Sequence record: MZ726796.1
Strand: one strand, 5' to 3'
Source of the DNA: Escherichia phage vB_EcoS_ASO78B
Length of the DNA: 46,233 nucleotides
Part shown: positions 1 to 46,233 of the stretch, piece after piece
Numbering within the stretch: position 1 is the first letter of the stretch
How the letters are laid out: each line of letters starts with the position of its first letter
The notes under the pieces: generated by a model
Told to the model about the DNA's origin: nothing
The model's input: only the letters and a program-made list of their open reading frames with translations
Databases searched by the model: none
Program-made: the position numbers and the translations under genes

Positions 1-444
1 ATGGCTAATCCAAACCCTGTAATGAAATTTTCCTCTGAGTACCAGCCTGCTGGCAGAGGATTGAGCTACAGAAACAGGCTTATTGAGGCATTAAAGCGTT
101 GCGGGCTTGGGGAGGAGGAATTCCTTGACGCATTCATCAGGACGTCAATCAAGATGACTGAGGAAAACCCGACTCAGGGTGTGCAAATGCTGAAGGAAAT
201 ATTCCTGCGCATCAGTCCTGTGCAGAAAAGTATGGCGCCTCCGGTTAATTTTAAATACCGCAAAGATGCCACGCCAGTTGAGCAGATAGAGGACGTTATT
301 CAATCTGTCTCCAGTGGCGAGCTTCCAATCGATGTGGCGTCTCAGGTTGTATCTATGATTAAGGTTGGCCTTGACGTGAAAGAGTTAACCGAACTCGCCG
401 CGCGCCTTGAGCGACTGGAGAAGTTACTGGAGCAACAACAGTAA
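1..444 (+). CDS. terminase small subunit (putative)
   Basis: 147-aa ORF starting at base 1; N-terminal NPNP..QPAGRG motif of the kind seen in small terminases; sits upstream of HNH and TerL. Confidence 0.55.
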   Translation: MANPNPVMKFSSEYQPAGRGLSYRNRLIEALKRCGLGEEEFLDAFIRTSIKMTEENPTQGVQMLKEIFLRISPVQKSMAPPVNFKYRKDATPVEQIEDVIQSVSSGELPIDVASQVVSMIKVGLDVKELTELAARLERLEKLLEQQQ

Positions 445-547
445 CTGATTTATAATAATTAATGCGGCAAAGGGTAGCTCCCTGCCCGGATTGGTCTCCG
501 GGCTGCCGCATCCAATCAATAGACCGCCTGTAACCGAGGATTCAAGA

Positions 548-1060
548 ATGCCATCATTAAAAGAGCTCGCTCTCACTCAGGAAAGACTTAAGCATCTACT
601 GCATTACAATCCAGATACTGGTGTTTTCACATGGGTTCAGCGCGCCTCAAAAAGCGTAAGAGTTGGTAATTCAGCTGGCAGTAAGAATAAGTCAGGCTAT
701 ATAGATATACGCATCGATAAGTCTTTACACAAAGCTCATCGGCTTGCGTGGCTTTACATTTATGGTGTGTGGCCCAATGGGAAAATAGATCACATCAATA
801 ACGTGAAGACAGATAACAGAATCTGCAACCTGAGAGAAGCAAGTAATAATGAAAACGGATGGAATGTTGGTAAACCATCGACAAATACGTCAGGAGTAAA
901 AGGTGTGAGTTGGGATGCAGAGAAAAATAAATGGAAGGCGCATTGCAGGGTTTTTGGGAAAAAATATACGGTAGGTAGGTTTTCATCACAAGAAGATGCT
1001 GAGAGAGCTGTGGCTGAGTTCAGAAATAAACATCACGGGGAGTTTTGTAATCATGGCTAG
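548..1060 (+). CDS. HNH-AP2 homing endonuclease
   Basis: HNH motif IDHINNVKTDNRICNLREA plus C-terminal AP2-like SGVKGVSW..GRF; GAGGA RBS before ATG 548; stop overlaps TerL start. Confidence 0.8.
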   Translation: MPSLKELALTQERLKHLLHYNPDTGVFTWVQRASKSVRVGNSAGSKNKSGYIDIRIDKSLHKAHRLAWLYIYGVWPNGKIDHINNVKTDNRICNLREASNNENGWNVGKPSTNTSGVKGVSWDAEKNKWKAHCRVFGKKYTVGRFSSQEDAERAVAEFRNKHHGEFCNHG

Positions 1061-2477
1061 AAAAAGACTCTCAAGTGTGGCAATAGAAAAACTCGAACAG
1101 GCAGTTGGAAACTCAACTGCAAAGCCTGAGTCTGCTGTGTTTGGCATTGTTGATCAGCTTCTTGCTGATGGCACGCCTAATGTTATAAAGCGCCTGAAAA
1201 TGACAGCAACAGGCGTCTCGGAAACAAACGAAGAGCCAACAATTCTTATACCAAAGCGAATGGAATTATTGCTTTATCCTCGTCGCTTCAAAGTGTTCTA
1301 TGGGGGCAGGGGGAGCGGAAAGACGGCTAACGTTGTGTCTTACCTGATAGAAAAAGCAAGATTCCGCAATAGTCGCGTTGGTTGTTTCCGGGAGATACAG
1401 AACTCAATCAAAGAATCAAGCTATGCCGAGTTGGTTGATGAGATAAACAGGAAAGGTCATGCTCATGAATATCGCTGCGTGGATGGAGAGATAACACACC
1501 ATACAACGAGATCAAAGTTTGTTTTTCGTGGCCTTTGGCGAAACATAACCGCCATCAAGGGCATGGCTGGCCTTACAGATGTTTTCTGTGAAGAATCCGA
1601 AAATATTAGTCAGGTTTCATGGGATACGCTAATCCCAACAGTCCGTGCCGCTGGCTCTGAAATTATTATTGTTTTTAACCCAAACAAAGAGACGGACCCG
1701 ACATGGACTAACTTTGTTGAGCCTTACATCGACAAGATGGTAGATGGCATATATCAGGATGATGACATTGTTGTTGTTAATGTTAACTACGTCCACAACC
1801 CGTGGTTCACTGAAGAACTTAAACAGCACATGAACCAGATGAAGGCAGTGGATTATGATCGCTATCTGTGGGTGTATGAAGGGTTATTCAACAAGCGTTC
1901 CGAAGAGGCCGTGCTTGGCGGGAAATGGCAAACGCTGGACTTCGAGCCATCTCCCGAATGGGGAGGGCCATATTATGGCATTGACTTTGGTTTTTCTCAG
2001 GATGCAACCGCAGCAACAGAATCATATGTAGAAGATTTGGGCGATGGACGCAGAAACCTGTATATCTATCGTGACTTTGCAAAGGTTGGCCTTGAGATAA
2101 CTGACACGCCGGAAGCGATGAGATCAGCATTCCCAAATTCAGAGAAGTACAGATGGTATGGGGATTGCGCAAGGCCTGAAACAATAAGCCATATACGCCG
2201 ATCTGGATTCGACATTCATCCGTGCGCAAAATGGCCGGGGAGCATTGAGGACGGTATTACGTGGCTGCGTGGGTGTGACAGGATTTACGTACACTCAAGA
2301 TGCAAGCACGTCATTGAAGAGATGACAATGTACAGCTACAAGGTTGATAAGTTAACGGGGAACATACTCCCTGACATAGTTGATAAATACAATCACGCGA
2401 TTGACAGTTTACGCTATGGCCTTGGTGATCACATCGTCCAGCGCGGTAGCGGGATGCTAATCCGGCGCAGGCGATAA
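1053..2477 (+). CDS. terminase large subunit
   Basis: Walker A FYGGRGSGKT near N-terminus, about 475 aa; start taken at MARKRL (ATG 1053), the track ORF begins upstream at 996. Confidence 0.9.
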   Translation: MARKRLSSVAIEKLEQAVGNSTAKPESAVFGIVDQLLADGTPNVIKRLKMTATGVSETNEEPTILIPKRMELLLYPRRFKVFYGGRGSGKTANVVSYLIEKARFRNSRVGCFREIQNSIKESSYAELVDEINRKGHAHEYRCVDGEITHHTTRSKFVFRGLWRNITAIKGMAGLTDVFCEESENISQVSWDTLIPTVRAAGSEIIIVFNPNKETDPTWTNFVEPYIDKMVDGIYQDDDIVVVNVNYVHNPWFTEELKQHMNQMKAVDYDRYLWVYEGLFNKRSEEAVLGGKWQTLDFEPSPEWGGPYYGIDFGFSQDATAATESYVEDLGDGRRNLYIYRDFAKVGLEITDTPEAMRSAFPNSEKYRWYGDCARPETISHIRRSGFDIHPCAKWPGSIEDGITWLRGCDRIYVHSRCKHVIEEMTMYSYKVDKLTGNILPDIVDKYNHAIDSLRYGLGDHIVQRGSGMLIRRRR

Positions 2478-2553
2478 ATCTGCACAACCGCACTTGACCA
2501 ATCTACACCGGGCGCATAGTATAATCTACATCAGGTTTATCGGAGATATCACT

Positions 2554-2760
2554 ATGCGCAGCTATGCAGGATTTACACAGGAGGAAAAAGAGCAGGTTTA
2601 TTCACTGGCACGGGCTGGTGTACCTGATGAGGTGATTTGCCGTCGGTATGACATCAACGAGGATTTCCTGCTGCGCGTTCTGGATGATGTTTTCGTTAAC
2701 CTGCAAGAGAAGCGCGGGTATAAGGGTATCTGCTGCAAGAATGATTTTTTGAGGGGGTGA
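2554..2760 (+). CDS. hypothetical protein
   Basis: 68 aa from ATG 2554 with GGAGAT RBS; upstream in-frame ATG 2494 lies inside the promoter region. Confidence 0.45.
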   Translation: MRSYAGFTQEEKEQVYSLARAGVPDEVICRRYDINEDFLLRVLDDVFVNLQEKRGYKGICCKNDFLRG

Positions 2761-2764
2761 TGTG

Positions 2765-2959
2765 ATGCTTAAGATAAGCAAGATGAGCAACAGAAGCAAG
2801 ATCGGAAGGATTGCTTTACTGCCATTTTTTGTTCCTGTGTGGTTATTGTGGGTTTTCTTTTCTGGTGCAAGGAATTTATTTGAGCGGCTTGAATTTTGGC
2901 AGGCAAAGGTTATGCAAAAATTCCATGATGTCATTGATAAGTGGTTTCCGATTGGTTGA
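2765..2959 (+). CDS. small membrane protein
   Basis: 64 aa, hydrophobic segment IALLPFFVPVWLLWVFF; GAGGGGG RBS; closely follows preceding stop. Confidence 0.4.
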   Translation: MLKISKMSNRSKIGRIALLPFFVPVWLLWVFFSGARNLFERLEFWQAKVMQKFHDVIDKWFPIG

Positions 2960-2967
2960 GGTGTGTG

Positions 2968-3156
2968 ATGATTATTAATGAAACGAAAAATTGCTATGAA
3001 CTGCAAGTTAGTCATAGTTTTGGTGATTACCCTATCATTATGCTTACTTCATTCCGTGAAGGTGATGATGTTAATTCTATCGGCATTGATAAACACCAAG
3101 CCACGCAACTAATCGAAGTTCTGCAGCGCTGGGTTAATGGCGAGGAGATTGAGTGA
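2968..3156 (+). CDS. hypothetical protein
   Basis: 62 aa from ATG 2968 after GAGGTG RBS. Confidence 0.4.
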   Translation: MIINETKNCYELQVSHSFGDYPIIMLTSFREGDDVNSIGIDKHQATQLIEVLQRWVNGEEIE

Positions 3157-3344
3157 TGAGCGTTTATTTTATTCATGCTGAAGCCGTGCTGAGTAACGGC
3201 TGCGTTGCTGAGAAGATAGGAAGAATCGCAATTGCTGATAGCGCCGTGACGGCGTTCGATAAATTCTTTTCTGATGACACGGTTGCCAAGCTACGAGAAC
3301 AAGGTATTGATGTTGTCATTGATAAGCTGGAAAAGGTGGAGTGA
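3156..3344 (+). CDS. hypothetical protein
   Basis: 62 aa; ATG overlaps previous TGA by 1 nt; GAGGAG RBS. Confidence 0.4.
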   Translation: MSVYFIHAEAVLSNGCVAEKIGRIAIADSAVTAFDKFFSDDTVAKLREQGIDVVIDKLEKVE

Positions 3345-3598
3345 TGGACTGGAATAAGGTTGAGCCTAAATACGGGCCGCATGTAATGAACCTTAAGATT
3401 GGTAAAATACATGTTGCAACGGTTTCATACAACTCAGCATCAAGGAACACAGACGAAAAATACCGTTGTTGCGTGCACCTCCCTGGAATGAGGAAGGAGT
3501 TAACAAGCACGAAACACAAAACAGAGGATGAAGCCATGCGCTTCGCGCAAACCATAGTGATTAAGTGGATTCTACTTGCTGGGCTGACATCACAATAA
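3344..3598 (+). CDS. hypothetical protein
   Basis: 84 aa; TGATG overlap with previous gene; AAGGTGGAG RBS. Confidence 0.4.
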   Translation: MDWNKVEPKYGPHVMNLKIGKIHVATVSYNSASRNTDEKYRCCVHLPGMRKELTSTKHKTEDEAMRFAQTIVIKWILLAGLTSQ

Positions 3599-3640
3599 AC
3601 ATCTCTGAGTACAGAAATCGCAACAAGTGACCATGATATA

Positions 3641-3665
3641 ATCCCCTTAATTGGGGATTTTTTTA
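3641..3665 (+). terminator. rho-independent terminator
   Basis: hairpin ATCCCC-TTAATT-GGGGAT followed by T7 run, just upstream of portal ATG. Confidence 0.6.
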
Positions 3666-3675
3666 TTGGTGACAT

Positions 3676-5088
3676 ATGTCAAAAATTGATGCATTAAACG
3701 CCTACATTCGCGACCGCGTGGCGAACAATAACCGGGCGATTCAGCAACAACGGCTTTGCGCTGGCGGGAAGAATCTCGACCAGAAGCGTGAGTTCATGTG
3801 GAAGGAGCTGGGCTACCCGCAGGAAATCACCGCAGAGATGTTCCGCTATGCCTATGAGCGACATCCAGCCGCCGCTGCTGGTATTAACCGCATTATTAAT
3901 AAATGCTGGCAGAAATACCCTGAAGTGGTAGAGGATGGTGAGGATGATAAGAACTCAACGCAGTGGGAGCTGTCCATCAACGACATGATGAAACGTGCTT
4001 ATCCGTTCATCAAAGAAGCTGACAAGCGCAACGCCATCAACCGCTATTCCGCCGTTATCCTGCAAATCCGCGATGGTAAGCAATGGAGTGAGCCGGTAGA
4101 CATCACCAAAACGCGCCGCATTAAAGATAAATCCATCGTCCGCTTTATTCCGGTGTGGGAAGAGCAACTACGCGTCAGTGCGTGGAATAACGACGAAACC
4201 AGCGAAGACTACGGAATGCCTGAGATGTACGAATATCAGGAAAGCGCCGTGGAAGACTTCGGCAGCGACGGCAAGCCTGAGCGTTCCGTGCAGATTCACC
4301 CTGACCGCATCATCATTCTGGCTGAGGGTAGTTTTGATGGCAGTATGTTCAGTGGCATCCCGATGCTGCGCGCTGGTTACAACAGCCTTATAGACATGGC
4401 TAAGGTTTCCGGTAGCTCCGCAGAAGGCTTCCTGAAGAATGCGAGCCGCCAGCTGGCAGTTAACTACACGAAGGATAACGTAACGCCAGCAAGCCTTGCT
4501 CAGTCAATGGGTGTCGATGTTGAAGAACTCACCGACATCATGAATGAGAACATTGAGGCACTGAATTCAGGCATCGACGCCGCTATGTTCACAATGGGGG
4601 CTGATGCAAAAGTTCTCGCCGTGACTCCAGCCGACCCGAAACCCACATGGGAAGTGGCTGCCAACCAGTTCGCCGCATCAATGGCGCTTCCATTCACCGT
4701 CATTTTCGGGCAGCAAACCGGACGCCTTGCGAGCGACGAAGACAAGATGCAGGAGGCGATGACCGCTAAGCAACGTCGCGAAACATGGGTTGACTATGTC
4801 ATCTCAATGTTCGTTGAGCGCATGATTCAGTTCGGCATCGTCGATAAAGCCCCGGCAAATGGCTACAAGGTTAAGTGGGATGACCTGCTGGCGCCATCAG
4901 AGCTGGATAAAGCGGAGTTGCTGGCTAAACTCGCCACTGCGAATAAGTCATTCTTTGATGCTGGTCAATCTGCGTTGTTGACCGTTGATGAGGCTCGCGG
5001 CATGGTTGGTATGGAGCCGATTGAACTCGACGAAAGCTATCGCGAAGACACACCACCGGAAGATGAAAATGAAGATAATCCGGTTTAA
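3676..5088 (+). CDS. portal protein
   Basis: 470-aa ORF between terminase and MuF-like head morphogenesis gene; size and position typical of siphovirus portal. Confidence 0.7.
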
Positions 5089-6019
5089 TGCCCGCCTTCC
5101 GCAACCGCGCATATCGCAGAGTCTGACAGACCCGTTAGGCGCTGCGACTCGCCTGTCAAAGATGGATAAGGTGATAACGCGCAAATACAAACAACTCAGG
5201 AATCGTGCGCTTGGGTTGTTCCGCACTATTCCGCATAGTCAGACTAACGCAGAATCAAGCGACATGTATTTCTATGATTTCAGTAGTGCGCGGGCAGCCA
5301 CGTTCATGGATGAGTTACAGGCGCTGATTGACGAGATTCTTCTGGAAGGTGATGATTTCGGTCACGGCAGGCTGTGGGCTAACGTGTTCATTGGTGATGC
5401 ATATCAGGCCGGCACACAGAAGGCAAACTCAGAGCTATCAAGCCTGTCTCCTGTTTATGCTGAGCAGAGGCCGATTGCCGCGATACTCTACAGTGAGCCT
5501 TATCTGAACCGGCTCCAGCTGGCTTATACGCAAGGATATTCAGACTGGCGCGGATTGAGTGATTATTCCCGTCAGCAACTGGCATCTGTCATCATGGAAG
5601 GCATTGCTCGTGGCGCAAATCCTCGTAACGTTGAAGCTGACATTGTTAAGCGTGTTGATGTGTCGCACAGCTACGCGAAGCAAATCGCACAGACGGAAAT
5701 TACCGGAACTCTGCGGCAGGCTAACAGGCGAGAAGTCATTGAGGCTCGCGAAGAGTTGGGTATTGAGACGGTGATGCTGTGGCAGTCGGCATTGATGCGT
5801 ACAACCCGTCAGACACACGCGGCAAGACATGGACGGTTTTACACGCCAGAAGAGATTGACACGTTCTATAGTGAGAATGGCAACAGATATAATTGTCACT
5901 GTGCGCAAATTCCAACACTGTTAATGGATGGCAAGCCAGTCATTCTTGAGTCATCACAGGAAAGGCTTGATAAGCAGCGTGAGGCTTGGCAATCGGCAAA
6001 CAAAAAGCCCTCTAAGTGA
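5069..6019 (+). CDS. head morphogenesis protein (Mu F / SPP1 gp7 family)
   Basis: C-terminal [17 protein letters not shown]...NCHC motif as in Phage_Mu_F domain; start overlaps portal 3' end. Confidence 0.75.
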
Positions 6020-6035
6020 GGGCTTGGTTTTATCT
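6006..6035 (+). terminator. rho-independent terminator
   Basis: hairpin AAGCCCTC-TAAGT-GAGGGCTT then GGTTTTA; stop codon lies in the loop. Confidence 0.6.
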
Positions 6036-6102
6036 TATCAGCATGAACAGAACAAATATTATTATCGCATAGCACAATATCTCTACGACGCTGAATATTG
6101 TT

Positions 6103-6726
6103 TTAATCATCCAGTTTAACGCCGGGAATCTTGCCTGCTGCGATGGCGTCGTAAACAGCCTCTGCCTCATCTGATCGATTGTGTTGGCGTTCAGCCTTCG
6201 TCAACGCACCATAAATTGCATCACAAATTCTCTCGCGCTTCTTATCTGCTTCTGTGCGGATGGGGCGAAATTTCAGCGTGCCACCATACGATGAAAATTT
6301 AACATACTGGACACCCTCAAAGGTATCGCACAGCATCACCACGCCTTGCGTCCCTACAATGTAATCAATTTTGCACTTCCACCATGTTTTCCCGGCATTG
6401 AGAGAGTATTCGCATTCGCACCCCACTTGCGGGACGCCTTCGCCGTTCCATGTTGGCTTTTGCGATGCGGCGAGTGCTGCTTTATATTGCCAATAGGTCA
6501 CTATCGACTCCCTGTGGTCGCAAGATAAAGGTATGTCCTCAATTCCATGCCAGTAATGCACAAGGCTATTCCCAGTGTGATGTTTCCATGAAAATCCATC
6601 ATAGTGTGGATTATTCGTGTCCCATACACACAGCGAACCATCATCATCTTGAGTAATTGACAGAGCATTATGAGGCCACCCGCCACGCTTAGGTAATTCT
6701 TTAACTAACAGGTCGATAAGTTTCAT
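6103..6726 (-). CDS. hypothetical protein (accessory island 1)
   Basis: 207 aa, Trp/Cys-rich; GGAGGAA RBS; last gene of a 5-gene minus-strand operon. Confidence 0.5.
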   Translation of the reverse strand: MKLIDLLVKELPKRGGWPHNALSITQDDDGSLCVWDTNNPHYDGFSWKHHTGNSLVHYWHGIEDIPLSCDHRESIVTYWQYKAALAASQKPTWNGEGVPQVGCECEYSLNAGKTWWKCKIDYIVGTQGVVMLCDTFEGVQYVKFSSYGGTLKFRPIRTEADKKRERICDAIYGALTKAERQHNRSDEAEAVYDAIAAGKIPGVKLDD

Positions 6727-6947
6727 TTTGTTCCTCCATCAGAAAATATTTCTTTATATTCACCCTCAACCTCGTACAGTTCACCCAGCTTAAATACCTC
6801 ATACGAGTTTTGACCGCCTTCGCGCCATGCGTGAACCTCATTCAGCTTTTCAGCCACCGCATTAGCCTCCTGTTCAGTTGGATAAATAGCAACAACATTT
6901 GATGAAACGCCGCATTCGATGCAACCAACATTAAATACAAGCCACAT
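6723..6947 (-). CDS. hypothetical protein
   Basis: 74 aa; stop overlaps start of downstream gene. Confidence 0.45.
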   Translation of the reverse strand: MWLVFNVGCIECGVSSNVVAIYPTEQEANAVAEKLNEVHAWREGGQNSYEVFKLGELYEVEGEYKEIFSDGGTK

Positions 6948-6949
6948 AA

Positions 6950-7213
6950 TTATTCTCCCAATGCCTTATTAACCACCGCACGCGCATTATCCGGAGCGCG
7001 ACGCTTGCTTGATGCTGTCCAGACTTTGCCGGAATGGTCGTCGTAGATTTCCAGTAGCTGCTGGAGTGCGGCGAGCATGGTCTTGTTATTGTCGTGACGA
7101 TACCCAACAGAAAACCCAAGCCAAAGCCAGTCCTTTTCTCTATCCGTCATGCCGCCAAAGTCAACAGAATCGAACCATTTGCTAAATAATTGGTGCACTT
7201 CGCGCTGCGTCAT
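6950..7213 (-). CDS. hypothetical protein
   Basis: 87 aa from ATG (MTQREV..) with GAGG RBS; track ORF extends to an upstream GTG. Confidence 0.45.
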   Translation of the reverse strand: MTQREVHQLFSKWFDSVDFGGMTDREKDWLWLGFSVGYRHDNNKTMLAALQQLLEIYDDHSGKVWTASSKRRAPDNARAVVNKALGE

Positions 7214-7221
7214 CGCCAACC

Positions 7222-7365
7222 TCACTTAATATATTCCACAATCTCGCACTCGCGCATCTGCACCAGACCAAATGGCGCAACCACTTTACCGCACGGGCGG
7301 ATTTTGATTTGCTCAAGGCTGAACACTCCGCAGCGTCCGTTTTCTTTGAATTTGACCATTACCAT
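7222..7365 (-). CDS. small hypothetical protein (47 aa)
   Basis: Hand-translated ORF below the track cutoff (MVMVKFKENGRCGVF..); GAGGAA RBS 6 nt upstream; fills the gap between neighbours. Confidence 0.3.
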   Translation of the reverse strand: MVMVKFKENGRCGVFSLEQIKIRPCGKVVAPFGLVQMRECEIVEYIK

Positions 7366-7368
7366 GAT

Positions 7369-7779
7369 TTATTCCTCAATATCTCGCCAGTCCATATTGG
7401 ACTCGTTTTGTCCGTACACCCCACCGTAAAAGCCTTCACCCGGCCATACGATTTCGCCGCCATAATATCCGTTTGAATCATTGCGATAGTCAATCACCAT
7501 GTCACCTTTGTTGGTTGTAATTTTCGCTCCGTAGTATTGAACGTAATCACAACCTGGTATATCACCCAAGTCAGGCATTGCCAAATCTTCACACCCAATA
7601 ATAGTAAATGGCAACCCTAGCGCAGGCATTTCAACTGATTCAATCCATGTATACGAGCAGCAATCAGCATCAACGCGAACAACCAGTTCCTCACCATTAT
7701 CACAAACAAAAAGCATAGCCAGCTTATCTTCTGCAATTTTCACATCAACAATTTTCTTACCAATCAGTTTGTTTTCCAT
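7369..7779 (-). CDS. hypothetical protein
   Basis: 136 aa from ATG 7779 (MENKLIGKK..) with GAGGTG RBS; Gly/Tyr-rich C-terminus. Confidence 0.5.
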   Translation of the reverse strand: MENKLIGKKIVDVKIAEDKLAMLFVCDNGEELVVRVDADCCSYTWIESVEMPALGLPFTIIGCEDLAMPDLGDIPGCDYVQYYGAKITTNKGDMVIDYRNDSNGYYGGEIVWPGEGFYGGVYGQNESNMDWRDIEE

Positions 7780-7811
7780 CTTCATCACCTCATTCGTCAC
7801 TTGATGTAGAT

Positions 7812-7840
7812 ACTATGCACCACCACTCAATCTACGTCAA
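7812..7840 (-). promoter_or_regulatory. sigma70-like promoter for accessory island 1
   Basis: minus strand reads TTGACG, 17-nt spacer, CATAGT; overlaps copies of the AATCTACRYCA motif. Confidence 0.4.
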
Positions 7841-7884
7841 TACCTGTTGTGATAGAATTAATCATTATTTGAACAGGAGGCAGA

Positions 7885-8163
7885 ATGAAACTATCGCAAC
7901 GCGGCAAAGATACGCTTGGAATCGCCGATGCCGTGGATATATCGCCTTACATCACCACTGAGACAACGCAGAGTCAGTTTGATGCGATGACAAGTCTCGC
8001 CACCGACATTGGCATTGACGCTTTCCGCAAATCAACACTTCTGAGGAAACACAACCTTCGCTGCTTCTCGTGTGCGGTTGCACATTTCATCGTGTGGGGC
8101 GAGAAGACCGACAACAAAGCAAAACGCAAAGCTGAAAAAGAGGTTTACTGGTATGGCTATTAG
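7885..8163 (+). CDS. T4/P22-type (GH24) lysozyme-like protein lacking the catalytic N-terminal region
   Basis: residues 28-75 align to the C-terminal half of P22 gp19-type lysozymes (QxQ[FY]DA..SL...IG..AF..ST.LR..NL), but about 45 aa containing the catalytic region are missing; strong AGGAGG RBS. Confidence 0.5.
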   Translation: MKLSQRGKDTLGIADAVDISPYITTETTQSQFDAMTSLATDIGIDAFRKSTLLRKHNLRCFSCAVAHFIVWGEKTDNKAKRKAEKEVYWYGY

Positions 8164-8617
8164 CAAAAACATGAAGGCATTTCTGAATATGCTGGCGTAC
8201 AGTGAGGGCACGGATAACGGGCGGCAGAAAACCAATAATCATGGATATGATGTGATTGTTGGTGGCTCACTGTTTACCGACTATTCCGATCATCCGCGCA
8301 AGCTGATTAGCCTGCCTAAGCTGGGCATCAAATCCACTGCTGCAGGGCGCTATCAGGTGCTGGCTAAGTTTTATGACGCGTATAAAAAGCAGCTGCGCCT
8401 GCCTGACTTCTCTCCCGCATCACAGGACGCTATTGCAATGCAGCTAATCCGTGAATGCAAGGCCACTGCCGACATCGAGGCAGGGCGCATTGCTGATGCA
8501 ATCCATAAATGCCGCTCCCGCTGGGCTTCATTGCCGGGTGCTGGCTATGGTCAGCATGAGCAGAAGCTGGATAAGCTGATTCAGGTATACAAGGATGCTG
8601 GTGGGGCTGTGGCATGA
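8153..8617 (+). CDS. R: endolysin, lambda R-like lytic transglycosylase
   Basis: near-colinear match to lambda R: AFLNMLAYSEGTDNGRQKT.NHGYDVIVGG.LFTDYSDHPRKL, WASLPGAGYGQ.E. Confidence 0.9.
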   Translation: MAISKNMKAFLNMLAYSEGTDNGRQKTNNHGYDVIVGGSLFTDYSDHPRKLISLPKLGIKSTAAGRYQVLAKFYDAYKKQLRLPDFSPASQDAIAMQLIRECKATADIEAGRIADAIHKCRSRWASLPGAGYGQHEQKLDKLIQVYKDAGGAVA

Positions 8618-8853
8618 AAAAGTTAAGCAACTGGCTGCTCGGCGCGTGGATTTCGTTCTGTTCACTGCTGCAGCTATGGCCTGATGCAATGATGCATGTG
8701 TGGGTAATGATGCCGGATGACCTGAAAGCGGCGCTGCCTCCAATTGTGGTCAAGGGTGTGAGCTATTCAATCATGCTGGTTGGTATCCTCGGCAAGATGC
8801 ACGGCATGAGGAAGGAAAACCGGAGGCTGCGCAATAATGTCGATTCTCGCTAA
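8614..8853 (+). CDS. holin (putative, two TMDs)
   Basis: 79 aa, two hydrophobic segments and a basic C-tail; ATGA overlap with endolysin stop. Confidence 0.55.
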   Translation: MKKLSNWLLGAWISFCSLLQLWPDAMMHVWVMMPDDLKAALPPIVVKGVSYSIMLVGILGKMHGMRKENRRLRNNVDSR

Positions 8854-9325
8854 ATACTGGCGACCGTTGGCAATTATTATAATTGTTGTGCTCTGCGCGC
8901 TATGGGTGCGTGGCGAAATCATCAGCTACGGCGACCAGCGATACGCAGACGGATATGAAAAAGCCGTCGCAGACCAGAAGGCTGCAGACGAACAAGAGGA
9001 GCAACGACGCAATGCAGAACTGCAAAAGATTCAGGCCGACGCACGGCAAAGGATTGACGCTGCGCGCAATGATGCTGTCAATGCTGCTGCTAAGTCTGGC
9101 AGGTTGCAGCAACAACTCGCAAACATCCGCAAGCAGCTCGTCGGATATTCCACCACTGAGTCCATTGGCAACCCAGCCGCAGAAACCGGAGTTTTGCTCT
9201 CCGGCGTGCTCAGCAAATCTGTCGAAAGAAATCGACAACTGGCAGATTACGCTGACCGGGCAAGGGAAGCAGGACTAGCGTGTGAGGCGCAATACAATTC
9301 GCTGCGCAATAAAAAAGCCCCGTAA
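8837..9325 (+). CDS. i-spanin (Rz-like)
   Basis: N-terminal TMD LAIIIIVVLCALWV followed by a charged coiled-coil-like periplasmic domain; immediately downstream of endolysin and holin. Confidence 0.75.
   Translation: MSILAKYWRPLAIIIIVVLCALWVRGEIISYGDQRYADGYEKAVADQKAADEQEEQRRNAELQKIQADARQRIDAARNDAVNAAAKSGRLQQQLANIRKQLVGYSTTESIGNPAAETGVLLSGVLSKSVERNRQLADYADRAREAGLACEAQYNSLRNKKAP
9069..9278 (+). CDS. o-spanin (Rz1-like lipoprotein), nested in i-spanin +1 frame
   Basis: MMLSMLLLSLAGC lipobox then Pro/Ser-rich 69-aa product, entirely inside the Rz-like gene. Confidence 0.7.
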   Translation: MMLSMLLLSLAGCSNNSQTSASSSSDIPPLSPLATQPQKPEFCSPACSANLSKEIDNWQITLTGQGKQD

Positions 9326-9336
9326 TGGGGCTTGCG
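9315..9336. terminator. bidirectional terminator
   Basis: hairpin AAGCCCC-GTAAT-GGGGCTT with A-run upstream and T-rich downstream; separates convergent units. Confidence 0.6.
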
Positions 9337-9356
9337 TTTACATCCACGGGTCATGC

Positions 9357-9515
9357 TCACCGATTGGCATTTTCTCCACCCTCTCGCTTCTTCCACATCT
9401 GCTTTAGTTGAAAATAAGCATACGCTTCATCGCCATCTTTTGCATTGCGCTCCATTTGCTCGCACCATACCGATGGTTTTGGTGCCTCACTCTGCTGGCA
9501 ATGTTGTTGGCTCAT
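9357..9515 (-). CDS. small hypothetical protein
   Basis: 52 aa from ATG 9515 with GAGGAA RBS; Cys-containing. Confidence 0.3.
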   Translation of the reverse strand: MSQQHCQQSEAPKPSVWCEQMERNAKDGDEAYAYFQLKQMWKKREGGENANR

Positions 9516-9795
9516 CAACAGATTCCTCAACCGCAGCTTCAACGATGCGCACCAGTGAACACTCAAGGTTAGGTGCATTGTAATTGCCAGCCAGAAACAG
9601 CACGCTACCCGTGCTAATCAGCACCTGTTTCGCGCTTGCCTGCGACAGATTCTGCACGATGAATTGCGCTGTTTCGGTGCCAATTTTAAGCACTGCACTG
9701 CCGTCGCTGTTCAGTGATACCAGTTGCGCTGATGTGTCAGCAATGTTGGTGTAGTTCGTGTTTCGTTGCGCGATGGTCATGTCGCAGAATGACAT
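9487..9795 (-). CDS. hypothetical protein
   Basis: 102 aa from ATG 9795 (MSFCDMT..) with AGGAG RBS 7 nt upstream. Confidence 0.45.
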   Translation of the reverse strand: MSFCDMTIAQRNTNYTNIADTSAQLVSLNSDGSAVLKIGTETAQFIVQNLSQASAKQVLISTGSVLFLAGNYNAPNLECSLVRIVEAAVEESVDEPTTLPAE

Positions 9796-9796
9796 T

Positions 9797-10012
9797 TTAT
9801 GCTCCTGTAGTGATATGGATTTTGCCGTTTTCGCCATATGTTGCCGATTCGATTGTTGCAGTGATTGTGGATACTCCATCAAAAGATGCGCCGAGATTGA
9901 AGTTAACCACACCGGCAACCCTGCGCCCATCCTGATCGACAATCATACTTCTGCCGTTAATCTGCTCAATATGAAGATATACGGGTTCATCATTTTTCGG
10001 TGGCGACATCAT
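9797..10012 (-). CDS. hypothetical protein
   Basis: 71 aa; start overlaps upstream stop. Confidence 0.45.
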   Translation of the reverse strand: MMSPPKNDEPVYLHIEQINGRSMIVDQDGRRVAGVVNFNLGASFDGVSTITATIESATYGENGKIHITTGA

Positions 10013-10500
10013 TTAACCTCTCCATTCAGTTCTTTTACAATTAACGTTGCGTAGCCAGCAATATCTTTCCAGCTATCATCATAGTTTGGGTCGCCATTCA
10101 GGATGCGCCCAATCTTGTGCTGAATCATGTCGAGTGCCTCGTGTTGGCTTGGTGTCAGGTTGTGCCAGCCATCAACTTCGCGCATCACATCTTTCAGCTC
10201 CTGCATAATTTCAGCGCCATCTTTGAATTTGCCGTATCGACTACCGCGTTCGGTGATGAGCTGTTCCACCACATCTACTTCCTGCTCGCCAATGCAATCA
10301 TTGTGGTCTTGCTCGTCGGTAATTGGCTCGCGGCATGCAATAACAACATCCCCGCAACCCTCAATCACTTCAATGCGACCAGCATAATCTATGCTTAGAT
10401 AGAAAATCTCACCAGTACTTCCTGACTTAACTACAAGATAAGCCGTGTCATGGCCAGCAAAATCATCCTCACAGCCTTTCAGATATTTCCATTTTTTCAT
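10009..10500 (-). CDS. hypothetical protein with conserved phage C-terminal domain
   Basis: 163 aa; C-terminal RYGKF...W..L...QHEALDMI..KIGR...G....DSW.DIAGYA resembles an all-alpha phage domain (family not assigned). Confidence 0.5.
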   Translation of the reverse strand: MKKWKYLKGCEDDFAGHDTAYLVVKSGSTGEIFYLSIDYAGRIEVIEGCGDVVIACREPITDEQDHNDCIGEQEVDVVEQLITERGSRYGKFKDGAEIMQELKDVMREVDGWHNLTPSQHEALDMIQHKIGRILNGDPNYDDSWKDIAGYATLIVKELNGEVK

Positions 10501-10691
10501 TTCATCGTCACCCGGTTATTTTCATCAACATTAAAATTCTCACGAATCATCTGGTACATCTCATCTTTAGGCATATCAGCCAGTGCCACATAGCAACGGG
10601 CAAAGTAGCGAACATCACGGAGTGTCAGCGGCTGACGCTTCTCCACAATGCTGGTGATAATGTCCATCGGCTCTCGTCGTGGTCTTGGCAT
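10497..10691 (-). CDS. hypothetical protein
   Basis: 64 aa, first gene of the minus-strand island. Confidence 0.45.
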   Translation of the reverse strand: MPRPRREPMDIITSIVEKRQPLTLRDVRYFARCYVALADMPKDEMYQMIRENFNVDENNRVTMK

Positions 10692-10794
10692 ATTTACTAC
10701 TCCTTTCGAAATTTATTATTGACTAATCTACATCAAGTAGTCAATACTGTTTCTACACCAACGATTCTATCACAATGAGAGAGGTGATGTGGAA

Positions 10795-10992
10795 ATGAGA
10801 TACAAAGAAATAGCAGAGAGATACCAGAAAGAGGTGCGCGAGGTTATGGACATACTTAACGTTCGCGAAGATACCATTAAGTTTGTGGAAACTGCCATGT
10901 GTTCACTGGCGCTTGAAGCGGAGGTTGCAGGTCGTGAAAAGGCTGACGAACTTATATCTGCGGTGGTTTATAGTTCAACCAGTAACGGTTGA
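10795..10992 (+). CDS. hypothetical protein
   Basis: 65 aa from ATG 10795 after GAGAGAGG RBS. Confidence 0.4.
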   Translation: MRYKEIAERYQKEVREVMDILNVREDTIKFVETAMCSLALEAEVAGREKADELISAVVYSSTSNG

Positions 10993-11052
10993 GGATGAAG
11001 GTTATCTGTGCGTTGAGCACGTTGTTATTAAATTCTACGGGAGAAATTATAA

Positions 11053-11247
11053 ATGGCGCATGACGAACTGTACGAACAATCGCTAATCCAGCGACTTAAT
11101 GAAGTTGAGCGCACACGCGAATGGCTGGAATGCGAGCTGCGAGAAGTGCGCAATCGTCTGCAACGTAAGCGCAGTCAGCAGAAGGACGTCATCGACTGGT
11201 CGGGTGATACGCCTAAATTTAATAACTTAGGAGAATGGATAAAATGA
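11053..11247 (+). CDS. hypothetical protein
   Basis: 64 aa, coiled-coil-like; GGGAGA RBS. Confidence 0.45.
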   Translation: MAHDELYEQSLIQRLNEVERTREWLECELREVRNRLQRKRSQQKDVIDWSGDTPKFNNLGEWIK

Positions 11248-11465
11248 GAAAGTTCAGCACGTTAGTTGATTTGATTCTCGCTGACATCAGAGAGTCAAAC
11301 GCCAGAAACAAAAAGTCAAGAAATCAGCGGCAGGATATTACTTTCCGCACACTGCTTAAACAATCAATGCGCAACAAGAAGGAATGGAGATACAGACGCG
11401 ACCGAGTCCTGATAAGGCTGTGCAAGTTGAACATGAACAAGATACTTAAGGACATGAGCAAATGA
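11244..11465 (+). CDS. hypothetical basic protein
   Basis: 73 aa rich in R/K; AGGAGAA RBS. Confidence 0.4.
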   Translation: MRKFSTLVDLILADIRESNARNKKSRNQRQDITFRTLLKQSMRNKKEWRYRRDRVLIRLCKLNMNKILKDMSK

Positions 11466-11710
11466 CAGCGCCATATATGCCGATGATGAATGAGGAAGGA
11501 ATTTTAGAATGCCCGTTATGTCAGGCGACAATTGCTCACGCCGACAGCATTAACGGTAAATGGGTTGTTGAATGCTACGAGTGTGGATGCAGGTCTGGGG
11601 TGTACATGACAGGTAAAGGAGCCATTGAATCATGGAATACCCGCAACGGACACCTCTACACCGCAGATGACTTCAATCAAGCAGCAGAGGAGCGCGATTA
11701 TGGATTATAA
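11462..11710 (+). CDS. Lar-family restriction alleviation-like zinc-ribbon protein
   Basis: CPLC..(18)..CYECGC plus downstream GAIESWNTR, matching the Lar-family pattern (CPFCG...C..C...AI.AWNRR) as recalled; ATGA-coupled to upstream gene. Confidence 0.55.
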   Translation: MTAPYMPMMNEEGILECPLCQATIAHADSINGKWVVECYECGCRSGVYMTGKGAIESWNTRNGHLYTADDFNQAAEERDYGL

Positions 11711-12188
11711 ATCGCAAATCATGCGCGTGATTATCAATCACCCAGGAGCAACGCGCGCATACATTGAGAAGCATTGCGGCGGCAAGCATTCAAGCACTAC
11801 AACGCATCGACTTCATGAAATGCTGGCGCTTGGATTCATTCGTCGCGAGAAGTCAGTGATTCGTGGTGGCAAGTGGCAGTACAAGTATTTTATCTCTGAT
11901 GATGCGGCAGGTATTGATGATGCAATTAAGTGCCATTTGCTTGATAACGCTGGCGCAGAGGTGAAAGAAATCAGTGGCGCAACTGGCATTGATTATCGCA
12001 TCGTGAAAAGCAGAATCCGCATCATGTTTCAGAGTGGCGATGTGGTTCGTAATTATGACCAGCACAAGAAGCTATGGCGCTATTCATGGAAACAACAGGA
12101 AATTAATGTAAGCAATCTGTTTAATTCGCTTCTGCGCAACGCAAGAGGTAATCATGGGAAAAGCCAAGCGCAAGAAACAAGAGTATGA
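11700..12188 (+). CDS. hypothetical protein, possible tandem winged-helix DNA-binding protein
   Basis: 162 aa from ATG 11700; two repeats resembling wHTH units; weak call. Confidence 0.4.
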   Translation: MDYKSQIMRVIINHPGATRAYIEKHCGGKHSSTTTHRLHEMLALGFIRREKSVIRGGKWQYKYFISDDAAGIDDAIKCHLLDNAGAEVKEISGATGIDYRIVKSRIRIMFQSGDVVRNYDQHKKLWRYSWKQQEINVSNLFNSLLRNARGNHGKSQAQETRV

Positions 12189-12313
12189 GCCACTGCCGCC
12201 ATGCGAAATGTCAGGAATGCCGCGACATGAGGATGTGATTCTTACTGAGGCAGAATGGCGCAAGGTGGCAAGGGTGCAAATCATGTTCCGCAAACTTGCT
12301 GAGGATGTACTAA

Positions 12314-12745
12314 ATGAGATGGGCTATTAAGCATAAATCTGGCAGAACTCTGTTTGTAACATCCGATGAGTTTATTGCCAATAACCGTAGAGAGATGGGC
12401 TGGATAGTTGAGGAAGTGAAGATGACGAGCAGAGAGCAGTTTGAAGAAGTGATGAGTGATAAGTACGAGTGGTTCAGTGATGCAATTGCTTGCGCTGATT
12501 TTTGCGGTGACGATGACCATGGCTACTATGTTGGTGGCGACTATATCTATCACGGAACTTCATGTTCAGAGGCTTTGTTCTGGTTATGGAGAGGATGGCA
12601 GGCATCACGCGCAGCAATTGAAGTTGCAACGCCGTGGCTATGTGGTGATGGTGATAACGATACCGAATGGACTCAAGGCTATAACGATGGTGTCATGGCG
12701 ACAGAGAAAGCAATTATCAGCGCAGGATTAAAGGTAAAAAAATGA
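12314..12745 (+). CDS. hypothetical protein
   Basis: 143 aa; GAGGA RBS; an alternative 58-aa ORF at 12154-12330 overlaps its start. Confidence 0.4.
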   Translation: MRWAIKHKSGRTLFVTSDEFIANNRREMGWIVEEVKMTSREQFEEVMSDKYEWFSDAIACADFCGDDDHGYYVGGDYIYHGTSCSEALFWLWRGWQASRAAIEVATPWLCGDGDNDTEWTQGYNDGVMATEKAIISAGLKVKK

Positions 12746-13068
12746 TTATCCCATTAAACGACATTATGAAAGCAGACATCATTCAGCTTGAAGATTATGA
12801 TATGCAACTGGCGTTTGAAATCGAAACTGTTGAGCGTCAGTTGCAGTACGCGGATAAGAATAACGACCGCGTATGGCATGAGAAAGCACTTAAAGCGCGT
12901 GACCACATGAAAAGAACACGAGCACTTATCAAAACTCGCCTTGATAAACTTTATTATGGCGAGGAAAGGTTATTGCACGGCGCAATTCTGGCGCAAATAC
13001 GCAAGGAAATGCCGATTGGTAAGTTCATGTCATACGTGCATCGCGCAAAACAGGAGGCTGGGTTATGA
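12742..13068 (+). CDS. hypothetical protein
   Basis: 108 aa; ATGA overlap with upstream stop. Confidence 0.45.
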   Translation: MIIPLNDIMKADIIQLEDYDMQLAFEIETVERQLQYADKNNDRVWHEKALKARDHMKRTRALIKTRLDKLYYGEERLLHGAILAQIRKEMPIGKFMSYVHRAKQEAGL

Positions 13069-13365
13069 TTCCATTACTGTGGATATTATCGGCCTACGCA
13101 TTCGCGAGGGTATTTGAGGCTGACACTCTGTACAAGATGATTTGCTATGGCGCTCTGTTCTGCCTTTCAGGCGCTGCTCTTGCATTTATGGATGATGTGA
13201 TTTCAGACTAACTCCGTATATCTTTTGTTCATCATGGGCTGCTATCATTTAATCAGGAGGTAGCCCATGAATATAATCCCTATCACTTACTTTCTCACGC
13301 TCTACGCGCTCACTGATTCGCCATTATTTGCACTGGCTACCGCCTCATGGTGCTATATCTCCCTG

Positions 13366-13374
13366 TGTTATAAT
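13366..13374 (+). promoter_or_regulatory. extended -10 promoter element (TGtTATAAT)
   Basis: TG-n-TATAAT about 30 nt upstream of scaffold/protease ATG. Confidence 0.4.
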
Positions 13375-13405
13375 TCGAGCACAAACTAACCGTGGAGAGT
13401 TAACC

Positions 13406-15288
<1,883 letters not shown>

Positions 15289-15290
15289 TA

Positions 15291-16361
15291 ATGGAAAAGA
15301 TTATTTTTACCAAAGACTTGGTAGCCAACTCCGCAGTAGTGGCTGACCAGTGGAAACACCTCACCATCGACCGTAAGGTATTCTGCAATGCAGAAGCTGA
15401 ACTGGCGAAAACTTACGGCGTGAACGCTACCGCACTGGTAACGAAAGATTACTGGCGCGACGTGGACAACGTCACCACCCGCGTTTTCCGCAACGAAGCT
15501 GGTCAGGATATGATGGCTGACCTGATGGGTATCGCGGCAAACATCAACATTGGTAAGACTGTGGCAATCAGCCGCATCGCTTCCGATGCTGGTAAGGTCG
15601 TCCGCACCCTGTCTGGTCAGGAACCGGAAGATCTGGATAAAACCCGCTACGATTACACTGGCGATGTGATCCCAATCTTCAAAACTGGCTACAGCCGCGA
15701 GTGGCGCGAACTGCTGGGCATGCAGTCTGAAGGTTTCGACCCGCTGCTGGACGATCAGGCTAACGTCACCTTCAACCTGCGTTCCGACATGGCGCAGTAT
15801 CTGCTGACTGGCGACCAGACTCTGAACGTGAACGGCGTTTACACTGGTTACGGCATCACCAACCACCCAAACACTGTTCAGGTTAACCTGAATGCTTCAG
15901 GCGGCCTGAATATCGACCTGCAAACCGCAACACCTGACCAAATCGTGACCTTCTTTAATCAGGATTTCCAGTCTATTCTGGATAAGCAGAACGTGTTTGA
16001 GCAGGTAACTCTGTGGGTTTCCCCGGCAGTACGTCGTAGCTTCATGCGTCCGTATTCTGACGCGGCAGGATTCAAAGGCGGCACAGTTGAGCAGTACATC
16101 ACGCAGTTCGGCAATGGTCGCATCGGCAAGATTGGCACCAACTTCCTGCTGACCGGCAACCATTTCGTTGGTTACGTTCGCAACGACATGTACATCCGTC
16201 CGCGCGTTGCTCAACCTGTTTCCACCTACGCCGCAGCCCGCGCAAACCCGCACGATAACTTCAATTTCCTCGTGTGGTCTGCTTTTGGTCTGCAAATTCG
16301 CAAGGATGCCACTGGCAAGTCCAGAGTATTCAACGGCTACGGCACGCAAACTCCGCAGTAA
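15291..16361 (+). CDS. major capsid protein
   Basis: 356 aa downstream of scaffold, followed by a strong terminator; positional and size-based call. Confidence 0.7.
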   Translation: MEKIIFTKDLVANSAVVADQWKHLTIDRKVFCNAEAELAKTYGVNATALVTKDYWRDVDNVTTRVFRNEAGQDMMADLMGIAANINIGKTVAISRIASDAGKVVRTLSGQEPEDLDKTRYDYTGDVIPIFKTGYSREWRELLGMQSEGFDPLLDDQANVTFNLRSDMAQYLLTGDQTLNVNGVYTGYGITNHPNTVQVNLNASGGLNIDLQTATPDQIVTFFNQDFQSILDKQNVFEQVTLWVSPAVRRSFMRPYSDAAGFKGGTVEQYITQFGNGRIGKIGTNFLLTGNHFVGYVRNDMYIRPRVAQPVSTYAAARANPHDNFNFLVWSAFGLQIRKDATGKSRVFNGYGTQTPQ

Positions 16362-16363
16362 TA

Positions 16364-16390
16364 AAAAGGGGCGAATAGCCCCTTTTAACT
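16364..16390 (+). terminator. rho-independent terminator
   Basis: AAAAGGGGC-GAATA-GCCCCTTTT directly after the capsid stop. Confidence 0.7.
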
Positions 16391-16400
16391 ATCAGAGGTT

Positions 16401-16784
16401 ATGATGACCAGCAAAGGCATTGAGCAAGAGATTCAGGACAAAGGCAGTGAAGCACCACGAGTAACCGGGCAACACATTGAAGGCATTATTGCTCAGGAGG
16501 CATATTTCACAGCAGAAGATGGTGCCTTTGGCAAAGCCATAAAAGCGAAACATACTGGTGGAGAGATAAACTACCAGCCGCACCAATCACTTTCTCTGCT
16601 GACGTTCTGCGTCCTGGTGCTGCGCAACGGCTTCACCGTCACCGGAGAGAGCGCCTGTGCAAGCCCGGAAAACTTTGATGCAGAAATTGGTCGGAAGATT
16701 GCCCGGCAGAATGCTGTAAACAAAATCTGGATGCTTGAGGGCTATCTCCTTAAGCAGAATCTTTCGGAGGTAAATAATGGCTAA
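16401..16784 (+). CDS. hypothetical protein
   Basis: 127 aa; AGAGG RBS. Confidence 0.45.
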   Translation: MMTSKGIEQEIQDKGSEAPRVTGQHIEGIIAQEAYFTAEDGAFGKAIKAKHTGGEINYQPHQSLSLLTFCVLVLRNGFTVTGESACASPENFDAEIGRKIARQNAVNKIWMLEGYLLKQNLSEVNNG

Positions 16785-16974
16785 ATACGAAGTCATCGCA
16801 CGCGGAATCTTTGTTAAAGAGAAAGGCAAGATCCGTGAGTTGCAGCTTGGCGAGGTGATTACCGAACCAGCCGAGCATCTGCTACCAAAGCTGCGCATCA
16901 TGCCAGAACTGGAAAAGTCTTTCGAAGTCGCAACACCACAACAAAAGACGACAAAGAAAAAGAAAGCAGAGTAA
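16777..16974 (+). CDS. hypothetical protein
   Basis: 65 aa; GGAGGT RBS; basic C-terminus. Confidence 0.4.
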   Translation: MAKYEVIARGIFVKEKGKIRELQLGEVITEPAEHLLPKLRIMPELEKSFEVATPQQKTTKKKKAE

Positions 16975-16976
16975 AC

Positions 16977-17003
16977 AAAACCCGCATAATGCGGGTTTTA
17001 TTG
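16977..17003. terminator. bidirectional terminator
   Basis: AAAACCCGC-ATAAT-GCGGGTTTTA between convergent + and - units. Confidence 0.65.
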
Positions 17004-17540
17004 CTACAGACGCATCGGCATAACAACAATCTTCGCAGTCTCGCCAGTTGGCGCACTAAGGCAGCAAGCTGCGGCATTTGTATTCCCATTCAATTCAAAC
17101 TTAACGCTACAGAATTTAGGATTAAACAGCTTCGCAGCTTTCTCGATATCCACAAGATAGCCAGCATTGAATCCGATGCAATCAGCAGCTTTCGTTTCCT
17201 TTGGTATCACGCGATCAATATCAGGGAATCGACCATCAATCTCTTCGCAGATACCAGCGCCAACCATCACGCCAGCTTCATTATGATATGTTGCAATTTT
17301 CGCCTTAGTATCAATGATTGCGCACTCATATCGCTTTGTTGGTGCCTTGCCAATCTTGATAATCACATTTTCTGTCAGCTTATTGTCATGACTGCTGCCA
17401 ATAAATGCACGATGACCGTCAGTTGATGCAATACGACCATCAGGCATAAAGCAAATACCATTCAGGTAGTAACGCACATCATTGCGAGCCTGAAATATTA
17501 ATGCTGATTCAAGTAATAGTTTGCTGATTTTTAGTTTCAT
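17004..17540 (-). CDS. truncated beta sliding-clamp (DnaN domain II-III) homolog
   Basis: DVRYYLNG, ASTDGHRA, IDGRFPD.DRVIPK and C-terminal KIVVMPMRL align to E. coli DnaN residues about 133-366; domain I absent, domain III shortened. Confidence 0.7.
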   Translation of the reverse strand: MKLKISKLLLESALIFQARNDVRYYLNGICFMPDGRIASTDGHRAFIGSSHDNKLTENVIIKIGKAPTKRYECAIIDTKAKIATYHNEAGVMVGAGICEEIDGRFPDIDRVIPKETKAADCIGFNAGYLVDIEKAAKLFNPKFCSVKFELNGNTNAAACCLSAPTGETAKIVVMPMRL

Positions 17541-17713
17541 CACTTCACCTTAATCATGTGCTGCTTTGCAACCTTCAGGCATTCTTCAAAAATGCCACCT
17601 TTCTTAGCGCTCTGATTGCGCTTGTAATACTGAATTGCCGCATCAACTGCCATCTGGTCGATGTCAGGCAGCTTGGCTCTTAATTGTTTTTCGATGAATT
17701 GTTCAGCGTTCAT
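17540..17713 (-). CDS. small hypothetical protein (57 aa)
   Basis: Hand-translated ORF (MNAEQFIEKQL..); stop overlaps the clamp-like gene ATG by 1 nt. Confidence 0.3.
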   Translation of the reverse strand: MNAEQFIEKQLRAKLPDIDQMAVDAAIQYYKRNQSAKKGGIFEECLKVAKQHMIKVK

Positions 17714-17954
17714 GATTTATCTTCACCCATCCTTTGCTTGCACCATGCGATACGATAAGTCCTTTCTTGCGCAACGCCTGAAGTCGGCGATCAAGGACTC
17801 GAAATCCCTCATGTGGTTTTGTTGCCAGCTTTTCACACTCTGCATGTATTCCGCTATGAATGCCTCCAGAGAAATGAATAGCCATGAACGTCATCGGCTC
17901 AACATAATCAAGCTCATCCATAATCATTGCGTCGAGTTCTTCATACTTGCTCAT
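17703..17954 (-). CDS. hypothetical protein
   Basis: 83 aa; C-terminal RVLDRRLQALRKKGLI may be a winged-helix DNA-binding element. Confidence 0.45.
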   Translation of the reverse strand: MSKYEELDAMIMDELDYVEPMTFMAIHFSGGIHSGIHAECEKLATKPHEGFRVLDRRLQALRKKGLIVSHGASKGWVKINHER

Positions 17955-18763
17955 CGCATCTTCTCCAGAATTGCCATGACCTCATGAATGTCAGCGACAG
18001 GAATCTGAATAAATTCCTCATCCTCTGCCACCACATGACCAGCAGGTAGAATTACATGGTCGGCTTGCTTCAACAGTTCAATCAGGCGGTCCACTGGCTT
18101 AATCTTCTTTGACTTCAGCACCTTCGCTGTGACCTTATCCTTGCCTTGCGCTTTAGCCTCTTCGACTGCCTCGTTGATAACTTTAACCGCATCATCACCA
18201 TGCTCGCGCGTTACCGCTACGGCGTTTGCATAGCTGATTTGCCCTGCGCTGATGCGAGCCTTCACTTCTGCTGGCACATCACCCAGTGACAGATGCATTT
18301 GCACGTCAGATACTGAACGACCTACCTTCTTGGCGATCTCTTCATTCGTCCAGCCAAAGCCTTTCAGTCTCGTATAAGCCTTCGCGCGCTCAAACGGGTC
18401 AAGTTGCTTTCCCTGACTGGATGAAACCATGAAGGCGATTTTATCTGCTTCGTCTCCGGTAAAATCCTTACACTCAATACGAACTATTGGTGCACCTCGT
18501 TCAATGGCACGCAATGCGCCGAGATAGCGATGCTGACCATCAAGAATGCGGATTCCCTTCTCGTCTGGAATGACTGTTAATGCTGGCAGTGGCTGACCTG
18601 ATTCCCAGCACTGCGCGAAATACTCCACATGCTGCTCATCTGCTTCACGGATGTTGTATCCTGGTTCCAGATAGATTTGCTCAACTGGCACTAGATAGGT
18701 TTTGTTAACAGCGATGCCGTTGCGCGTTTCTTTGTCTGAATAGATTTTGCTTAGTGTTTTCAT
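17951..18763 (-). CDS. ParB-like nuclease domain protein
   Basis: ParB/Srx-type motif IRILDGQHRYLGA in N-terminal half; 270 aa. Confidence 0.7.
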   Translation of the reverse strand: MKTLSKIYSDKETRNGIAVNKTYLVPVEQIYLEPGYNIREADEQHVEYFAQCWESGQPLPALTVIPDEKGIRILDGQHRYLGALRAIERGAPIVRIECKDFTGDEADKIAFMVSSSQGKQLDPFERAKAYTRLKGFGWTNEEIAKKVGRSVSDVQMHLSLGDVPAEVKARISAGQISYANAVAVTREHGDDAVKVINEAVEEAKAQGKDKVTAKVLKSKKIKPVDRLIELLKQADHVILPAGHVVAEDEEFIQIPVADIHEVMAILEKMR

Positions 18764-19107
18764 TGTTTCTTTCCTAATGCTTTCTTGATAGATTCTTCAG
18801 CCAACAGCAATTCTTCTGGGTATTGCTCATTCCAGTTTTGTTTGTATGCCTTGCTAAGCATTTTTTGCAGAGCTTCAAGCAACTCAGGTGCTGCTGCCAT
18901 TAAATTAAAGTCATGTTCAACAGATGAATCAATTTCCCATCGCACTCCATTAAATTTGGCTCCCTTGTTTGAATAAGCAATATTGCGAGAATCATCCCTG
19001 TGACATCCTGGAGTGTCATCAATGCAACTGGCTGGGTAAATTGCTGCGCAACCTCCACGGATGTCTGCAACCCAAGGCCGTTTCGTACCTTTGAATTCAT
19101 CTTTCAT
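18760..19107 (-). CDS. hypothetical protein
   Basis: 115 aa, first gene of the operon. Confidence 0.45.
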   Translation of the reverse strand: MKDEFKGTKRPWVADIRGGCAAIYPASCIDDTPGCHRDDSRNIAYSNKGAKFNGVRWEIDSSVEHDFNLMAAAPELLEALQKMLSKAYKQNWNEQYPEELLLAEESIKKALGKKQ

Positions 19108-19146
19108 TTCATCACCTCTAACATTTATTGTTGTTTCTACGTCATC

Positions 19147-19175
19147 ACTATAAACGCCGCACCAATCTACGTCAA
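19147..19175 (-). promoter_or_regulatory. sigma70-like promoter for the ParB/clamp operon
   Basis: minus strand TTGACG, 17-nt spacer, TATAGT; overlaps two copies of the recurring motif. Confidence 0.45.
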
Positions 19176-19222
19176 CTGGAATATGCTAAAATCATGCTAA
19201 TCAAACAATAGGAGATTTAAAC

Positions 19223-19342
19223 ATGGGTTCAACAAACGGTCCGTCTCGTTCGCGCGCTACTGGCAACACCAAAGCTGGCGGCAAAACCGGCGCAGTGAAG
19301 CCAAACGGCTCCACCCGTTCACCATCGCGCGGTAAGAAATAA
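19223..19342 (+). CDS. small basic Gly/Ser-rich protein (39 aa)
   Basis: Hand-translated; AGGAG RBS 8 nt upstream; TAATG coupling to next gene. Confidence 0.3.
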   Translation: MGSTNGPSRSRATGNTKAGGKTGAVKPNGSTRSPSRGKK

Positions 19343-19782
19343 TGTTCGGCGCAGATATTGCCATCATGATCATGTATGTGCTGGGATTCGCCTGCACGGG
19401 CATGGTCGCGTTTCTGGTGTTCATTCCGGCAATGGCGATGTCTGCGTATCTTGGATGGGTGCTTGTTGATTCATTTCCCGCCGAATATCTGTATTACCTT
19501 GCGCAGTCTATGGTCTGGTTGCTTCCGGCTATTGCACTGCGCAAAAGTACAAAGATGGCGCTCTGCGTGCTGGCGATGAGCCTTTACGAATGGCTGGTTG
19601 CGATTGAGTCATTCGTATGGGAATTTATCACGCCTGTAGAAACGCCGCTTCATGCGCAGTACGCATTTATTATTATCGGCATCCATCTGTTCATCCTTTT
19701 CATCACTTTTAAATGGGGCGGCGAAATTGGACATTATTCTTGGCGTGGTCGCCATTGTTTTTTCGCTGATTCAAATCTATAA
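19342..19782 (+). CDS. integral membrane protein
   Basis: 146 aa with 4-5 hydrophobic helices. Confidence 0.45.
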   Translation: MFGADIAIMIMYVLGFACTGMVAFLVFIPAMAMSAYLGWVLVDSFPAEYLYYLAQSMVWLLPAIALRKSTKMALCVLAMSLYEWLVAIESFVWEFITPVETPLHAQYAFIIIGIHLFILFITFKWGGEIGHYSWRGRHCFFADSNL

Positions 19783-19814
19783 GTGCTGGAAACATATCAT
19801 CAGCGAGACTCGCA

Positions 19815-20099
19815 ATGAACGAAACACTAAGGCAGGCCGCAGAGCAGGTTATAAGCGGGACGACGGGGCAGGTGATTGACAAGGCCGGATACGCTTCTAT
19901 TGGCACAGGTATCGGCCTGAAAGTTGCAGAGCAAGCACCTGTCACGCAATCTTATTTTGAGGCTATGATTCCACACAGCCTGACAGAGTGGGCGGCAGTA
20001 GCGTCAATCCTCGGCGCTCTGTCTCTGGTAATAAAGAACCTGTTTGAAATGTGGTGGAAGGTACGGGAGTCGAAGAAAAATGGCAGCACCAACACCTGA
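19815..20099 (+). CDS. membrane-anchored protein
   Basis: 94 aa with C-terminal TMD and basic tail; weak RBS. Confidence 0.35.
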   Translation: MNETLRQAAEQVISGTTGQVIDKAGYASIGTGIGLKVAEQAPVTQSYFEAMIPHSLTEWAAVASILGALSLVIKNLFEMWWKVRESKKNGSTNT

Positions 20100-20478
20100 A
20101 GAATTAGTAAGCCAGATGGCATCCCGTGGAATGACTATCACCACAACCGATGCGTCTGGCGTTCTGTGCCTTGTGGCGTCAATCAGTGAATGCCTTGAGC
20201 TGAACTACCCAAATGATGAATGCCGACAAAATGCGATCATGCTGTGGGCTTCAATCCTGATTAGCGCAAATACCGCAGGGCGCTACGTTACCAGTCAGAG
20301 CGCACCGTCTGGCGCATCACAATCATTCGCGTATGGCAGCAAGCCGTGGGTGGCGCTGTACAATCAGATGAAACTACTGGATACAGCAGGATGCACTGGT
20401 GATTTAGTGGAAGACCCTGACGGAAGCGGCAAGCCGTGGTTTGCGGTTGTGCGTGGTTCACGTTGCGGAGGTAGATAA
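20080..20478 (+). CDS. head-tail connector / adaptor protein (putative)
   Basis: about 133 aa from MAAPTPEEL; positional call. Confidence 0.35.
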   Translation: MAAPTPEELVSQMASRGMTITTTDASGVLCLVASISECLELNYPNDECRQNAIMLWASILISANTAGRYVTSQSAPSGASQSFAYGSKPWVALYNQMKLLDTAGCTGDLVEDPDGSGKPWFAVVRGSRCGGR

Positions 20479-20599
20479 TGACTACTGGCCAAATAAAAGT
20501 AAAAGTTGGCGTGCGTAGATATTGCTTATGGCCTATGGCTGTTCTTGCTCTACTGCGCATTCCTGTGCCAAAGTGGATGTTTACTATCGAGAATGCATC

Positions 20600-20941
20600 A
20601 TGACGAGTATTGCCCGGTTTTCCTATACGCAACCATGCACTATCTGGCATAAAAGCGGCACTGACAAGTACGGCAAGCCGACTTTTGATGCGCCAGTAGG
20701 CATCATGTGCGACTACGGCTTTAATGATGATGTATCGACCGACGCGAAAGGCAATGAGATTGTGCAGAAGAATACCTTCTGGACTGAGTATGTTGGTGCT
20801 AATGTTGGTGATTACATCATGATTGGTGCGGTAACAGAAGCTGACCCGCTAGCGGCTGGCGCAAACCAGATTCTGAATGTGATTAATTATGGTTCGACTT
20901 TCAATAGGGCAGAGCCACCTGATTTTGCACTGGTGACATAA
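20600..20941 (+). CDS. head closure / head-tail joining protein (putative)
   Basis: 114 aa from MTSIARF; preceded by a 41-aa ATGA-coupled ORF at 20477-20602; positional call. Confidence 0.35.
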   Translation: MTSIARFSYTQPCTIWHKSGTDKYGKPTFDAPVGIMCDYGFNDDVSTDAKGNEIVQKNTFWTEYVGANVGDYIMIGAVTEADPLAAGANQILNVINYGSTFNRAEPPDFALVT

Positions 20942-21339
20942 TGCCAGCGAAATTAAGAGGCATTCGCCAAGCCGTAGAAAGAACATCGCAGATTGTGGAT
21001 GAGATAATAGCCACGAAAGCCGTGCGTGCGATCAAGTCAGCTACATACATCATCCGCACCGAATCAGCCACGCTGACGCCAATTGATACGTCAACGCTGA
21101 TTAACAGTCAGTTTGATACCGTGGAAGTCAGCGGAATGCGAATCACTGGCAAGGTTGGTTACTCTGCAAAATATGCGCTGTACGTCCACAATGCCAGTGG
21201 CAAACTTGCAGGCAAACCGCGCAGCAACGGCAACGGCACGTATTGGTCGCCGAATGCTGAACCTAGATTCCTGACCAAAGCAGCGCAACGCACAAAAGAC
21301 CTTGTAGATAGCGTGATTAAGAAGGAGATGACACTGTGA
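20941..21339 (+). CDS. tail completion protein (HK97 gp10-like, putative)
   Basis: 132 aa; YALYVHN..G..YWSPN..PRFL pattern of the kind seen in gp10-family proteins. Confidence 0.45.
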   Translation: MPAKLRGIRQAVERTSQIVDEIIATKAVRAIKSATYIIRTESATLTPIDTSTLINSQFDTVEVSGMRITGKVGYSAKYALYVHNASGKLAGKPRSNGNGTYWSPNAEPRFLTKAAQRTKDLVDSVIKKEMTL

Positions 21340-21710
21340 ATATGCTTGAACTGGTTGACGCATATCTTCAGGATGCCGGATTGTATGATGGCTGGACTTC
21401 GCAGTTGCAGTTCTGGAATGACACCGGAGACGGCAGCGAGCAATTTATTGTCCTGCAATCCAATGGGGGTACGCAGGTGATGGATGGCCTCGGAGGTGAC
21501 TTCTATTTCTCATTGTATATTGTCGGCAAACATGGACAGTATAACGTGTCGGATGTTGACGCTAAAGCCAATGAGATTATCGAATACATCAAAACCCATC
21601 CGATCGATTCATGCGTTAACTACATCCAGTTGCAGGCTCCGCTCGGGCGACCAATGCTGACGGAAGAGAAGCGCCCTGTGCATGAGTTGCTTTTGCGGGT
21701 TGTGAAATAA
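21336..21710 (+). CDS. tail terminator protein (putative)
   Basis: 124 aa, last + strand gene before the major tail protein region. Confidence 0.4.
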   Translation: MNMLELVDAYLQDAGLYDGWTSQLQFWNDTGDGSEQFIVLQSNGGTQVMDGLGGDFYFSLYIVGKHGQYNVSDVDAKANEIIEYIKTHPIDSCVNYIQLQAPLGRPMLTEEKRPVHELLLRVVK

Positions 21711-21712
21711 AT

Positions 21713-21738
21713 AAAGCCGCACTTGGCGGCTTTTAATT
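21713..21738. terminator. bidirectional terminator
   Basis: AAAGCCGC-ACTTG-GCGGCTTT followed by TTAATT. Confidence 0.6.
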
Positions 21739-21912
21739 ATCTTTGCTTTTTATTGAGCTGATAGCATCATCAAATGACTCGAACCTTCCGGCATATCCCC
21801 CACTGGCAAGACTAAGCAAGTACCATTTGTTAATCATTGATATAGAAGCAATGCGCCTGTTGTGGTTGTCAGCGATTCGCCAGTAATCATTATGGATTTG
21901 TTGGATTACCAT
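21733..21912 (-). CDS. small hypothetical protein downstream of tRNAs
   Basis: 59 aa from ATG 21912 with AAGGA RBS; the longer track ORF would overlap tRNA-Arg. Confidence 0.3.
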   Translation of the reverse strand: MVIQQIHNDYWRIADNHNRRIASISMINKWYLLSLASGGYAGRFESFDDAISSIKSKDN

Positions 21913-21927
21913 CGTAATTTCCTTAAC

Positions 21928-22003
21928 TGGCACACCATGCAGGATTCGAACCTGCAACCAATAGCTTAGAAGGCTACTGCTCTGTCCGTTGAGCTAATGG
22001 TGT
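21928..22003 (-). tRNA. tRNA-Arg (anticodon UCU)
   Basis: 76-nt cloverleaf read by hand: 7-bp acceptor stem ACACCAT/ATGGTGT, D-arm GCTC-AACGGACA-GAGC, anticodon loop CTTCTAA, T-arm GCAGG-TTCGAAT-CCTGC, encoded CCA. Confidence 0.8.
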
Positions 22004-22009
22004 TTGATT

Positions 22010-22097
22010 TGGCGGATAGTACAGGATTCGAACCTGTGAACCGTTTCCAGTTTATCGGTTAGCAACCGACTGCTTTCGGCCTCTCAGCCAACTATCC
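22010..22097 (-). tRNA. tRNA-Ser (anticodon GCU), type II
   Basis: 88 nt with long variable arm; acceptor GGATAGT/ACTATCC, anticodon loop TTGCTAA, T-arm ACAGG-TTCGAAT-CCTGT, encoded CCA. Confidence 0.75.
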
Positions 22098-22567
22098 GTT
22101 TATTTAGTGCTGGTTTAAGCATTGCCAGCATGCTTTCCTAATATCCAGCCCCGTAACCCATACATACCCCTACATATGATTGCGATAATGCTGGATATTA
22201 AGTGTTGTGGTGGCCGGCACTGATCTCCGGCTTGCGATGTCACGAATTTGCTACAGTAGAACGTTCACTTTGCTACTGGTCATGAGCGCATCAGCCTGCG
22301 CATTCACCACAACGGAAAGAGCACTGGCTAACCAAGCGCGCAGACTCTTCACGATTATCTGCTCAATGCTCTTACCTGTTGCGTTCCCTGACTTATTAAT
22401 CACACCTCAGGGACGCAGTGCGCCGAATTTGTTTACAAGGAATCGGAATACCTTGCTGACTTACAGGCTATTACGCCGCCATCAGAACAACATCATCGTT
22501 TGCATTTATCTTTGTGGTCAGTTTCTAAAAAGTCCGCAAAGTCGCTCACGAAAACTATCTGAAATAC

Positions 22568-22596
22568 AATCTACACCACAAAATAATCACTGTCAA
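22568..22596 (-). promoter_or_regulatory. consensus sigma70 promoter driving the tRNA transcript
   Basis: minus strand TTGACA, 17-nt spacer, TAGATT; points toward the tRNAs about 480 nt downstream. Confidence 0.55.
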
Positions 22597-22602
22597 CACC
22601 TG

Positions 22603-22611
22603 TGATATAAT
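22603..22611 (+). promoter_or_regulatory. extended -10 promoter (TGaTATAAT) for the major tail protein
   Basis: TG-n-TATAAT 36 nt upstream of ATG 22648, back-to-back with the tRNA promoter. Confidence 0.5.
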
Positions 22612-22647
22612 CACCACGTTAGCAGCTAACACAATTCGGAGATCGAA

Positions 22648-23364
22648 ATGGCTATTTGTGCAAATGATAAGGGCGTTCTGGTTGGTCGCATGACCCGCCT
22701 GTTCCTTGCTGAAGGGTGCGGCGACGCAGTTCCGGATGCAGAAGACTGGAAATATTTAGGCTCAACCACCAGTAAAGGTGTTGACTACTCGCCGCAGACC
22801 ACCACGTCGGAAGCTGATACCACTGGCGGCTTTGTTTCCACTCTCGTTACCAGCTCTGATATGACCATCAGTGCAGAGGTTGAAATCCGCAAGAATGACC
22901 CTAGCGATGAATTTGGCTTCCATCGTCTGGTTGAAATTTACACCACTGAACTTAAAGCGCGTCGCCAGCCTTCCTTGTGGGTGCGTCAGGTGACTGGTGC
23001 GACTATCGTTACCGCGTACTGTAACATCACCAGCATCAGCTACGAAGGTGGCACGAACGACATCGTGACTGGCAGCCTTGAGTTCAAGGTTTATGATTCT
23101 GACAGCGTTACCGTCGAAAGCCTTGAACCTCTGGCGTTCACTACCGACCTGCAATCAACTGGCAGCACTGGCAGCCCGTTAACCGTTGCTGTTGAAGGTG
23201 GCGTCGCTCCTTACACCTACGTCTGGCGCAAAGATGGTGTGGTTGTTGGTAGTGAGTCTGGCGCTTCACTGGCAAGCCCAACCGCTGGCGTGTATACAGT
23301 TACCGTTACCGACTCATCTACTGACCCTGAAATTATTATCAGTACGGCCTGCACAGTATCCTGA
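22648..23364 (+). CDS. major tail protein with C-terminal Ig-like domain
   Basis: 238 aa; C-terminal 75 aa resemble a Big_2-type Ig domain (GVYTVTVTD); precedes chaperone and tape measure. Confidence 0.7.
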   Translation: MAICANDKGVLVGRMTRLFLAEGCGDAVPDAEDWKYLGSTTSKGVDYSPQTTTSEADTTGGFVSTLVTSSDMTISAEVEIRKNDPSDEFGFHRLVEIYTTELKARRQPSLWVRQVTGATIVTAYCNITSISYEGGTNDIVTGSLEFKVYDSDSVTVESLEPLAFTTDLQSTGSTGSPLTVAVEGGVAPYTYVWRKDGVVVGSESGASLASPTAGVYTVTVTDSSTDPEIIISTACTVS

Positions 23365-23371
23365 TAAAGAA

Positions 23372-23397
23372 AAAGCCCCGAAAGGGGCTTTGTTTAT
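23372..23397. terminator. bidirectional terminator
   Basis: AAAGCCCC-GAAA-GGGGCTTT flanked by A-run and T-rich tract. Confidence 0.7.
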
Positions 23398-23591
23398 TCT
23401 TGTGGAGGTCCCGGTAGCGGCATCCAGTGGTCGAAGGTGGTCTGTGCTAATTCATCATATTCGTTGTACCAGTCACTCCATAACTCCCCATCCCAACAAA
23501 AAACATTTTTCTGCACTACCTCATTCACGCATACCAAAACAGCGACGTTCGTAGGAGGCATCATCTCACTACACTTAATCCACTGGCTCAT
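23394..23591 (-). CDS. DUF551-like protein
   Basis: 65 aa: MSQWIKCSEMMP..VAVLV...WDGELW...HWMPLPGPP matches the DUF551 pattern as recalled. Confidence 0.55.
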   Translation of the reverse strand: MSQWIKCSEMMPPTNVAVLVCVNEVVQKNVFCWDGELWSDWYNEYDELAQTTFDHWMPLPGPPQE

Positions 23592-23962
23592 AATCCTTCC
23601 TCATTCATCTTCAGGAAAACAATCATGGCGGCGCGGAGTGCTCCTCGTGATGATATATCTCCAATAGCGCTGCATGAACTAAAGATAAAAAATCCATTTT
23701 TATATTTTTTATCATAAACAAGCGAATCGGCATCCCACTTACAAATCGAATGATGAAGGGATATTTTACTATCAACTATGATAGGCCATGCATCTTCTGG
23801 ATTATTGCATGGGTCAAATTCAATCTCGTTAAAGTCGGCATAAGAACCCGTATCACACTCGACAAATCTAACCGGCTCGCCATCATCATTAAATGACACG
23901 CCAATAATTAGCGCTACCGCCTTATTAATCTCAAAATCACTCATCTCTTCATAATTTTTCAT
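23588..23962 (-). CDS. hypothetical protein (NinX/DUF2591-like?)
   Basis: 124 aa; MSDFEINKAVA...NNPEDAWPII resembles NinX-type proteins; weak. Confidence 0.4.
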   Translation of the reverse strand: MKNYEEMSDFEINKAVALIIGVSFNDDGEPVRFVECDTGSYADFNEIEFDPCNNPEDAWPIIVDSKISLHHSICKWDADSLVYDKKYKNGFFIFSSCSAIGDISSRGALRAAMIVFLKMNEEGL

Positions 23963-24102
23963 ATCACCTTATCCTCATCAAAAATCACGCCAATCACACG
24001 AAGCAGGTCTTTCGCCATGCGCTCTGCTTCTTCGTAGTCATAACCTGCATCGACATACAAATCAGTGTAGAAAGTCAGGTCGGCTTTTGTTTGTTCGTTC
24101 AT
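23959..24102 (-). CDS. small acidic hypothetical protein (47 aa)
   Basis: Hand-translated; ATGA overlaps with both neighbours. Confidence 0.3.
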   Translation of the reverse strand: MNEQTKADLTFYTDLYVDAGYDYEEAERMAKDLLRVIGVIFDEDKVI

Positions 24103-24293
24103 TTCTTGTCGTCGCTCTTAACTAATGCCCAAACCAGTGCGGCGACCCAACCAATAAAACTCCATCCAACGAGAATATTCAGTACGCAGATTGCAGTCCT
24201 GTTTACGTGCTTGCGTTGAAGAGCCACAAAAGATGGCAGAAGGTACACAAATATCACCAAACCAACAAAAAACAACAAAATAACAACATCCAT
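24099..24293 (-). CDS. superinfection-immunity (Imm-family)-like small membrane protein
   Basis: 64 aa, two TMDs; YLLPSFVALQRKH.NR.AI.VLNILVGWSFIGWVAALVWAL matches the Imm-family signature as recalled. Confidence 0.55.
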   Translation of the reverse strand: MDVVILLFFVGLVIFVYLLPSFVALQRKHVNRTAICVLNILVGWSFIGWVAALVWALVKSDDKK

Positions 24294-24328
24294 GACTCAC
24301 CTCATTCATCACTCGTTTCGATGACTTG

Positions 24329-24358
24329 AATCTACATCACCACCTCGCAGGTGTCAAC
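24329..24358 (-). promoter_or_regulatory. sigma70 promoter for the Imm-like operon
   Basis: minus strand TTGACA, 18-nt spacer, TAGATT, about 35 nt upstream of the Imm-like ATG. Confidence 0.5.
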
Positions 24359-24368
24359 ACCACTGAGA

Positions 24369-24377
24369 TGATATAAT
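24369..24377 (+). promoter_or_regulatory. extended -10 promoter (TGaTATAAT) for the tail chaperone/tape measure operon
   Basis: TG-n-TATAAT just upstream of ORF 24398. Confidence 0.45.
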
Positions 24378-24397
24378 CAACATCAGTCAAATTCAGG

Positions 24398-25114
24398 ATG
24401 CAAAACATGAGCTATCGCACGCCACTAACAGAAATCGGAGAGATGCGCATCTCGCTTTCTGACAGGAGTTTCTTCTTTAAGCCATCATTCCGCGCAATGA
24501 ATGAAATCGGCACACCAAAAGAAATCGTCGAGGTGTACGCAAAACTCAATGGCATTGATTATGTTGCGCCATTGCAGCACGTGGAATACCTGCCATTTGG
24601 CGCGCAGATGCAGGTTATGAAAACCATCAGCAAGCCTGTTTATGGTCGCCATGTGCTGAGTGCGGCCTATATCGTAATGCAGTCATGCTGTGAAGATGAT
24701 ATCTCTGCGCTGATTGGCGGATGGAAGCCAACTCCGCGCGGCGTGCGATACGTGCCGGGCATCATGCCAGTGAACGACATTATTATTATTGCGCGGAACC
24801 TGATGGAGCACGGCATTATTGGCAAGTCACCGCTCAAAGTGCCTGAGCGTCTGGAAGAGCAAGGCAAGAAAACCACAAACGAATTTCATGCGTCGCAATA
24901 CATCATCTCAGCACGCACGCATTTCGACATGACGCGTGATGAGGCCGAAAACCTGTCCATGACAGAGTTTCAGATGATGATTAAGAATAAATATCCAGAG
25001 CCGAAAGGGTTAACGAAAGAAGAGCGCGCGGCAGAGTACGATCAGGCTAAAGCAGACCGTGAGCGCATGAAGGCACTGGCTGAACGCAAAGCGAAAAAAG
25101 CGAGGAATACATAA
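24398..25114 (+). CDS. tail assembly chaperone (putative)
   Basis: 238 aa between major tail and tape measure; basic/acidic C-terminal tail; stop overlaps tape measure ATG. Confidence 0.5.
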   Translation: MQNMSYRTPLTEIGEMRISLSDRSFFFKPSFRAMNEIGTPKEIVEVYAKLNGIDYVAPLQHVEYLPFGAQMQVMKTISKPVYGRHVLSAAYIVMQSCCEDDISALIGGWKPTPRGVRYVPGIMPVNDIIIIARNLMEHGIIGKSPLKVPERLEEQGKKTTNEFHASQYIISARTHFDMTRDEAENLSMTEFQMMIKNKYPEPKGLTKEERAAEYDQAKADRERMKALAERKAKKARNT

Positions 25115-27486
25115 TGGCTGAAGAAGTAGGCGGAATTGTCTATGAAGTCGGGATGGATGTTAAAGGTCTGAAAGCTGGCGCGACAACAGCCAATAAGGCT
25201 TTGGATGACCTTGAATCATCACTGAATAAAACCACTGGTGAGCTTAACAAACTGGACAAAGGCGCACGCAATGCTGGCAGCGGAATGAAGAATGCTGGCG
25301 GTGCAGCTTCAGGGCTTAAAACCAGCATGTCCATGTTGGCTGGTGCAATATCCGTGTCGTTGATTATCGAATGGGGGAAAAGATTCCTTGAGGTTGCTGA
25401 TAACATGACACAGCTTCAGGCAAGAATTGCTCGCCTGTCAACTGATGCAAAAACTGCGAACGAAACATTCAGTTCACTGGCAAATATCGCATCAACCACT
25501 GGCGCAAGCCTCAGTGATACAACGAAGTTATGGGAAACGTTAACATCATCACTGAAAGAGGCTGGCGCGACAAATGCGCAGGTGCTTAACCTTACTGACA
25601 CTCTGCAAAAAATAGGTCGAATCGGCGGCTCTTCAACCGAGGAAATGGCGAACGCCTTACGTCAGTTCGGTCAGTCAATCGCATCTGGCACAATCCGCGC
25701 CGAAGAATTTAACTCCATCCTTGAACAGATGCCTGAACTTGCGCGCCAGATAGCCGCTGGACTTGGCATTTCAATGGGTGAGCTTCACGCCAGAATGCTT
25801 GACGGCAAACTGACGGCAGAAGATGCGCTAAATGCCATTCAGGACAGAACAAGCGTAGTCAATGCTGAGTTCGCAAAACTACCGCGCTCTATATCTCAGG
25901 CTACTGGCAGCCTTGAAACATCCTTTGCAAAAATGATAGCAAGCATAAACGATGCAACCGGAGCCAGTTCCACTTTTGTTTCTGTTATTGATTCCATCAC
26001 TTCAGCAATAAACAGACTTACTGGTCAAACTGTAAGTGCGGCAGAGGTTATTTCTGATTTGACGTCAACTGCCGAAATGTTCAGTCGCAGGGCAAGAACC
26101 TGGTCGTGGGTTGGCATTGACGGGTGGGCAGCACAAAATCAGGCAATAGCGGCGGTAGCAAATCAGGCTGCAACTTTGGTTTCAGACATGGATGCCGTAA
26201 CGAAGTCAACAGGAGAAGCAGCAAAAGCTCAGGCTCATTTGACAGTACCGAAAGCAGCAGAGAAAGACAAAAAGAAAAAAGGCAAGAGCGCCGAAGAACG
26301 ACAAGCTGAGTCAGTCGCTGAAAAGCTGGAGAAATTACGCCAGCAAACCATGCTCAATGCAACATCTACCAGCGAACTATCCCGCGAGCAAGCAATCCTC
26401 AACGCGCAGCAATCACTTGGCAAAGCTGCCACTCAGGAGCAAATAAAACTGGCTGGCGAGTACGCTGCGAAGATTTGGGACCAGAAGAATGCATTGAAGG
26501 AACAGGCTGCTGCGGAGAAGGAAAAGCAGCGCGTAGAACAATCATATCAGGGATTACGTGCCATTGCGTCACCAACGACTGGCATTGACAGTGAATACCA
26601 GCAACGTATGGCTGACCTTGACGCCTACGCCGCAGCATATCCGCAGAAAATCACGGAGATTGAACAGACTAGAGCAGCAATTGAAGCACAATACCGCCAG
26701 CAGCGAATGGATGCGATGTGGGCTGAATGGCAGCAACAAAGCCTCGGTGCGCAACTGTTCGGTACGGCGCTTGATTCGGCAATGAGCACAGCATCAAACA
26801 GCATCACCGGATTACTCACCGGAACAATGAGCGTTCAGGATGCCATGCGCAGCCTCGGCTCTACGGTGCTTAACTCACTGGTAAACAGTTTTGTCGAGAT
26901 GGGCGTGCAGTGGGTGAAATCTGCGGTTATGGGTCAGACAGCTCAGGTAGCAGCAACCGCTACGACAACGGCGGCGCAAACGGCAGGACTGGCAACCACA
27001 ACAGCAGCGTCGACGGCGGCGGCAGCCACCACTACCGCAGCATGGACCCCCGCTGCAATCGTTGCATCAATAGGTTCATTCGGCGGTGCGGCTGCAATTG
27101 GTGTAGGCGCGGTTCTCGGTGCACTAGCGATGGGTATTGCTGGCAAGCGCAAGAATGGCGGCCCTGTTAGCGCCGGAAGCATGTATGAAGTGGGCGAGGG
27201 AAATGCACCAGAAATATTCCAGGCGAGCACAGGCAGGCAATACATGATCCCTGGCAACTCAGGAAAGGTTATCAGCAATAAGGATATTTCCGGTGGAGGG
27301 GGCGGTGTTGTTGTTTATAATAATGTTTACAATAATTCAAGCAACGCCAGCGCAACAAGCAATGCAAGAGATAATGGTGACGGTTCGATAACGATTGAGA
27401 CTTTTATCTCTGACATGGACGAGGGAGGCCCAATGAGCCAGTCAATTTCAAGAAACTTTAACGCCAACAGAAGGGCGACAGAGTAA
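25114..27486 (+). CDS. tail tape measure protein
   Basis: 790 aa, long helical Ala/Gln/Glu-rich regions, Ala/Thr/Gly-rich hydrophobic block. Confidence 0.85.
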   Translation: MAEEVGGIVYEVGMDVKGLKAGATTANKALDDLESSLNKTTGELNKLDKGARNAGSGMKNAGGAASGLKTSMSMLAGAISVSLIIEWGKRFLEVADNMTQLQARIARLSTDAKTANETFSSLANIASTTGASLSDTTKLWETLTSSLKEAGATNAQVLNLTDTLQKIGRIGGSSTEEMANALRQFGQSIASGTIRAEEFNSILEQMPELARQIAAGLGISMGELHARMLDGKLTAEDALNAIQDRTSVVNAEFAKLPRSISQATGSLETSFAKMIASINDATGASSTFVSVIDSITSAINRLTGQTVSAAEVISDLTSTAEMFSRRARTWSWVGIDGWAAQNQAIAAVANQAATLVSDMDAVTKSTGEAAKAQAHLTVPKAAEKDKKKKGKSAEERQAESVAEKLEKLRQQTMLNATSTSELSREQAILNAQQSLGKAATQEQIKLAGEYAAKIWDQKNALKEQAAAEKEKQRVEQSYQGLRAIASPTTGIDSEYQQRMADLDAYAAAYPQKITEIEQTRAAIEAQYRQQRMDAMWAEWQQQSLGAQLFGTALDSAMSTASNSITGLLTGTMSVQDAMRSLGSTVLNSLVNSFVEMGVQWVKSAVMGQTAQVAATATTTAAQTAGLATTTAASTAAAATTTAAWTPAAIVASIGSFGGAAAIGVGAVLGALAMGIAGKRKNGGPVSAGSMYEVGEGNAPEIFQASTGRQYMIPGNSGKVISNKDISGGGGGVVVYNNVYNNSSNASATSNARDNGDGSITIETFISDMDEGGPMSQSISRNFNANRRATE

Positions 27487-27514
27487 AAAAAAGCCCCTCA
27501 CGGGGCTTTTTTTA
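27485..27514. terminator. bidirectional terminator
   Basis: A8-GCCCC-TCAC-GGGGC-T7 between tape measure stop and the convergent KilA-N gene stop. Confidence 0.75.
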
Positions 27515-28162
27515 AATCTTATCAGCGCATTTACGTACTACCCTCGGTATCGTTTCTTTCAGTTCATCCCATGAGTTGACCGCTTCCATATCCAGAAGCG
27601 TGACAAGAGACTTCTGGATGTCACTGCGTAACTGGTTAGTTTTTGCGTCCTGAGAGTCCCATGTGTCAAATCCGGTAACTTCACGGATATCTATCGACTC
27701 CTTTACTGCCTTTGCCACCTGAATGAAATGACCACTATGACCAATCCTGCCCTCTGTGCGTTCAAGCATTCTGCTGACGGCAGCATTAAGTTCCACGAAG
27801 CTTACCGCACCAATATTTCGCAATTCAACCTGCCTCTGCGTAATGAATCTGTCGATGACGAGGAAATGGAAATATGTGCTGTATTGCTCTGCTATATATA
27901 CAGCCAGATGCAAGCAAGCAAAAGTGGAACCATTTCTACCTCGTGTTGATTTTATTGCGCTATCGATACCAAGCTGCTTTTCGCACTCAGCCTTGAAATC
28001 CTTAAACGCATCAGTTGCCATTACCTGTCGTATTTCTCTCGTCCCCATCCCATTATCCAGTCGCCAGCGATTCATCTGGTTAACAAGCTCATTAACGTTA
28101 ATAAAATTTTCACGGTCGAAAGTGATCTCTCCGTACGGGAACTCTAATGTTTGCAGTTTCAT
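27512..28162 (-). CDS. KilA-N domain protein
   Basis: 216 aa; N-terminal region with INVNEL..W and IKSTRGRNGSTFACLHLAVYIAEQYSTYFHFLVIDRF fits the KilA-N pattern (RGG..GTW.HP.LA...A.WLSP.F.V.V). Confidence 0.5.
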   Translation of the reverse strand: MKLQTLEFPYGEITFDRENFINVNELVNQMNRWRLDNGMGTREIRQVMATDAFKDFKAECEKQLGIDSAIKSTRGRNGSTFACLHLAVYIAEQYSTYFHFLVIDRFITQRQVELRNIGAVSFVELNAAVSRMLERTEGRIGHSGHFIQVAKAVKESIDIREVTGFDTWDSQDAKTNQLRSDIQKSLVTLLDMEAVNSWDELKETIPRVVRKCADKI

Positions 28163-28191
28163 GATTATTTCTCCTGTTTAATATAACAATT

Positions 28192-28217
28192 AAATTCTAC
28201 ATTCAAATGTAGAATTT
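28192..28217. promoter_or_regulatory. 26-bp palindromic operator overlapping the KilA-N promoter
   Basis: AAATTCTACATT-CA-AATGTAGAATTT, perfect 12-bp arms; on the minus strand it fills the spacer and -10 of a TTGCAA, 18-nt spacer, TAGAAT promoter. Confidence 0.6.
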
Positions 28218-28336
28218 TTGCAAGCTATTTTAGACAGCAAAACACCACCGAATAGATACATTTTAAACATGCTCAGGCTGGGGTGGCGAAACTTGCTCCG
28301 TGCTAAAATACATCAACAAAGCGAAGAGGATTTCAC

Positions 28337-32135
<3,799 letters not shown>

Positions 32136-32174
32136 TACAATATACATCAAATTCACACAGGAGCATTTATTATA

Positions 32175-34211
32175 ATGGCTACCACACCAACCAATAAACC
32201 AATTCCGTCCGAAGACCCTCGTGATCTTAAATTTAATGCCGGGAAGATTGACGAGGTTGTAAGTGGCGACAACCACTACTACACCGACCGATTCGGCGTG
32301 CGCCGCTGGACGATTGCTGGGTTCCAGTACACTGCAGAAGAAGCTATCCGCAACTATGGCTACATCACGATGGATAGCTTCGAAGGTGGTGCGACACTGA
32401 CATTGCCTAATCAGGTATTGCGCTATGAGGCTACTGGCGAATATTACAGATGGGATGGTGCATTTCCTAAATCTGTAGGTGCTGGCTCAACTCCGGCAAC
32501 AACTGGAGGCATTGGTTTAGGCGCATGGTTAAGTGTTGGTGATGCTACTCTGAGGAGTGATTTAAATAAACCAAATGGCTTATCTTATATAGGAACTGCA
32601 TCATCAGTTTCTGAGTTATCATCAATATCAGGATCAATCGGCGATTCCATAATTCTTGATTCGTATGTGAGCGGGTTTAATCTTGGTGGTGGTATTATGG
32701 TAGCTGTTAGCGAGGATACCACTATAGACAATATTGTTACCTTCTCAGGAAGTGGGGTGGTATGGAAAAGAAAATTCTTCAACGGCACCGTGGACGTGTA
32801 TGATGCTGGCTATACTGGAACCGAAGATTTGGCGGTATTCATCAACAAAATAAACTCTGCCGGATTTGACTGTGTAGTTCCTGTTTCTGGTGAGATAACA
32901 ACACCGATTGTTTTAGACATAGCAAAAGGCGCACTTATTGGAAAAAATAAATGTACTTTAACAGAGTCTGCTTCCGTAACCGGTGACTACTACCTAACCA
33001 TTATTAATACAGGCGCGGATTACACTAACAGAGATGCAGTTAACGCAACTGCTTTGATGAGTGGCGTGTCATTCGTCGGGAAAGGTTCCAGGAAATTGGC
33101 TATCGGTGGTTCTACTAGTGGTGAAGTATCAGAGTTAAGAATCTCTAATAGTGGGTTTATCTCAACTGCCGGAATTGAGTTTCTTGATAATGCATATCGT
33201 ATCCTTTTTGATAAATGTACGTTGTCCAGAAGTTTTACAAATTCTGCTATTTTCAATTCACCAGCGAATTCAGGTGAGGTTATAAAATTTAATCACTGCT
33301 GGATGGTTGACAACGGCGGACCTTTCACGTTTGTTAATGGTCAATTTATATTCGATAGCTGCTCACTTCCTGCTGGTAAGAAAGCAGGTTATTTCGACCC
33401 TGCTATAGCACTATCTGATAATGCTACGGTTGTTTTTTCCAACGGAAATATAGAATATCAGCCTGGTCAGAGTTTTGTTGGCTTTACCGTTGCAGGAAGT
33501 TCAAGATTAAGCATCAAAGACTCAACAGTATTACTGCCTGTCGGATTTAGTTCTGTTCCTGTGGTAAGTAACGATGACGGCGTGGTTATTCTTAGCAATT
33601 GCTCCCTGCCTTTGTACGGGAACACTACTATTGCCACTGGATTCCCTACCAGGCAGTTAATTGGAGGCTCTAGCCGCAAAGTTATATCCAGAGGTTGCTT
33701 CCCTCGAGCAGGGTTTGTAATAGCTAACTGGGATTTAGGTGCAATAGTTAGTCCGTTTATAAATAGTTTAAGCAACGGTTCAGGACAGTTTTTATCTACA
33801 TCCAACTGGTCATTAGCTCAAACTGGGGTGGGTGTTGTTACGGCATCACATAACAATGATGTACCTAACGACCTTATGTTCACAACATCAATAATTATTA
33901 ATGTCCCATCCTCTGATGCTTCAGCTAACTTCACCCAATCGGTTATTGATTGTGAGCCTGGTAGATATTTCCAGTTTGGTTTTTGGGCTAAAAATACAAC
34001 AACCACCCTAGCGTCAATTAGATTCCTGGACCAGTCTGGAAATGCTGTAGCAGATTCCATAGGGTATAACATCCCAGCGGTAGGCACATTCAATTTTTAT
34101 GCCTTGGTGGATTCAGTCCCTCAAGGAGCATATAAGGCTGAGGTTAATTTTAATGTTGGTAAATCAATTGGCAGTTTAACAATACACAATGCAGTGTATG
34201 GTTTAATATAA
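32175..34211 (+). CDS. tail fibre / tailspike with beta-helix-like C-terminal domain
   Basis: 678 aa; conserved N-terminal anchor DPRDLKFNAGKIDE; C-terminal two-thirds visibly AT-rich with repetitive beta-strand-like segments. Confidence 0.7.
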   Translation: MATTPTNKPIPSEDPRDLKFNAGKIDEVVSGDNHYYTDRFGVRRWTIAGFQYTAEEAIRNYGYITMDSFEGGATLTLPNQVLRYEATGEYYRWDGAFPKSVGAGSTPATTGGIGLGAWLSVGDATLRSDLNKPNGLSYIGTASSVSELSSISGSIGDSIILDSYVSGFNLGGGIMVAVSEDTTIDNIVTFSGSGVVWKRKFFNGTVDVYDAGYTGTEDLAVFINKINSAGFDCVVPVSGEITTPIVLDIAKGALIGKNKCTLTESASVTGDYYLTIINTGADYTNRDAVNATALMSGVSFVGKGSRKLAIGGSTSGEVSELRISNSGFISTAGIEFLDNAYRILFDKCTLSRSFTNSAIFNSPANSGEVIKFNHCWMVDNGGPFTFVNGQFIFDSCSLPAGKKAGYFDPAIALSDNATVVFSNGNIEYQPGQSFVGFTVAGSSRLSIKDSTVLLPVGFSSVPVVSNDDGVVILSNCSLPLYGNTTIATGFPTRQLIGGSSRKVISRGCFPRAGFVIANWDLGAIVSPFINSLSNGSGQFLSTSNWSLAQTGVGVVTASHNNDVPNDLMFTTSIIINVPSSDASANFTQSVIDCEPGRYFQFGFWAKNTTTTLASIRFLDQSGNAVADSIGYNIPAVGTFNFYALVDSVPQGAYKAEVNFNVGKSIGSLTIHNAVYGLI

Positions 34212-34240
34212 AAAAACCCCGCTTCGGCGGGGTTAGTTTT
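34212..34240. terminator. bidirectional terminator
   Basis: A7-CCCCGC-TTCG-GCGGGG-TTAGTTTT between tail fibre and convergent SSB. Confidence 0.75.
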
Positions 34241-34244
34241 ATCA

Positions 34245-34730
34245 TCAGAAGGGTATTGAATCGTCGAAGTCCATTGGAGGCTCATTTCCTCCTTGTGGGC
34301 TTTGTTGTTTTGGTGGCTGTTGTTGTCTTTGCGGTTGCTGGCCTGATTGCTGGCGTGGTTGTTGCTGACCAGAATCATCACGTTTACCGCCAAGCATCTG
34401 CATGACGCCGCCCATCTGTGGAATGACAATCTCAGTGGTATATCGGTCTACGCCGTTGCTGTCAGTCCATTTTCTAGTGCGCAGCTGGCCTTCGATGTAA
34501 ACCTGAGAACCTTTGCGAAGGTATTCTCCTGCAACTTCTGCAAGTTTTCCGAAGATGACCACGCGATGCCATTCAGTCTGCTCTTTCTTTTCTCCTGTCT
34601 GCTTATCTTTCCACTGCTCAGATGTTGCAACTGAAAGATTGGCAATTGCAGAGCCTGATGCTGAATATTTAACTTCCGGGTAGTTACCGAGAGTGCCGAC
34701 AATAATTACTTTGTTTACGCCGCGTGCCAT
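34245..34730 (-). CDS. ssb: single-stranded DNA-binding protein
   Basis: OB-fold N-terminus ([11 protein letters not shown]), Gln/Pro-rich linker and acidic C-terminal tip DFDDSIPF. Confidence 0.9.
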
Positions 34731-34733
34731 TTA

Positions 34734-35393
34734 TTAAAATCCTTCAATTGGAGTTGGTTTATGTTCGGTTTTTTCTTCCTGCGGTTCTGGATGTTGAGGT
34801 TGCGGTTTGGCCAGTTTTGCAGGGTTGAATGATTCGCCTGATACCATGAATTTAGCCTTCATCTCTTGGTAAGCACCAACAATAACGCGAGTTGCTGCAT
34901 CGTCTCCACGGAACGCCTTGTATTCATCGCCATAGATTGAAGCTAACTCTTCCATGCTGGCTGCGTTGCGAATCAATGCGACAGCATCCTTTGGCGATTT
35001 GCGAGCAGCATTACCGTCATCATCAGCCTGAGCAATGCCAAACATTGCTGCGATGGAATATCTTCGCGCATATGTCATTGCCGAGCCGTACCCCTGCGCA
35101 TCCTTCTTAGCAACTGGCATTGGCATCACTGACGACATGTACTCACCGGACTCATGCATTATCGTTGTTTCAAGTTTAAGCACATCCATTGAATCACCAT
35201 CAATGGCATTCTGGATGATTATAAGTCCGTTCGCCTCAAGCGCAGGACGTATTGCATCAAGAAACGACTCAAGGTTTGCGTAGTTGCTTTTCAGGTGTGG
35301 GTTTTTTGCATTTTTCTTTGCTCCGCTACTCATCACCTTTCGAGCTTCAACCAGCGCCTTAATCAGGTTGGCTTTCTGTTCCGAGAAAATCAT
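34734..35393 (-). CDS. ERF-family single-strand annealing protein
   Basis: GSAMTYARRYSIAAMFGIAQADDDG resembles the P22 Erf core (GATSSYARKY..LFGIDDAKD). Confidence 0.7.
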   Translation of the reverse strand: MIFSEQKANLIKALVEARKVMSSGAKKNAKNPHLKSNYANLESFLDAIRPALEANGLIIIQNAIDGDSMDVLKLETTIMHESGEYMSSVMPMPVAKKDAQGYGSAMTYARRYSIAAMFGIAQADDDGNAARKSPKDAVALIRNAASMEELASIYGDEYKAFRGDDAATRVIVGAYQEMKAKFMVSGESFNPAKLAKPQPQHPEPQEEKTEHKPTPIEGF

Positions 35394-35409
35394 TTCATCA
35401 CCTCACTAA

Positions 35410-36348
35410 TTATAAATTAAACTGTTTTTTGAACCACTCAGGCGTTTCCATTTCTATGACAGGATTACCCATTGAATAACCCGGCCACGAATTGGCTTTT
35501 TTGCACGCTTTGTAAATTTCCATTGCACCATGCAACTGAATTCGACCAATATGCAACTGCTCTTCCGTTAATCTAATTAACGCAGGAATAAACGGAGCTT
35601 TCTTTTCCTGAACTAAAAGGTTTACCGAACGCGGTGCATGACCGTATGCCGCAACAAACATATCGTGTTGCATCGCCATTTTCATAAAGTAACCAAGTCG
35701 CGCAGCATGGCGAAAAAACTCATCAGGCTTGGCGCTCACCGCTGTCTTGTAGTCAATGATGTCTCCACCTTTGGTAAGGCAGTCAAAGCGAACTTTTGCT
35801 TTTTCTCCATTAAGCTCACCAAGAATTGACACCTCAGCATAAGCACCAGAAAGAAGACTGCTGTAATAGCTATTTGCGTGGATTACAGCACGCATTTGCT
35901 GAATAGAGTCATAATCACTGCCTTCCAGCATCTGCTTTCCTGCAGCAGCTTTTTCCGCCTCTTCACGGATTACATCGTAAATTTTCACTGGCTCGCCAGT
36001 TGCACGAATGATTTTGATCACATCAGATTTAGACTTTCCTGAAAGTCCTTTAATGCCTCGTTCTTTCGCCCATGAGTTCATGTCACTGACAGTAACTAGC
36101 AGGTCATCACCAAAATCTTCTTTTGTTGGCATACGAGCATATTCAGCATCGAAACGCTCAGGTTCAAGAAGAGCTGTATGGCTACCAGTACCAAAAATGA
36201 GAGCCTTTGATTTCTCATCTTCTTCGTCTTTGTAGCGCCAAGCTGCAGGGCATCTGTCATACAGATTCCACAGACCAGAGCCATTAATATGCTCTGTGTC
36301 GGCGTGGTAATCCTGATTGCTTAATTCATTATTGAAATAGACTTTCAT
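35410..36348 (-). CDS. PD-(D/E)XK family exonuclease
   Basis: 312 aa from ATG 36348; D...DYKT catalytic-type motif (GGDIIDYKT); adjacent to ERF and SSB. Confidence 0.65.
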   Translation of the reverse strand: MKVYFNNELSNQDYHADTEHINGSGLWNLYDRCPAAWRYKDEEDEKSKALIFGTGSHTALLEPERFDAEYARMPTKEDFGDDLLVTVSDMNSWAKERGIKGLSGKSKSDVIKIIRATGEPVKIYDVIREEAEKAAAGKQMLEGSDYDSIQQMRAVIHANSYYSSLLSGAYAEVSILGELNGEKAKVRFDCLTKGGDIIDYKTAVSAKPDEFFRHAARLGYFMKMAMQHDMFVAAYGHAPRSVNLLVQEKKAPFIPALIRLTEEQLHIGRIQLHGAMEIYKACKKANSWPGYSMGNPVIEMETPEWFKKQFNL

Positions 36349-36385
36349 TGTTAACCTCACTCATCATCACGTAAATGAATCTACA

Positions 36386-36862
36386 TCAATCTACATCGGA
36401 AAGCAAGCCAAAATAGAAAAGCGTGGCTTTTTTTAGTTGCTCAAGACCATAAGCGATAGCGGCGTAGTGACCGAGTCTGCACATCTCAGTTAGCACGGCA
36501 TACTGGTCTTTGCTCACTCTGCTCTTACTTTTGTCACGGCGCTTTGCCTCAATCATTCCACAACTGTGCTTCACTCCAGGCGTCATTATCACGTTGTCGC
36601 CTATTCCAGTCTTAACCCCCATCTTCTGGCGTTTCAGTACGAACTGGATGCGGCTGGACGTGCCTGTTTCATTCGGGACGTGAAACCAGAGCACGTCAGG
36701 GAATTGGCTTTGCATCCATGTGCCGTAACCCATCTGTTCAGTCTCCTCTTTCGGGCATTCCCCACGATAACCGCTATCAAATACCCATATACCGCTATCA
36801 AGCTGCTTCACTTTGTTCTCCTGCAAAATCTTTTCTGTGGATGATGTCGCGACCTTTATCAT
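36386..36862 (-). CDS. VRR-NUC domain nuclease
   Basis: GDNVIMTPG...GMIEAKRRD...SKDQYAVL pattern; start uncertain because the 5' end overlaps the helicase. Confidence 0.6.
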   Translation of the reverse strand: MIKVATSSTEKILQENKVKQLDSGIWVFDSGYRGECPKEETEQMGYGTWMQSQFPDVLWFHVPNETGTSSRIQFVLKRQKMGVKTGIGDNVIMTPGVKHSCGMIEAKRRDKSKSRVSKDQYAVLTEMCRLGHYAAIAYGLEQLKKATLFYFGLLSDVD

Positions 36863-38720
36863 TAATGCGGTGCGTGATGCGTTTTGGCGCTTTAATCAAT
36901 GCCGCATACATCATGAATTGCTTGGCGTTTTGGCATTTCAGTATTTTCCCCGCCATTGACTTATCATCAAGGTGAGGAAAGACCGCCTTTGCCTTGAACA
37001 TGTTTTTCATGTGAGTTGCGCCACCATAAGGGTAGAAAACTTCGTTAGCCCAGCCTTCTTTGCCATCACAACGATTAATCCAGTAGCGATACAAAATACC
37101 TTCTCCATCCTTAGTTAACTGGACTTTGAAATCCATAACATCAGCCCACTCATTATCGGTATACGCACGCTCATTAAGTGCCGCATTCGGGTCGCGCAAA
37201 ACATGATCGCAATGTCGGCAATAACGCGCAGTGGGGTCGTTTTTAGTGCCGCAGCCATCATCAAAAATACGGATTCCGTGCTTATCGAAACCGCAACGGA
37301 TGTAACTGAAAAACTCCTCGCAACGACCGTCTGGCGATAATGCATCTTTGCCAATGCAGCGGCGCGCATATGGGCTGTTCATTGTCCCGCACTTCGGACA
37401 CGGAACCTGTTCACCACTGCGTTTTGAACGTTGCGCTTCAGCCTCTTCAAGGATTGGGTCTTCATACAGCTGACCAAGCTCAAACATCGTGCCTGAGAAA
37501 TCAAGAACCAGATGATCTTCTTTATGATACCCGGCATCAATTTGCTCTTTCTTCAGCAAGCGCATCCCGCGACCAAGCAACTGGACAAGGAGAGTTAGCG
37601 ACATTATTTTTCGTAATATGCAGCTCGTATCCCATAGCGGAATGTTGACACCAGTGGTAAGGGCTGCTATCTGGAATGTGAATTTTTTGCGCCCGGTGTA
37701 TGCATCTTTTAGAGCCTTCCTTCTGGCTTTTGGCCCCATATCTTCTGTAACTATTGAATAGCTTCCTTCAGGTAGGTATTTTGCCGCCTCCTGACAGTGC
37801 TTCTTGCCAGCACATGTAATCAATACTCCGTTTCTGTTTTTAGTCAGCTCCATAACCTTTAGCATTATTTTCTGCGTCAGCGTACCTTGTTCAAGGATTT
37901 CTTTCTGCATCTGCTTGAGCTGCTCGGTGGTAAAGTCCTGTGTGCCATCAACATCTGAACCATGAAACTCGGAAAGGTCATAATGCAGACTATCAACATC
38001 ATGAAGACCAAAAATTGTTGGCACAAGAAAGCCGTTTTCAACCATGTACTTGGTGTCTATATTGATAATCTCTTTCTTCCAGAAAGCGCCTTTTATTGAT
38101 GTAGTTCCGCGAAACGGTGAGCCTGTATAACCTATTATTCTCAACTCATGGCCGTGCTTATCTTTGCACCTTTTCATTAGCTCATTAATTATCACTGCAT
38201 ACTGCGTATCACCATCATTAACAACATCAATGTCATTAACCATATGATTTTCATCGATAAGCAGGAATCTTGGGCAAAAGTCAGAAAGCGCACCTTTTGC
38301 AATAACATTCCCTGATTCATCATTTTTATCAAACAAAGCATTTACAACAGTACCCTCAGAACCACAAATTATTGGATACGTAGAACTTTTCCTCCCCAAC
38401 GAAGCGCTGAATAGCGAGTTTCTTACACCAAGCGACCATAGCTCTTCCGCATCTTGCTCCACTATTTCGCCCTGTCTTGATAAAATCATCCCTGAATAGC
38501 CCATTTCCTGAAAACGCTTTGCTATCATGGCAATCATCAGTGACTTTCCGCTACCGACGCTTGCTGTTACATAGCTTGGACCAACATAATGGCGGATCAC
38601 ATCACCAGTTAACTTATATATCAACCACTGATATGGTCTTGGCTCGATATCACCAGTATCCAGATAAGATTTCAGTAGATTAATATCAATCTCTGAAATC
38701 ATCTTGTCTATTTTATGCAT
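36798..38720 (-). CDS. SF2 DNA helicase (DExH box) with C-terminal zinc ribbons
   Basis: Walker A SVGSGKS, LLIDENH DExH box, C-terminal CPKCG...C and CRHC pairs. Confidence 0.8.
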   Translation of the reverse strand: MHKIDKMISEIDINLLKSYLDTGDIEPRPYQWLIYKLTGDVIRHYVGPSYVTASVGSGKSLMIAMIAKRFQEMGYSGMILSRQGEIVEQDAEELWSLGVRNSLFSASLGRKSSTYPIICGSEGTVVNALFDKNDESGNVIAKGALSDFCPRFLLIDENHMVNDIDVVNDGDTQYAVIINELMKRCKDKHGHELRIIGYTGSPFRGTTSIKGAFWKKEIINIDTKYMVENGFLVPTIFGLHDVDSLHYDLSEFHGSDVDGTQDFTTEQLKQMQKEILEQGTLTQKIMLKVMELTKNRNGVLITCAGKKHCQEAAKYLPEGSYSIVTEDMGPKARRKALKDAYTGRKKFTFQIAALTTGVNIPLWDTSCILRKIMSLTLLVQLLGRGMRLLKKEQIDAGYHKEDHLVLDFSGTMFELGQLYEDPILEEAEAQRSKRSGEQVPCPKCGTMNSPYARRCIGKDALSPDGRCEEFFSYIRCGFDKHGIRIFDDGCGTKNDPTARYCRHCDHVLRDPNAALNERAYTDNEWADVMDFKVQLTKDGEGILYRYWINRCDGKEGWANEVFYPYGGATHMKNMFKAKAVFPHLDDKSMAGKILKCQNAKQFMMYAALIKAPKRITHRINDKGRDIIHRKDFAGEQSEAA

Positions 38721-39241
38721 TATTTTACCCTACCAAATTCACCATGATACTTTTTTGATGCTTCCGCATAAACTTTTGCTGCTTCTTCTTTTGTATCATA
38801 TCTGCCGAGCCATATTTTTTTATTATTTACATGTATAGAGCAAGTCCATTTTTTTGTTTGCTTACAAAAACCAACCCCTTTTACACCGGATGTGTTATGG
38901 CTTGGAATCCTCATGTTTCTTAAATTTCCATTAAAGTTTGTTTCTCTTAGGTTTTCTATCCTGTTATTCAATCTATTACCATCTTTATGGTCTATTATTA
39001 ACTCAGGCCAATAACCATGCACTAAAGCCCAAATTATTCTATGAACCTTTATATCAACCCCTAAAAATCCAACCTGAAGATATCCACTTACAGTCTTCGA
39101 ACCTGCAATAGCGCCACGTTTAACCCTGTTTGTTGTTGTTCTTTTCCATATGAGATTTATTCCGTCATATGAAAAATACTCCCGCAGCGTGGATACTGGT
39201 ATTGACTTCTCTTTTAACTTCATCAATTCGAAATCATTCAC
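38720..39241 (-). CDS. HNH-AP2 homing endonuclease (paralog of 548-1060)
   Basis: IDHKDGNRLNNRIENLRE HNH motif and SGVKGVGF..GRY AP2-like region; 1-nt overlap with helicase start. Confidence 0.8.
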   Translation of the reverse strand: MNDFELMKLKEKSIPVSTLREYFSYDGINLIWKRTTTNRVKRGAIAGSKTVSGYLQVGFLGVDIKVHRIIWALVHGYWPELIIDHKDGNRLNNRIENLRETNFNGNLRNMRIPSHNTSGVKGVGFCKQTKKWTCSIHVNNKKIWLGRYDTKEEAAKVYAEASKKYHGEFGRVK

Positions 39242-39303
39242 TTTACGTTACCCTCACTCAGTGTTACGCTTAAAGCATACAAACAGTAACAGATGGAGTC
39301 AAC

Positions 39304-40254
39304 ATGTTTTATTGGGAAGAGATACAACAAAAGATGATTGGAAATTGGGAGGCGGCATTACTGTCAATAGTCAACATAGACAGGAAAATTTTTTCTGGGA
39401 AACATCAACCATGCCCTCATTGCATGGGGGTTGATCGGTTCCGCTGGGATAATCACTTCGAAATCAAAGGCGATGGCGGCGCAATATGCAATCAGTGCGG
39501 GTCAGGTAGCGGCATGAACTGGCTGATGAAACTTTCAGGCATGAACTTCCCTGAAGCACTAGAGGCGCTTGGTGGATTCCTGAATATGCACCCACGCGAA
39601 AAGCTGGAGGCAATCAGGAAGGAGTTGCCGAAGATAAATTACAACGATGACTTCATCACCGAGCAGGAAGTCGCCGCAATCATGTCTAAAACTACGCGTG
39701 TCTCGATGAATGAGTGGACTTTGACAAATGGTATTGGTTGTGACGTTAACGTCGTCAGAGGCAAATCTGGAGAGCTTATTGCGGTTGAGATGGTGCGTGC
39801 TGATACAATGAAGCCGTGCAACGTAGCATTCATTGGCATGGATGGTGATTCATTCAGAACGTTTTTCCGCGCAGGATACAACAAGGACTCAGCCATCAAC
39901 GGCAAACTCACACGCGGCGCGATAAGCACAATCGGAGAAGATAATGGAAAGTTCATTTATCTGGTATCTGATTATGCCGATGCGTGGAAGTGCCATTACT
40001 TCACTGGCGCGCATGTCTGGTGCTGCTGGTATCCTGAAAACATGTGGGAAGTGGTGCGTTCTGTTAGCGATGAGATGAAGGCACGGTTACGCTGCATAGT
40101 TAATTATAAATTTGACGAACTTTGTGCTGCGGAAAATGCAGGACTTCCGGTGATGTTGCCTGATGATGCTGACACTATCAGGATGGCGAAGCGAATCAGA
40201 AGAAAGATTTATGACGCTGGCGAGTTGATAGAAAAAATGTCAGTAAGCAGATAA
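39304..40254 (+). CDS. DNA primase (zinc-ribbon N-terminus)
   Basis: GKHQPCPHCMGVDRFRWDNH...CNQCGSGSGMNWLMK matches the primase zinc-binding ribbon pattern; only + strand gene inside the minus-strand module. Confidence 0.65.
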   Translation: MFYWEEIQQKMIGNWEAALLSIVNIDRKIFSGKHQPCPHCMGVDRFRWDNHFEIKGDGGAICNQCGSGSGMNWLMKLSGMNFPEALEALGGFLNMHPREKLEAIRKELPKINYNDDFITEQEVAAIMSKTTRVSMNEWTLTNGIGCDVNVVRGKSGELIAVEMVRADTMKPCNVAFIGMDGDSFRTFFRAGYNKDSAINGKLTRGAISTIGEDNGKFIYLVSDYADAWKCHYFTGAHVWCCWYPENMWEVVRSVSDEMKARLRCIVNYKFDELCAAENAGLPVMLPDDADTIRMAKRIRRKIYDAGELIEKMSVSR

Positions 40255-40257
40255 AAG

Positions 40258-40283
40258 AAACCCTCCAATAGGAGGGTTTTTGT
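40258..40283. terminator. bidirectional terminator
   Basis: AAACCCTCC-AATA-GGAGGGTTTTT. Confidence 0.7.
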
Positions 40284-40699
40284 TATTCCTTGAACTCTGG
40301 CGCTTCAGTCCAGAAGGCTACATTTCGCAGCGACTTACCCGTGTGATTGCACCAGTATATGCCTGAGTCATCATACTTCGCAGTAACCTTTACGCGATCA
40401 GCATCAATAACAACAACCTCCTGTCCATCTTTAGGGTCGAAAAGACGCGCATCTTTCCAGTTAGCAATCTCATTAAGTGAAAGAATGACATAACCAGGAA
40501 GATAAGAGCCGACATCAGCGATGTGAACTATAGTTCTCTCTGTTCTCTCTCCTGTGTAGTCTCCATTCCACTCATAAAGAATAATCGTGTCTCCAACCTT
40601 AAAATCACGATCGTTCTTTCTTAGTTCCGCCTTCTTGTGTCCGGTGACTACAGGCCAGAAGTGCTCAGGTAAAATTTTAAGTTCGTGTGTTTTGCTCAT
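40283..40699 (-). CDS. DUF3850 / ASCH-like (PUA-fold) domain protein
   Basis: N-terminal HELKILPEHF..V.TG.KKAELRKNDRDFKVGD matches the DUF3850 pattern as recalled; about 60-aa C-terminal extension. Confidence 0.55.
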   Translation of the reverse strand: MSKTHELKILPEHFWPVVTGHKKAELRKNDRDFKVGDTIILYEWNGDYTGERTERTIVHIADVGSYLPGYVILSLNEIANWKDARLFDPKDGQEVVVIDADRVKVTAKYDDSGIYWCNHTGKSLRNVAFWTEAPEFKE

Positions 40700-42276
40700 T
40701 ACAACCCCCTCATAAATCTCATGCGCTTAACGGCAGCAGAAAGATAATTTCTAACAGTTGAGTTCATCCGCAGACCATCCCATGAACCATCACTACACAT
40801 CTTAATTGCTCTTGGATTATCCCTGTCCAGCATTAGTGGTGAATGTTTGTTCTCCTCAATGGCAAGAAGAACTTCATAAACAAATTTATCCGGCGTTAAT
40901 GTGATATTATTCGAGTCAGCAGAATTGATTATCTTTTCAACTCTGTCACGGCACAGCTTGTTCTTTATAACAGACAAATAAGGCGTTTTAATGAATGCCT
41001 GCGATTCACAAATTCGCTTTATTTTTTCAACAATGTTCGACCACTCAGTATTCTCAAGCCCATCAAATGCCTGTTCACCCTCAAGGAATCTTTTCAGCCC
41101 TGCGAGGTGTTCAAGAACCGTGAGATAACCCCACTCGATATGCTCCGTCGTCACTGATGGTGTCATCCCCCGCCGACTTGACAGATCGGTATACGCCGCC
41201 AGAGTTGCAAGATCGACAATCATTAGACCCATACGAGGGATAACATCGCCAACAACACCATCGCAATCACCAAGCTCACTTTCCAGTTTCATAGACAGAT
41301 ATCTGTGCAGTTTTTTCGCATTATCATCAGCCCACACAACGTTAGTTTTCGCGGTAAGAACCCTACCTTTCCACTCATTGATTATTTTTCTTGAAAGCGT
41401 ACCACTCACTTCCACATCCTTCATTGCTGGCATTTCCTCACCAGCAAGATGACCAAGCTGGAACAGCACGCGCCCCATACCGCCATCCTTCTGCCATGAA
41501 CGCGCAGCATCTATTCCCTGCTCTGGCGTGACAGTAATCAGCGGAACAAATTTTGCGTTTTCAATTCCACCGTCTTTTGTTGCAAGTTCGTACTCATTCA
41601 TTGCCGACTTTAGCGCGCGCCCAACGCTGTGGTCCATCATCGCAAGGCGCTTATAATCTATGACTCCTTTCCCATCATCGCCACCAGTAAGTGGCACTAT
41701 CCATCCCTCAGCACTTGCTGCCGCCATGATGCGTTTTGGGTTTTGTTCCCAAGTAAGGTTTTCAAGCAACTCCTTGATTATTGGTCTGTTAGGCACCCAC
41801 ACTCCGCCATCAGTTAGGCCTCTATACCACGCCATCGTACCGCCAAGATATGCATTGCGCGGGTTGTTCCAGTCTTCAAGATGTTGCTTGTCATCGTTCA
41901 CAACGTAGAGCAAAGACCCACCTCCGGCAATCAGGTCTAACTGCATCTGTTTCGTCGATGTTGATTTAGATGCACAAACTCTGGAACCTATTCCCAGCTC
42001 ATTGGCATATGCCCTGACGAAACTCACCGGTGCACCCTTACCTGCACCAGAGCGAGCTACCAGAAATATGCCAGTATTGCAGATACTACCTGTTGGACCA
42101 ATCAAGTATCGTCCAGCCATCGCCTGAGCAAGGCCCAAAGCGCCAGTTAATCGATATCTTTCCCCTCCCTCACGGCGCTCAAACCCCCTTGCGATCTCAT
42201 CCATAAACTCACCAAGTGCCCCGGGAGTCTCCCGATTTATGCCCATAGCCAGAGACTCAAAATCAATCGAACTCAT
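40699..42276 (-). CDS. large hypothetical protein (525 aa)
   Basis: start taken at MSSIDF (ATG 42276) with GGAGGGTG RBS; GAGKG segment is not a canonical Walker A; ATGA-coupled to the DUF3850 gene. Confidence 0.5.
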   Translation of the reverse strand: MSSIDFESLAMGINRETPGALGEFMDEIARGFERREGGERYRLTGALGLAQAMAGRYLIGPTGSICNTGIFLVARSGAGKGAPVSFVRAYANELGIGSRVCASKSTSTKQMQLDLIAGGGSLLYVVNDDKQHLEDWNNPRNAYLGGTMAWYRGLTDGGVWVPNRPIIKELLENLTWEQNPKRIMAAASAEGWIVPLTGGDDGKGVIDYKRLAMMDHSVGRALKSAMNEYELATKDGGIENAKFVPLITVTPEQGIDAARSWQKDGGMGRVLFQLGHLAGEEMPAMKDVEVSGTLSRKIINEWKGRVLTAKTNVVWADDNAKKLHRYLSMKLESELGDCDGVVGDVIPRMGLMIVDLATLAAYTDLSSRRGMTPSVTTEHIEWGYLTVLEHLAGLKRFLEGEQAFDGLENTEWSNIVEKIKRICESQAFIKTPYLSVIKNKLCRDRVEKIINSADSNNITLTPDKFVYEVLLAIEENKHSPLMLDRDNPRAIKMCSDGSWDGLRMNSTVRNYLSAAVKRMRFMRGL

Positions 42277-42568
42277 CAATACACCCTCCATACGCGCAAG
42301 AATTTACCCGGGATAACACCATGTTTCACCGTTAACACAGCACCCACCCTGTCAGCCTCAATTTTTAGCGCTTTCTGAAGTGACGCCACTGTCATCTGAA
42401 AACCTCGCTCTATGTCGTATGCGTAGCACCCATCTCTGCCACCAATCAAAATTGAAGTTGAATACCCGTTCTCAAAGTAAAACTGACACCCATCAGGAAC
42501 GGTAAGATTATTTATCACGTCGTTAGCAAGCGATGTCGTAACAGGGAATATCGGCGCGCAACTCATAC
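42276..42568 (-). CDS. hypothetical protein
   Basis: about 97 aa from MSCAPIF; 1-nt overlap with the 525-aa gene. Confidence 0.4.
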
Positions 42569-42573
42569 TCACC

Positions 42574-42804
42574 TCACTCAACTCGCTTAATGTGCAAAAC
42601 TTCATCGAAATATGAGCACGTTCTGAATTTCATCCCGAAATCCTCACCAACCCTTCCGAGACACGCGCGAAATCTTTCAACAGACAGCCCTTTATCTGCA
42701 ATATCCTCATAAGAAATCGAATTAACCTGACCAACATCAATATGTTTTGCAATGCGATACACGAACTCCATCTTTGAACCGTCACGATACATTTTGTTTC
42801 TCAT
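42574..42804 (-). CDS. hypothetical protein (first gene of the minus-strand module)
   Basis: 76 aa from MRNKMY with GGAGG RBS; next to the AT-rich control region. Confidence 0.4.
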   Translation of the reverse strand: MRNKMYRDGSKMEFVYRIAKHIDVGQVNSISYEDIADKGLSVERFRACLGRVGEDFGMKFRTCSYFDEVLHIKRVE

Positions 42805-42967
42805 AGTAACCTCCATCCGCATTCCAATAGTAACTATAGATAAAAAATAAAATTAACGCAACACAAAACAGGTCTAACCAGCAACAACAGCTACCACAAT
42901 TAACAACTGGTAAGACCACCATCTCATATCTGATATGTGTGGATGGTGCCTGTCGTTCAATTTGCAC

Positions 42968-43400
42968 TCGATTTTTACCTAATTTACCGTATATTTATTG
43001 GTCAGTTTTTTGCATAACTAATTGATTTATATGATTTTACCGGTTTTACCGGAACTCTAATGAGTATTTTCATCATTGAGAGTGTCAGTATATTAATTGG
43101 TCTAATTTTTAAAGAACTCCAATAAAATCAATATATTAATATAAGAAAGTAACTTACTTACTTATATAGGATTTACCGGGTAAAACCGGTAACTCCTCCG
43201 CAGCCCGCGTCATTACTGGATTGATTTTTACCACCTGTAGGTAAATACAGTAGTTTTTAAGTCAGGATTGTTTTTGTAAGATGTTGATTACCGGTACTTT
43301 ATTTGAAAAACCGGGATTTACCGGGTTTTTGTGGTGTGATTAATAATCGCGCAATTGGTCATGTTTCACCAGAACCCACTAATGCGACACCTGAAAATCA
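42968..43400. repeat. AT-rich divergent control region with ACCGG iterons
   Basis: at least 7 copies of TTTACCGG/ACCGG[GT] at 43034-43051, 43171-43190, 43285-43296, 43306-43329; inverted TTTACC..GGTAAA at 43225-43245; no ORF. Confidence 0.6.
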
Positions 43401-43401
43401 T

Positions 43402-43430
43402 ATTGACGTAGAGTCACAACTGATGTAGAT
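43402..43430 (+). promoter_or_regulatory. sigma70 promoter for the right-end + strand genes
   Basis: TTGACG, 17-nt spacer, TAGATT, 30 nt upstream of ATG 43461; both hexamers sit within copies of the recurring motif. Confidence 0.5.
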
Positions 43431-43460
43431 TGAACTCATCGAAACAACGAGGGTGAAGAG

Positions 43461-43646
43461 ATGAGCAAAGAAAGCACGTACAGCATCGACCAGATGAAGT
43501 TATTCAGCGATATATGCATGGCATTATCACAACAGGTTCCGAGCCTTCCTGCTGACATGCGTTCAAATGCAATCATTGATGCAGCAAACATGATTTGCGA
43601 GGCTTATGCGATAACTGAAGATGAATATAAGGATTCGAAGAAATGA
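43461..43646 (+). CDS. hypothetical protein
   Basis: 61 aa; GAGGGTGAAGAG RBS. Confidence 0.4.
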   Translation: MSKESTYSIDQMKLFSDICMALSQQVPSLPADMRSNAIIDAANMICEAYAITEDEYKDSKK

Positions 43647-43738
43647 CAGGCGCAACACTCGGGCTTATCGCCAGCCTGGTTATCGTGGCATTCATCATTA
43701 TCGCAGTGGCAGTTTCAAAATCAGGGTATAAGGAGTGA
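43643..43738 (+). CDS. small single-TM peptide (31 aa)
   Basis: Hand-translated MTGATLGLIASLVIVAFIIIAVAVSKSGYKE; ATGA-coupled to the upstream gene. Confidence 0.3.
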   Translation: MTGATLGLIASLVIVAFIIIAVAVSKSGYKE

Positions 43739-43741
43739 AAA

Positions 43742-43900
43742 ATGAGCAACAAACCAATCCAACCAACAGAAGAAATGATTGAGGCGGGTATCCGTGAAGT
43801 TATTGAAAACTTCGATATCGACTACCTCACTGATGATGAGCTAAGCGATGCCGTTGTGTTCATCTGGCAGGCAATGTATCAGGCGCACGTGGAGAAATAA
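43742..43900 (+). CDS. small acidic hypothetical protein (52 aa)
   Basis: Hand-translated; AGGAG RBS 6 nt upstream. Confidence 0.35.
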   Translation: MSNKPIQPTEEMIEAGIREVIENFDIDYLTDDELSDAVVFIWQAMYQAHVEK

Positions 43901-43903
43901 CAA

Positions 43904-44086
43904 ATGGCAAAAACCATCTATCGTCGCGAGAAGCTGGAACAAGAACTCGGACACGTTGGTGCGCAGAACTTCATGAACAAGCAGGCACGCAATGCAATGG
44001 AATCTATCCGCGTAAATCGAGTTGTGCGCGTGTTTAATGGTGAAGGTAAGCGCAGAGTAATGGATGAGCTGATTATCGTATTCTGA
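43904..44086 (+). CDS. hypothetical basic protein
   Basis: 60-aa track ORF. Confidence 0.4.
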   Translation: MAKTIYRREKLEQELGHVGAQNFMNKQARNAMESIRVNRVVRVFNGEGKRRVMDELIIVF

Positions 44087-44122
44087 CATCGATTCAGCGC
44101 TTTTATTTTTAATGGTGATGAT

Positions 44123-44356
44123 ATGGCAAAAGTGAAAACATACGAGTTCTGGTTTGTGCAGAACAAAATGTATGCGAGCAAAACAATCAAGAAAGTGCGT
44201 TGGTGGAACAAGTGGTTAATCATGTCCGGCTGCATCGTGCTGGAAAAGTGCAAATTCAAAGCGATTGATATCACTGATGAGGACGCGCTCACAATCGCAA
44301 AGATTGAGTTTGAGGAAGATGGCTATTACGAAGAAATCATGGGGGTTAGGGTATGA
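44123..44356 (+). CDS. hypothetical protein
   Basis: 77-aa track ORF. Confidence 0.4.
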   Translation: MAKVKTYEFWFVQNKMYASKTIKKVRWWNKWLIMSGCIVLEKCKFKAIDITDEDALTIAKIEFEEDGYYEEIMGVRV

Positions 44357-44697
44357 GTGAAGTAAAGCGTTATGACATGAGGGTTTCATTTGGTGGAGTT
44401 GAATCTTACGAATCACCATGTGGTGATTATGTTGACTACGATGACTACGCGGCACTGCAAGCTAAATGCGCGGCGCTTGCGGCGGAGAATGCTGGGCTGA
44501 AGACAACACACCCTCAACCGTTCGGACCTGAGATGATGAAGGCTCTTGATGCGTATGAGAAGCATCAGGATGAAGTGCCGGAGGTTGGAATGCTTGATGC
44601 ATTTTTCATCTTGCGCGACAGCATCCGTGTTAAAACCCCAGCCACCGATGCTTTCCTTGCTGAAGTGCGGGCGCAGGGGGTTGAGAGGGCACCTTAA
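44353..44697 (+). CDS. hypothetical protein
   Basis: 114 aa; ATGA overlap; Ala-rich coiled-coil-like segment. Confidence 0.45.
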   Translation: MSEVKRYDMRVSFGGVESYESPCGDYVDYDDYAALQAKCAALAAENAGLKTTHPQPFGPEMMKALDAYEKHQDEVPEVGMLDAFFILRDSIRVKTPATDAFLAEVRAQGVERAP

Positions 44698-44745
44698 TGA
44701 AATATATGACGGTGTAATTGTTAATAAGAAAGAAGGAAACTCAGC

Positions 44746-45612
44746 ATGATCACTATTACCAAAGAGCGACTGCTGACAATCCAGCAGTGGCGCGAAACAT
44801 ACGGACCGGGTAGCAACGTTGTACTGCCAGCAGAAGAAGCGGAAGAACTGGCACGAATTGCTCTGGCAGCGCTGGAAGTCGAGCCGATAGGTTTCCGTTG
44901 CAGGCGCAATGATAACCTTGGTGATTGGAGTTACGTATATCATCGAGAGCCAGATGATTTTGAGCGCAAACATTTAGTGATAGAGGGTATTTACGCCGCC
45001 CCTCCAGCGCAAGTAGTACCGGAAGAAAAACCAATGCCTAATCCTCTTAGCATGTACGCGGTTGATGCTGTTGCCGCTATTGCAGAGGTGAGAGGCTGGA
45101 ACGCCTGCCGTGCAGCTATGCTTCAGTCCGGAAACTTTCGGGAAAACAAGAATTCGTCAACCAATAATTTTAGGGAAATCGCGGAAACGTCAACCAACTA
45201 TCCGGTAATTCCTAGTGAGGTGTTGTCCGCAATCCAGAAGGTTGCCAAGATTCGTGCCGATTTCGATGATTTTGACGGTGACAGGCGAGGTATCGGTGAT
45301 TGTCTGGATGAGGCTGAGCAAGAGCTTATCGTTACCATTAACAAATATGCCAGTCAGTTGGCAGCAGAACCGATAGCGACTAATGACGTTCGAGAGCAAA
45401 CAGCCGTTCCGCCAGTTCCTGTAATACAGGCTGATGTCGCGCAGGCAATTGAAAAACTCAAACGGAAATTAGTGGAATGCAATCGCTATAACTACTGCGA
45501 AGATGCAGTTAAGGGCGTTGAGTATGCCTGCCGCGCTGCCATGCTTCAGCGCTCAGAGCCTGTAACAGATAACACCAACCAGCAATTCGAAAGCCTGGCC
45601 AAAAGCGAATAG
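44746..45612 (+). CDS. hypothetical protein with internal repeat
   Basis: 288 aa; motif ACRAAMLQ occurs twice (about residues 118 and 265). Confidence 0.5.
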   Translation: MITITKERLLTIQQWRETYGPGSNVVLPAEEAEELARIALAALEVEPIGFRCRRNDNLGDWSYVYHREPDDFERKHLVIEGIYAAPPAQVVPEEKPMPNPLSMYAVDAVAAIAEVRGWNACRAAMLQSGNFRENKNSSTNNFREIAETSTNYPVIPSEVLSAIQKVAKIRADFDDFDGDRRGIGDCLDEAEQELIVTINKYASQLAAEPIATNDVREQTAVPPVPVIQADVAQAIEKLKRKLVECNRYNYCEDAVKGVEYACRAAMLQRSEPVTDNTNQQFESLAKSE

Positions 45613-45775
45613 CTACCCGTTCATATTAATTATCAGTGCGCTCTATGTGGCGCACGCTTTAGTGGAGGAATACATATGACCAGACACCAACGGCGCCGAT
45701 ACACCACTGGCGCTAAAATATTCCTTGCTGTTTATCTGATGGCATTGGTTGCTGCTATCGCAGGAGTTTTGCATT

Positions 45776-45955
45776 ATGTTTAATGATATCAGCGACGCAA
45801 TGCAAAACATGTGGGAACGCTACTGGAACAGCATGAAGACATGCCACTACATGATGGTGCAGATAGGTAATTACATTGAGGTTGTGCCTGATAGTGGTGT
45901 GCATGACATTAAGTGCATGTGCTCAACGAGGGATTATGCTAATGCAAACAACTAA
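45776..45955 (+). CDS. hypothetical protein
   Basis: 59 aa from ATG 45776 with AGGAG RBS; a 35-aa TM peptide ORF at 45676-45783 precedes it. Confidence 0.3.
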   Translation: MFNDISDAMQNMWERYWNSMKTCHYMMVQIGNYIEVVPDSGVHDIKCMCSTRDYANANN

Positions 45956-46115
45956 AGCCAATGTTTGGCAGCTCGCAAAGCAGCACGAATTAGACGATTT
46001 TATCGCGAAGGTTGCAAAGGCATTCCCTGACGCGCTTGAAATCGTTCATGTGCAGACTCGCAATGAAAACGCATGGTGCTATGCTGGCAAGCGTGATAAT
46101 GATGGTGTACAATAA
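45942..46115 (+). CDS. hypothetical protein
   Basis: 57 aa from ATG 45942 with GAGGGA RBS. Confidence 0.3.
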   Translation: MQTTKANVWQLAKQHELDDFIAKVAKAFPDALEIVHVQTRNENAWCYAGKRDNDGVQ

Positions 46116-46160
46116 GCGCATAACCACCATTGCTTTCACTTATATCATCACCCAACCTTT

Positions 46161-46188
46161 AACCCGCCTTGTGCGGGTTCTTTTTTAT
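46161..46188 (+). terminator. rho-independent terminator
   Basis: AACCCGC-CTTGT-GCGGGTT then T6. Confidence 0.7.
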
Positions 46189-46233
46189 CTGTGTTAAACT
46201 AACGACATCGAAATACGAAAAGACGAAAACAGA

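What the first reader, a model, noticed from the sequence alone, without database searches (positions are those of the whole stretch)
23394..24358. Superinfection-immunity-like operon inserted between major tail protein and tail chaperone
Four translationally coupled minus-strand genes: an Imm-family-like two-TMD protein (YLLPSF..NILVGWSFIGWVAALVWAL), a 47-aa acidic peptide, a NinX-like protein and a DUF551-like protein. They are bounded by a bidirectional terminator (23372-23397) and driven by a near-consensus promoter (TTGACA, 18-nt spacer, TAGATT). Imm-type proteins block DNA entry of superinfecting phage, so this looks like a phage-carried exclusion cassette in the tail module.
Basis: partly seen in the sequence, partly recalled or inferred. 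Interest (0 to 1): 0.65.

Follow-up and report, generated by a model that had tools for sequence, protein, structure and literature searches.

The report
Imm-like gene in swappable phage cassette
A small self-contained gene cassette wedged between the tail genes of a virulent E. coli phage carries a genuine relative of phage T4's "immunity" membrane protein, which probably stops rival phages from injecting DNA; close relatives already have this gene annotated, so the find is solid but ordinary.

Summary
Window 23394-24358 holds four minus-strand genes joined by ATGA stop/start overlaps, with a sigma-70-like promoter (TTGACA-17-TAGATT; spacer 17, not 18) and a bidirectional terminator (23372-23391). 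All four family calls hold: Imm (PF14373, 66 bits; 34% identical to T4 Imm; same two-helix membrane layout), a 47-aa acidic peptide, NinX and DUF551.

The window is Escherichia phage vB_EcoS_ASO78B, a virulent Skatevirus-like siphophage. The gene is "hypothetical" in its own record but is annotated "immunity to superinfection" in RefSeq relatives.

Comparing 78 related loci changes the interpretation. This is not a dedicated four-gene exclusion operon. It is a hypervariable accessory (moron-type) slot:
- Only the divergent promoter pair, the 47-aa gene and (checked in the close clade) the terminator are constant.
- Imm, NinX and DUF551 are optional cargo, replaced elsewhere by DNA methyltransferases, HNH endonucleases and other genes.
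- Distant relatives lack the slot altogether.

Exclusion by Imm is inferred from homology only. Verdict: new member of a known kind, modest interest.

The more surprising item lies next door, at about 22100-22560 on the minus strand. It is an unannotated, covariation-supported tmRNA-like RNA encoding the tag ANDDVVLMAA, with no recognisable tRNA-like 3' half.

The parts
24329..24357 (-). Sigma-70-type promoter of the cassette: TTGACA (24357-24352), 17-nt spacer, TAGATT (24334-24329). The start site is inferred near 24322.
   Evidence: Both hexamers are invariant and the spacer varies in more than 60 related loci.
24369..24377 (+). Divergent extended -10 promoter (TGATATAAT), about 20 nt upstream of the DUF6246 ATG. 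It would restart tail-gene transcription beyond the cassette.
   Evidence: TGnTATAAT is conserved at this place in 65 loci. There are only four such sites in the window, all on the + strand and the two examined here lie just ahead of genes.
24099..24293 (-). Imm-family protein, 64 aa (ASO78B_055). Two membrane helices (about residues 1-27 and 33-60) joined by a basic loop (R27, K28, R32).
   Evidence: PF14373 at 66 bits and phrog_1039 'immunity to superinfection'. 34% identity to T4 Imm. Topology. Purifying selection: 77/92/460 differences by codon position.
23959..24102 (-). p47, a 47-aa acidic two-helix hairpin protein. It is the only universally conserved gene of the cassette. Function unknown.
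   Evidence: phrog_17424. Present in 70/71 loci. Third-position bias 58/43/248. AF2 pLDDT 89, helices 3-18 and 23-36. About 12 clusters (E <= 1e-7, all short proteins) among 1.84 billion representatives.
23588..23962 (-). NinX-family protein (PF10765/DUF2591), 124 aa, acidic. Three conserved blocks are separated by two hypervariable segments.
23394..23591 (-). DUF551 protein, 65 aa, acidic and Trp/Cys-rich. The ends are conserved and the core is hypervariable among relatives.
23372..23391 (.). Bidirectional intrinsic terminator (8-bp stem, 5 G-C pairs, 4-nt loop, T-rich tails on both sides). It is shared by the major tail protein gene and the cassette.
   Evidence: A similar hairpin follows the major tail protein gene in 34 close-clade loci.
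22648..23364 (+). Context: major tail protein gene (left boundary of the slot).
   Evidence: phrog_853, E=5e-86.
24398..25114 (+). Context: DUF6246 protein gene (right boundary). It abuts the tape measure gene (25114-27486). A chaperone role is inferred from position only.
   Evidence: PF19759, 247 bits. Annotations.

Best explanation
The region is an autonomous accessory ('moron'-type) transcription unit in the tail module of the virulent siphophage vB_EcoS_ASO78B. Host RNA polymerase starts at TTGACA-17-TAGATT, reads four translationally coupled genes against the direction of the structural genes, and stops at a hairpin shared with the major tail protein gene. A back-to-back extended -10 promoter restarts the downstream tail genes.

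Shown:
- The unit's anatomy.
- Its conservation as a framework (divergent promoters and p47 throughout; the terminator checked in the close clade).
- Its variable cargo.
- The membership of gene 1 in the T4 Imm family.

Inferred:
- The 64-aa Imm protein inserts into the inner membrane of the infected cell.
- Like T4 Imm, it prevents DNA of later-arriving phages from crossing that membrane, protecting the ongoing infection from competitors.
- p47, NinX and DUF551 are cytoplasmic acidic proteins that act independently of Imm, most likely on host or rival-phage targets.
- p47 supplies a function needed by every phage that has this slot.
For: - Gene structure and ATGA overlaps.
- Promoter and terminator.
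- Hexamers invariant with variable spacer in more than 60 phages.
- Divergent TGnTATAAT conserved in 65 loci.
- PF14373 at 66 bits against a cut-off of 27.9. T4 Imm itself scores 58 bits on the same model. Direct alignment to T4 Imm: 34% identity, E=1e-11. Same two-helix layout with basic loop.
- Purifying selection on Imm (77/92/460) and p47 (58/43/248).
- Cassette GC 41.9% against 46.6% for the genome.
- Slot absent in distant relatives and its content variable: Imm, a signal-peptide protein, NinX, DUF551, HNH, methyltransferases, DUF7740.
- Same layout, with the Imm-p47 ATGA coupling, in Aeromonas phage pIS4-A.
- Imm-family genes occur in 409 phage records spanning many mostly virulent groups.
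- T4 Imm together with Spackle confers superinfection exclusion (PMC7677548). The T4 RefSeq note describes superinfecting DNA being left in the periplasm.
Against: - No experiment on any Imm homologue outside T4 was found.
- T4 Imm acts on T-even phages, whose DNA-entry route differs from that of siphophages.
- Identity is only 34%, and the roughly 18-residue C-terminal tail of T4 Imm is missing.
- Imm is dispensable: many close relatives lack it.
- Expression timing is unknown. The structural genes here also appear to use sigma-70-type promoters, so promoter type does not prove early expression.
- Nothing is known about p47, NinX or DUF551.
Confidence: 0.55

Rival explanations
1. One reading: all four genes form one dedicated superinfection-exclusion operon whose products work together.
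For: Tight translational coupling by ATGA overlaps. Imm is always immediately followed by p47 where both occur: 26 of 30 loci at the same overlap offset, and likewise in pIS4-A.
Against: p47 occurs without Imm in about 40 loci with near-identical sequence. NinX and DUF551 are freely replaced by unrelated genes. There are no defence-family hits for genes 2-4.
Confidence: 0.1
2. The unit is mainly a counter-defence or host-takeover island. The Imm-like protein has a membrane role other than blocking DNA entry, for example modulating lysis timing, resisting lysis from without, or neutralising membrane-acting host defence effectors.
For: The same slot in relatives carries DNA methyltransferases (PF01555; phrog_757), which are typical anti-restriction cargo. 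NinX and DUF551 are classic early 'nin-region' genes of lambdoid phages. NinX and DUF551 have hypervariable cores on conserved scaffolds, as expected of arms-race proteins. There is a weak resemblance of Imm to the 2TM module of a 2TM-TIR defence effector (E=0.002).
Against: The only characterised family member, T4 Imm, is an exclusion protein. The 2TM-TIR hit is weak and may reflect composition only. No anti-defence family matched.
Confidence: 0.2
3. The conserved framework is primarily regulatory. The terminator and the divergent promoters insulate the major tail protein gene as its own highly expressed unit and reset expression of the DUF6246 and tape measure genes. p47 is the only functionally required gene, and the remaining genes are hitch-hiking cargo with no consistent role.
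For: An identical divergent promoter module sits on the other side of the major tail protein gene (22568-22611), with a second bidirectional terminator at 21713-21733, so that gene is bracketed. Cargo turnover is high.
Against: Imm shows clear purifying selection. Distant relatives manage with only a terminator between the two tail genes. This explains the framework but not why the cargo is retained.
Confidence: 0.15

Closest known systems
Bacteriophage T4 Imm (immunity to superinfection; Pfam PF14373)
   Same: Same Pfam family. 34% identity over 53 residues. Two membrane helices with a short basic loop and the conserved GW..IGW motif. Encoded by a virulent phage.
   Different: 64 aa against 83 aa: it lacks T4's N-terminal 6 or so residues and its roughly 18-residue C-terminal tail. 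It sits in a siphophage tail module rather than the T4 early region. The target phages and the phenotype are untested.
T4 two-component exclusion (Imm plus periplasmic Spackle)
   Same: The Imm component is present. Several relatives (not this window) carry a 97-aa signal-peptide protein just upstream of Imm, similar in size and position to the Spackle precursor (that size is from my own knowledge).
   Different: The window has no secreted partner. The relatives' 97-aa protein shows no sequence similarity to any solved structure, Spackle included. Siphophages have no gp5-type lysozyme spike.
Morons of lambdoid/HK97-like phages (autonomous promoter-gene-terminator units between late genes; established concept, from my own knowledge)
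   Same: Own promoter, own terminator, location between tail genes, absence from some relatives, lower G+C than its surroundings.
   Different: It is multi-gene, transcribed antisense to the late genes, sits in a virulent phage, and is built around a constant gene (p47) with its own paired restart promoter.
nin-region genes of lambdoid phages (P22 NinX; DUF551 of YfdS and Ea22 variant V2)
   Same: Genes 3 and 4 are members of these families by HMM. The families have no established function.
   Different: Here they lie in a tail-module cassette, not downstream of the replication genes.
Receptor-blocking exclusion proteins of virulent siphophages (T5 Llp, T1 Cor)
   Same: A phage-encoded protein of a virulent siphophage protecting the infected cell, or its debris, from further phage (context).
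   Different: Those are outer-membrane lipoproteins that block a porin receptor and are encoded beside the receptor-binding protein. Imm is an inner-membrane protein acting after adsorption. ASO78B-like phages are O-antigen dependent.

Membership tests
Imm_superinfect (PF14373; T4 Imm family) | Profile HMM score above the curated gathering cut-off | tested here: met
   66 bits against a cut-off of 27.9, full-length match to model positions 1-42. T4 Imm scores 58.2 bits on the same model.
Imm_superinfect (PF14373; T4 Imm family) | Direct sequence similarity to the characterised member, T4 Imm | tested here: met
   BLASTP: 18/53 identical (34%), no gaps, E=1e-11.
Imm_superinfect (PF14373; T4 Imm family) | Small protein with two membrane-spanning helices and a short basic connecting loop | tested here: met
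   Hydrophobic stretches at 1-27 and 33-60; loop residues R27, K28, R32. T4 Imm shows the same pattern. This is a hydropathy calculation only.
Imm_superinfect (PF14373; T4 Imm family) | Blocks DNA entry of superinfecting phage when expressed | not testable with these tools
   Needs plating-efficiency and DNA-entry assays.
Imm_superinfect (PF14373; T4 Imm family) | Expressed early in infection | tested here: inconclusive
   A conserved sigma-70 promoter is present, but the structural genes also have sigma-70-type promoters. No transcript data were found.
Moron (autonomous accessory transcription unit within a late operon) | Own promoter and own terminator | tested here: met
Moron (autonomous accessory transcription unit within a late operon) | Present in some relatives and absent in others, between conserved flanking genes | tested here: met
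   The gap between the two flanking tail genes ranges from 65 to 1523 nt. L077-L081 lack the cassette genes (L077, L080 and L081 have only 65-330 nt there).
Moron (autonomous accessory transcription unit within a late operon) | Base composition differs from the neighbouring genes | tested here: met
   GC 41.9% against 46.6% for the genome and 52.3% for the major tail protein gene.
T4-type Imm+Spackle pair | A periplasmic partner protein (Spackle homologue) encoded by the phage | tested here: not met
   The window cassette has no signal-peptide protein. The relatives' 97-aa secreted protein has no sequence match to Spackle structures.
Phage_P22_NinX (PF10765) | HMM score above cut-off | tested here: met
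   50.3 bits against 22.6, model positions 1-113 of 114.
DUF551 (PF04448) | HMM score above cut-off | tested here: met
   48.9 bits against 22, model positions 1-68 of 68.
Known anti-phage defence systems (PADLOC-DB) | Significant match of any cassette protein to a defence-system model | tested here: not met
   The only hit is a weak Imm match to 2TM-TIR (E=0.0019). There is none for the other three proteins.

The most novel reading that the evidence does not exclude
The slot is a dedicated gene-exchange platform. Its fixed frame (divergent promoter pair, p47, bidirectional terminator) lets Skatevirus/Roufvirus-type phages of E. coli, Salmonella, Klebsiella and Aeromonas swap exclusion and counter-defence genes. 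p47 would be a previously unrecognised, universally retained host-takeover factor. The Imm homologue would be the first Imm-type protein shown to block tape-measure-mediated DNA entry by siphophages, extending Imm exclusion beyond T-even phages.
Probability: 0.15. Interest if true: 0.55.

Novelty: new member of a known kind. Interest (0 to 1): 0.3.

Why it matters
ASO78B is being developed for phage cocktails against avian pathogenic E. coli (PMC10612097, PMC12990363).

- **Practical:** a functional exclusion gene could reduce the benefit of combining it with other phages, or shape which phages co-infect. The gene is unannotated in this phage's record.
- **Biological:** the comparison shows that the well-known Imm label hides a modular swap locus whose only constant gene, p47, has no known function.
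- **Knowledge gap:** no Imm-family protein outside T4 appears to have been tested. A simple plating experiment would therefore be informative for hundreds of annotated phage genes.

Tried and rejected
**p47**
- No Pfam match.
- PDB profile search found only designed helical repeats.
- Foldseek of a confident AF2 model gave nothing with E below 2; a generic helical hairpin.
- An exhaustive profile search found about 12 related clusters (E <= 1e-7, all short proteins) and otherwise only repeat-protein noise.

**NinX**
- The AF2 model was of low confidence (pLDDT 58), so no fold search was run.
- No PDB sequence match.
- The literature search was swamped by nickel-nitrogen chemistry.

**DUF551**
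- No PDB match.
- The papers only note unknown function.

**Other dead ends**
- PADLOC and NCBIfam gave nothing useful.
- Prophage origin was rejected: no E. coli chromosome matches the region.
- The seszw genome-reduction study (PMC9825161) might show whether the cassette is dispensable, but its supplementary tables are not held.
- The hypothesis that the relatives' 97-aa secreted protein is a Spackle homologue has no sequence support.

**Neighbouring RNA**
- Searches for a T-arm, acceptor strand and CCA complementary to the 5' end were negative.
- ARAGORN calls no tmRNA.

Full report
**What is there**

Window 23394-24293 carries four minus-strand ORFs whose stops and starts overlap by ATGA: 24099-24293 (64 aa), 23959-24102 (47 aa), 23588-23962 (124 aa) and 23394-23591 (65 aa).
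- Three of the four are preceded by a recognisable Shine-Dalgarno sequence. The 47-aa gene has only a weak one.
- Upstream lies TTGACA (24357-24352), a 17-nt spacer and TAGATT (24334-24329). Downstream lies an 8-bp G+C-rich hairpin at 23372-23391, scored as a terminator on both strands.

**Families**

- The 64-aa protein matches Pfam Imm_superinfect PF14373 (E=2.8e-18, 66 bits, cut-off 27.9) and PHROG 1039, 'immunity to superinfection'.
- The 124-aa protein matches Phage_P22_NinX (50 bits).
- The 65-aa protein matches DUF551 (49 bits).
- The 47-aa protein matches only PHROG 17424, of unknown function.

I fetched T4 imm from NC_000866. It scores 58 bits on the same Pfam model. It aligns to the window protein without gaps at 34% identity (E=1e-11).

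Both proteins have two long hydrophobic stretches joined by a short basic loop. The window protein lacks T4's C-terminal tail.

PADLOC gave only a weak 2TM-TIR resemblance for Imm and nothing for the other three proteins.

**Identity of the window**

The exact 64-aa protein is 'hypothetical protein ASO78B_055' of Escherichia phage vB_EcoS_ASO78B, on a 46,233-bp contig.
- ASO78B is a virulent siphophage of APEC O78, and its paper does not mention superinfection immunity (PMC10612097).
- The region matches 188 phage records at roughly 92-94% identity but with only 80-88% coverage.
- These are Skatevirus, Buchananvirus and allied genera of Salmonella, E. coli, Shigella and Klebsiella phages.
- RefSeq already annotates the gene there as 'immunity to superinfection'.
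- No E. coli chromosome carries the region, so it is not prophage-derived.

**Comparative anatomy**

I anchored on the DUF6246 gene and retrieved 78 IMG/VR loci, then catalogued what lies between the major tail protein gene and DUF6246.
- The gap ranges from 65 to 1523 nt.
- Three of the five most distant relatives (L077, L080, L081) have only a terminator-like hairpin there; L078 and L079 carry no cassette genes either.
- Among the 71 loci with a cassette, the 47-aa gene is present in 70. Its identity is 94-98% in the close clade, 50-69% in the Klebsiella-phage clade and about 40% in a third clade.
- Imm is present in about 31 loci, NinX in about 30 and DUF551 in about 35.
- Other cargo includes a 97-aa signal-peptide protein (21 loci), an HNH_3 endonuclease, an N6/N4 DNA methyltransferase, a second methyltransferase (phrog_757) and DUF7740.
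- The NinX and DUF551 alleles keep conserved ends or blocks but have unalignable cores.
- Aeromonas phage pIS4-A has the same layout. Its p47 gene overlaps Imm by ATGA but is unannotated.

**Framework**

- The minus-strand promoter keeps both hexamers in more than 60 loci while the spacer sequence drifts.
- Back-to-back with it, an extended -10 element (TGATATAAT, 24369-24377) lies about 20 nt before the DUF6246 ATG. It is conserved as TGnTATAAT in 65 loci.
- The window has only two TTGACA-N(16-18)-TAnnnT sites and only four TGnTATAAT sites.
- One of each forms an identical divergent pair on the other side of the major tail protein gene (22568-22611). A second bidirectional terminator sits at 21713-21733.
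- The major tail protein gene is thus bracketed by two antisense units.
- Both Imm and p47 evolve under purifying selection: differences by codon position are 77/92/460 and 58/43/248.
- Cassette G+C is 41.9% against 46.6% for the genome.

**Interpretation**

The unit meets every structural criterion of a moron-type accessory unit. Its first gene is a bona fide Imm-family member.
- By homology, the most likely activity is a block of DNA transfer across the inner membrane against later-arriving phage, as described for T4 Imm (T4 record note; PMC7677548).
- That step is inferred. I found no test of any non-T4 homologue, although the family is annotated in 409 phage records. These include T-even relatives, G7C-like podophages, Sashavirus and mycobacteriophages.
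- The four genes are not a functional unit. p47 is constant and independent of Imm, and the rest is exchangeable.
- p47 is predicted with confidence to be a two-helix hairpin (pLDDT 89). It has no informative structural or sequence relatives.
- The BASEL study shows Skatevirus phages depend on O-antigen. It argues that receptor-modifying exclusion is unlikely for such virulent phages. That makes a post-adsorption mechanism such as Imm's plausible.

**Verdict**

- This is a new member of a known kind, already annotated in sister phages.
- Interest is modest. It rests mainly on the swap-locus architecture and the unknown universal gene p47.

**Noticed next door (outside the finding)**

The twin minus-strand unit (22596 down to 21733) encodes tRNA-Ser(GCU), tRNA-Arg(UCU) and a 74-aa ORF. 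These are preceded by about 460 nt of highly conserved non-coding RNA.

That RNA contains a tmRNA-type resume context and a ten-codon tag, AAAGAUAAAU|GCA AAC GAU GAU GUU GUU CUG AUG GCG GCG UAA UAG, giving ANDDVVLMAA (22503-22471).
- Relatives encode ANEEMYLAVA and other AN[DE]...[LM]A[AV]A tags, with synonymous codon changes.
- Rfam's tmRNA models align exactly this stretch, but below threshold (22-30 bits against 47).

Covariation supports three structural elements:

| Element | Paired sequences (counts) |
|---|---|
| Helix over the stop codon | CTGG/CCAG 41, CTGA/TCAG 24 |
| Hairpin | CAAGG/CCTTG 32, TGAGG/CCTCA 31, CGGGG/CCCCG 11 |
| Pseudoknot | CCGA/TCGG 64, CCAG/CTGG 11, CCAA/TTGG 5 (80 of 80 paired) |

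A long stem then encloses a hypervariable 34-98-nt insert and shows compensatory changes.

- No T-arm, acceptor strand or CCA partner was found, and ARAGORN reports no tmRNA.
- The 18-mer around the resume codon occurs in at least 120 viral contigs, including phages of about 157 kb.
- The stem-plus-insert module alone occurs between Q and the holin gene in one lambdoid prophage that I inspected. It matches unannotated chromosomal sites in 163 E. coli genomes.
- A 2014 survey lists phage tmRNAs only from mycobacteriophages and Bacillus phage G (PMC4131195).
- This deserves its own investigation.

Noticed in passing
window ~22100-22560, minus strand (tag ORF 22503-22471): An unannotated, strongly conserved structured RNA that looks like the mRNA-like and pseudoknot part of a tmRNA.
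- It has a resume-codon context and a 10-codon tag, ANDDVVLMAA (the E. coli SsrA tag is ANDENYALAA).
- Relatives keep the peptide through synonymous changes.
- Covariation supports helix 5, a hairpin and a pseudoknot (80 of 80 paired).
- Rfam tmRNA models hit only below threshold, and ARAGORN is negative.
- No T-arm, acceptor strand or CCA half was found.
- It may be a new family of phage tmRNA-like RNA, either a decoy or a non-canonical rescuer.

   Followed up: partly
window 22304-22383, minus strand; L203 2483-2560: Within that RNA, an irregular stem of about 15 bp (CACAAC-A-GG-UAAGAGCA ... UGCUCUU-U-CC-GUUGUG) encloses a hypervariable insert of 34-98 nt.
- The same insert types are shared between the E. 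coli/Salmonella and Klebsiella phage clades (L017/L054; L030/L036).
- Some loci have two such modules in tandem (L010, L062).
- The module with the window's own insert matches unannotated chromosomal sites in 163 E. coli genomes. In the one inspected, a lambdoid prophage, it lies between the Q antiterminator and the holin gene, without the tag region.

   Followed up: partly
window 22568-22611 and 24329-24377; terminators 21713-21733 and 23372-23391: The major tail protein gene is bracketed by two copies of the same divergent promoter module (minus strand TTGACA-17-TAGATT, plus strand TGATATAAT) and by two bidirectional terminators. It therefore forms its own transcription unit between two antisense accessory units. 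These are the only two TTGACA-N-TAnnnT sites and two of only four TGnTATAAT sites in the genome.
   Followed up: partly
window 21733-22097, minus strand: tRNA-Ser(GCU) at 22010-22097, tRNA-Arg(UCU) at 21928-22003 and a 74-aa ORF (phrog_35112; the real start is probably the GTG near 21933). All are on the same minus-strand transcript as the tmRNA-like RNA. The tRNA content varies among relatives: none, Arg+Ser, Arg+Met or Met+Arg+Ser.
   Followed up: partly
window 22553-22560 versus 22010-22097: The first bases of the tmRNA-like RNA (AGAUAGUUUUCGUGAG) resemble the 5' acceptor and D-arm of the downstream tRNA-Ser (GGAUAGUUGGCUGAG). They could pair 6 of 7 with its 3' acceptor strand. This does not hold in relatives that have other tRNAs or none, so its meaning is unclear.
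   Followed up: partly
L131 492-900 (108-kb viral contig): One member of the tmRNA-like family has a T-arm (GCGGG-UUCGAUU-CCCGC), an acceptor strand and CCA about 330 nt downstream of the tag. This is complementary to GGAGUGA near its 5' end. Some relatives may therefore be complete one-piece tmRNAs that ARAGORN misses.
   Followed up: no
L082 3135-3269 (Aeromonas phage pIS4-A, NC_042037): The p47 gene (44 aa, ATGA overlap with Imm) is present but unannotated in the RefSeq record. The family is probably under-called because of its size.
   Followed up: yes
L002 4143-4436 (Sa179lw gp26) and 20 other loci: A 97-aa protein with a signal peptide and two cysteines (phrog_2315) sits just upstream of Imm, or of p47 where Imm is absent, in many relatives but not in the window. 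By my recollection of Spackle's size, its size and position recall T4 Spackle, but there is no sequence similarity to any solved structure.
   Followed up: partly
L031 and L066 cassette loci; L082 2839-3138: Some relatives encode longer Imm variants (99-104 aa) with an extra N-terminal hydrophobic segment ahead of the PF14373 core.
   Followed up: no
L085 1030-1244; L086 2223-2436 (~157-kb phages): Rfam STnc100 sRNA hits above the gathering score (53 and 49 bits against 47) lie downstream of the tmRNA-like element in large phages. No such hit was found in the part of the window that was scanned (21000-25500).
   Followed up: no
window 27512-28162, minus strand: A 216-aa minus-strand ORF lies directly after the tape measure gene, at the position annotated 'endonuclease' in VSt472. 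It is another antisense insertion in the tail module.
   Followed up: no

What the first reader, a model, noticed from the sequence alone, without database searches (positions are those of the whole stretch)
27485..28217. KilA-N gene with a perfect palindromic operator, inserted between tape measure and minor tail genes
A single minus-strand gene sits between convergent and divergent tail genes. It has a strong bidirectional terminator on one side. On the other, a perfect 26-bp palindrome (AAATTCTACATT-CA-AATGTAGAATTT) fills the spacer and -10 of its own promoter (TTGCAA, 18-nt spacer, TAGAAT). The half-site TCTACAT is the core of the genome-wide motif, so this may be the regulator of that regulon, autoregulated at its own operator, or a repressed toxic KilA-type gene.
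Basis: partly seen in the sequence, partly recalled or inferred. Interest (0 to 1): 0.65.

Follow-up and report, generated by a model that had tools for sequence, protein, structure and literature searches.

The report
Self-repressed KilA-N gene cassette in phage
A small, portable phage gene encodes a DNA-binding protein of the KilA-N type that most likely switches off its own promoter through a perfect palindrome, but it does not control the repeated motif found elsewhere in the genome.

Summary
Gene 27512-28162 (minus strand, 216 aa) lies between a bidirectional terminator (27485-27513) and a perfect 12+2+12 palindrome (28192-28217). The palindrome fills the spacer and -10 of TTGCAA-18-TAGAAT. 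The window is a Vi II-E1-like Salmonella siphophage (Macdonaldcampvirus).

Relatives carry different palindromes at the same promoter position. The palindrome type tracks the helix-turn-helix/wing region of the protein, with symmetric changes in both arms. This supports autorepression by a dimer. It is not proof: one allele class has no palindrome, and about 38 phages are hybrids.

The link to the genome-wide motif is refuted. AATCTACATCA follows the genus backbone, not the KilA-N allele.

The terminator, gene and operator form a ~750-bp cassette found at two different sites in two genera. The same slot is empty in IME207 and holds a T5orf172 endonuclease in swi2. What the protein does beyond regulating itself is unknown.

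The parts
27485..27513 (.). Bidirectional intrinsic terminator: A8, stem GCCCC (27493-27497), loop TCAC, stem GGGGC (27502-27506), T7. It lies between the convergent stop codons of the tape-measure gene (27484-27486) and the KilA-N gene (27512-27514).
   Evidence: -18.9 / -21.7 kcal/mol, z -5.5 / -6.1. The hairpin is kept at the 3' end of the gene in all 23 related loci examined, with variable loops.
27512..28162 (-). Gene for a 216-aa protein. Residues ~1-105 form a KilA-N/APSES-type winged helix-turn-helix domain. Residues ~110-216 form an all-helical bundle.
27922..28042 (-). Codons ~41-80: the helix-turn-helix (H44-48, H51-64) and the following strand/loop. This is the allele-defining patch: GTREIRQVMATD in this window, GFKHLRQLMTT, QPRNLAQILKT or GEKNLSQLLST in other alleles.
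   Evidence: Identity falls to 57-70% here between alleles of one genus, while the flanks stay at 87-97%. This stretch aligns with the Mbp1 HTH region.
28170..28175 (-). Shine-Dalgarno sequence AGGAGA, 7 nt upstream of the ATG.
   Evidence: Conserved in relatives.
28192..28217 (.). Operator: perfect dyad AAATTCTACATT-CA-AATGTAGAATTT. The right arm, read on the minus strand, contains the -10 hexamer.
   Evidence: It occurs once per genome.
28194..28223 (-). Sigma-70-type promoter: -35 TTGCAA (28223-28218), 18-nt spacer, -10 TAGAAT (28199-28194). The predicted start is near 28187.
   Evidence: The homologous promoter is annotated in phage Jersey.
27481..28232 (-). Extent of the portable cassette (terminator + gene + promoter/operator). 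Apart from one 33-nt match at 28298-28330, this is the only stretch of the 2-kb query (26900-28900) homologous to Jerseyvirus loci, where it sits between the portal and head-morphogenesis genes.
27487..28336 (.). The whole segment that is extra relative to the empty site in phage IME207, where the tape-measure stop overlaps the next gene's start (TAATG).
28298..28336 (+). Right border: GTGCTAAAATACATCAACAAAGCGAAGAGGATTTCAC. It supplies the ribosome-binding site and probably a restart promoter for the downstream tail genes, and it contains a degenerate copy of the genome motif (AAAATACATCA, 28305-28315). The border is shared with swi2, whose slot holds an endonuclease instead, and partly with Jerseyvirus L011.
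   Evidence: The function is inferred.

Best explanation
The gene encodes a sequence-specific DNA-binding protein. Its N-terminal KilA-N/APSES winged helix-turn-helix domain reads DNA. Its C-terminal helical bundle most likely makes the dimer and carries a conserved, still unknown activity. The dimer binds the 26-bp dyad that runs from just after the -35 through the -10 of its own sigma-70 promoter and blocks RNA polymerase. The gene would then be expressed early from a host-type promoter and hold itself at a low, fixed level (negative autoregulation).

Terminator, gene and promoter/operator form a self-contained ~750-bp antisense cassette that has moved between phage backbones. The terminator stops antisense transcription into the tape-measure gene, and the right border restarts expression of the downstream tail genes.

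Shown: the anatomy, the KilA-N fold, cassette portability, allele-specific operator types, a single site per genome, and strong purifying selection. Inferred: binding, dimerisation, repression, and early timing.
For: 1. The dyad overlaps the spacer and -10 of the gene's own promoter.

2. It is the only copy of that site in the genome, and the same holds for the B-type site in its genomes.

3. The same position in relatives holds different dyads:
- A: AAATTCTACATT-n2-AATGTAGAATTT
- B: AAATGGTATAT-n4-ATATACCATTT
- D: nested GAAkAyT repeats
A and B differ by the same three bases in both arms, so dyad symmetry itself is conserved.

4. Operator type tracks the HTH/wing patch of the protein. By sequence inspection there are 7 A/A, 8 B/B and 4 D/D loci. 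By BLAST, all 21 assessable records with an A-type protein have an A operator. Both alleles occur in both genera.

5. Within one genus, A and B loci differ in two separate patches (operator; codons ~37-77). About 150 bp of 87-97% identity separates them.

6. Four of four hybrid loci inspected have a B-type protein with a proximal A operator, and all four keep a complete B promoter/operator upstream.

8. The half-site cores are about 11 bp apart, roughly one helical turn, which suits a dimer bound on one face of the DNA (read directly from the sequence).
Against: - No binding or expression data exist.
- The operator and the recognition patch are only ~200 bp apart, so part of the association could be simple linkage. 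The number of independent exchange events is small.
- Allele class C has no convincing palindrome at this position. It is probably the commonest class; I did not count alleles across the 341 records.
- About 38 Jerseyvirus records combine a B-type protein with a perfect proximal A operator. Specificity is therefore either not strict, or that operator is a relic.
- The Pfam KilA-N score of this protein alone is below the curated cut-off (21.3 against 23.8 bits).
- Dimerisation was not modelled.
Confidence: 0.68

Rival explanations
1. BstA-like inter-phage weapon with a cognate self-immunity site. The protein inhibits competing phages that lack the matching DNA element, for example at DNA replication. 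The palindrome at its own 5' end neutralises it in cis, as the aba element does for BstA. Diversified protein/site pairs would then stop related phages from exploiting each other. This is compatible with autoregulation.
For: [quoted passage not shown]
- Here there are at least three protein/site allele pairs at the gene's own 5' end.
- Hybrids keep the cognate site.
- The C-terminal domain is nearly invariant, as expected for a fixed effector.
Against: - There is no sequence similarity to BstA beyond chance (hhalign probability 0.16%, BLASTP E 5.6).
- No PADLOC model matched significantly (best PDC-S22, E 0.0016). I assume the library holds a BstA model; I did not check.
- The carrier is a virulent phage, not a prophage.
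- aba has terminal direct repeats rather than a dyad inside a promoter.
- No phenotype data exist.
Confidence: 0.12
2. Nuclease-free remnant or domesticated DNA-binding module of a homing-endonuclease lineage. The cassette would persist and move like a free-standing selfish gene, and the palindrome would be its autoregulatory or former target site.
For: - The same KilA-N + C-terminal module is fused to N-terminal GIY-YIG or T5orf172/MUG113 nuclease domains in several family members.
- The cassette sits antisense between conserved structural genes at two different sites in two genera.
- The same slot holds a T5orf172 endonuclease in swi2, with the same terminator and right border, and is empty in IME207.
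- Precedent: CapR, a DNA-binding domain of T5orf172 homing endonucleases domesticated as a repressor (PMC8096241).
Against: - The protein has no nuclease domain.
- It is under very strong purifying selection and is present in 341 phage records. That argues for a function useful to the phage rather than a decaying selfish gene.
- The empty-site sequence in IME207 shows no resemblance to the dyad.
Confidence: 0.1
3. The palindrome is the site of some other factor (a host protein or another phage regulator), or it acts as a nucleic-acid hairpin. In that case the KilA-N protein has a different target.
For: - There is no direct evidence of binding.
- Allele class C lacks the dyad.
- About 38 hybrids pair a B-type protein with an A operator.
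- The dyad can fold as RNA at -9.9 / -11 kcal/mol.
Against: - Operator type follows the protein's recognition patch, not the phage backbone. Both alleles occur in both genera.
- Most of the dyad lies upstream of the predicted transcription start, so the gene's own mRNA would not contain the hairpin.
- The stem is made entirely of A-T pairs and is weak.
Confidence: 0.07
4. One reading: the protein is the master regulator of the genome-wide TCTACAT(CA) motif regulon.
For: The operator arms and the motif share the 7-mer TCTACAT.
Against: - Counts of ATCTACATCA: Macdonaldcampvirus with allele A, 6 copies; Macdonaldcampvirus SB28 with allele B and a GGTATAT operator, 10 copies at what look like the same sites. 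Jerseyvirus K47 (allele A), Jersey and K29 (allele B), 0 copies each.
- The 12-nt half-site is not enriched elsewhere in the window.
Confidence: 0.02
5. The database label: a cell-wall amidase involved in lysis (PHROG 6095, RefSeq).
For: PHROG 6095 matches at E 1.3e-123 and is named 'amidase'. The same name appears in many records.
Against: - No amidase or other peptidoglycan-hydrolase domain appears in Pfam even at E up to 1.
- The fold is wHTH plus a helical bundle.
- The related phages annotated here have separate endolysin/holin/spanin genes.
- The original 2008 annotation already noted KilA similarity.
Confidence: 0.01

Closest known systems
KilA-N / APSES DNA-binding domain family (Pfam PF04383; yeast Mbp1/Swi4; phage P1 KilA; poxvirus N1R/p28)
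   Different: The C-terminal domain is not the KilA-C/ANT domain of P1 KilA and matches no Pfam family. To my knowledge no phage KilA-N protein has a defined operator; this one has a candidate.
BstA-aba abortive-infection system of Salmonella prophage BTP1 (Owen et al. 2021, PMC8585504)
   Same: [quoted passage not shown] Different homologues carry different, matching elements.
   Different: There is no detectable sequence homology. BstA is 307 aa and prophage-encoded, and its element has terminal direct repeats and acts as self-immunity. Here the carrier is a virulent siphophage, the element is a dyad inside the core promoter, and no defence phenotype is known.
Classical phage autorepressors with a dyad operator over the promoter (for example lambda Cro/CI, P22 Arc/Mnt), and heteroimmune operator/repressor allele pairs of lambdoid phages
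   Same: A dyad operator overlaps the -10 and spacer of the regulator's own promoter. Allelic protein/operator pairs are exchanged among related phages.
   Different: The DNA-binding fold differs (KilA-N, not lambda-type HTH or ribbon-helix-helix). There is one operator per genome, no lysogeny switch, and the gene lies antisense inside the structural-gene operon.
Free-standing homing-endonuclease genes and their domesticated derivatives (I-TevI as autorepressor, from my own knowledge; CapR of PLE, PMC8096241)
   Same: A stand-alone antisense gene between conserved essential genes, found at different sites in related phages. Relatives fuse the same module to GIY-YIG/T5orf172 nuclease domains. 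A T5orf172 endonuclease occupies the same slot in swi2.
   Different: This protein has no nuclease domain, and no target-site resemblance was found.
DdrC of Deinococcus radiodurans (PDB 7qvb, 7udi)
   Different: Sequence identity is 14% and no homology is detectable by sequence. DdrC binds damaged DNA without a specific operator (my own knowledge).

Membership tests
KilA-N domain (PF04383) | Match to the Pfam profile at or above the gathering score | tested here: inconclusive
   This protein scores 21.3 bits, E 2.4e-4, against a cut-off of 23.8. Forty of 53 full-length relatives hit at E < 0.01, the best at 7.1e-18, and the Vibrio phage homologue scores 32.9 bits.
KilA-N domain (PF04383) | APSES/KilA-N fold (beta-sheet plus helix-turn-helix and wing) | tested here: met
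KilA-N domain (PF04383) | Sequence-specific DNA binding | not testable with these tools
   Only comparative evidence is available: operator type tracks the HTH/wing patch.
P1 KilA / antirepressor (KilA-N + KilA-C/ANT) | C-terminal ANT/KilAC domain (PF03374) | tested here: not met
   No Pfam hit other than KilA-N at E up to 1, apart from two chance-level hits.
BstA abortive-infection family | Homology to BstA over both domains | tested here: not met
   hhalign of family profile A2 against BstA(BTP1) gives probability 0.16%, E 0.37. BLASTP gives E 5.6. No significant PADLOC hit.
BstA abortive-infection family | Cognate DNA element at its own 5' end that suppresses the protein; encoded by a prophage | tested here: inconclusive
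   A cognate-looking dyad exists at the gene's own promoter, but its effect on the protein is untested. The carrier phages are classified in Jerseyvirus and Macdonaldcampvirus; that these are virulent rather than prophages is my own knowledge.
GIY-YIG / T5orf172 homing endonucleases with a KilA-N DNA-binding module | Nuclease domain present | tested here: not met
   No such domain is present in this 216-aa protein. It is present in relatives P0040, P0049, P0072, P0076, P0080, P0082 and P0091.
GIY-YIG / T5orf172 homing endonucleases with a KilA-N DNA-binding module | Free-standing gene between conserved genes, with presence/absence polymorphism | tested here: met
   The site is empty in IME207 and holds an endonuclease in swi2. 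The cassette lies at the portal/head-morphogenesis junction in Jerseyvirus.
N-acetylmuramoyl-L-alanine amidase (the database label) | Amidase_2/3/5 or CHAP catalytic domain | tested here: not met
   None appears in Pfam at E up to 1. The fold is wHTH plus a helical bundle.
Negatively autoregulated repressor (functional class) | Dyad operator overlapping its own core promoter | tested here: met
   Conserved position in alleles A, B and D. Not found in allele C.
Negatively autoregulated repressor (functional class) | Protein represses its own promoter | not testable with these tools
   Needs a reporter fusion, EMSA or footprinting.

The most novel reading that the evidence does not exclude
The cassette is a portable, allele-specific 'protein plus cognate DNA site' system of virulent phages, analogous to BstA-aba. 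The invariant C-terminal domain would attack or exclude co-infecting relatives, or a host function. The KilA-N domain bound to the phage's own dyad would confer self-recognition. The diversification into A/B/C/D pairs and the tandem hybrid promoters would then be the footprint of competition between phages. The same KilA-N + helical module would also be the DNA-recognition unit of a set of GIY-YIG/T5orf172 endonucleases, which would give the first defined target sites for phage KilA-N domains.
Probability: 0.15. Interest if true: 0.75.

Novelty: new variant of a known kind. Interest (0 to 1): 0.45.

Why it matters
KilA-N domains are among the commonest predicted DNA-binding modules of phages and large DNA viruses, and they are the ancestors of the fungal APSES cell-cycle factors. 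To my knowledge no phage KilA-N protein has a defined operator.

This cassette offers natural matched pairs. The proteins differ by about 13 residues and the sites by 3 bases per half-site. That would make the recognition code directly testable by EMSA and by swapping alleles.

The work also corrects the 'amidase' label carried by many of the 341 phage records that hold this gene. These include Salmonella phages that, to my knowledge, are being considered for biocontrol.

Finally, it shows a small antisense gene module that moves between structural operons complete with its own terminator and operator, in a slot that elsewhere holds a homing-type endonuclease.

The practical weight is moderate. 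Autorepression itself is ordinary, and the protein's real task remains unknown.

Tried and rejected
- **Motif regulon.** I tested whether the genome-wide TCTACATCA motif belongs to this protein and rejected it with a genus-by-allele comparison.
- **Amidase label.** Rejected.
- **Host targets.** I scanned 100,044 species-representative genomes for the dyad. There were 30 scattered hits in unrelated taxa, about what I estimate chance would give, and none in Enterobacteriaceae.
- **Metagenome scan.** A conserved C-terminal DNA pattern found only 3 loci, all Jersey-like, so it added no diversity.
- **BstA homology.** No signal by profile or BLASTP.
- **Single-sequence PDB search.** Chance hits only. 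The profile search gave only a weak Mbp1 hit.
- **Foldseek with the first, weaker model.** Only DdrC at E 0.016. The afdb50 library was unavailable.
- **Word-indexed homologue search with the deep alignment.** It returned only close relatives. Cluster look-ups of distant homologues gave no names.
- **Literature.** Searches for Jerseyvirus + KilA and for Jerseyvirinae promoters found nothing relevant. One search was swamped by unrelated 'Kila...' words. The AriS paper concerns KilAC, not KilA-N.
- **Allele C.** I looked for a palindrome and found none convincing.
- **Third divergent patch.** Codons ~187-197 looked allele-linked in two pairs but not in L014/L015, so I dropped it.
- **Distant homologues.** Palindromes upstream of their genes (L042, L040) are suggestive, but they lie in AT-rich DNA and I did not assess them statistically.
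Full report
**What the window is.** The region 27000-28800 is 88-91% identical to Salmonella phages LPSTLL, KFS-SE2, Segz_1 and Vi II-E1. Vi II-E1 is classified in the genus Macdonaldcampvirus. These are siphophages with a Jersey-like tail module.

**Checking the observation.**
- ORF 27512-28162 (minus strand, 216 aa) is the only sizeable minus-strand ORF here that looks like a gene. It lies between the tape-measure gene (25114-27486) and the next tail gene (28337-28807).
- The inverted repeat has arms at 28192-28203 and 28206-28217. It is perfect, 12 + 2 + 12.
- The promoter scan reports TTGCAA (28223-28218), an 18-nt spacer and TAGAAT (28199-28194) on the minus strand. The dyad runs from one base after the -35 through the -10.
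- AGGAGA lies 7 nt before the ATG.
- On the other side, A8-GCCCC-TCAC-GGGGC-T7 (27485-27513) sits between the two convergent stop codons. It folds at -18.9 and -21.7 kcal/mol on the two strands.
- These two are the longest perfect inverted repeats in the whole window. Only 5 of 200 Markov-simulated genomes contained even one of that length.

**What the protein is.**
- Pfam gives KilA-N at E 2.4e-4, 21.3 bits, just under the 23.8-bit cut-off.
- An exhaustive profile search found 139 representative relatives. Most are 200-230 aa and match over the full length. Of 53 aligned members, 40 hit Pfam KilA-N, the best at 7e-18.
- With this alignment AlphaFold2 gave a confident model: pLDDT 91.7, three short strands, a helix-turn-helix, a beta hairpin, and then six helices.
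- The N-terminal ~105 residues are therefore a KilA-N/APSES domain.
- The C-terminal ~110 residues match no Pfam, NCBIfam or PADLOC family.
- PHROG 6095 calls the family 'amidase' and RefSeq copies that name. No hydrolase domain or fold supports it. The 2008 Vi II-E1 record already noted the KilA similarity.

**Selection.** Across the Jersey-like phages the C-terminal half is almost invariant, while residues ~27-85 vary. For the C-terminal 110 codons, dN is 0.03-0.07 and synonymous sites are saturated, so omega is about 0.03 or less. In the N-terminal part, dN reaches 0.4-0.46 between alleles. The gene is present in 341 phage records. It is a working, constrained gene.

**The comparative result.** I collected the promoter region and the start of the gene from 16 IMG/VR loci and 12 GenBank phages. 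The site between the -35 and the mRNA start holds different dyads, and each goes with a different sequence in the HTH/wing patch of the protein.

| Allele | Dyad at the promoter | Protein patch | Loci |
|---|---|---|---|
| A | AAATTCTACATT-n2-AATGTAGAATTT | GTRE(I/L)RQVMATD | window, L002-L005, K47, EcoPhCCP1 |
| B | AAATGGTATAT-n4-ATATACCATTT | GFKHLRQLMTT | SB28, Jersey, SETP7-like and others |
| D | nested GAAkAyT inverted repeats spanning -35 to beyond -10 | GEKNLSQLLST | SS3e, S55, CTH7, BPS11T2 |
| C | none convincing (TTGCAT-18-TATAAT only) | QPRNLAQILKT | L007-L011 |

- A and B half-sites differ at three positions (TCTAC against GGTAT). The change is mirrored in both arms, so the symmetry itself has been kept.
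- A and B proteins differ at about 13 residues. These cluster at 41-52 and 67-72, the stretch that aligns with the helix-turn-helix of Mbp1.
- Both alleles occur in both genera.
- Within one genus, A and B loci are 87-97% identical from the 5' UTR to codon ~37. Identity drops to 53-57% over the operator and to 57-70% over codons ~37-77.
- By BLAST, all 21 assessable records with an A-type patch carry the A dyad.
- Each dyad is unique in its genome.

This is the pattern expected if the KilA-N domain of a dimer reads the dyad and represses its own promoter.

**Limits of that inference.**
- The two patches are only ~200 bp apart, so linkage contributes to the association, and independent events are few.
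- Allele C has no dyad.
- About 38 Jerseyvirus records (AG11, SE479, the ER and RA series) have a B-type protein with a perfect A dyad at the proximal promoter.
- In all four hybrids that I read, a 29-nt repeat marks a tandem duplication. A complete B module (TTGACA + B dyad) lies upstream of an A module whose -35 is weakened to TTGGTT or TCGGTT. The cognate site is kept, which fits the model. It also shows that a non-cognate dyad can be tolerated, or that B protein binds both.

**The regulon idea is refuted.** The window has 9 copies of TCTACATC against ~1.6 expected, and 6 copies of ATCTACATCA.

| Phage | Genus | KilA-N allele | Copies of ATCTACATCA |
|---|---|---|---|
| window | Macdonaldcampvirus | A | 6 |
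| SB28 | Macdonaldcampvirus | B | 10 |
| K47 | Jerseyvirus | A | 0 |
| Jersey | Jerseyvirus | B | 0 |
| K29 | Jerseyvirus | B | 0 |

SB28 has 12 copies of TCTACATC at what look like the same sites as in the window. The motif belongs to the Macdonaldcampvirus backbone, and the shared 7-mer is a coincidence of two AT-rich promoter-embedded sites. The motif sits in promoter regions, often in pairs, directly after -35-like or -10-like hexamers and about 20 nt before start codons. Its factor is unknown.

**The cassette is portable.**
- Apart from one 33-nt match at 28298-28330, the only homology between the 2-kb query (window 26900-28900) and Jerseyvirus loci is 27481-28232: terminator, gene and promoter/operator.
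- In Jerseyvirus the same cassette lies antisense between the portal and head-morphogenesis genes. Here it lies between the tape-measure and distal tail genes.
- The terminator hairpin travels with it.
- In IME207 the tape-measure stop overlaps the next gene's start (TAATG). That is the empty site.
- In swi2 the same slot has the same terminator and the same right border (GTGCTAAAATACAnCAACA). It holds a 292-aa protein with a zinc finger, a CapR-like domain and a T5orf172/MUG113 domain, a homing-endonuclease type.
- Several distant members of the KilA-N family carry N-terminal GIY-YIG or T5orf172 nuclease domains. Others are solitary genes in bacterial contigs, one beside an HNH gene and one beside a transposase gene.
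- The module therefore belongs to the world of mobile, DNA-site-specific phage genes. A published precedent for a nuclease-family DNA-binding module turned repressor is CapR (PMC8096241).

[quoted passage not shown] Its activity is cancelled by a cognate DNA element that spans the start of its own gene, and each homologue has its own element (PMC8585504). The parallel with allele-specific dyads at the gene's own 5' end is striking. However, there is no sequence homology and no defence-library hit. The element here is a promoter dyad, and the carrier is a virulent phage. I keep this as the most novel reading that the evidence does not exclude.

**Host targets.** The full A dyad is absent from Enterobacteriaceae among 100,044 species-representative genomes. 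The 30 hits are scattered in unrelated taxa, about what I estimate chance would give.

**Verdict.** The finding is real, and its core interpretation is supported by comparative evidence though untested by experiment: a KilA-N gene with its own dyad operator, autoregulated, inserted among tail genes. The attractive extension, a regulator of the genome-wide motif, is wrong. The KilA-N similarity itself was already annotated. What appears new is the set of operator/recognition-patch allele pairs, the hybrid tandem promoters, and the portability of the cassette. Interest is moderate.

Noticed in passing
window 2523-2533, 7802-7812(-), 10725-10735, 24329-24339, 36378-36398, 43421-43431(-); weaker copies at 7829, 19164, 22568, 24375, 28305, 32139: The genome-wide motif AATCTACATCA lies in promoter regions. 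It often comes in pairs, directly after -35-like or -10-like hexamers and about 20 nt before start codons. It is present in Macdonaldcampvirus genomes whatever the KilA-N allele and absent from Jerseyvirus. It is probably the site of an unidentified backbone-encoded regulator or part of a phage-specific promoter.
   Followed up: partly
L038 (Escherichia phage swi2) 740-1860; L039 (IME207) 1930-2050: The junction between the tape-measure and distal tail genes is a variable slot. It is empty in IME207 (TAATG overlap). In swi2 it holds an antisense T5orf172/MUG113 + zinc-finger + CapR-like endonuclease, with the same terminator hairpin and the same right border (GTGCTAAAATACAnCAACA) as the KilA-N cassette.
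   Followed up: partly
L006, L031, L077, L078 (phages AG11, SE479, ER13, RA112), ~110 nt upstream of the gene: Tandem promoter modules, each preceded by a 29-nt direct repeat (AATCATrCrCATTTAAGGTTAAAAAGAGC). The first is TTGACA + B dyad and the second is TTGGTT/TCGGTT + A dyad, with a B-type protein. About 38 GenBank records share the A-dyad/B-protein combination.
   Followed up: partly
proteins P0040, P0049, P0072, P0076, P0080, P0082, P0091; L043 2501-3415: Members of the same KilA-N + C-terminal family carry an extra N-terminal GIY-YIG or T5orf172/MUG113 nuclease domain. In those proteins the module serves as the DNA-binding part of homing-type endonucleases.
   Followed up: partly
L042 2443-2470 and 4091-4136: A metagenomic bacterial contig carries two paralogues of the family about 1.7 kb apart, next to an HNH gene. 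Each is preceded by a long near-perfect palindrome (14+14 at 93%; 21+21 at 86%) shortly upstream of its start codon. This hints that self-operators are general in the family.
   Followed up: no
L012 (Salmonella phage SS3e) ~2979-3040: The SS3e copy of the gene is frameshifted after about codon 17 (MKSQTLEFPYGDITFTPRR*). This is either a sequencing error in an old record or a pseudogene.
   Followed up: no
window 27512-28162 and many GenBank/RefSeq records: The product name 'amidase' (PHROG 6095, category lysis; 'endolysin' in ZCSE9) has been propagated through many of the 341 records without any supporting domain or fold. It should read KilA-N domain DNA-binding protein.
   Followed up: yes
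window 24329-24357 (-): A good leftward sigma-70-like promoter (TTGACA-17-TAGATT) has a -10 that is formed by the reverse complement of a genome-motif copy. It faces the small membrane-protein ORFs at 24099-24293 and 23959-24102. A second motif copy follows a TATAAT at 24375 on the + strand, before gene 24398.
   Followed up: no
window 16977-16999, 16364-16386, 40258-40279: Other perfect GC-cored inverted repeats flanked by A and T runs (AAAACCCGCATAATGCGGGTTTT and others). They look like further bidirectional terminators between gene blocks.
   Followed up: no

What the first reader, a model, noticed from the sequence alone, without database searches (positions are those of the whole stretch)
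32175..34211. Mosaic tail fibre: conserved anchor plus AT-rich, probably acquired, receptor-binding domain
The first roughly 130 codons have the conserved DPRDLKFNAGKIDE-type anchor and typical base composition. The remaining about 550 codons are markedly AT-rich and encode repetitive beta-strand-like segments consistent with a beta-helix tailspike or depolymerase fold. This points to recent horizontal swapping of the host-range determinant.
Basis: seen in the sequence. Interest (0 to 1): 0.45.

Follow-up and report, generated by a model that had tools for sequence, protein, structure and literature searches.

The report
Skatevirus tailspike with swapped O78-binding module
This is an ordinary modular phage tailspike gene: a genus-specific attachment end joined, at a known recombination hotspot, to a horizontally circulating enzyme module that most likely recognises and cuts the E. 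coli O78 surface sugar.

Summary
ORF 32175-34211 (+) encodes a 678-aa tailspike in a Skatevirus-like siphophage genome.

- **Residues 1-120** are the genus-type N-terminus: the Sf11 gp13-type anchor helices plus a PF18668 'D2' head domain.
- **Residues 121-678** are a different module. They are 80.6% identical to the body of CBA120 TSP4 (PDB 5W6H), the tailspike shown to cleave E. coli O78 O-antigen. They are 92-95% identical to spikes of phages isolated on O78 hosts, in other genera.

Backbone DNA homology stops at gene nt ~360-390 and resumes exactly at the stop codon. GC falls from 50% to 40.7% at that junction. A codon-aware test gives z = -8.9, the most extreme of 39 segments tested in the window.

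The module is equally AT-rich in every carrier. The composition therefore marks a mobile module rather than the date of transfer.

The cassette is bounded by the conserved end of D2 and a terminator hairpin. Both match published recombination motifs. Related contigs show several separate exchanges.

This is a new member of a well-known kind, and interest is low.

The parts
32175..34211 (+). Tailspike gene (678 aa), the single receptor-binding protein gene, directly downstream of the J-like hub gene
   Evidence: ORF. PHROG 4217 'tail protein' E=5e-252 over aa 57-678, and PHROG 15455 over aa 1-151. Same locus as Sf11 gp13.
32175..32360 (+). Residues 1-62: genus-specific virion anchor (N-terminal helices that dock on the distal tail protein)
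   Evidence: 79-100% identical to Skatevirus-group spikes, with no hit in other O78-module carriers. PDB 9occ_G (Sf11 gp13) matches aa 1-176 at E=4e-69. Sf11 gp13 residues 4-59 bind the gp17 adaptor helix through Arg16 and Lys19 (PMC12724387); R16 and K19 are present here. AF2 confidence here is low (pLDDT <50 for residues 1-64).
32361..32534 (+). Residues 63-120: D2-type 'head' domain (Pfam Tail_spike_N)
   Evidence: PF18668 scores 69.9 bits against a cut-off of 25, over aa 63-123. 79-95% identical to Skatevirus copies and 51-57% to the D2 of CBA120 TSP4 (422-478), phiHAO78-1, PD06 and AVIO78A.
32450..32534 (+). Left homology arm and crossover zone (gene nt 276-360; WDGAFPK..GSTP..TGG.G.GAW.SVGDA), shared by both parental families
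   Evidence: Megablast to O78-module carriers starts at gene nt 276, while Skatevirus homology runs to nt ~368-393. Identity steps up sharply at nt 360/361 in all comparisons. [quoted passage not shown]
32535..32606 (+). Residues 121-144: start of the acquired module, the neck region (TLRSDLNKPNGLSYIG...)
   Evidence: Aligns to CBA120 TSP4 from residue 479. The neck and D3' positions come from PMC7506556 (D3' = TSP4 503-557). AF2 predicts a helix at 123-129. Boundaries are approximate.
32607..32771 (+). Residues ~145-199: D3' insertion domain (approximate)
   Evidence: Offset mapping to TSP4 503-557 (PMC7506556). AF2 pLDDT is 85-90 here.
32772..33794 (+). Residues ~200-540: D3 parallel beta-helix, the presumed O-antigen glycosidase domain (approximate ends)
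   Evidence: E=0 to 5W6H. The AF2 model is a run of short strands. Foldseek hits carry tailspike or depolymerase entry names. Invariant acidic residues in 17 homologues: D218, D232, D248, E320, E368, D379, E427. The catalytic residues are not known.
33795..34208 (+). Residues ~541-678: D4 C-terminal beta-sandwich, carbohydrate-binding-module-like (approximate start)
   Evidence: AF2 strands at 546-677 with pLDDT 80-90. Foldseek matches CBM4-2 and XG34 over ~150 columns. TSP4 D4 is described as a beta-sandwich resembling carbohydrate-binding proteins (PMC7506556).
34215..34234 (.). Bidirectional terminator hairpin AACCCCGC-TTCG-GCGGGGTT between the convergent spike and ssb genes; right homology arm of the cassette
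   Evidence: Terminator-like on both strands. Conserved in all Skatevirus relatives whatever their C-terminal module, and also present after the PD06 spike; a similar hairpin follows CBA120 orf212. Consistent with the 20-nt downstream 'motif three', a predicted terminator, in PMC10408124.
28337..28807 (+). Distal tail protein (156 aa) carrying the adaptor helix to which the spike anchor should bind
   Evidence: PDB 9occ_C (Sf11 gp17) E=1e-99 over residues 3-155. E128, E135, E146 and D151 correspond to Sf11 E129, E136, E147 and E152 (PMC12724387).
29649..32135 (+). J-like baseplate hub protein (828 aa), upstream neighbour. Its last ~335 nt fall inside the 99-100% tract shared with L004
   Evidence: PHROG 469 E=6e-253. 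Same length as Sf11 gp14 BHUB2 (PMC12724387). Sliding identity.
34245..34730 (-). ssb gene, right-hand backbone flank. Its 3' end travelled with the module into phiHAO78-1
   Evidence: PHROG 44 E=4e-61. Backbone homology resumes at 34208-34213. Window 34212-34322 is found downstream of the phiHAO78-1 spike.

Best explanation
The gene encodes the single receptor-binding protein of a Skatevirus-group siphophage: a presumably homotrimeric tailspike built from two evolutionarily independent parts.

**N-terminal part (residues 1-120).** This is the genus's own attachment piece. The N-terminal helices (about residues 4-59) should bundle with the adaptor helix of the distal tail protein (window 28337-28807), as seen in the Sf11 cryo-EM structure. 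A D2-type head domain follows.

**C-terminal part (residues 121-678).** This is a mobile 'body' module: neck, D3', D3 parallel beta-helix and D4 beta-sandwich. It belongs to the CBA120 TSP4 type, which binds and cleaves the E. coli O78 O-antigen. The virion would recognise O78 LPS, digest its way through the O-antigen layer and so reach the outer membrane. The module sets host range.

**How the module got there.** It sits in this genome by homologous recombination between two short conserved arms. One is the 3' end of the D2 coding sequence (gene nt 276-360). The other is the terminator hairpin just after the stop codon (34215-34234). The same cassette circulates among Skatevirus, Nonanavirus, Justusliebigvirus, Kuttervirus, Gamaleyavirus, Kagunavirus and T7/SP6-like phages, with more distant copies in P22-like prophages. 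Its low GC (40-41%; GC3 31-33%) travels with it.

**Shown here:** the module boundaries, the homologies, the fold class, the compositional anomaly, and the discordant relationships among relatives.

**Inferred:** O78 specificity, enzymatic activity, trimer state, the docking mode and the recombination mechanism.
For: **Backbone identity.** Flanks match Skatevirus-group phages (KFS-SE2, Bas77-81, swi2 and others) at 82-91%.

**Boundaries.**
- Backbone homology ends at window 32542-32567 and resumes at 34208-34213.
- Identity to O78-module carriers jumps at gene nt 360/361: phiHAO78-1 from 0.69 to 0.99, L005 from 0.80 to 1.00.
- The GC change point is at nt 354.

**Module identity.**
- 5W6H at E=0.
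- Residues 121-678 are 80.6% identical to TSP4 479-1036, 95.2% to phiHAO78-1 (host recorded as APEC), 91.9% to AVIO78A (host recorded as O78) and 86.9% to PD06.

**Function of the homologue.**
- TSP4 cleaves O78 O-antigen (PMC8825819, PMC10408124).
- Grafting TSP4 480-1036 onto another phage's TSP4 N-terminus gave a chimeric phage that was isolated on an O78 strain and is tabulated as targeting E. coli O78 (PMC9965104). That engineered junction is one residue from the natural one here.
- Kuttervirus O78 subtypes were defined at >75% aa identity (PMC10408124).

**Fold.** AF2 plus Foldseek.

**Anchor.** 9occ_G and 9occ_C homologies with conserved salt-bridge residues (PMC12724387).

**Composition.** z = -8.9 after controlling for amino acids. 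The module is 39-41% GC in all carriers.

**Multiple exchanges.**
- L004 shares a 99-100% tract spanning the whole gene, inside 88-94% flanks.
- L005 shares only the C-terminal module (96%), with the anchor at 83%.
- The tree of the C-terminal module does not follow the anchor or the genus.

**Many modules on one anchor.** Dozens of protein clusters, many on ~46-48 kb contigs, carry the same N-terminus fused to other C-terminal domains: Beta_helix, Pectate_lyase_3, GDSL, BNR_2, Peptidase_G2, Peptidase_S74.

**Cassette arms.**; published motifs in PMC10408124.

**Genus biology.** Skatevirus phages use one enzymatic tailspike, encoded next to the J-like hub gene, with O-antigen proposed as their only and terminal receptor (PMC11990801).
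Against: - No experiment on this protein. O78 specificity rests on 80-95% identity to characterised or host-typed homologues, and a few substitutions can alter glycan specificity.
- The TSP4 catalytic residues are, as far as the papers read here state, not experimentally defined. The active site could not be checked.
- The AF2 model is only moderate (mean pLDDT 72; residues 1-64 below 50) and monomeric.
- Six protein clusters already combine the Skatevirus anchor with this module at 76-99% identity. The original acquisition by the genus may therefore be old, and this genome could be donor rather than recipient.
- The C-terminal module of another Skatevirus (KFS-SE2) is also somewhat GC-poor (43.6%), so part of the GC dip may be general to this locus.
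Confidence: 0.88

Rival explanations
1. The combination is ancestral in this lineage. The O78 module has been inherited vertically within a Skatevirus sub-lineage for a long time, other Skateviruses swapped theirs, and this genome (or a close relative) has been a donor to other phages rather than a recent recipient.
For: - Six clusters of 678-aa proteins with the Skatevirus anchor and this module range from 76% to 99% identity, five of them on ~47-kb contigs. The pairing has had time to diversify.
- phiHAO78-1 carries ~110 nt of Skatevirus terminator plus the ssb 3' end after its spike gene. That indicates transfer out of a Skatevirus.
Against: - Copies of the module on Skatevirus anchors fall in at least three separate places in the module tree, interleaved with Nonanavirus, Justusliebigvirus and T7-like copies.
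- Anchor and module identities are discordant between the same pairs of genomes: L005 has the anchor at 83% and the module at 96%; L004 has the gene at 99-100% and flanks at 88-94%.
- Codon composition is still far from the backbone (z = -8.9).
Confidence: 0.25
2. The AT-richness is not a sign of foreign origin. It would reflect the amino-acid content of beta-helix domains, or weak codon selection in receptor-binding domains generally.
For: - The C-terminal module of another Skatevirus (KFS-SE2, unrelated in sequence) is also below genome GC (43.6% against 46.6%; GC3 35.7%).
- Several replication genes in the window also show negative codon-aware z scores, from -3 to -4.
Against: - With the amino-acid sequence held fixed, expected GC is 47.1% and observed is 40.7% (z = -8.9), the most extreme segment in the window. 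The only comparable one is an HNH homing endonuclease, itself a mobile gene.
- The same 40-41% GC is kept in carriers whose flanks range from 43% to 51% GC.
- The DNA-homology boundaries, which are independent evidence, coincide with the GC step.
Confidence: 0.1
3. It is a capsule (K-antigen) depolymerase, or has a specificity other than O78. For example, it might have drifted to a related O-antigen.
For: - Structural neighbours after 5W6H are Klebsiella capsule depolymerases (K2-2 TSP, Depo32, DpK2).
- One carrier's host is recorded as O78:K80 (EC1-UPM).
- There is 19% amino-acid divergence from TSP4, and the 3' half of the module is the more variable half among relatives.
Against: - TSP4 was shown to cleave O78 O-antigen, and its body gave a chimeric phage tabulated as targeting E. 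coli O78 (PMC8825819, PMC9965104).
- The closest relatives (92-95%) come from phages whose records name avian-pathogenic or O78 hosts.
- Identity to the Klebsiella enzymes is only 13-17%.
Confidence: 0.12

Closest known systems
CBA120 (Kuttervirus) tailspike protein 4, orf213; PDB 5W6H (TSP4 enzymatically active domain)
   Same: Residues 121-678 align end to end with TSP4 479-1036 at 80.6% identity (80% in DNA). The neck, D3', D3 beta-helix and D4 architecture is the same, and the presumed O78 O-antigen glycosidase function is the same (PMC8825819, PMC7506556).
   Different: TSP4 is 1036 aa. Its N-terminus has a baseplate anchor, three gp10-like XD domains and D1, which build a branched four-spike complex on a myovirus. 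Here only a D2-type domain is shared (54%), and a 62-residue siphovirus anchor replaces the rest.
Shigella phage Sf11 (Cedarrivervirus) tailspike gp13 with distal tail protein gp17; PDB 9OCC
   Same: The N-terminal 120 residues are ~80% identical, and R16 and K19 are conserved. The gene position after the 828-aa hub protein is the same. The partner DTP is 1e-99 similar, with the acidic adaptor-helix residues kept (PMC12724387).
   Different: Sf11's C-terminal module is Sf6-like (S. flexneri O-antigen) and unrelated to this one (no BLASTP hit). Sf11 gp17 is 457 aa with an extra appendage, whereas the DTP here is 156 aa.
Spikes of Escherichia phages phiHAO78-1 (T7/SP6-like) and vB_EcoS_AVIO78A (Nonanavirus)
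   Same: These are the closest C-terminal modules outside the genus: 95% and 92% aa identity, 93% in DNA. The left breakpoint is the same. Hosts are recorded as APEC E19057 and E. coli O78.
   Different: The N-terminal anchors are unrelated, and so are the virion types. phiHAO78-1 additionally carries a fragment of the Skatevirus ssb 3' end.
BASEL Skatevirus isolates Bas77-81 (O16-dependent tailspikes)
   Same: Same genus-level backbone (83-91% in DNA), the same spike locus and anchor, and a single enzymatic tailspike as the only receptor-binding protein (PMC11990801).
   Different: Their C-terminal modules target O16. DNA homology to this gene stops at about gene nt 390.
O-antigen-specific RBP subtypes and recombination motifs described by the 2023 Virology Journal study (PMC10408124)
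   Same: The same principle applies: the anchor is conserved per genus and the receptor-binding domain clusters per serogroup. That study defines an O78 subtype, conserved motifs at the anchor end, and a terminator motif downstream of the gene.
   Different: Skatevirus is not among the eight genera analysed there. This adds one more genus carrying the O78 subtype.

Membership tests
CBA120 TSP4-type (O78 subtype) tailspike body | Full-length sequence homology to the TSP4 neck-D3'-D3-D4 region | tested here: met
   phmmer E=0 to 5w6h_A over aa 57-678. BLASTP gives 80.6% over 558 aa, TSP4 479-1036. PHROG 4217 E=5e-252.
CBA120 TSP4-type (O78 subtype) tailspike body | Right-handed parallel beta-helix catalytic domain followed by a beta-sandwich D4 | tested here: met
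   AF2 model (mean pLDDT 72; body mostly 75-93) shows a run of short strands. Foldseek puts 5W6H first, followed by entries named as tailspikes or depolymerases. The C-terminal ~150 aa match CBM4-2-type modules.
CBA120 TSP4-type (O78 subtype) tailspike body | At least 75% aa identity, the threshold used to call Kuttervirus O78 RBP subtypes (as cited in PMC10408124) | tested here: met
   80.6% to CBA120 TSP4. 92-95% to spikes of phages from O78 or avian-pathogenic hosts.
CBA120 TSP4-type (O78 subtype) tailspike body | Cleavage of E. coli O78 O-antigen, and infection dependent on O78 | not testable with these tools
   Known for TSP4 (PMC8825819, PMC9965104). Needs an enzyme assay and a host-range panel for this protein.
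CBA120 TSP4-type (O78 subtype) tailspike body | Homotrimer with inter-subunit active sites | not tested
   Only a monomer was predicted. The TSP4 catalytic residues are not defined in the papers read. Invariant acidic residues D218, D232, D248, E320, E368, D379 and E427 are candidates only.
Skatevirus/Cedarrivervirus tailspike (Sf11 gp13-type anchor) | N-terminal helical anchor homologous to gp13 residues 4-59, with Arg16 and Lys19 | tested here: met
   9occ_G E=4e-69 over aa 1-176. 79% identity over aa 1-62. R16 and K19 are present in DPRDLKF.
Skatevirus/Cedarrivervirus tailspike (Sf11 gp13-type anchor) | Partner distal tail protein with an acidic adaptor helix | tested here: met
   Window 28337-28807 matches 9occ_C at E=1e-99. 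E128, E135, E146 and D151 align to Sf11 E129, E136, E147 and E152.
Skatevirus/Cedarrivervirus tailspike (Sf11 gp13-type anchor) | Encoded immediately downstream of the 828-aa J-like hub gene and convergent with ssb | tested here: met
   The synteny is identical in KFS-SE2 and L004-L007. Sf11 shares the hub-then-spike order but has different downstream genes.
Skatevirus/Cedarrivervirus tailspike (Sf11 gp13-type anchor) | Six trimers mounted on the DTP ring of the virion | not testable with these tools
   Needs electron microscopy of this phage.
Pfam PF18668 Tail_spike_N (TSP1/Gp66 N-terminal domain; the D2 head module) | Score above the Pfam gathering threshold | tested here: met
   69.9 bits against a cut-off of 25, aa 63-123.
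Capsule (K-antigen) depolymerase | Closest characterised homologues act on capsular polysaccharide | tested here: not met
   The closest characterised homologue acts on LPS O-antigen (TSP4). Capsule depolymerases appear only as 13-17% identical structural neighbours.

The most novel reading that the evidence does not exclude
The locus may be a self-contained host-range exchange cassette, with this Skatevirus lineage as an active hub. The module would be bounded by two portable homology arms: the end of D2 and a bidirectional terminator. It lies next to the phage's own SSB, Erf-like annealase and exonuclease VIII genes, which could catalyse short-homology exchange during co-infection. An ssb fragment left behind the spike gene of the T7/SP6-like phage phiHAO78-1 would be a fossil showing direct Skatevirus-to-podovirus transfer. 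A second breakpoint inside the beta-helix (gene nt ~1170) would mean that sub-domain shuffling also occurs, possibly tuning specificity within O78-like glycans.
Probability: 0.3. Interest if true: 0.4.

Novelty: new member of a known kind. Interest (0 to 1): 0.22.

Why it matters
The practical value is host prediction and engineering. The gene predicts that this uncharacterised Skatevirus-group phage infects E. coli O78, a major avian-pathogenic serogroup. It also defines a natural, precisely mapped graft point (residue 120|121, equivalent to TSP4 478|479) and two flanking homology arms, which could be used to retarget small siphophages. It adds Skatevirus to the genera known to carry the O78 receptor-binding subtype. 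It also gives one case where the direction of an inter-family transfer can be inferred. Conceptually it confirms established knowledge about tailspike modularity rather than changing it.

Tried and rejected
- **Local Pfam copy.** It found only PF18668. The beta-helix body has no match there, although precomputed annotations list PF27114 Phage_tail_beta weakly. Fold assignment was therefore taken from PDB homology and Foldseek.
- **Tandem DNA repeats in the gene.** None were found. 'Repetitive' applies only to structure.
- **Close copy in complete E. coli genomes (prophage origin).** Megablast found no match in 5,426 genomes. Prophage homologues exist only at ~58-62% aa identity (P0024, P0027).
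- **Simple GC window statistic.** The C-terminal module is in the lowest 3% but is not the lowest region. This was replaced by a codon-aware test.
- **Minus-strand ORFs inside the gene (67-112 aa).** No evidence for them, and they were not pursued.
- **Papers on phiHAO78-1.** None are in the library.
- **Catalytic residues of TSP4.** The papers read do not define them, so no active-site check was possible.
- **Capsule depolymerase reading.** Rejected as the primary reading (see rivals).
Full report
**1. Observation**

The ORF at 32175-34211 (+) exists as described. It encodes 678 aa beginning MATTPTNKPIPSEDPRDLKFNAGKIDE.

- The window is 46.6% GC. The first 390 nt of the gene are 49.5% GC and the remaining 1647 nt are 40.6% (GC3 43.8% against 32.6%). 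The maximum-likelihood change point is at gene nt 354.
- The C-terminal part lies in the lowest 3% of equal-sized windows. Two other regions (37.7-39 kb and 42.2-43.5 kb) are lower still.
- To separate codon choice from amino-acid content, I computed the GC expected for each long ORF from its protein sequence and the codon usage of the other ORFs. The C-terminal 558 codons should be 47.1% GC and are 40.7% (z = -8.9). That is the most extreme of 39 segments tested. The first 120 codons are unremarkable (z = -1.0).
- The only comparable outlier (z = -7.0) is an HNH-AP2 homing endonuclease at 38720-39241, itself a mobile gene.
- There are no tandem DNA repeats in the gene.

The shift is real and non-random, but moderate in size.

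**2. The genome**

The flanks match Skatevirus-group siphophages (KFS-SE2, swi2, Bas77-81, Sf11 and many Salmonella phages) at roughly 82-91% DNA identity. No GenBank phage in the collection is closer than about 89-91% over about 75% of the first 24 kb.

The gene order is:
- tape measure protein;
- a 156-aa distal tail protein (DTP);
- a 156-aa hub protein;
- the 828-aa J-like hub protein;
- this gene.

It is convergent with ssb, an Erf-like annealase and exonuclease VIII.

The BASEL study states that Skatevirus phages carry a single enzymatic tailspike, encoded directly after the J-like hub gene. It proposes O-antigen as their only and terminal receptor (PMC11990801).

**3. Anatomy of the protein**

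The protein has three layers.

*Residues 1-62.*
- Found only in Skatevirus-group spikes (79-100% identity).
- They match Sf11 gp13 in PDB 9OCC (E = 4e-69 over residues 1-176).
- In the Sf11 cryo-EM structure, gp13 residues 4-59 form helices that bundle with an adaptor helix of the DTP gp17. Salt bridges link gp13 Arg16 and Lys19 to gp17 Glu129, 136, 147 and 152 (PMC12724387).
- R16 and K19 are present here.
- The window's DTP (28337-28807) is 1e-99 similar to gp17 residues 3-155, with E128, E135, E146 and D151 at the corresponding positions.

*Residues 63-120.*
- This is the Pfam Tail_spike_N domain (PF18668; 69.9 bits against a cut-off of 25).
- By offset it corresponds to the D2 'head' module of CBA120 tailspikes (PMC7506556).
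- It is 79-95% identical within the genus. It is still 51-57% identical to the D2 of other carriers of the C-terminal module.

*Residues 121-678.*
- They align end to end with CBA120 TSP4 residues 479-1036 (80.6% identity).
- They are 95.2% identical to phiHAO78-1, 91.9% to AVIO78A and 86.9% to PD06.
- They have no detectable similarity to the C-terminal parts of KFS-SE2 or Sf11 spikes.

**4. Fold**

- phmmer gives E = 0 to PDB 5W6H, titled the 'enzymatically active domain' of TSP4.
- An AlphaFold2 model built from 17 homologues has mean pLDDT 72. The body is mostly 75-93, and the anchor is below 50. It is a long series of short strands.
- Foldseek against the PDB returns 5W6H first. Next come K2-2 TSP, Kp7 gp52, Depo32, DpK2, CBA120 TSP2 and TSP3, and Acinetobacter tailspikes. 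The entry names are tailspikes or depolymerases.
- The last ~150 residues also match CBM4-2-type carbohydrate-binding modules.
- This agrees with the published description of TSP4: neck, a D3' insertion (TSP4 503-557, about residues 145-199 here), the D3 beta-helix, and a large D4 beta-sandwich resembling carbohydrate-binding proteins (PMC8825819, PMC7506556).

**5. Function of the module**

- TSP4 is reported to cleave the E. coli O78 O-antigen and to be responsible for CBA120's infection of O78 strains (PMC8825819, PMC10408124, PMC9965104).
- An engineered phage carried SPTD1 TSP4 residues 1-479 fused to CBA120 TSP4 residues 480-1036. It was isolated on an O78 strain and is tabulated as targeting E. 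coli O78 (PMC9965104). That graft point is one residue from the natural junction here (120|121, equivalent to TSP4 478|479).
- The closest relatives come from phages whose records name avian-pathogenic or O78 hosts: phiHAO78-1 on APEC E19057, AVIO78A on 'E. coli O78 Strain ECL23026', and EC1-UPM on O78:K80.

I therefore infer O78 O-antigen binding and cleavage, with confidence about 0.8. This was not tested. The catalytic residues of TSP4 are not defined in the papers I read. Invariant acidic residues (D218, D232, D248, E320, E368, D379, E427) are only candidates.

**6. Mosaic boundaries**

*Left boundary.*
- Megablast of 31800-32620 against phages shows that 139 of the 156 matching records, largely Skatevirus-group phages, match up to window 32542-32567 (gene nt 368-393) and no further.
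- Carriers of the O78 module match from gene nt 276 onward.
- The overlap, nt 276-360, encodes WDGAFPK..GSTP..TGG.G.GAW.SVGDA and is conserved in both families.
- In 30- and 90-nt windows, identity steps sharply at nt 360/361. phiHAO78-1 goes from 0.69 to 0.99, L005 from 0.80 to 1.00, and L007 from 0.66 to 0.93.
- This coincides with the GC change point at nt 354.

*Right boundary.*
- Backbone homology resumes at window 34208-34213, that is, at the stop codon.
- Four bases after the stop codon lies a bidirectional terminator hairpin, AACCCCGC-TTCG-GCGGGGTT, at 34215-34234.
- The hairpin is conserved in all Skatevirus relatives whatever their C-terminal module. It also follows the PD06 spike, and a similar one follows CBA120 orf212.

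*Published parallels.* These two arms appear to correspond to motifs described in PMC10408124. [quoted passage not shown] It proposes them as recombination hotspots across lytic genera. I could not compare the motif sequences themselves.

**7. Evidence for repeated exchange**

The protein database holds six clusters of 678-aa proteins with the same anchor-plus-module architecture at 76-99% identity. Five of them are on ~47-kb contigs. I fetched four of those contigs.

- **L004.** A ~2.6-kb tract (window ~31,800-34,400) covers the whole spike gene. It is 99-100% identical, embedded in flanks that are 88-94% identical. This is a recent exchange of the entire gene between congeners.
- **L005.** Only the C-terminal module is close (96%). 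The anchor is 83% and the flanks are 86-92%.
- **L006 and L007.** Gene nt 361-1170 are 88-100% identical, apart from one 78% window in L006. Nt 1171-2037 are only 63-83% identical. This indicates a further breakpoint inside the beta-helix.

A neighbour-joining tree of the C-terminal module (no bootstrap) places the Skatevirus-anchored copies in at least three positions. They are interleaved with T7-like, Nonanavirus and Justusliebigvirus copies.

phiHAO78-1 carries about 110 nt homologous to the Skatevirus terminator plus the 3' end of ssb (window 34212-34322), just downstream of its spike gene. This implies that this podovirus received the module from a Skatevirus. An assembly artefact in that record was not excluded.

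Dozens of other protein clusters, many on ~46-48 kb contigs, share only the N-terminal ~120-260 residues. They carry other C-terminal domains: Beta_helix, Pectate_lyase_3, GDSL, BNR_2, Peptidase_G2, Peptidase_S74.

**8. What the AT-richness means**

- The module is 39-41% GC (GC3 31-33%) in every carrier examined. The flanking DNA of those carriers ranges from 43% (CBA120 locus) to 51% (phiHAO78-1 locus).
- The low GC is therefore a signature that travels with the module. It is not a clock for this particular transfer.
- It is closest to the composition of the CBA120 locus, where the TSP4 N-terminal part has GC3 of 31%. This is compatible with long residence in genomes of that type, but that is inference.
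- The unrelated C-terminal module of KFS-SE2 is also somewhat GC-poor (43.6%). Part of the dip may be general to modules at this locus.

**9. Comparison with the known, and novelty**

The protein works like, and passes the testable membership criteria of, two families:
- the CBA120 TSP4-type O78 tailspike body;
- the Sf11 gp13-type Skatevirus anchor.

The principle is well established: the anchor is conserved per genus, the receptor-binding domain is shared per serogroup, and exchange happens at conserved motifs (PMC10408124, PMC9965104, PMC11990801).

What is new is modest:
- Skatevirus is not among the eight genera analysed for O-antigen RBP subtypes in PMC10408124.
- No GenBank phage in the collection carries this full-length combination. 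The best single-record coverage is 86%.
- The ssb fossil gives a direction for one inter-family transfer.

No close copy exists in 5,426 complete E. coli genomes.

**10. Verdict**

- it is a tailspike, not a fibre;
- the likely substrate is O-antigen, not capsule;
- the junction is at codon ~120;
- the AT-richness marks a mobile module rather than recency.

This is a new member of a known kind. Interest is 0.22.

Noticed in passing
L002:5763-5871 (phiHAO78-1, PP197160.1), matching window 34212-34322: A T7/SP6-like O78 phage carries about 110 nt of the Skatevirus terminator plus the 3' end of ssb directly after its spike gene. This looks like a fossil of module transfer out of a Skatevirus. An assembly artefact at that genome end was not excluded.
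   Followed up: partly
window ~33345 (gene nt ~1170): There is a second identity step inside the beta-helix. Gene nt 361-1170 are 88-100% identical in L005, L006 and L007 (one 78% window in L006). Nt 1171-2037 drop to 63-83% in L006 and L007. This suggests sub-domain mosaicism within the receptor-binding module.
   Followed up: partly
window 31800-34400 against L004 (Logan ERR13324403 contig, 47.6 kb): A ~2.6-kb tract covers the end of the hub gene, the whole spike gene and the terminator. It is 99-100% identical, within flanks that are 88-94% identical. This points to recent whole-gene exchange between related phages.
   Followed up: yes
window 38720-39241 (-): A 173-aa HNH_3 + AP2 homing endonuclease at 34.9% GC. 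It is the second most AT-biased ORF in the codon-aware test (z = -7.0). It sits next to the helicase gene.
   Followed up: partly
window 34734-35393 (-): The recombination module is itself mosaic. This genome has an Erf-like annealase, where the otherwise syntenic contigs L004-L007 carry a 345-346-aa AAA_24 protein. There is no DNA homology across 34830-35390.
   Followed up: partly
window 28337-28807 (+): The distal tail protein is 156 aa here, as in KFS-SE2. Sf11 gp17 is 457 aa with a large extra appendage. Only the first ~155 residues, including the adaptor helix, are shared.
   Followed up: partly
window 27512-28162 (-): An opposite-strand 216-aa ORF lies between the tape measure and DTP genes. 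It has a weak KilA-N match (21.3 bits, below the 23.8 cut-off). At the same site L006 carries a DUF723/T5orf172 homing-endonuclease-like gene, so this looks like a variable insertion site.
   Followed up: no
window 21928-22097 (-): Two tRNA genes, tRNA-Arg(tct) and tRNA-Ser(gct). KFS-SE2 is annotated with tRNA-Arg and tRNA-Met at the corresponding place.
   Followed up: no
window 42250-43900: A low-GC stretch (38-39%) without any ORF of 120 aa or more. It is presumably a cluster of small early genes and was not examined.
   Followed up: no

What the first reader, a model, noticed from the sequence alone, without database searches (positions are those of the whole stretch)
39242..40285. Primase as an isolated opposite-strand unit inside the replication module
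The zinc-ribbon primase is the only + strand gene within the minus-strand module. It is flanked by a paralogous HNH gene and by a bidirectional terminator (40258-40283), suggesting independent regulation or acquisition together with the HNH element.
Basis: seen in the sequence. Interest (0 to 1): 0.35.

Follow-up and report, generated by a model that had tools for sequence, protein, structure and literature searches.

The report
Inverted primase-like gene beside mobile HNH
A phage primase-like gene sits alone on the opposite strand of its replication module, an arrangement inherited across this phage group and not brought in by the neighbouring mobile HNH endonuclease; the protein also lacks the usual primase catalytic residues.

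Summary
ORF 39304-40254 (+) encodes a 316-aa zinc-ribbon protein and is the only + strand gene between SSB (34245) and p82 (42822). An HNH_3-AP2 gene (38720-39241, -) lies upstream. A hairpin at 40256-40281 has T-runs on both strands. A 37%-identical HNH paralogue lies at 491-1060.

All 36 related loci with both genes keep primase divergent from the helicase. The gap between them is empty in 11 distinct loci. Elsewhere it holds an 87-aa ORF or one of about six different HNH genes. A 46%-identical relative has the same lone inversion without HNH, and a 38%-identical one is colinear. So the inversion is an old lineage trait.

What moved is a cassette: HNH, the 62-nt control region and roughly the first 100-150 nt of primase. 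It is 98-100% identical to one metagenomic phage whose adjacent helicase is only 50-67% identical. HNH is 34.7% GC; primase matches the window at 46.5%.

The terminator stem is invariant and its loop variable across relatives, so a separate transcription unit is plausible.

Overall the finding is ordinary.

The parts
39304..40254 (+). Primase-like gene, 316 aa. It has a Cys4 zinc ribbon followed by a DnaG/T7-type RNA-polymerase fold with a TOPRIM-like core. It is the only + strand gene in the module.
39397..39516 (+). Zinc-ribbon segment, residues 32-71. C37, C40, C62 and C65 are invariant.
   Evidence: Pfam match. Invariant columns in the 34-sequence alignment.
39946..40173 (+). TOPRIM-like core, about residues 215-290. 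The canonical acidic triad is substituted: S222 (39967-39969) for Glu, and N267 (40102-40104) and K269 (40108-40110) for the two Asp of DxD.
   Evidence: Strand and helix register from the AF2 model. MAFFT motif table. hmmsearch residue alignments to canonical Toprim_3 proteins. No Pfam Toprim hit at E<=1.
39242..39303 (.). Divergent 62-nt control region. It holds a - strand promoter-like site (TTGACT-17-TATGCT, 39302-39274), the HNH ribosome-binding site (GAGGGT, complement of 39250-39255) and the primase ribosome-binding site (GGAG, 39295-39298).
   Evidence: Promoter scans. Near-total conservation in window, L022, ZX4 and F14 while the coding flanks vary. Sequence read directly.
38720..39241 (-). 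Free-standing HNH_3-AP2 homing-endonuclease gene ('type A', 173 aa, GTG start). Its TAA stop overlaps the helicase ATG as TAATG.
   Evidence: Pfam. PHROG 99 at E 1.6e-65. GC 34.7%. Junction seen in the alignment with empty-site phages.
38721..39430 (.). Horizontally transferred HNH cassette with its co-conversion tract: HNH, the control region and the first 100-150 nt of primase. The left edge is sharp at the helicase start codon; the right edge is graded, about 39410-39460.
   Evidence: Window against L022 is 98-100% identical here, 50-67% in the adjacent helicase and about 90% further into primase. The segment 38751-39428/39460 is 86-87% identical in Klebsiella phages ZX4 and F14, whose primase is otherwise 62% identical in protein. 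Alignment with empty-site phages.
40256..40281 (.). Bidirectional intrinsic terminator hairpin between the convergent primase and ASCH stop codons.
   Evidence: Scan on both strands. Folding energies and z-scores. Inverted repeat I1. Stem invariant and loop variable in 33 of 34 relatives.
36798..38720 (-). RadD-like SF2 helicase (640 aa), transcribed divergently from primase. It is the first conserved gene of the downstream - strand unit.
   Evidence: Pfam ResIII and Helicase_C. NCBIfam RadD at E 9e-56. PHROG 16.
40283..40699 (-). ASCH/DUF3850 gene, convergent with primase. It is the last gene of the upstream - strand unit and is present in only some relatives.
   Evidence: Pfam. Presence or absence across loci.
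40699..42291 (-). p530, a P-loop protein (ARSGAGKG) and probable divergent DUF3987-type helicase. It is a candidate partner of the primase-like protein.
   Evidence: PHROG 3022 at E 6.2e-11, profile positions 358-712 of 788. Pfam DUF3987 only at E 0.26. A 518-aa DUF3987 protein holds the same position in L036. The AF2 model was unusable (pLDDT 45).
491..1060 (+). Paralogous HNH_3-AP2 gene next to the large terminase subunit.
   Evidence: tblastn at 37% identity and E 1e-29. Pfam.
34215..34234 (.). Second bidirectional terminator, closing the - strand module between the tailspike gene (+) and SSB (-).

Best explanation
The window comes from a small siphophage of the Skatevirus, Akiravirus and Macdonaldcampvirus cluster.

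Its primase-like gene is an ancestral single-gene inversion inside a conserved replication and recombination module. On the - strand the gene order is p530, ASCH, [primase inverted], HNH, helicase, p158, exonuclease, ERF, SSB.

The inversion makes the gene a one-gene transcription unit. A short divergent control region shared with the helicase operon lies upstream. A conserved hairpin lies downstream and can terminate transcription from both directions. This probably splits the - strand module into two operons and keeps convergent transcription out of primase (inferred, not shown).

The adjacent HNH_3-AP2 gene is a free-standing homing endonuclease. It occupies a polymorphic insertion hot-spot exactly between the helicase and primase start codons. 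It spread horizontally as a cassette that replaced the control region and converted about the first 35-50 codons of primase. The rest of primase is native.

The protein has the zinc ribbon and polymerase fold of T7 gp4 and DnaG primases. It lacks the Glu and DxD metal-binding triad of TOPRIM, so its annotation as an active primase is unproven.
For: Identity of the phage group:
- 151 GenBank phage records match at 80-95% identity.
- The BASEL preprint places the best match, Bas77, in the Skatevirus cluster.

Conserved arrangement:
- Helicase (-) and primase (+) are divergent in all 36 loci that hold both genes.
- GenBank annotation shows the same layout.

State of the helicase-primase gap:
- 87-90 nt and empty in 11 distinct loci.
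- 344 nt with an 87-aa ORF in 3 loci.
- 583-598 nt with type A HNH in 3 loci plus the window.
- 717-749 nt with other HNH_3 alleles, only 35-50% identical to the window's two HNH proteins, in about 9 loci.
- 860 nt with a 257-aa HNH of another family in 2 loci.
- 1163 nt with a 334-aa HNH in 4 loci.

Age of the inversion:
- L036 (46% identical primase) has the same lone inversion and no HNH.
- L037 (38%) has p498, primase and helicase through to SSB all on one strand in the same order.
- L038 (30%) has a three-gene unit inverted.

Mobility of the cassette:
- Identity profile against L022.
- Match in Klebsiella phages ZX4 and F14.
- Precise left junction at the helicase ATG.
- GC content of 34.7% for HNH against 46.5% for primase.

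Terminator.

Control region and promoters.

Fold.

Degenerate triad:
-.
- The Toprim triad is defined as a glutamate plus DxD that bind divalent metal (PMC5517523).
Against: No transcript data exist, so the promoters and bidirectional termination are consensus predictions only.

In this window no + strand promoter reaches 9 of 12 consensus matches. How primase is transcribed here is therefore open.

The - strand T-tract of the hairpin (CTTTTATC) is weaker than the + strand one, so termination may be leaky in that direction.

The HNH cleavage site is unknown. The co-conversion pattern could also come from ordinary homologous recombination between co-infecting phages.

The direction of the ancestral rearrangement (inversion in this lineage, or reversion in L037) rests on three distant genomes.
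Confidence: 0.75

Rival explanations
1. Primase and HNH were acquired together as one mobile unit inserted in reverse orientation into a - strand module.
For: - HNH is adjacent to primase, and the first 100-150 nt of primase co-vary with the HNH type.
- The unit is bounded by a terminator, and recombination breakpoints fall right after it.
Against: - The arrangement is present without HNH in 11 distinct loci, and with unrelated inserts in others.
- It is also present at 46% primase identity without HNH.
- Primase GC content equals the genome average while HNH is 12 points lower.
- Outside its 5' end, primase is 86-91% identical to that of phages with empty sites.
Confidence: 0.05
2. The gene encodes a non-catalytic primase-like protein. 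The zinc ribbon and fold are kept for binding DNA or a partner, for example loading or tethering the DUF3987-type helicase p530 or the host replisome. RNA primers would come from host DnaG.
For: - The TOPRIM Glu and both Asp of DxD are replaced by S222, N267 and K269.
- Only 3 of 26 family representatives keep the Glu, whereas all 29 canonical relatives keep both EG and DxD.
- No acidic residue is invariant in the C-terminal domain.
- No Pfam Toprim model matches at E<=1, although one does in relative P0159.
- The second-best structural match is Twinkle. In animals Twinkle has only helicase activity because of sequence changes in its primase domain (PMC3610141, abstract).
- The ORF list at >=90 aa shows no ORF of polymerase size beyond the tail genes and helicases (inference), so the phage probably depends on host replication enzymes anyway.
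Against: - The gene is strictly conserved, and its zinc ribbon is invariant.
- Several acidic residues lie near the expected site and could form an alternative metal site: D223, D226, D271, E272, E277 and D287-D290.
- Model coordinates could not be inspected.
- No biochemistry exists for any family member.
Confidence: 0.45
3. The hairpin is only the primase terminator. The - strand module is one long operon that reads through it, giving antisense RNA across primase that dampens its expression.
For: - The - strand tail is interrupted (CTTTTATC) and the - strand fold is weaker, at z -3.36.
- Empty-site relatives lack a scan-quality - strand promoter in the 87-nt gap.
Against: - - strand promoter-like sites sit immediately upstream of HNH in the window (39302-39274) and in swi2.
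- An analogous two-way hairpin closes the module at 34215-34234.
Confidence: 0.2

Closest known systems
T7 gp4 primase fragment and bacterial DnaG (zinc-binding domain plus RNA-polymerase domain with TOPRIM)
   Same: - Cys4 zinc ribbon of the primase-helicase type (PF08273).
   Different: - No fused helicase.
- No sequence-level match to any solved primase.
- The Glu and DxD metal triad is substituted by S222, N267 and K269.
Toprim_3-type primase-helicases of phages, plasmids and satellites (the P4 alpha 'EGYATA' group is recalled from my own knowledge; Toprim_3 fused to DUF3987 or AAA_25)
   Same: - Significant profile homology of the C-terminal domain. The library-wide profile search gave E of about 7e-9 to 1e-3 for the canonical long proteins. 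Re-scoring against the fetched set gave domain E of 1e-15 to 4e-11.
- Distant zinc-ribbon relatives P0093-P0099 carry DUF7146 plus Toprim_3.
- A DUF3987-type protein is encoded nearby.
   Different: - Here the two halves are separate genes on opposite strands.
- The EG and DxD motifs that every fused relative keeps are lost.
N-terminal primase-like domain of metazoan Twinkle
   Different: From my own knowledge, Twinkle lost the zinc-finger cysteines and stays fused to its helicase. Here the zinc ribbon is intact and the protein stands alone. Loss of activity is untested.
Free-standing phage homing endonucleases (T-even seg/mob genes and HNH-AP2 endonucleases; 'intronless homing', from my own knowledge)
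   Same: - Intergenic insertion between conserved essential genes.
- Presence/absence and allele polymorphism at one site.
- Low GC content.
- Sharp junction on one side and a graded co-conversion tract on the other.
   Different: - The cleavage site and nuclease activity are unknown.
- The insertion also replaces a divergent promoter region.
Bidirectional intrinsic terminators between convergent genes
   Same: GC-rich stem flanked by an A-tract and a T-tract, placed between two stop codons 28 nt apart.
   Different: Nothing notable. Function is not measured.

Membership tests
DnaG/T7 gp4-type (TOPRIM) primase | N-terminal Cys4 zinc-binding domain | tested here: met
   PF08273 at E 1.2e-9, residues 32-71. 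C37, C40, C62 and C65 are invariant in 34 sequences.
DnaG/T7 gp4-type (TOPRIM) primase | RNA-polymerase domain fold (N-terminal subdomain plus TOPRIM) | tested here: met
DnaG/T7 gp4-type (TOPRIM) primase | Match to a Toprim sequence profile | tested here: not met
   No Pfam Toprim, Toprim_2, Toprim_3 or Toprim_4 hit at E<=1, whereas relative P0159 scores 2.7e-11. No NCBIfam hit.
DnaG/T7 gp4-type (TOPRIM) primase | Conserved Glu after strand 1 and DxD after strand 3, the metal-binding triad (PMC5517523) | tested here: not met
   S222, N267 and K269 occupy these positions in the MAFFT and hmmsearch alignments and in the AF2 strand register. The register rests on alignment; model coordinates were not inspected.
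DnaG/T7 gp4-type (TOPRIM) primase | Template-directed oligoribonucleotide synthesis | not testable with these tools
   Needs biochemistry.
Free-standing HNH homing endonuclease | HNH nuclease domain plus a DNA-binding module | tested here: met
   HNH_3 at E 1.5e-15 and AP2 at E 4.3e-9. PHROG 99 at E 1.6e-65.
Free-standing HNH homing endonuclease | Presence/absence polymorphism at a fixed site in otherwise syntenic genomes | tested here: met
   The gap is 87-90 nt in 11 distinct loci and occupied in the others. The junction lies at the helicase ATG.
Free-standing HNH homing endonuclease | Horizontal spread with co-conversion of flanking sequence | tested here: met
   The cassette is 98-100% identical to L022 against 50-67% in the adjacent helicase. 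It is 86-87% identical in Klebsiella phages whose primase is 62% identical.
Free-standing HNH homing endonuclease | Cleavage of the endonuclease-free allele near the insertion site | not testable with these tools
   Needs an in vitro cleavage assay or mixed infections.
Bidirectional intrinsic terminator | Stable GC-rich hairpin followed by a T-run on both strands, between convergent genes | tested here: met
   Conserved in 33 of 34 relatives.
Bidirectional intrinsic terminator | Transcript 3' ends at the hairpin in vivo | not testable with these tools
   Needs Term-seq or 3' RACE.
Split Toprim_3-DUF3987 primase-helicase | Partner gene homologous to the DUF3987 helicase half | tested here: inconclusive
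   - p530 matches PHROG 3022 at E 6e-11 over positions 358-712.
- Pfam DUF3987 scores only E 0.26.
- There is no tblastn similarity to the DUF3987 proteins at the same position in L036 and ZX4.
- The AF2 model failed.

The most novel reading that the evidence does not exclude
The 'DNA primase' of this whole phage cluster, annotated as such in over 100 GenBank genomes, may be a pseudo-primase. It would be a stand-alone zinc-ribbon plus DnaG-fold protein that has lost the TOPRIM Glu and DxD triad. Its role would be as a DNA- or helicase-binding adaptor in a replisome that borrows host DnaG. That would make it a bacterial-virus parallel to the inactive primase domain of animal Twinkle.
Probability: 0.4. 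Interest if true: 0.5.

Novelty: new member of a known kind. Interest (0 to 1): 0.27.

Why it matters
As stated, the finding describes synteny that is conserved and already annotated in a well-sampled phage cluster. The HNH polymorphism beside it is of a familiar kind, so it changes little.

Two by-products have some value.
- The helicase-primase junction is a clean natural example of a homing-endonuclease hot-spot. It has at least seven occupancy states, and the insert swaps a divergent promoter region and the 5' end of an essential gene. That makes it useful for studying how such elements rewire regulation and create mosaicism.
- The catalytic triad is missing from a protein routinely labelled 'DNA primase'. 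This is a caution for annotation. If confirmed, it would show how small siphophages without their own polymerase assemble a replisome.

Tried and rejected
- Searches of the primase against solved structures, by single sequence and by profile, gave no primase hit beyond a marginal zinc-domain match. Fold comparison was needed instead.
- The profile-profile comparison of the family's C-terminal domain with six canonical zinc-ribbon/Toprim_3 relatives was weak (E 0.028, probability 1.8%). It gave the same register as later, stronger searches. The library-wide profile search and local hmmsearch alignments settled homology and register.
- The first MAFFT alignment misplaced the DxD region of the canonical sequences. 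I did not rely on it for that motif.
- I looked for inverted repeats flanking primase that could mark a recent inversion. Only the terminator and two 12-nt chance pairs turned up.
- I looked for a + strand sigma70 promoter upstream of primase in the window. Nothing better than 8 of 12 matches appeared, and those lay inside HNH coding sequence.
- The structure prediction for p530 was unusable: pLDDT 45 with only 7 sequences. No fold search was run on it.
- phmmer of p530 against the fetched primase-helicases and against solved structures gave nothing.
- Literature searches found no description of this locus. They returned only general remarks on homing endonucleases and mosaicism in related phages.
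- I considered and rejected the idea that primase is compositionally foreign.
Full report
**What is there**

The window is a roughly 46-kb siphophage genome. The 2.2 kb around the finding matches 151 GenBank phage records at 80-95% identity. The best matches are Escherichia phages Bas77 and ZCEC08 and Salmonella phages Akira, DS8 and Vi II-E1. The BASEL preprint places Bas77-81 in a cluster formed mainly by genus Skatevirus (10.1101/2024.09.12.612763).

Between 34245 and 42822 every convincing gene but one is on the - strand:
- SSB (34245-34730)
- ERF annealing protein (34734-35393)
- DUF3799/exonuclease VIII (35410-36360)
- p158 (36386-36862)
- RadD-like SF2 helicase (36798-38720)
- HNH_3-AP2 endonuclease (38720-39241)
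- ASCH/DUF3850 (40283-40699)
- p530, a P-loop protein (40699-42291)
- p109 and p82 (to 42822)

The exception is ORF 39304-40254 (+), 316 aa. It matches PF08273 Zn_Ribbon_Prim at E 1.2e-9 and PHROG 510 'DNA primase' at E 5.6e-73.

**The terminator**

A hairpin at 40256-40281 fills the 28 nt between the convergent primase and ASCH stop codons. The scanner calls it on both strands. It folds at -19.1 kcal/mol (z -4.95) on the + strand and -16.1 kcal/mol (z -3.36) on the - strand.

In 33 of 34 related loci the stem AAACCCTCC/GGAGGGTTT and the TTTTTGTTA tail are unchanged, while the 4-nt loop varies freely (AATA, ATAT, AATC, GACT, GATT, ATCT, TGCC, TGAT). Sequence downstream of the tail switches between at least five unrelated continuations. 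The hairpin is therefore a conserved element and also a recombination boundary.

A similar two-way hairpin closes the module at 34215-34234.

**The HNH gene and its paralogue**

ORF 38720-39241 (-) carries HNH_3 (E 1.5e-15) and AP2 (E 4.3e-9). Its stop codon overlaps the helicase start as TAATG.

The window holds one paralogue, at 491-1060 (+), beside the large terminase subunit. It is 37% identical with E 1e-29 and has the same two domains.

**Comparative test of the interpretation**

I collected 40 related loci from GenBank, IMG/VR and metagenome assemblies. In every one of the 36 that hold both helicase and primase, the two genes are divergent.

The gap between them takes at least seven states:
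- 87-90 nt and empty in 11 distinct loci, including Bas77, Akira and L036
- 344 nt with an 87-aa ORF in 3 loci
- 583-598 nt with the window's 'type A' HNH in L022 and Klebsiella phages ZX4 and F14
- 717-749 nt with other HNH_3 alleles, only 35-50% identical to the window's two HNH proteins, in about 9 loci
- 860 nt with a 257-aa HNH of a different family in 2 loci
- 1163 nt with a 334-aa HNH in 4 loci, including Vi II-E1

More distant relatives date the arrangement:
- L036 (primase 46% identical) has the same lone inverted gene and no HNH. A Pfam-recognised DUF3987 protein sits where p530 sits.
- L037 (38%) has p498, primase, helicase, p149, then the exonuclease and SSB, all on one strand. This is the same order as in the window read on its - strand.
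- L038 (30%) has a three-gene unit (p181, primase, p661) inverted.

The single-gene inversion is thus a trait of this lineage. It is older than, and independent of, any HNH insertion.

Composition agrees. Primase is 46.5% GC, the window 46.6% and HNH 34.7%.

**What did move**

Against L022, the only metagenomic phage with the same HNH (99% protein identity), nucleotide identity runs as follows:

| Window segment | Identity to L022 |
|---|---|
| About 38700-39400 | 98-100% |
| Adjacent helicase 5' part (38100-38700) | 50-67% |
| Primase beyond about 39450 | about 90% |
| Primase 3' end | below 70% |

The same segment (38751-39428/39460) is 86-87% identical in ZX4 and F14. Their primase is otherwise only 62% identical in protein.

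Alignment with empty-site phages puts the left junction exactly at the helicase start codon. It also shows that the intergenic region and about the first 100-150 nt of primase are a diverged allele. Bas77 rejoins the window's sequence at about 39410. The N-terminal roughly 53 residues of primase fall into discrete alleles that reassort among phages.

This is the pattern expected of a free-standing homing endonuclease spreading with co-conversion of its flanks. The cleavage step itself is inferred.

**Regulation**

The 62-nt region 39242-39303 has one variable position among window, L022, ZX4 and F14, while both coding flanks accumulate changes. This implies regulatory constraint.

It contains a - strand promoter-like site (TTGACT-17-TATGCT, 39302-39274). 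It also contains ribosome-binding sites for both genes.

Empty-site phages have a + strand TTGATG-18-TATACT upstream of primase. Phages with the commoner HNH alleles have back-to-back TTGATT-17-TACAAT (+) and TTGCAA-16-TACAAT (-). Each HNH cassette therefore brings its own control region.

In the window no + strand site reaches 9 of 12 matches, so how primase is transcribed here is unresolved.

The most economical reading has three units:
- Upstream - strand operon: p82 through ASCH, ending at the hairpin.
- Downstream - strand operon: HNH through SSB, starting in the control region and ending at 34215-34234.
- Primase: a one-gene + strand unit between the two.

All of this is inferred.

**Is it a primase?**

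The fold is therefore met, but the chemistry is not. No Pfam Toprim model matches at E<=1.

A profile of the family's C-terminal domain finds 114 representatives in 1.8 billion proteins. These include many 560-1142-aa primase-helicases carrying Toprim_3 fused to DUF3987 or AAA_25.

In MAFFT and hmmsearch alignments, all 29 canonical relatives show (I/L/V)xxxEG(Y/F/W/I)(A/S)(T/D)(A/G) and (A/G)DxD. The window shows IYLV-S222-D223-Y-A-D226-A and CIV-N267-Y-K269-FDE.

The AF2 strand register agrees. Strand 218-221 precedes S222, and strand 262-265 precedes N267.

Only 3 of 26 family representatives keep the Glu. No acidic residue is invariant in the domain. The four zinc cysteines are invariant.

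The Toprim triad is defined as this Glu plus DxD binding divalent metal (PMC5517523). Animal Twinkle, with the same fold, lost primase activity through sequence changes in this domain (PMC3610141).

Nearby acidic residues could rebuild a metal site: D223, D226, D271, E272, E277 and D287-290. I could not inspect coordinates. I therefore rate loss of activity at about 0.4-0.45.

**Partner**

p530 has a Walker A motif (ARSGAGKG) and matches PHROG 3022 'DNA primase' over profile positions 358-712 at E 6e-11. That stretch corresponds roughly to the span the DUF3987 domain occupies in the fused relative P0159 (residues 354-721).

The other evidence is weak:
- Pfam DUF3987 scores only E 0.26.
- p530 is unrelated at tblastn level to the DUF3987 proteins at the same position in L036 and ZX4.
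- Its AF2 model failed.

A 'split primase-helicase' reading is therefore plausible but unproven.

**Verdict**

The independent-unit idea is reasonable. The co-acquisition idea fails for the gene and holds only for its 5' end.

All components belong to known kinds and the arrangement is already annotated in many genomes, so interest is low. The missing catalytic triad is the one point worth an experiment.

Noticed in passing
L011 about 4428-5398 (also L023 and L030); equivalent to window helicase residues about 165-170, near 38210: In three relatives the RadD-like helicase carries an insertion of about 970 nt in helicase motif II. The sequence reads ...LMDE|CLTGDALIL...VAHN|CHQM..., the signature of an intein with an embedded endonuclease. 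The window's helicase (FLLIDENHMV) lacks it.
   Followed up: partly
window 491-1060 (+), overlapping the start of the large terminase subunit at 996-2477: A second HNH_3-AP2 gene sits immediately upstream of, and overlaps, the large terminase gene. Near-identical copies (96-99%) occur in L014, L032 and L035, so it may be another mobile endonuclease at a classic site.
   Followed up: partly
window 34215-34234: A second bidirectional terminator hairpin (AACCCCGC-TTCG-GCGGGGTT) lies between the tailspike gene (+) and SSB (-). It folds at z -3.8 and -4.3 on the two strands.
   Followed up: yes
L008 2964-3737 (-) and L032 (860-nt gap): A 257-aa protein with a C-terminal HNH motif (HIVPINSKLVCGLHCWHNLQLL) occupies the same helicase-primase site. 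It shows no similarity to the HNH_3-AP2 genes, so it is a third endonuclease family at one hot-spot.
   Followed up: partly
L006 5656-5919 (-), L024 and L029 (344-nt gap): An 87-aa ORF of unknown function fills the helicase-primase site in three relatives. It has no HNH similarity.
   Followed up: no
L003 about 4745-4800 and the equivalent in about 16 other loci: The control region upstream of primase in phages with the commoner HNH alleles holds a tandem direct repeat, GTAACGATTAATTGTTTCAT / GTAACGATTGATTGTTTCAT. It overlaps the back-to-back promoters and could be an operator.
   Followed up: no
window 40283-42291, compared with L002, L004, L036 and L039: Genes downstream of the terminator are mosaic. 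ASCH is present in only some relatives. p530 is replaced in Akira, Vi II-E1, ZX4 and L036 by a 517-518-aa protein, annotated 'DNA helicase' in the GenBank records and carrying a DUF3987 hit in L036, that has no tblastn similarity to p530.
   Followed up: partly
L009 (Salmonella phage SB28) 6920-7010: This phage's primase has a different C-terminal tail (…LLSKIEFNAQN). A different terminator hairpin (GGCTACA-AGTG-TGTAGCC, then TTTTTAATTT) replaces the conserved one.
   Followed up: no
window 27512-28162 (-) and 17951-18763 (-): Two further opposite-strand genes lie inside the + strand structural region. One is a weak KilA-N match (E 2.4e-4, below the Pfam cutoff). The other is a ParB-HTH/KorB-like protein (E 2.2e-11).
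   Followed up: no

What the first reader, a model, noticed from the sequence alone, without database searches (positions are those of the whole stretch)
40283..42276. PUA-like DUF3850 protein coupled to a 525-aa unknown protein in the replication module
The 138-aa protein has an N-terminal pattern typical of DUF3850/ASCH PUA-fold domains, which commonly recognise modified nucleic acid. It is ATGA-coupled to a 525-aa protein in which I see no canonical Walker A or known catalytic signature. The position among replication genes but lack of recognisable helicase/polymerase motifs suggests an uncharacterised nucleic-acid processing or modification function, or a novel initiator.
Basis: inference. 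Interest (0 to 1): 0.6.

Follow-up and report, generated by a model that had tools for sequence, protein, structure and literature searches.

The report
Divergent MCM-like phage helicase plus accessory ASCH protein
The "unknown" 525-aa protein is a very divergent relative of the MCM/DUF3987-type ring helicases that many phages use with a primase to copy their DNA, and the small PUA-like protein after it is a dispensable add-on, so this is an ordinary replication module with an unusually diverged helicase gene.

Summary
Both genes are real. They sit on the minus strand of a ~46 kb Skatevirus-like siphophage genome. The 138-aa protein is a DUF3850/ASCH domain (Pfam 1e-20, PDB 3iuw 2e-10) with a C-terminal extension of about 60 aa. 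The junction is TAATG, a 1-nt overlap, not ATGA.

In sister phages the same slot holds a DUF3987 helicase or a third divergent version. The primase (87-89% identical) and the SF2 helicase stay conserved. DUF3850 is missing from most phages that carry the 525-aa gene.

Best reading: a replicative SF6 helicase working with the adjacent DnaG-type primase, and no modification system. Close relatives are reported RM-sensitive. The residue after the Walker A lysine is not Ser/Thr, which is unusual. Modest interest: a new member of a known kind.

The parts
40699..42276 (-). 525-aa MCM-like (SF6, DUF3987-like) AAA+ ATPase, the candidate replicative helicase. The ORF is open up to an alternative ATG at 42291 (530 aa). 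Residue numbers used in this report are for the 530-aa translation; subtract 5 for the 525-aa protein.
42022..42057 (-). P-loop / Walker A, 'VARSGAGKGAPV'. K85 is at 42039-42037. The residue after Lys is Gly rather than Ser/Thr.
   Evidence: G82, G84 and K85 are invariant in 14 members. K+1 is G8/Q3/S2/N1, versus S/T in 72/72 DUF3987 proteins.
41890..41913 (-). Walker B strand 'LLYVVNDD'. The invariant D133 is at 41895-41893.
   Evidence: Beta strand 126-132 in the AF2 model.
41461..41541 (-). 'LITVTP' strand (sensor-1-like, compare MCM AAANP) and 'GGMGRVLF' (invariant R274, putative arginine finger, compare MCM SRFDLIF).
   Evidence: Invariant columns. Strand and helix order. hhalign pairs GMGRVLF with DUF3987 GLSERFL. 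The functional assignment is inference.
40702..41055 (-). C-terminal helical domain (residues ~413-530), including a helix-helix-helix-strand-strand unit at about residues 439-498 that looks like a winged helix.
   Evidence: AF2 secondary structure. DUF3987 helicases are described as carrying a C-terminal wHTH (PMC4889955). The domain assignment here is inference.
40283..40699 (-). 138-aa DUF3850/ASCH (PUA-like) protein. The domain covers residues 4-75 and carries the GxKxxxxR motif (G20, K22, R27). A C-terminal extension of about 60 aa follows.
   Evidence: Pfam 1.2e-20. PDB 3iuw 2e-10. PHROG 986. Motif per PMC5615036. The extension is found full-length in only 8 phage records.
40256..40281 (.). 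Bidirectional intrinsic-terminator-like hairpin between the convergent primase gene and the DUF3850 gene.
   Evidence: sequence.
39304..40254 (+). 316-aa DnaG-type primase (zinc ribbon plus primase core), convergent with the helicase operon.
   Evidence: PF08273 at 1.2e-09. phrog_510 at 5.6e-73. A primase homolog lies just downstream of the helicase-like gene in 14 of 14 Skatevirus-like loci.
42276..42605 (-). Small partner protein. The ORF is 109 aa; 96 aa if it starts at the ATG at 42566, as annotated in Bas81. Its TGA overlaps the helicase ATG (TGATG).
   Evidence: Homologous to the swi2 92-aa protein that also abuts its helicase-like gene (6e-9). Aligned family.
42574..42822 (-). Second small partner (82-aa ORF; 76 aa in Bas81), a paralog of the one above and the first gene of the leftward operon.
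   Evidence: Similar to L007 67-aa (1e-7) and swi2 92-aa (1e-4). phrog_28700.
42970..43330 (.). Cluster of about 10 (T/A)TTTACCGG-type direct and inverted repeats around an AT-rich stretch, in the divergent intergenic region. Candidate iterons or operators.
   Evidence: The exact 8-mer occurs 7 times in the window against 0.79 expected, and 4 copies fall within 290 bp. The repeats co-vary with helicase cassette type.

Best explanation
The 525-aa protein is a highly diverged member of the MCM-related (superfamily 6) AAA+ helicase group that includes DUF3987 proteins and the C-terminal halves of phage primase-helicase fusions. It most likely forms a ring, burns ATP (P-loop K85, Walker B D133/D134, trans-acting R274, lid R353) and unwinds phage DNA at the fork. 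The separately encoded DnaG-type primase (39304-40254) would lay primers, and a host polymerase would do the synthesis. The gene is expressed from a leftward early operon: two small paralogous partner proteins, then the helicase, then DUF3850. Upstream lies a repeat-rich intergenic region that may be the origin or operator. The small partners are candidate DNA-binding or loading factors.

The DUF3850 protein is a small PUA-like (ASCH) nucleic-acid-binding accessory protein. It rides at the 3' end of the operon and is not needed by the helicase.

Shown: fold, motifs, homology, synteny and dispensability of DUF3850. Inferred: helicase activity, cooperation with the primase, and the roles of the partners and repeats.
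For: Sequence:
- Every family member matches phrog_3022 'DNA primase' at positions ~355-733 of 788 (E 1e-12 to 1e-16; ours 6e-11).
- P0093 also matches phrog_25777 at positions 424-676 of 907. The Zn-ribbon N-terminus of that family is matched by this window's primase, a Rosetta-stone link.
- A bona fide DUF3987 fusion (P0084) hits phrog_3022 (1.3e-7) and phrog_10514.
- The family HMM hits Skatevirus VSt472 gp72, annotated as replicative DNA helicase or DNA primase, at 2.4e-25.

Structure:
- The AF2 model has pLDDT 86 and pTM 0.73.
- BFVD matches: LPSTLL 'replicative DNA helicase' at E 3.7e-20 (TM 0.76/0.81), primase fusions at 1e-14 to 1e-16, and DUF3987 proteins at about 1e-9.

Motifs: G82, G84, K85, D133, R274 and R353 are invariant down to 22% identity.

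Synteny:
- Akira has a DUF3987 protein (3e-34) in the same slot.
- An unrelated contig (L020) has small protein, DUF3987, primase, SF2 helicase and DUF3799 in the same order.
- A primase lies adjacent in 14 of 14 related loci.

Literature: DUF3987 proteins are SF6 helicases associated with primases (PMC4889955). A PriCT-DUF3987 protein is a demonstrated 5'-3' helicase (PMC11724360).
Against: - No biochemical data exist for this family.
- Pfam DUF3987 is not reached (E 0.26 for ours; best 0.01 in the family).
- hhalign against a DUF3987 alignment is weak (E 0.0035, probability 9%).
- No sequence hit to any PDB chain.
- The residue after the Walker A lysine is Gly, or Q/N/S in other members, instead of the Ser/Thr found in 72/72 DUF3987 proteins. 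The ATPase could therefore be atypical or weak.
- The primase stays 87-89% identical while the helicase slot is swapped. This argues against a tightly co-evolved primase-helicase interface.
- The phage also encodes an SF2 helicase (36798-38720) that could do some of the unwinding.
- No MCM-type N-terminal OB/Zn domain is present, and no helix-2 insert is evident in the secondary-structure string.
Confidence: 0.7

Rival explanations
1. The protein is an origin-binding initiator or helicase loader (AAA+ plus winged helix, like Orc1/Cdc6 or DnaC). It would recognise the upstream repeats and recruit host DnaB or the phage SF2 helicase, rather than unwinding DNA itself.
Confidence: 0.17
2. One reading: DUF3850 and the 525-aa protein form a functional pair that recognises or makes modified nucleic acid. 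That would be a DNA or RNA modification or processing system.
For: PUA-like/ASCH domains can bind or process modified bases. YqfB acts on N4-acetylcytidine (PMC6972931) and EVE domains bind modified bases (PMC7641849). The two genes overlap by 1 nt.
Against: The 525-aa protein has an MCM-like helicase fold, not a transferase or glycosylase fold. DUF3850 was not detected in 10 of 14 loci with this gene, with decayed remnants in Bas81 and swi2. DUF3850 occurs with other helicase types (Akira) and in at least 500 unrelated phage records. No methyltransferase or base-modification gene turned up among the ten larger ORFs scanned outside the replication block. Bas77-81 are markedly RM-sensitive (PMC11990801).
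Confidence: 0.04
3. The protein is a degenerate, catalytically dead AAA+ scaffold or an anti-defence decoy derived from a helicase. The real replicative helicase would be supplied by the host (DnaB).
For: The missing Ser/Thr after the P-loop lysine. Extreme divergence and frequent swapping of the slot, as seen for genes in an arms race.
Against: The P-loop Gly/Lys, Walker B Asp and both arginines are invariant down to 22% identity, which indicates selection on nucleotide hydrolysis. No PADLOC hits. The slot is always filled by one of three homologous versions, which suggests an essential function.
Confidence: 0.07

Closest known systems
DUF3987 (PF13148) phage/MGE helicases, e.g. Salmonella phage Akira gp02, and AgaPH (PriCT-DUF3987, a shown 5'-3' helicase; PMC11724360)
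   Same: Same genomic slot in sister phages. Same length class (~470-530 aa). Same order of P-loop, Walker B and G..R(F/V)L arginine motif. Structural matches at E ~1e-9. Association with a primase and with a small upstream gene. A C-terminal winged-helix-like end.
   Different: Below the Pfam threshold (E 0.26) and no BLASTP similarity. The P-loop reads AxSGxGK[GQSN]AP instead of QPPSxGK[ST]. Walker B is DD rather than DE.
phrog_33132 proteins of Skatevirus (VSt472 gp72, and the LPST10/LPSTLL 'replicative DNA helicase')
   Same: Clear homologs (HMM 2.4e-25; Foldseek 3.7e-20, TM ~0.8). Identical slot between the small partner gene and the convergent primase. Also lacks a Pfam hit and lacks Ser/Thr after the P-loop lysine (GGKD).
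   Different: Only ~18-29% identity, 495 aa, a canonical DE Walker B, and different downstream accessory genes.
Archaeal/eukaryotic MCM helicases (e.g. M. kandleri MCM, PDB 3f8t; MCM2-7)
   Different: No MCM N-terminal OB/Zn domain. 9-16% identity. No PF00493 hit. A helix-2 insert is not evident. There are extra helices between Walker B and the sensor-1 strand.
Prophage/MGE MCM-like helicases: Bacillus cereus BcMCM (primase-MCM fusion; PMC2715239) and SCCmec Cch (PDB 5dgk)
   Different: Those are detectably MCM or DUF927 by sequence. This family is not. Here the primase is a separate, convergent DnaG-type gene.
DUF3850/ASCH small proteins (PDB 3iuw from Enterococcus faecalis; PHROG 986 'RNA-binding protein')
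   Same: The 138-aa protein's residues 4-75 match at E 1e-20 (Pfam) and 2e-10 (3iuw), and carry the GxKxxxxR ASCH motif.
   Different: It carries an extra C-terminal extension of about 60 aa, found in only 8 phage records. The extension is weakly similar to a separate 65-aa Akira protein that its record labels DUF551 (E 8e-4 in a tiny database). Pfam does not confirm this.

Membership tests
DUF3850 (PF12961) / ASCH superfamily | Match to the Pfam model above the gathering score | tested here: met
   73.9 bits against a cutoff of 22.9, E 1.2e-20, profile positions 1-76 of 77. ASCH scores 24.4 bits against a cutoff of 21.2.
DUF3850 (PF12961) / ASCH superfamily | [quoted passage not shown] | tested here: met
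   G20-H-K22-K-A-E-L-R27 in the translated sequence.
DUF3850 (PF12961) / ASCH superfamily | PUA-like beta-barrel fold | tested here: inconclusive
The fold is inferred from sequence homology to the solved DUF3850 structure 3iuw (2e-10).
DUF3987 (PF13148) | Match to the Pfam model above the gathering score (27 bits) | tested here: not met
   10.9 bits, E 0.26 for the window protein. The best among 14 family members is E 0.01.
DUF3987 (PF13148) | Profile-profile homology to DUF3987 proteins | tested here: inconclusive
   hhalign of A2 against 72 DUF3987 proteins gives a colinear full-length alignment at E 0.0035 but probability 9%. There are indirect links through phrog_3022 and phrog_10514 and Foldseek matches at E ~1e-9.
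DUF3987 (PF13148) | Canonical Walker A GK[ST] | tested here: not met
   K+1 is S/T in 72/72 DUF3987 proteins but G/Q/N in 12/14 members of this family; Gly in the window protein.
MCM-clade AAA+ (SF6) helicases | AAA+ core and lid superimposable on MCM ATPase domains, better than on other AAA+ clades | tested here: met
MCM-clade AAA+ (SF6) helicases | Conserved Walker A Lys, Walker B acidic residue, arginine finger, and sensor-2 arginine in the lid | tested here: met
   K85, D133, R274 and R353 are invariant in 14 sequences down to 22% identity. Assigning R274 and R353 to the finger and sensor-2 roles is inference from their position in the predicted secondary structure.
MCM-clade AAA+ (SF6) helicases | Pre-sensor-1 beta-hairpin and helix-2 insert | tested here: inconclusive
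   A short hairpin is predicted at about residues 199-212, between Walker B and the sensor-1 strand. No insert is visible in helix 113-122. Model coordinates could not be inspected.
MCM family proper (PF00493 with N-terminal OB/Zn domain) | Pfam MCM match and an N-terminal OB-fold domain | tested here: not met
   No Pfam hit. Only about 70 mostly helical residues precede the P-loop strand.
Replicative helicase (functional class) | NTP-dependent DNA unwinding, hexamer formation, requirement for phage DNA synthesis | not testable with these tools
   Needs biochemistry and genetics. Supported only by homology, primase fusions and synteny.

The most novel reading that the evidence does not exclude
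The two-to-three-gene unit (small partner(s), MCM-like helicase, and upstream cassette-specific repeats) would be an exchangeable replicon-specificity cassette. Skatevirus-like phages would swap it among at least three mutually unrecognisable helicase versions while keeping the same primase and SF2 helicase. This family's helicase would use a non-canonical nucleotide-binding mode, with no Ser/Thr after the P-loop lysine. The swapping might be driven by host defences that sense phage replication proteins.
Probability: 0.15. Interest if true: 0.55.

Novelty: new member of a known kind. Interest (0 to 1): 0.3.

Why it matters
The result gives a function to a gene that is annotated 'hypothetical protein' in all 10 phage records that carry it, including BASEL collection phages Bas77, Bas80 and Bas81. 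It also completes the replication module of these model-candidate phages. It shows that Pfam DUF3987 misses at least two diverged helicase subfamilies: this one and phrog_33132. It flags a natural experiment, because nearly identical phages carry three very different helicase cassettes. It removes a false lead that these phages might carry modified DNA.

Tried and rejected
- Pfam, NCBIfam, PADLOC and PDB sequence searches of the 525-aa protein found nothing.
- BLASTP against the syntenic Akira DUF3987 helicase showed no similarity.
- Word-indexed homolog searches with the single sequence and with a profile returned only 6 close relatives.
- The first AlphaFold run, with 8 sequences, was poor (pLDDT 57.7) and was discarded. 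The 14-sequence alignment was needed.
- hhalign against a DUF3987 alignment was too weak to stand alone.
- Foldseek against PDB gave only weak E-values, although the hits were dominated by MCM.
- The afdb50 library was unavailable.
- My recollection that the C-terminal extension of the DUF3850 protein is DUF551 was not confirmed by Pfam. There is only a weak match to an Akira protein so labelled.
- The match between the 'longest contig 46233' of DUF3987 protein P0079 and the window length is a coincidence. That contig (L020) shares no nucleotide similarity with the window.
- A Pfam scan of ten larger ORFs outside the replication block returned no methyltransferase or other base-modification family.
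Full report
**What is there**

The window is essentially a complete ~46 kb siphophage genome. Its closest relatives are E. coli phages vB_Eco_ZCEC08 and BASEL Bas77, Bas80 and Bas81, followed by Skatevirus-type Salmonella phages. The BASEL paper places Bas77-81 in a Skatevirus cluster (PMC11990801).

On the minus strand, a tightly packed leftward operon runs from a repeat-rich intergenic region (~42823-43460) down to a bidirectional terminator hairpin at 40256-40281. It contains:
- an 82-aa ORF at 42574-42822;
- a 109-aa ORF at 42276-42605;
- the large ORF at 40699-42276/42291;
- the 138-aa ORF at 40283-40699.

Convergent with the operon is a 316-aa DnaG-type primase at 39304-40254 (Zn_Ribbon_Prim 1.2e-09; phrog_510 5.6e-73). 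Beyond it lie an HNH endonuclease, a 640-aa SF2 helicase, a VRR-NUC-like protein, a DUF3799 exonuclease, Erf and SSB.

**Check of the observation**

The 138-aa protein is DUF3850 (E 1.2e-20), with a weaker ASCH hit. It is homologous to the solved DUF3850 structure 3iuw (2e-10). It carries the ASCH GxKxxxxR motif as G20/K22/R27 (PMC5615036).

The large ORF is 530 aa from the first ATG. The ATG at 42276 has a GGAGGG box 7 nt upstream, overlaps the upstream gene's TGA, and is the start used in relatives, giving 525 aa.

The junction with DUF3850 is TAATG, a 1-nt overlap, not ATGA.

The statement 'no canonical Walker A' is only narrowly true. An alignment of 14 family members down to 22% identity shows invariant G82, G84 and K85 (A-x-S-G-x-G-K), invariant D133 at the end of a hydrophobic strand (LLYVVNDD), and invariant R274 and R353.

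**What the 525-aa protein is: sequence evidence**

Pfam, NCBIfam, PADLOC and PDB sequence searches are empty. The family is tiny: 10 phage records, all annotated 'hypothetical protein', and 12 representatives among 1.84 billion proteins.

PHROGs provides the bridge:
- The window protein (6e-11) and every member tested (1e-12 to 1e-16; one member, P0088, only 7.5e-05) match positions ~355-733 of the 788-position phrog_3022 'DNA primase'. That is the non-primase C-terminal half.
- Member P0093 also matches phrog_25777 at positions 424-676 of 907. The zinc-ribbon N-terminus of that family is matched by this window's own primase. In other phages, therefore, the two proteins are one polypeptide.
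- A genuine Pfam-DUF3987 primase fusion (P0084) hits phrog_3022 and phrog_10514.
- P0093 reaches more than 100 Skatevirus-type phages by tblastn, where the gene is annotated 'replicative DNA helicase' or 'DNA primase'.
- The family HMM hits VSt472 gp72 at 2.4e-25. gp72 in turn hits phrog_3022 (9e-34), phrog_25777 (5e-32) and phrog_10514 (2e-8), and has no Pfam hit.
- Direct hhalign to 72 DUF3987 proteins is colinear and pairs SGAGKG with PPSAGKT and GMGRVLF with GLSERFL. It is statistically weak (E 0.0035).

**What the 525-aa protein is: structure evidence**

With the 14-sequence alignment, AlphaFold gave pLDDT 86 and pTM 0.73. An 8-sequence attempt had failed (pLDDT 57.7).

Against predicted viral structures, the best non-family matches are:
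- Salmonella phage LPSTLL 'replicative DNA helicase' (E 3.7e-20, TM 0.76/0.81);
- the C-terminal parts of 700-930-aa primases or primase-polymerases from Serratia phage Eta, Pantoea phage LIET2 and Brucella phage Pr (E 1e-14 to 1e-16);
- many 'DUF3987 domain-containing' proteins (E ~1e-9).

The predicted element order is:
- strand 74-78, then the P-loop and helix 86-98;
- strand 126-132 ending in D133/D134;
- a helical insertion and a short hairpin at ~199-212;
- strand 247-254 ('LITVTP', compare MCM AAANP);
- R274 immediately before strand 275-279 ('GMGRVLFQL', compare MCM SRFDLIF);
- lid helices, with R353 at the start of helix 346-368;
- a helix-helix-helix-strand-strand unit at 439-498.

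Assigning sensor-1, arginine-finger, sensor-2 and winged-helix roles to these elements is my inference from this order.

All of this agrees with the published view of DUF3987 proteins. They are described as SF6 helicases distantly related to MCM. They carry a C-terminal wHTH and are usually fused to, or next to, AEP or DnaG primases (PMC4889955). It also agrees with the demonstrated 5'-3' helicase activity of a PriCT-DUF3987 protein (PMC11724360).

**Synteny**

The slot between the small upstream gene and the convergent primase is always occupied by one of three homologous but mutually almost unrecognisable versions:
- this family (window, ZCEC08, Bas77/80/81, swi2, BUCT541 and ten IMG/VR genomes);
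- phrog_33132 (VSt472, LPST10 and others);
- DUF3987 proper (Akira, 3e-34).

Meanwhile the primase stays 87-89% identical and the SF2 helicase 82-98% identical at the protein level. In all 14 Skatevirus-like loci with enough flank, a primase homolog lies just downstream.

An unrelated 46,233-bp contig (L020) carries, in order, an 83-aa protein, DUF3987, a 59-aa protein, a Zn-ribbon primase, an SF2 helicase and DUF3799. Its identical length to the window is a coincidence, and there is no nucleotide similarity. It shows the same module with a canonical DUF3987 in the position of the 525-aa protein.

**The DUF3850 gene**

DUF3850 is not a conserved partner of the helicase. Within the 14 loci examined, it is detected only in the window and ZCEC08. 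annotations add Bas77 and Bas80 as carriers. Bas81 and swi2 retain only 15-20-aa remnants, so the gene was lost there.

It does occur with the DUF3987 version in Akira. As a ~75-aa domain it occurs in at least 500 phage records of many kinds: T7-like, T1-like, P2-like, and Listeria and Enterococcus phages.

The ~60-aa C-terminal extension is found in only 8 records. It is at best weakly similar to a separate 65-aa Akira protein labelled DUF551.

Known ASCH proteins bind or process RNA or modified cytidine (PMC5615036, PMC6972931). DUF3850 is also found fused to ParB-CTPase folds in prophages (bioRxiv 10.1101/2025.10.10.680097). My best guess is a dispensable nucleic-acid-binding accessory protein. 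Its actual ligand is unknown.

**Why not a modification system**

Three observations argue against it:
- the helicase fold;
- the facultative presence of DUF3850;
- the absence of methyltransferase or base-modification hits among the ten larger ORFs scanned outside the replication block.

In addition, Bas77-81 are reported to be markedly sensitive to restriction-modification systems (PMC11990801).

**What remains odd**

1. The residue after the P-loop lysine is G (8), Q (3), S (2) or N (1) in this family, and D in gp72. It is S/T in 72/72 DUF3987 proteins.
2. The helicase slot is a swap hot-spot inside an otherwise conserved module.
3. The upstream intergenic repeats co-vary with cassette type. 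TTACCGG-type repeats number 6 in the window, 4 in Bas81 and 11 in swi2, but only 1 in ZCEC08. They are absent from VSt472 and Akira, and the remote member L006 has its own AAATCACTGG repeats.
4. A family of small proteins always abuts the helicase gene, including upstream of phrog_33132 and DUF3987 versions. Members are 67-109 aa, share a C-terminal h-x-h-x-R-V motif, and occur as two tandem paralogs in the window.

Together these suggest an exchangeable origin-specificity cassette. This is inference.

**Verdict**

The finding is real. It resolves to a known kind of system: a divergent MCM-like/DUF3987-like replicative helicase next to its primase, plus a dispensable ASCH-type accessory gene.
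- Confidence that the protein is an MCM-clade AAA+ ATPase homologous to phage primase-associated helicases: ~0.9.
- Confidence that it acts as the replicative helicase: ~0.7.
- Interest: modest (0.3).

Noticed in passing
window 42970-43330: About 10 direct or inverted copies of (T/A)TTTACCGG flank an AT-rich stretch in the divergent intergenic region. The exact 8-mer occurs 7 times in the window against 0.79 expected, with 4 copies within 290 bp. Similar repeats occur upstream of the same helicase family in Bas81 and swi2 but not in VSt472 or Akira. They are candidate iterons or operators.
   Followed up: partly
window 42276-42605 and 42574-42822 (-); also L005:4600-4878, L007:274-477, L009:2884-3105, L020:3577-3828: A family of small proteins (67-109 aa, C-terminal h-x-h-x-R-V motif, no Pfam hit) always sits immediately upstream of, and abuts or overlaps, the MCM-like/DUF3987 helicase gene. 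The window has two tandem paralogs. They may be loaders or origin-binding partners.
   Followed up: partly
window 40699-42822 versus L003, L005, L009: The helicase slot is a recombination hot-spot. Primase (87-89% aa identity) and SF2 helicase (82-98%) are conserved across phages whose slot holds three mutually almost unrecognisable helicase versions. Nucleotide similarity to most relatives stops at the DUF3850/helicase boundary, at about 40715.
   Followed up: partly
window 38720-39241 (-): An HNH_3 + AP2-domain endonuclease (173 aa) lies between the SF2 helicase and the primase. It is absent from ZCEC08 and Akira, and other relatives carry only a ~36%-identical HNH. It is probably a mobile homing endonuclease.
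   Followed up: no
window 40283-40470 (-), residues ~77-138 of the DUF3850 protein: The C-terminal ~60-aa extension is found full-length in only 8 phage records. It is weakly similar (E 8e-4 in a tiny database) to a stand-alone 65-aa Akira protein that its record calls DUF551. Pfam does not confirm this.
   Followed up: partly
window 21928-22097 (-): Two adjacent tRNA genes, tRNA-Arg(tct) and tRNA-Ser(gct), lie in the middle of the genome.
   Followed up: no
window 36798-38720 (-): The 640-aa SF2 helicase (ResIII/Helicase_C) carries several C-terminal zinc-ribbon motifs (DUF7577, Zn_Ribbon_1, RanBP-type). This makes it the phage's second helicase, and its role relative to the MCM-like protein is unknown.
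   Followed up: no
window 17954-18763 (-): A 270-aa protein with a ParB-type HTH/KorB domain is encoded on the minus strand between plus-strand ORFs of the left part of the genome.
   Followed up: no
L020 (Logan ERR10108600_191): A contig of exactly the window's length (46,233 bp) carries a DUF3987 helicase module in the same gene order but shares no nucleotide similarity with the window. The equal length is a coincidence.
   Followed up: yes
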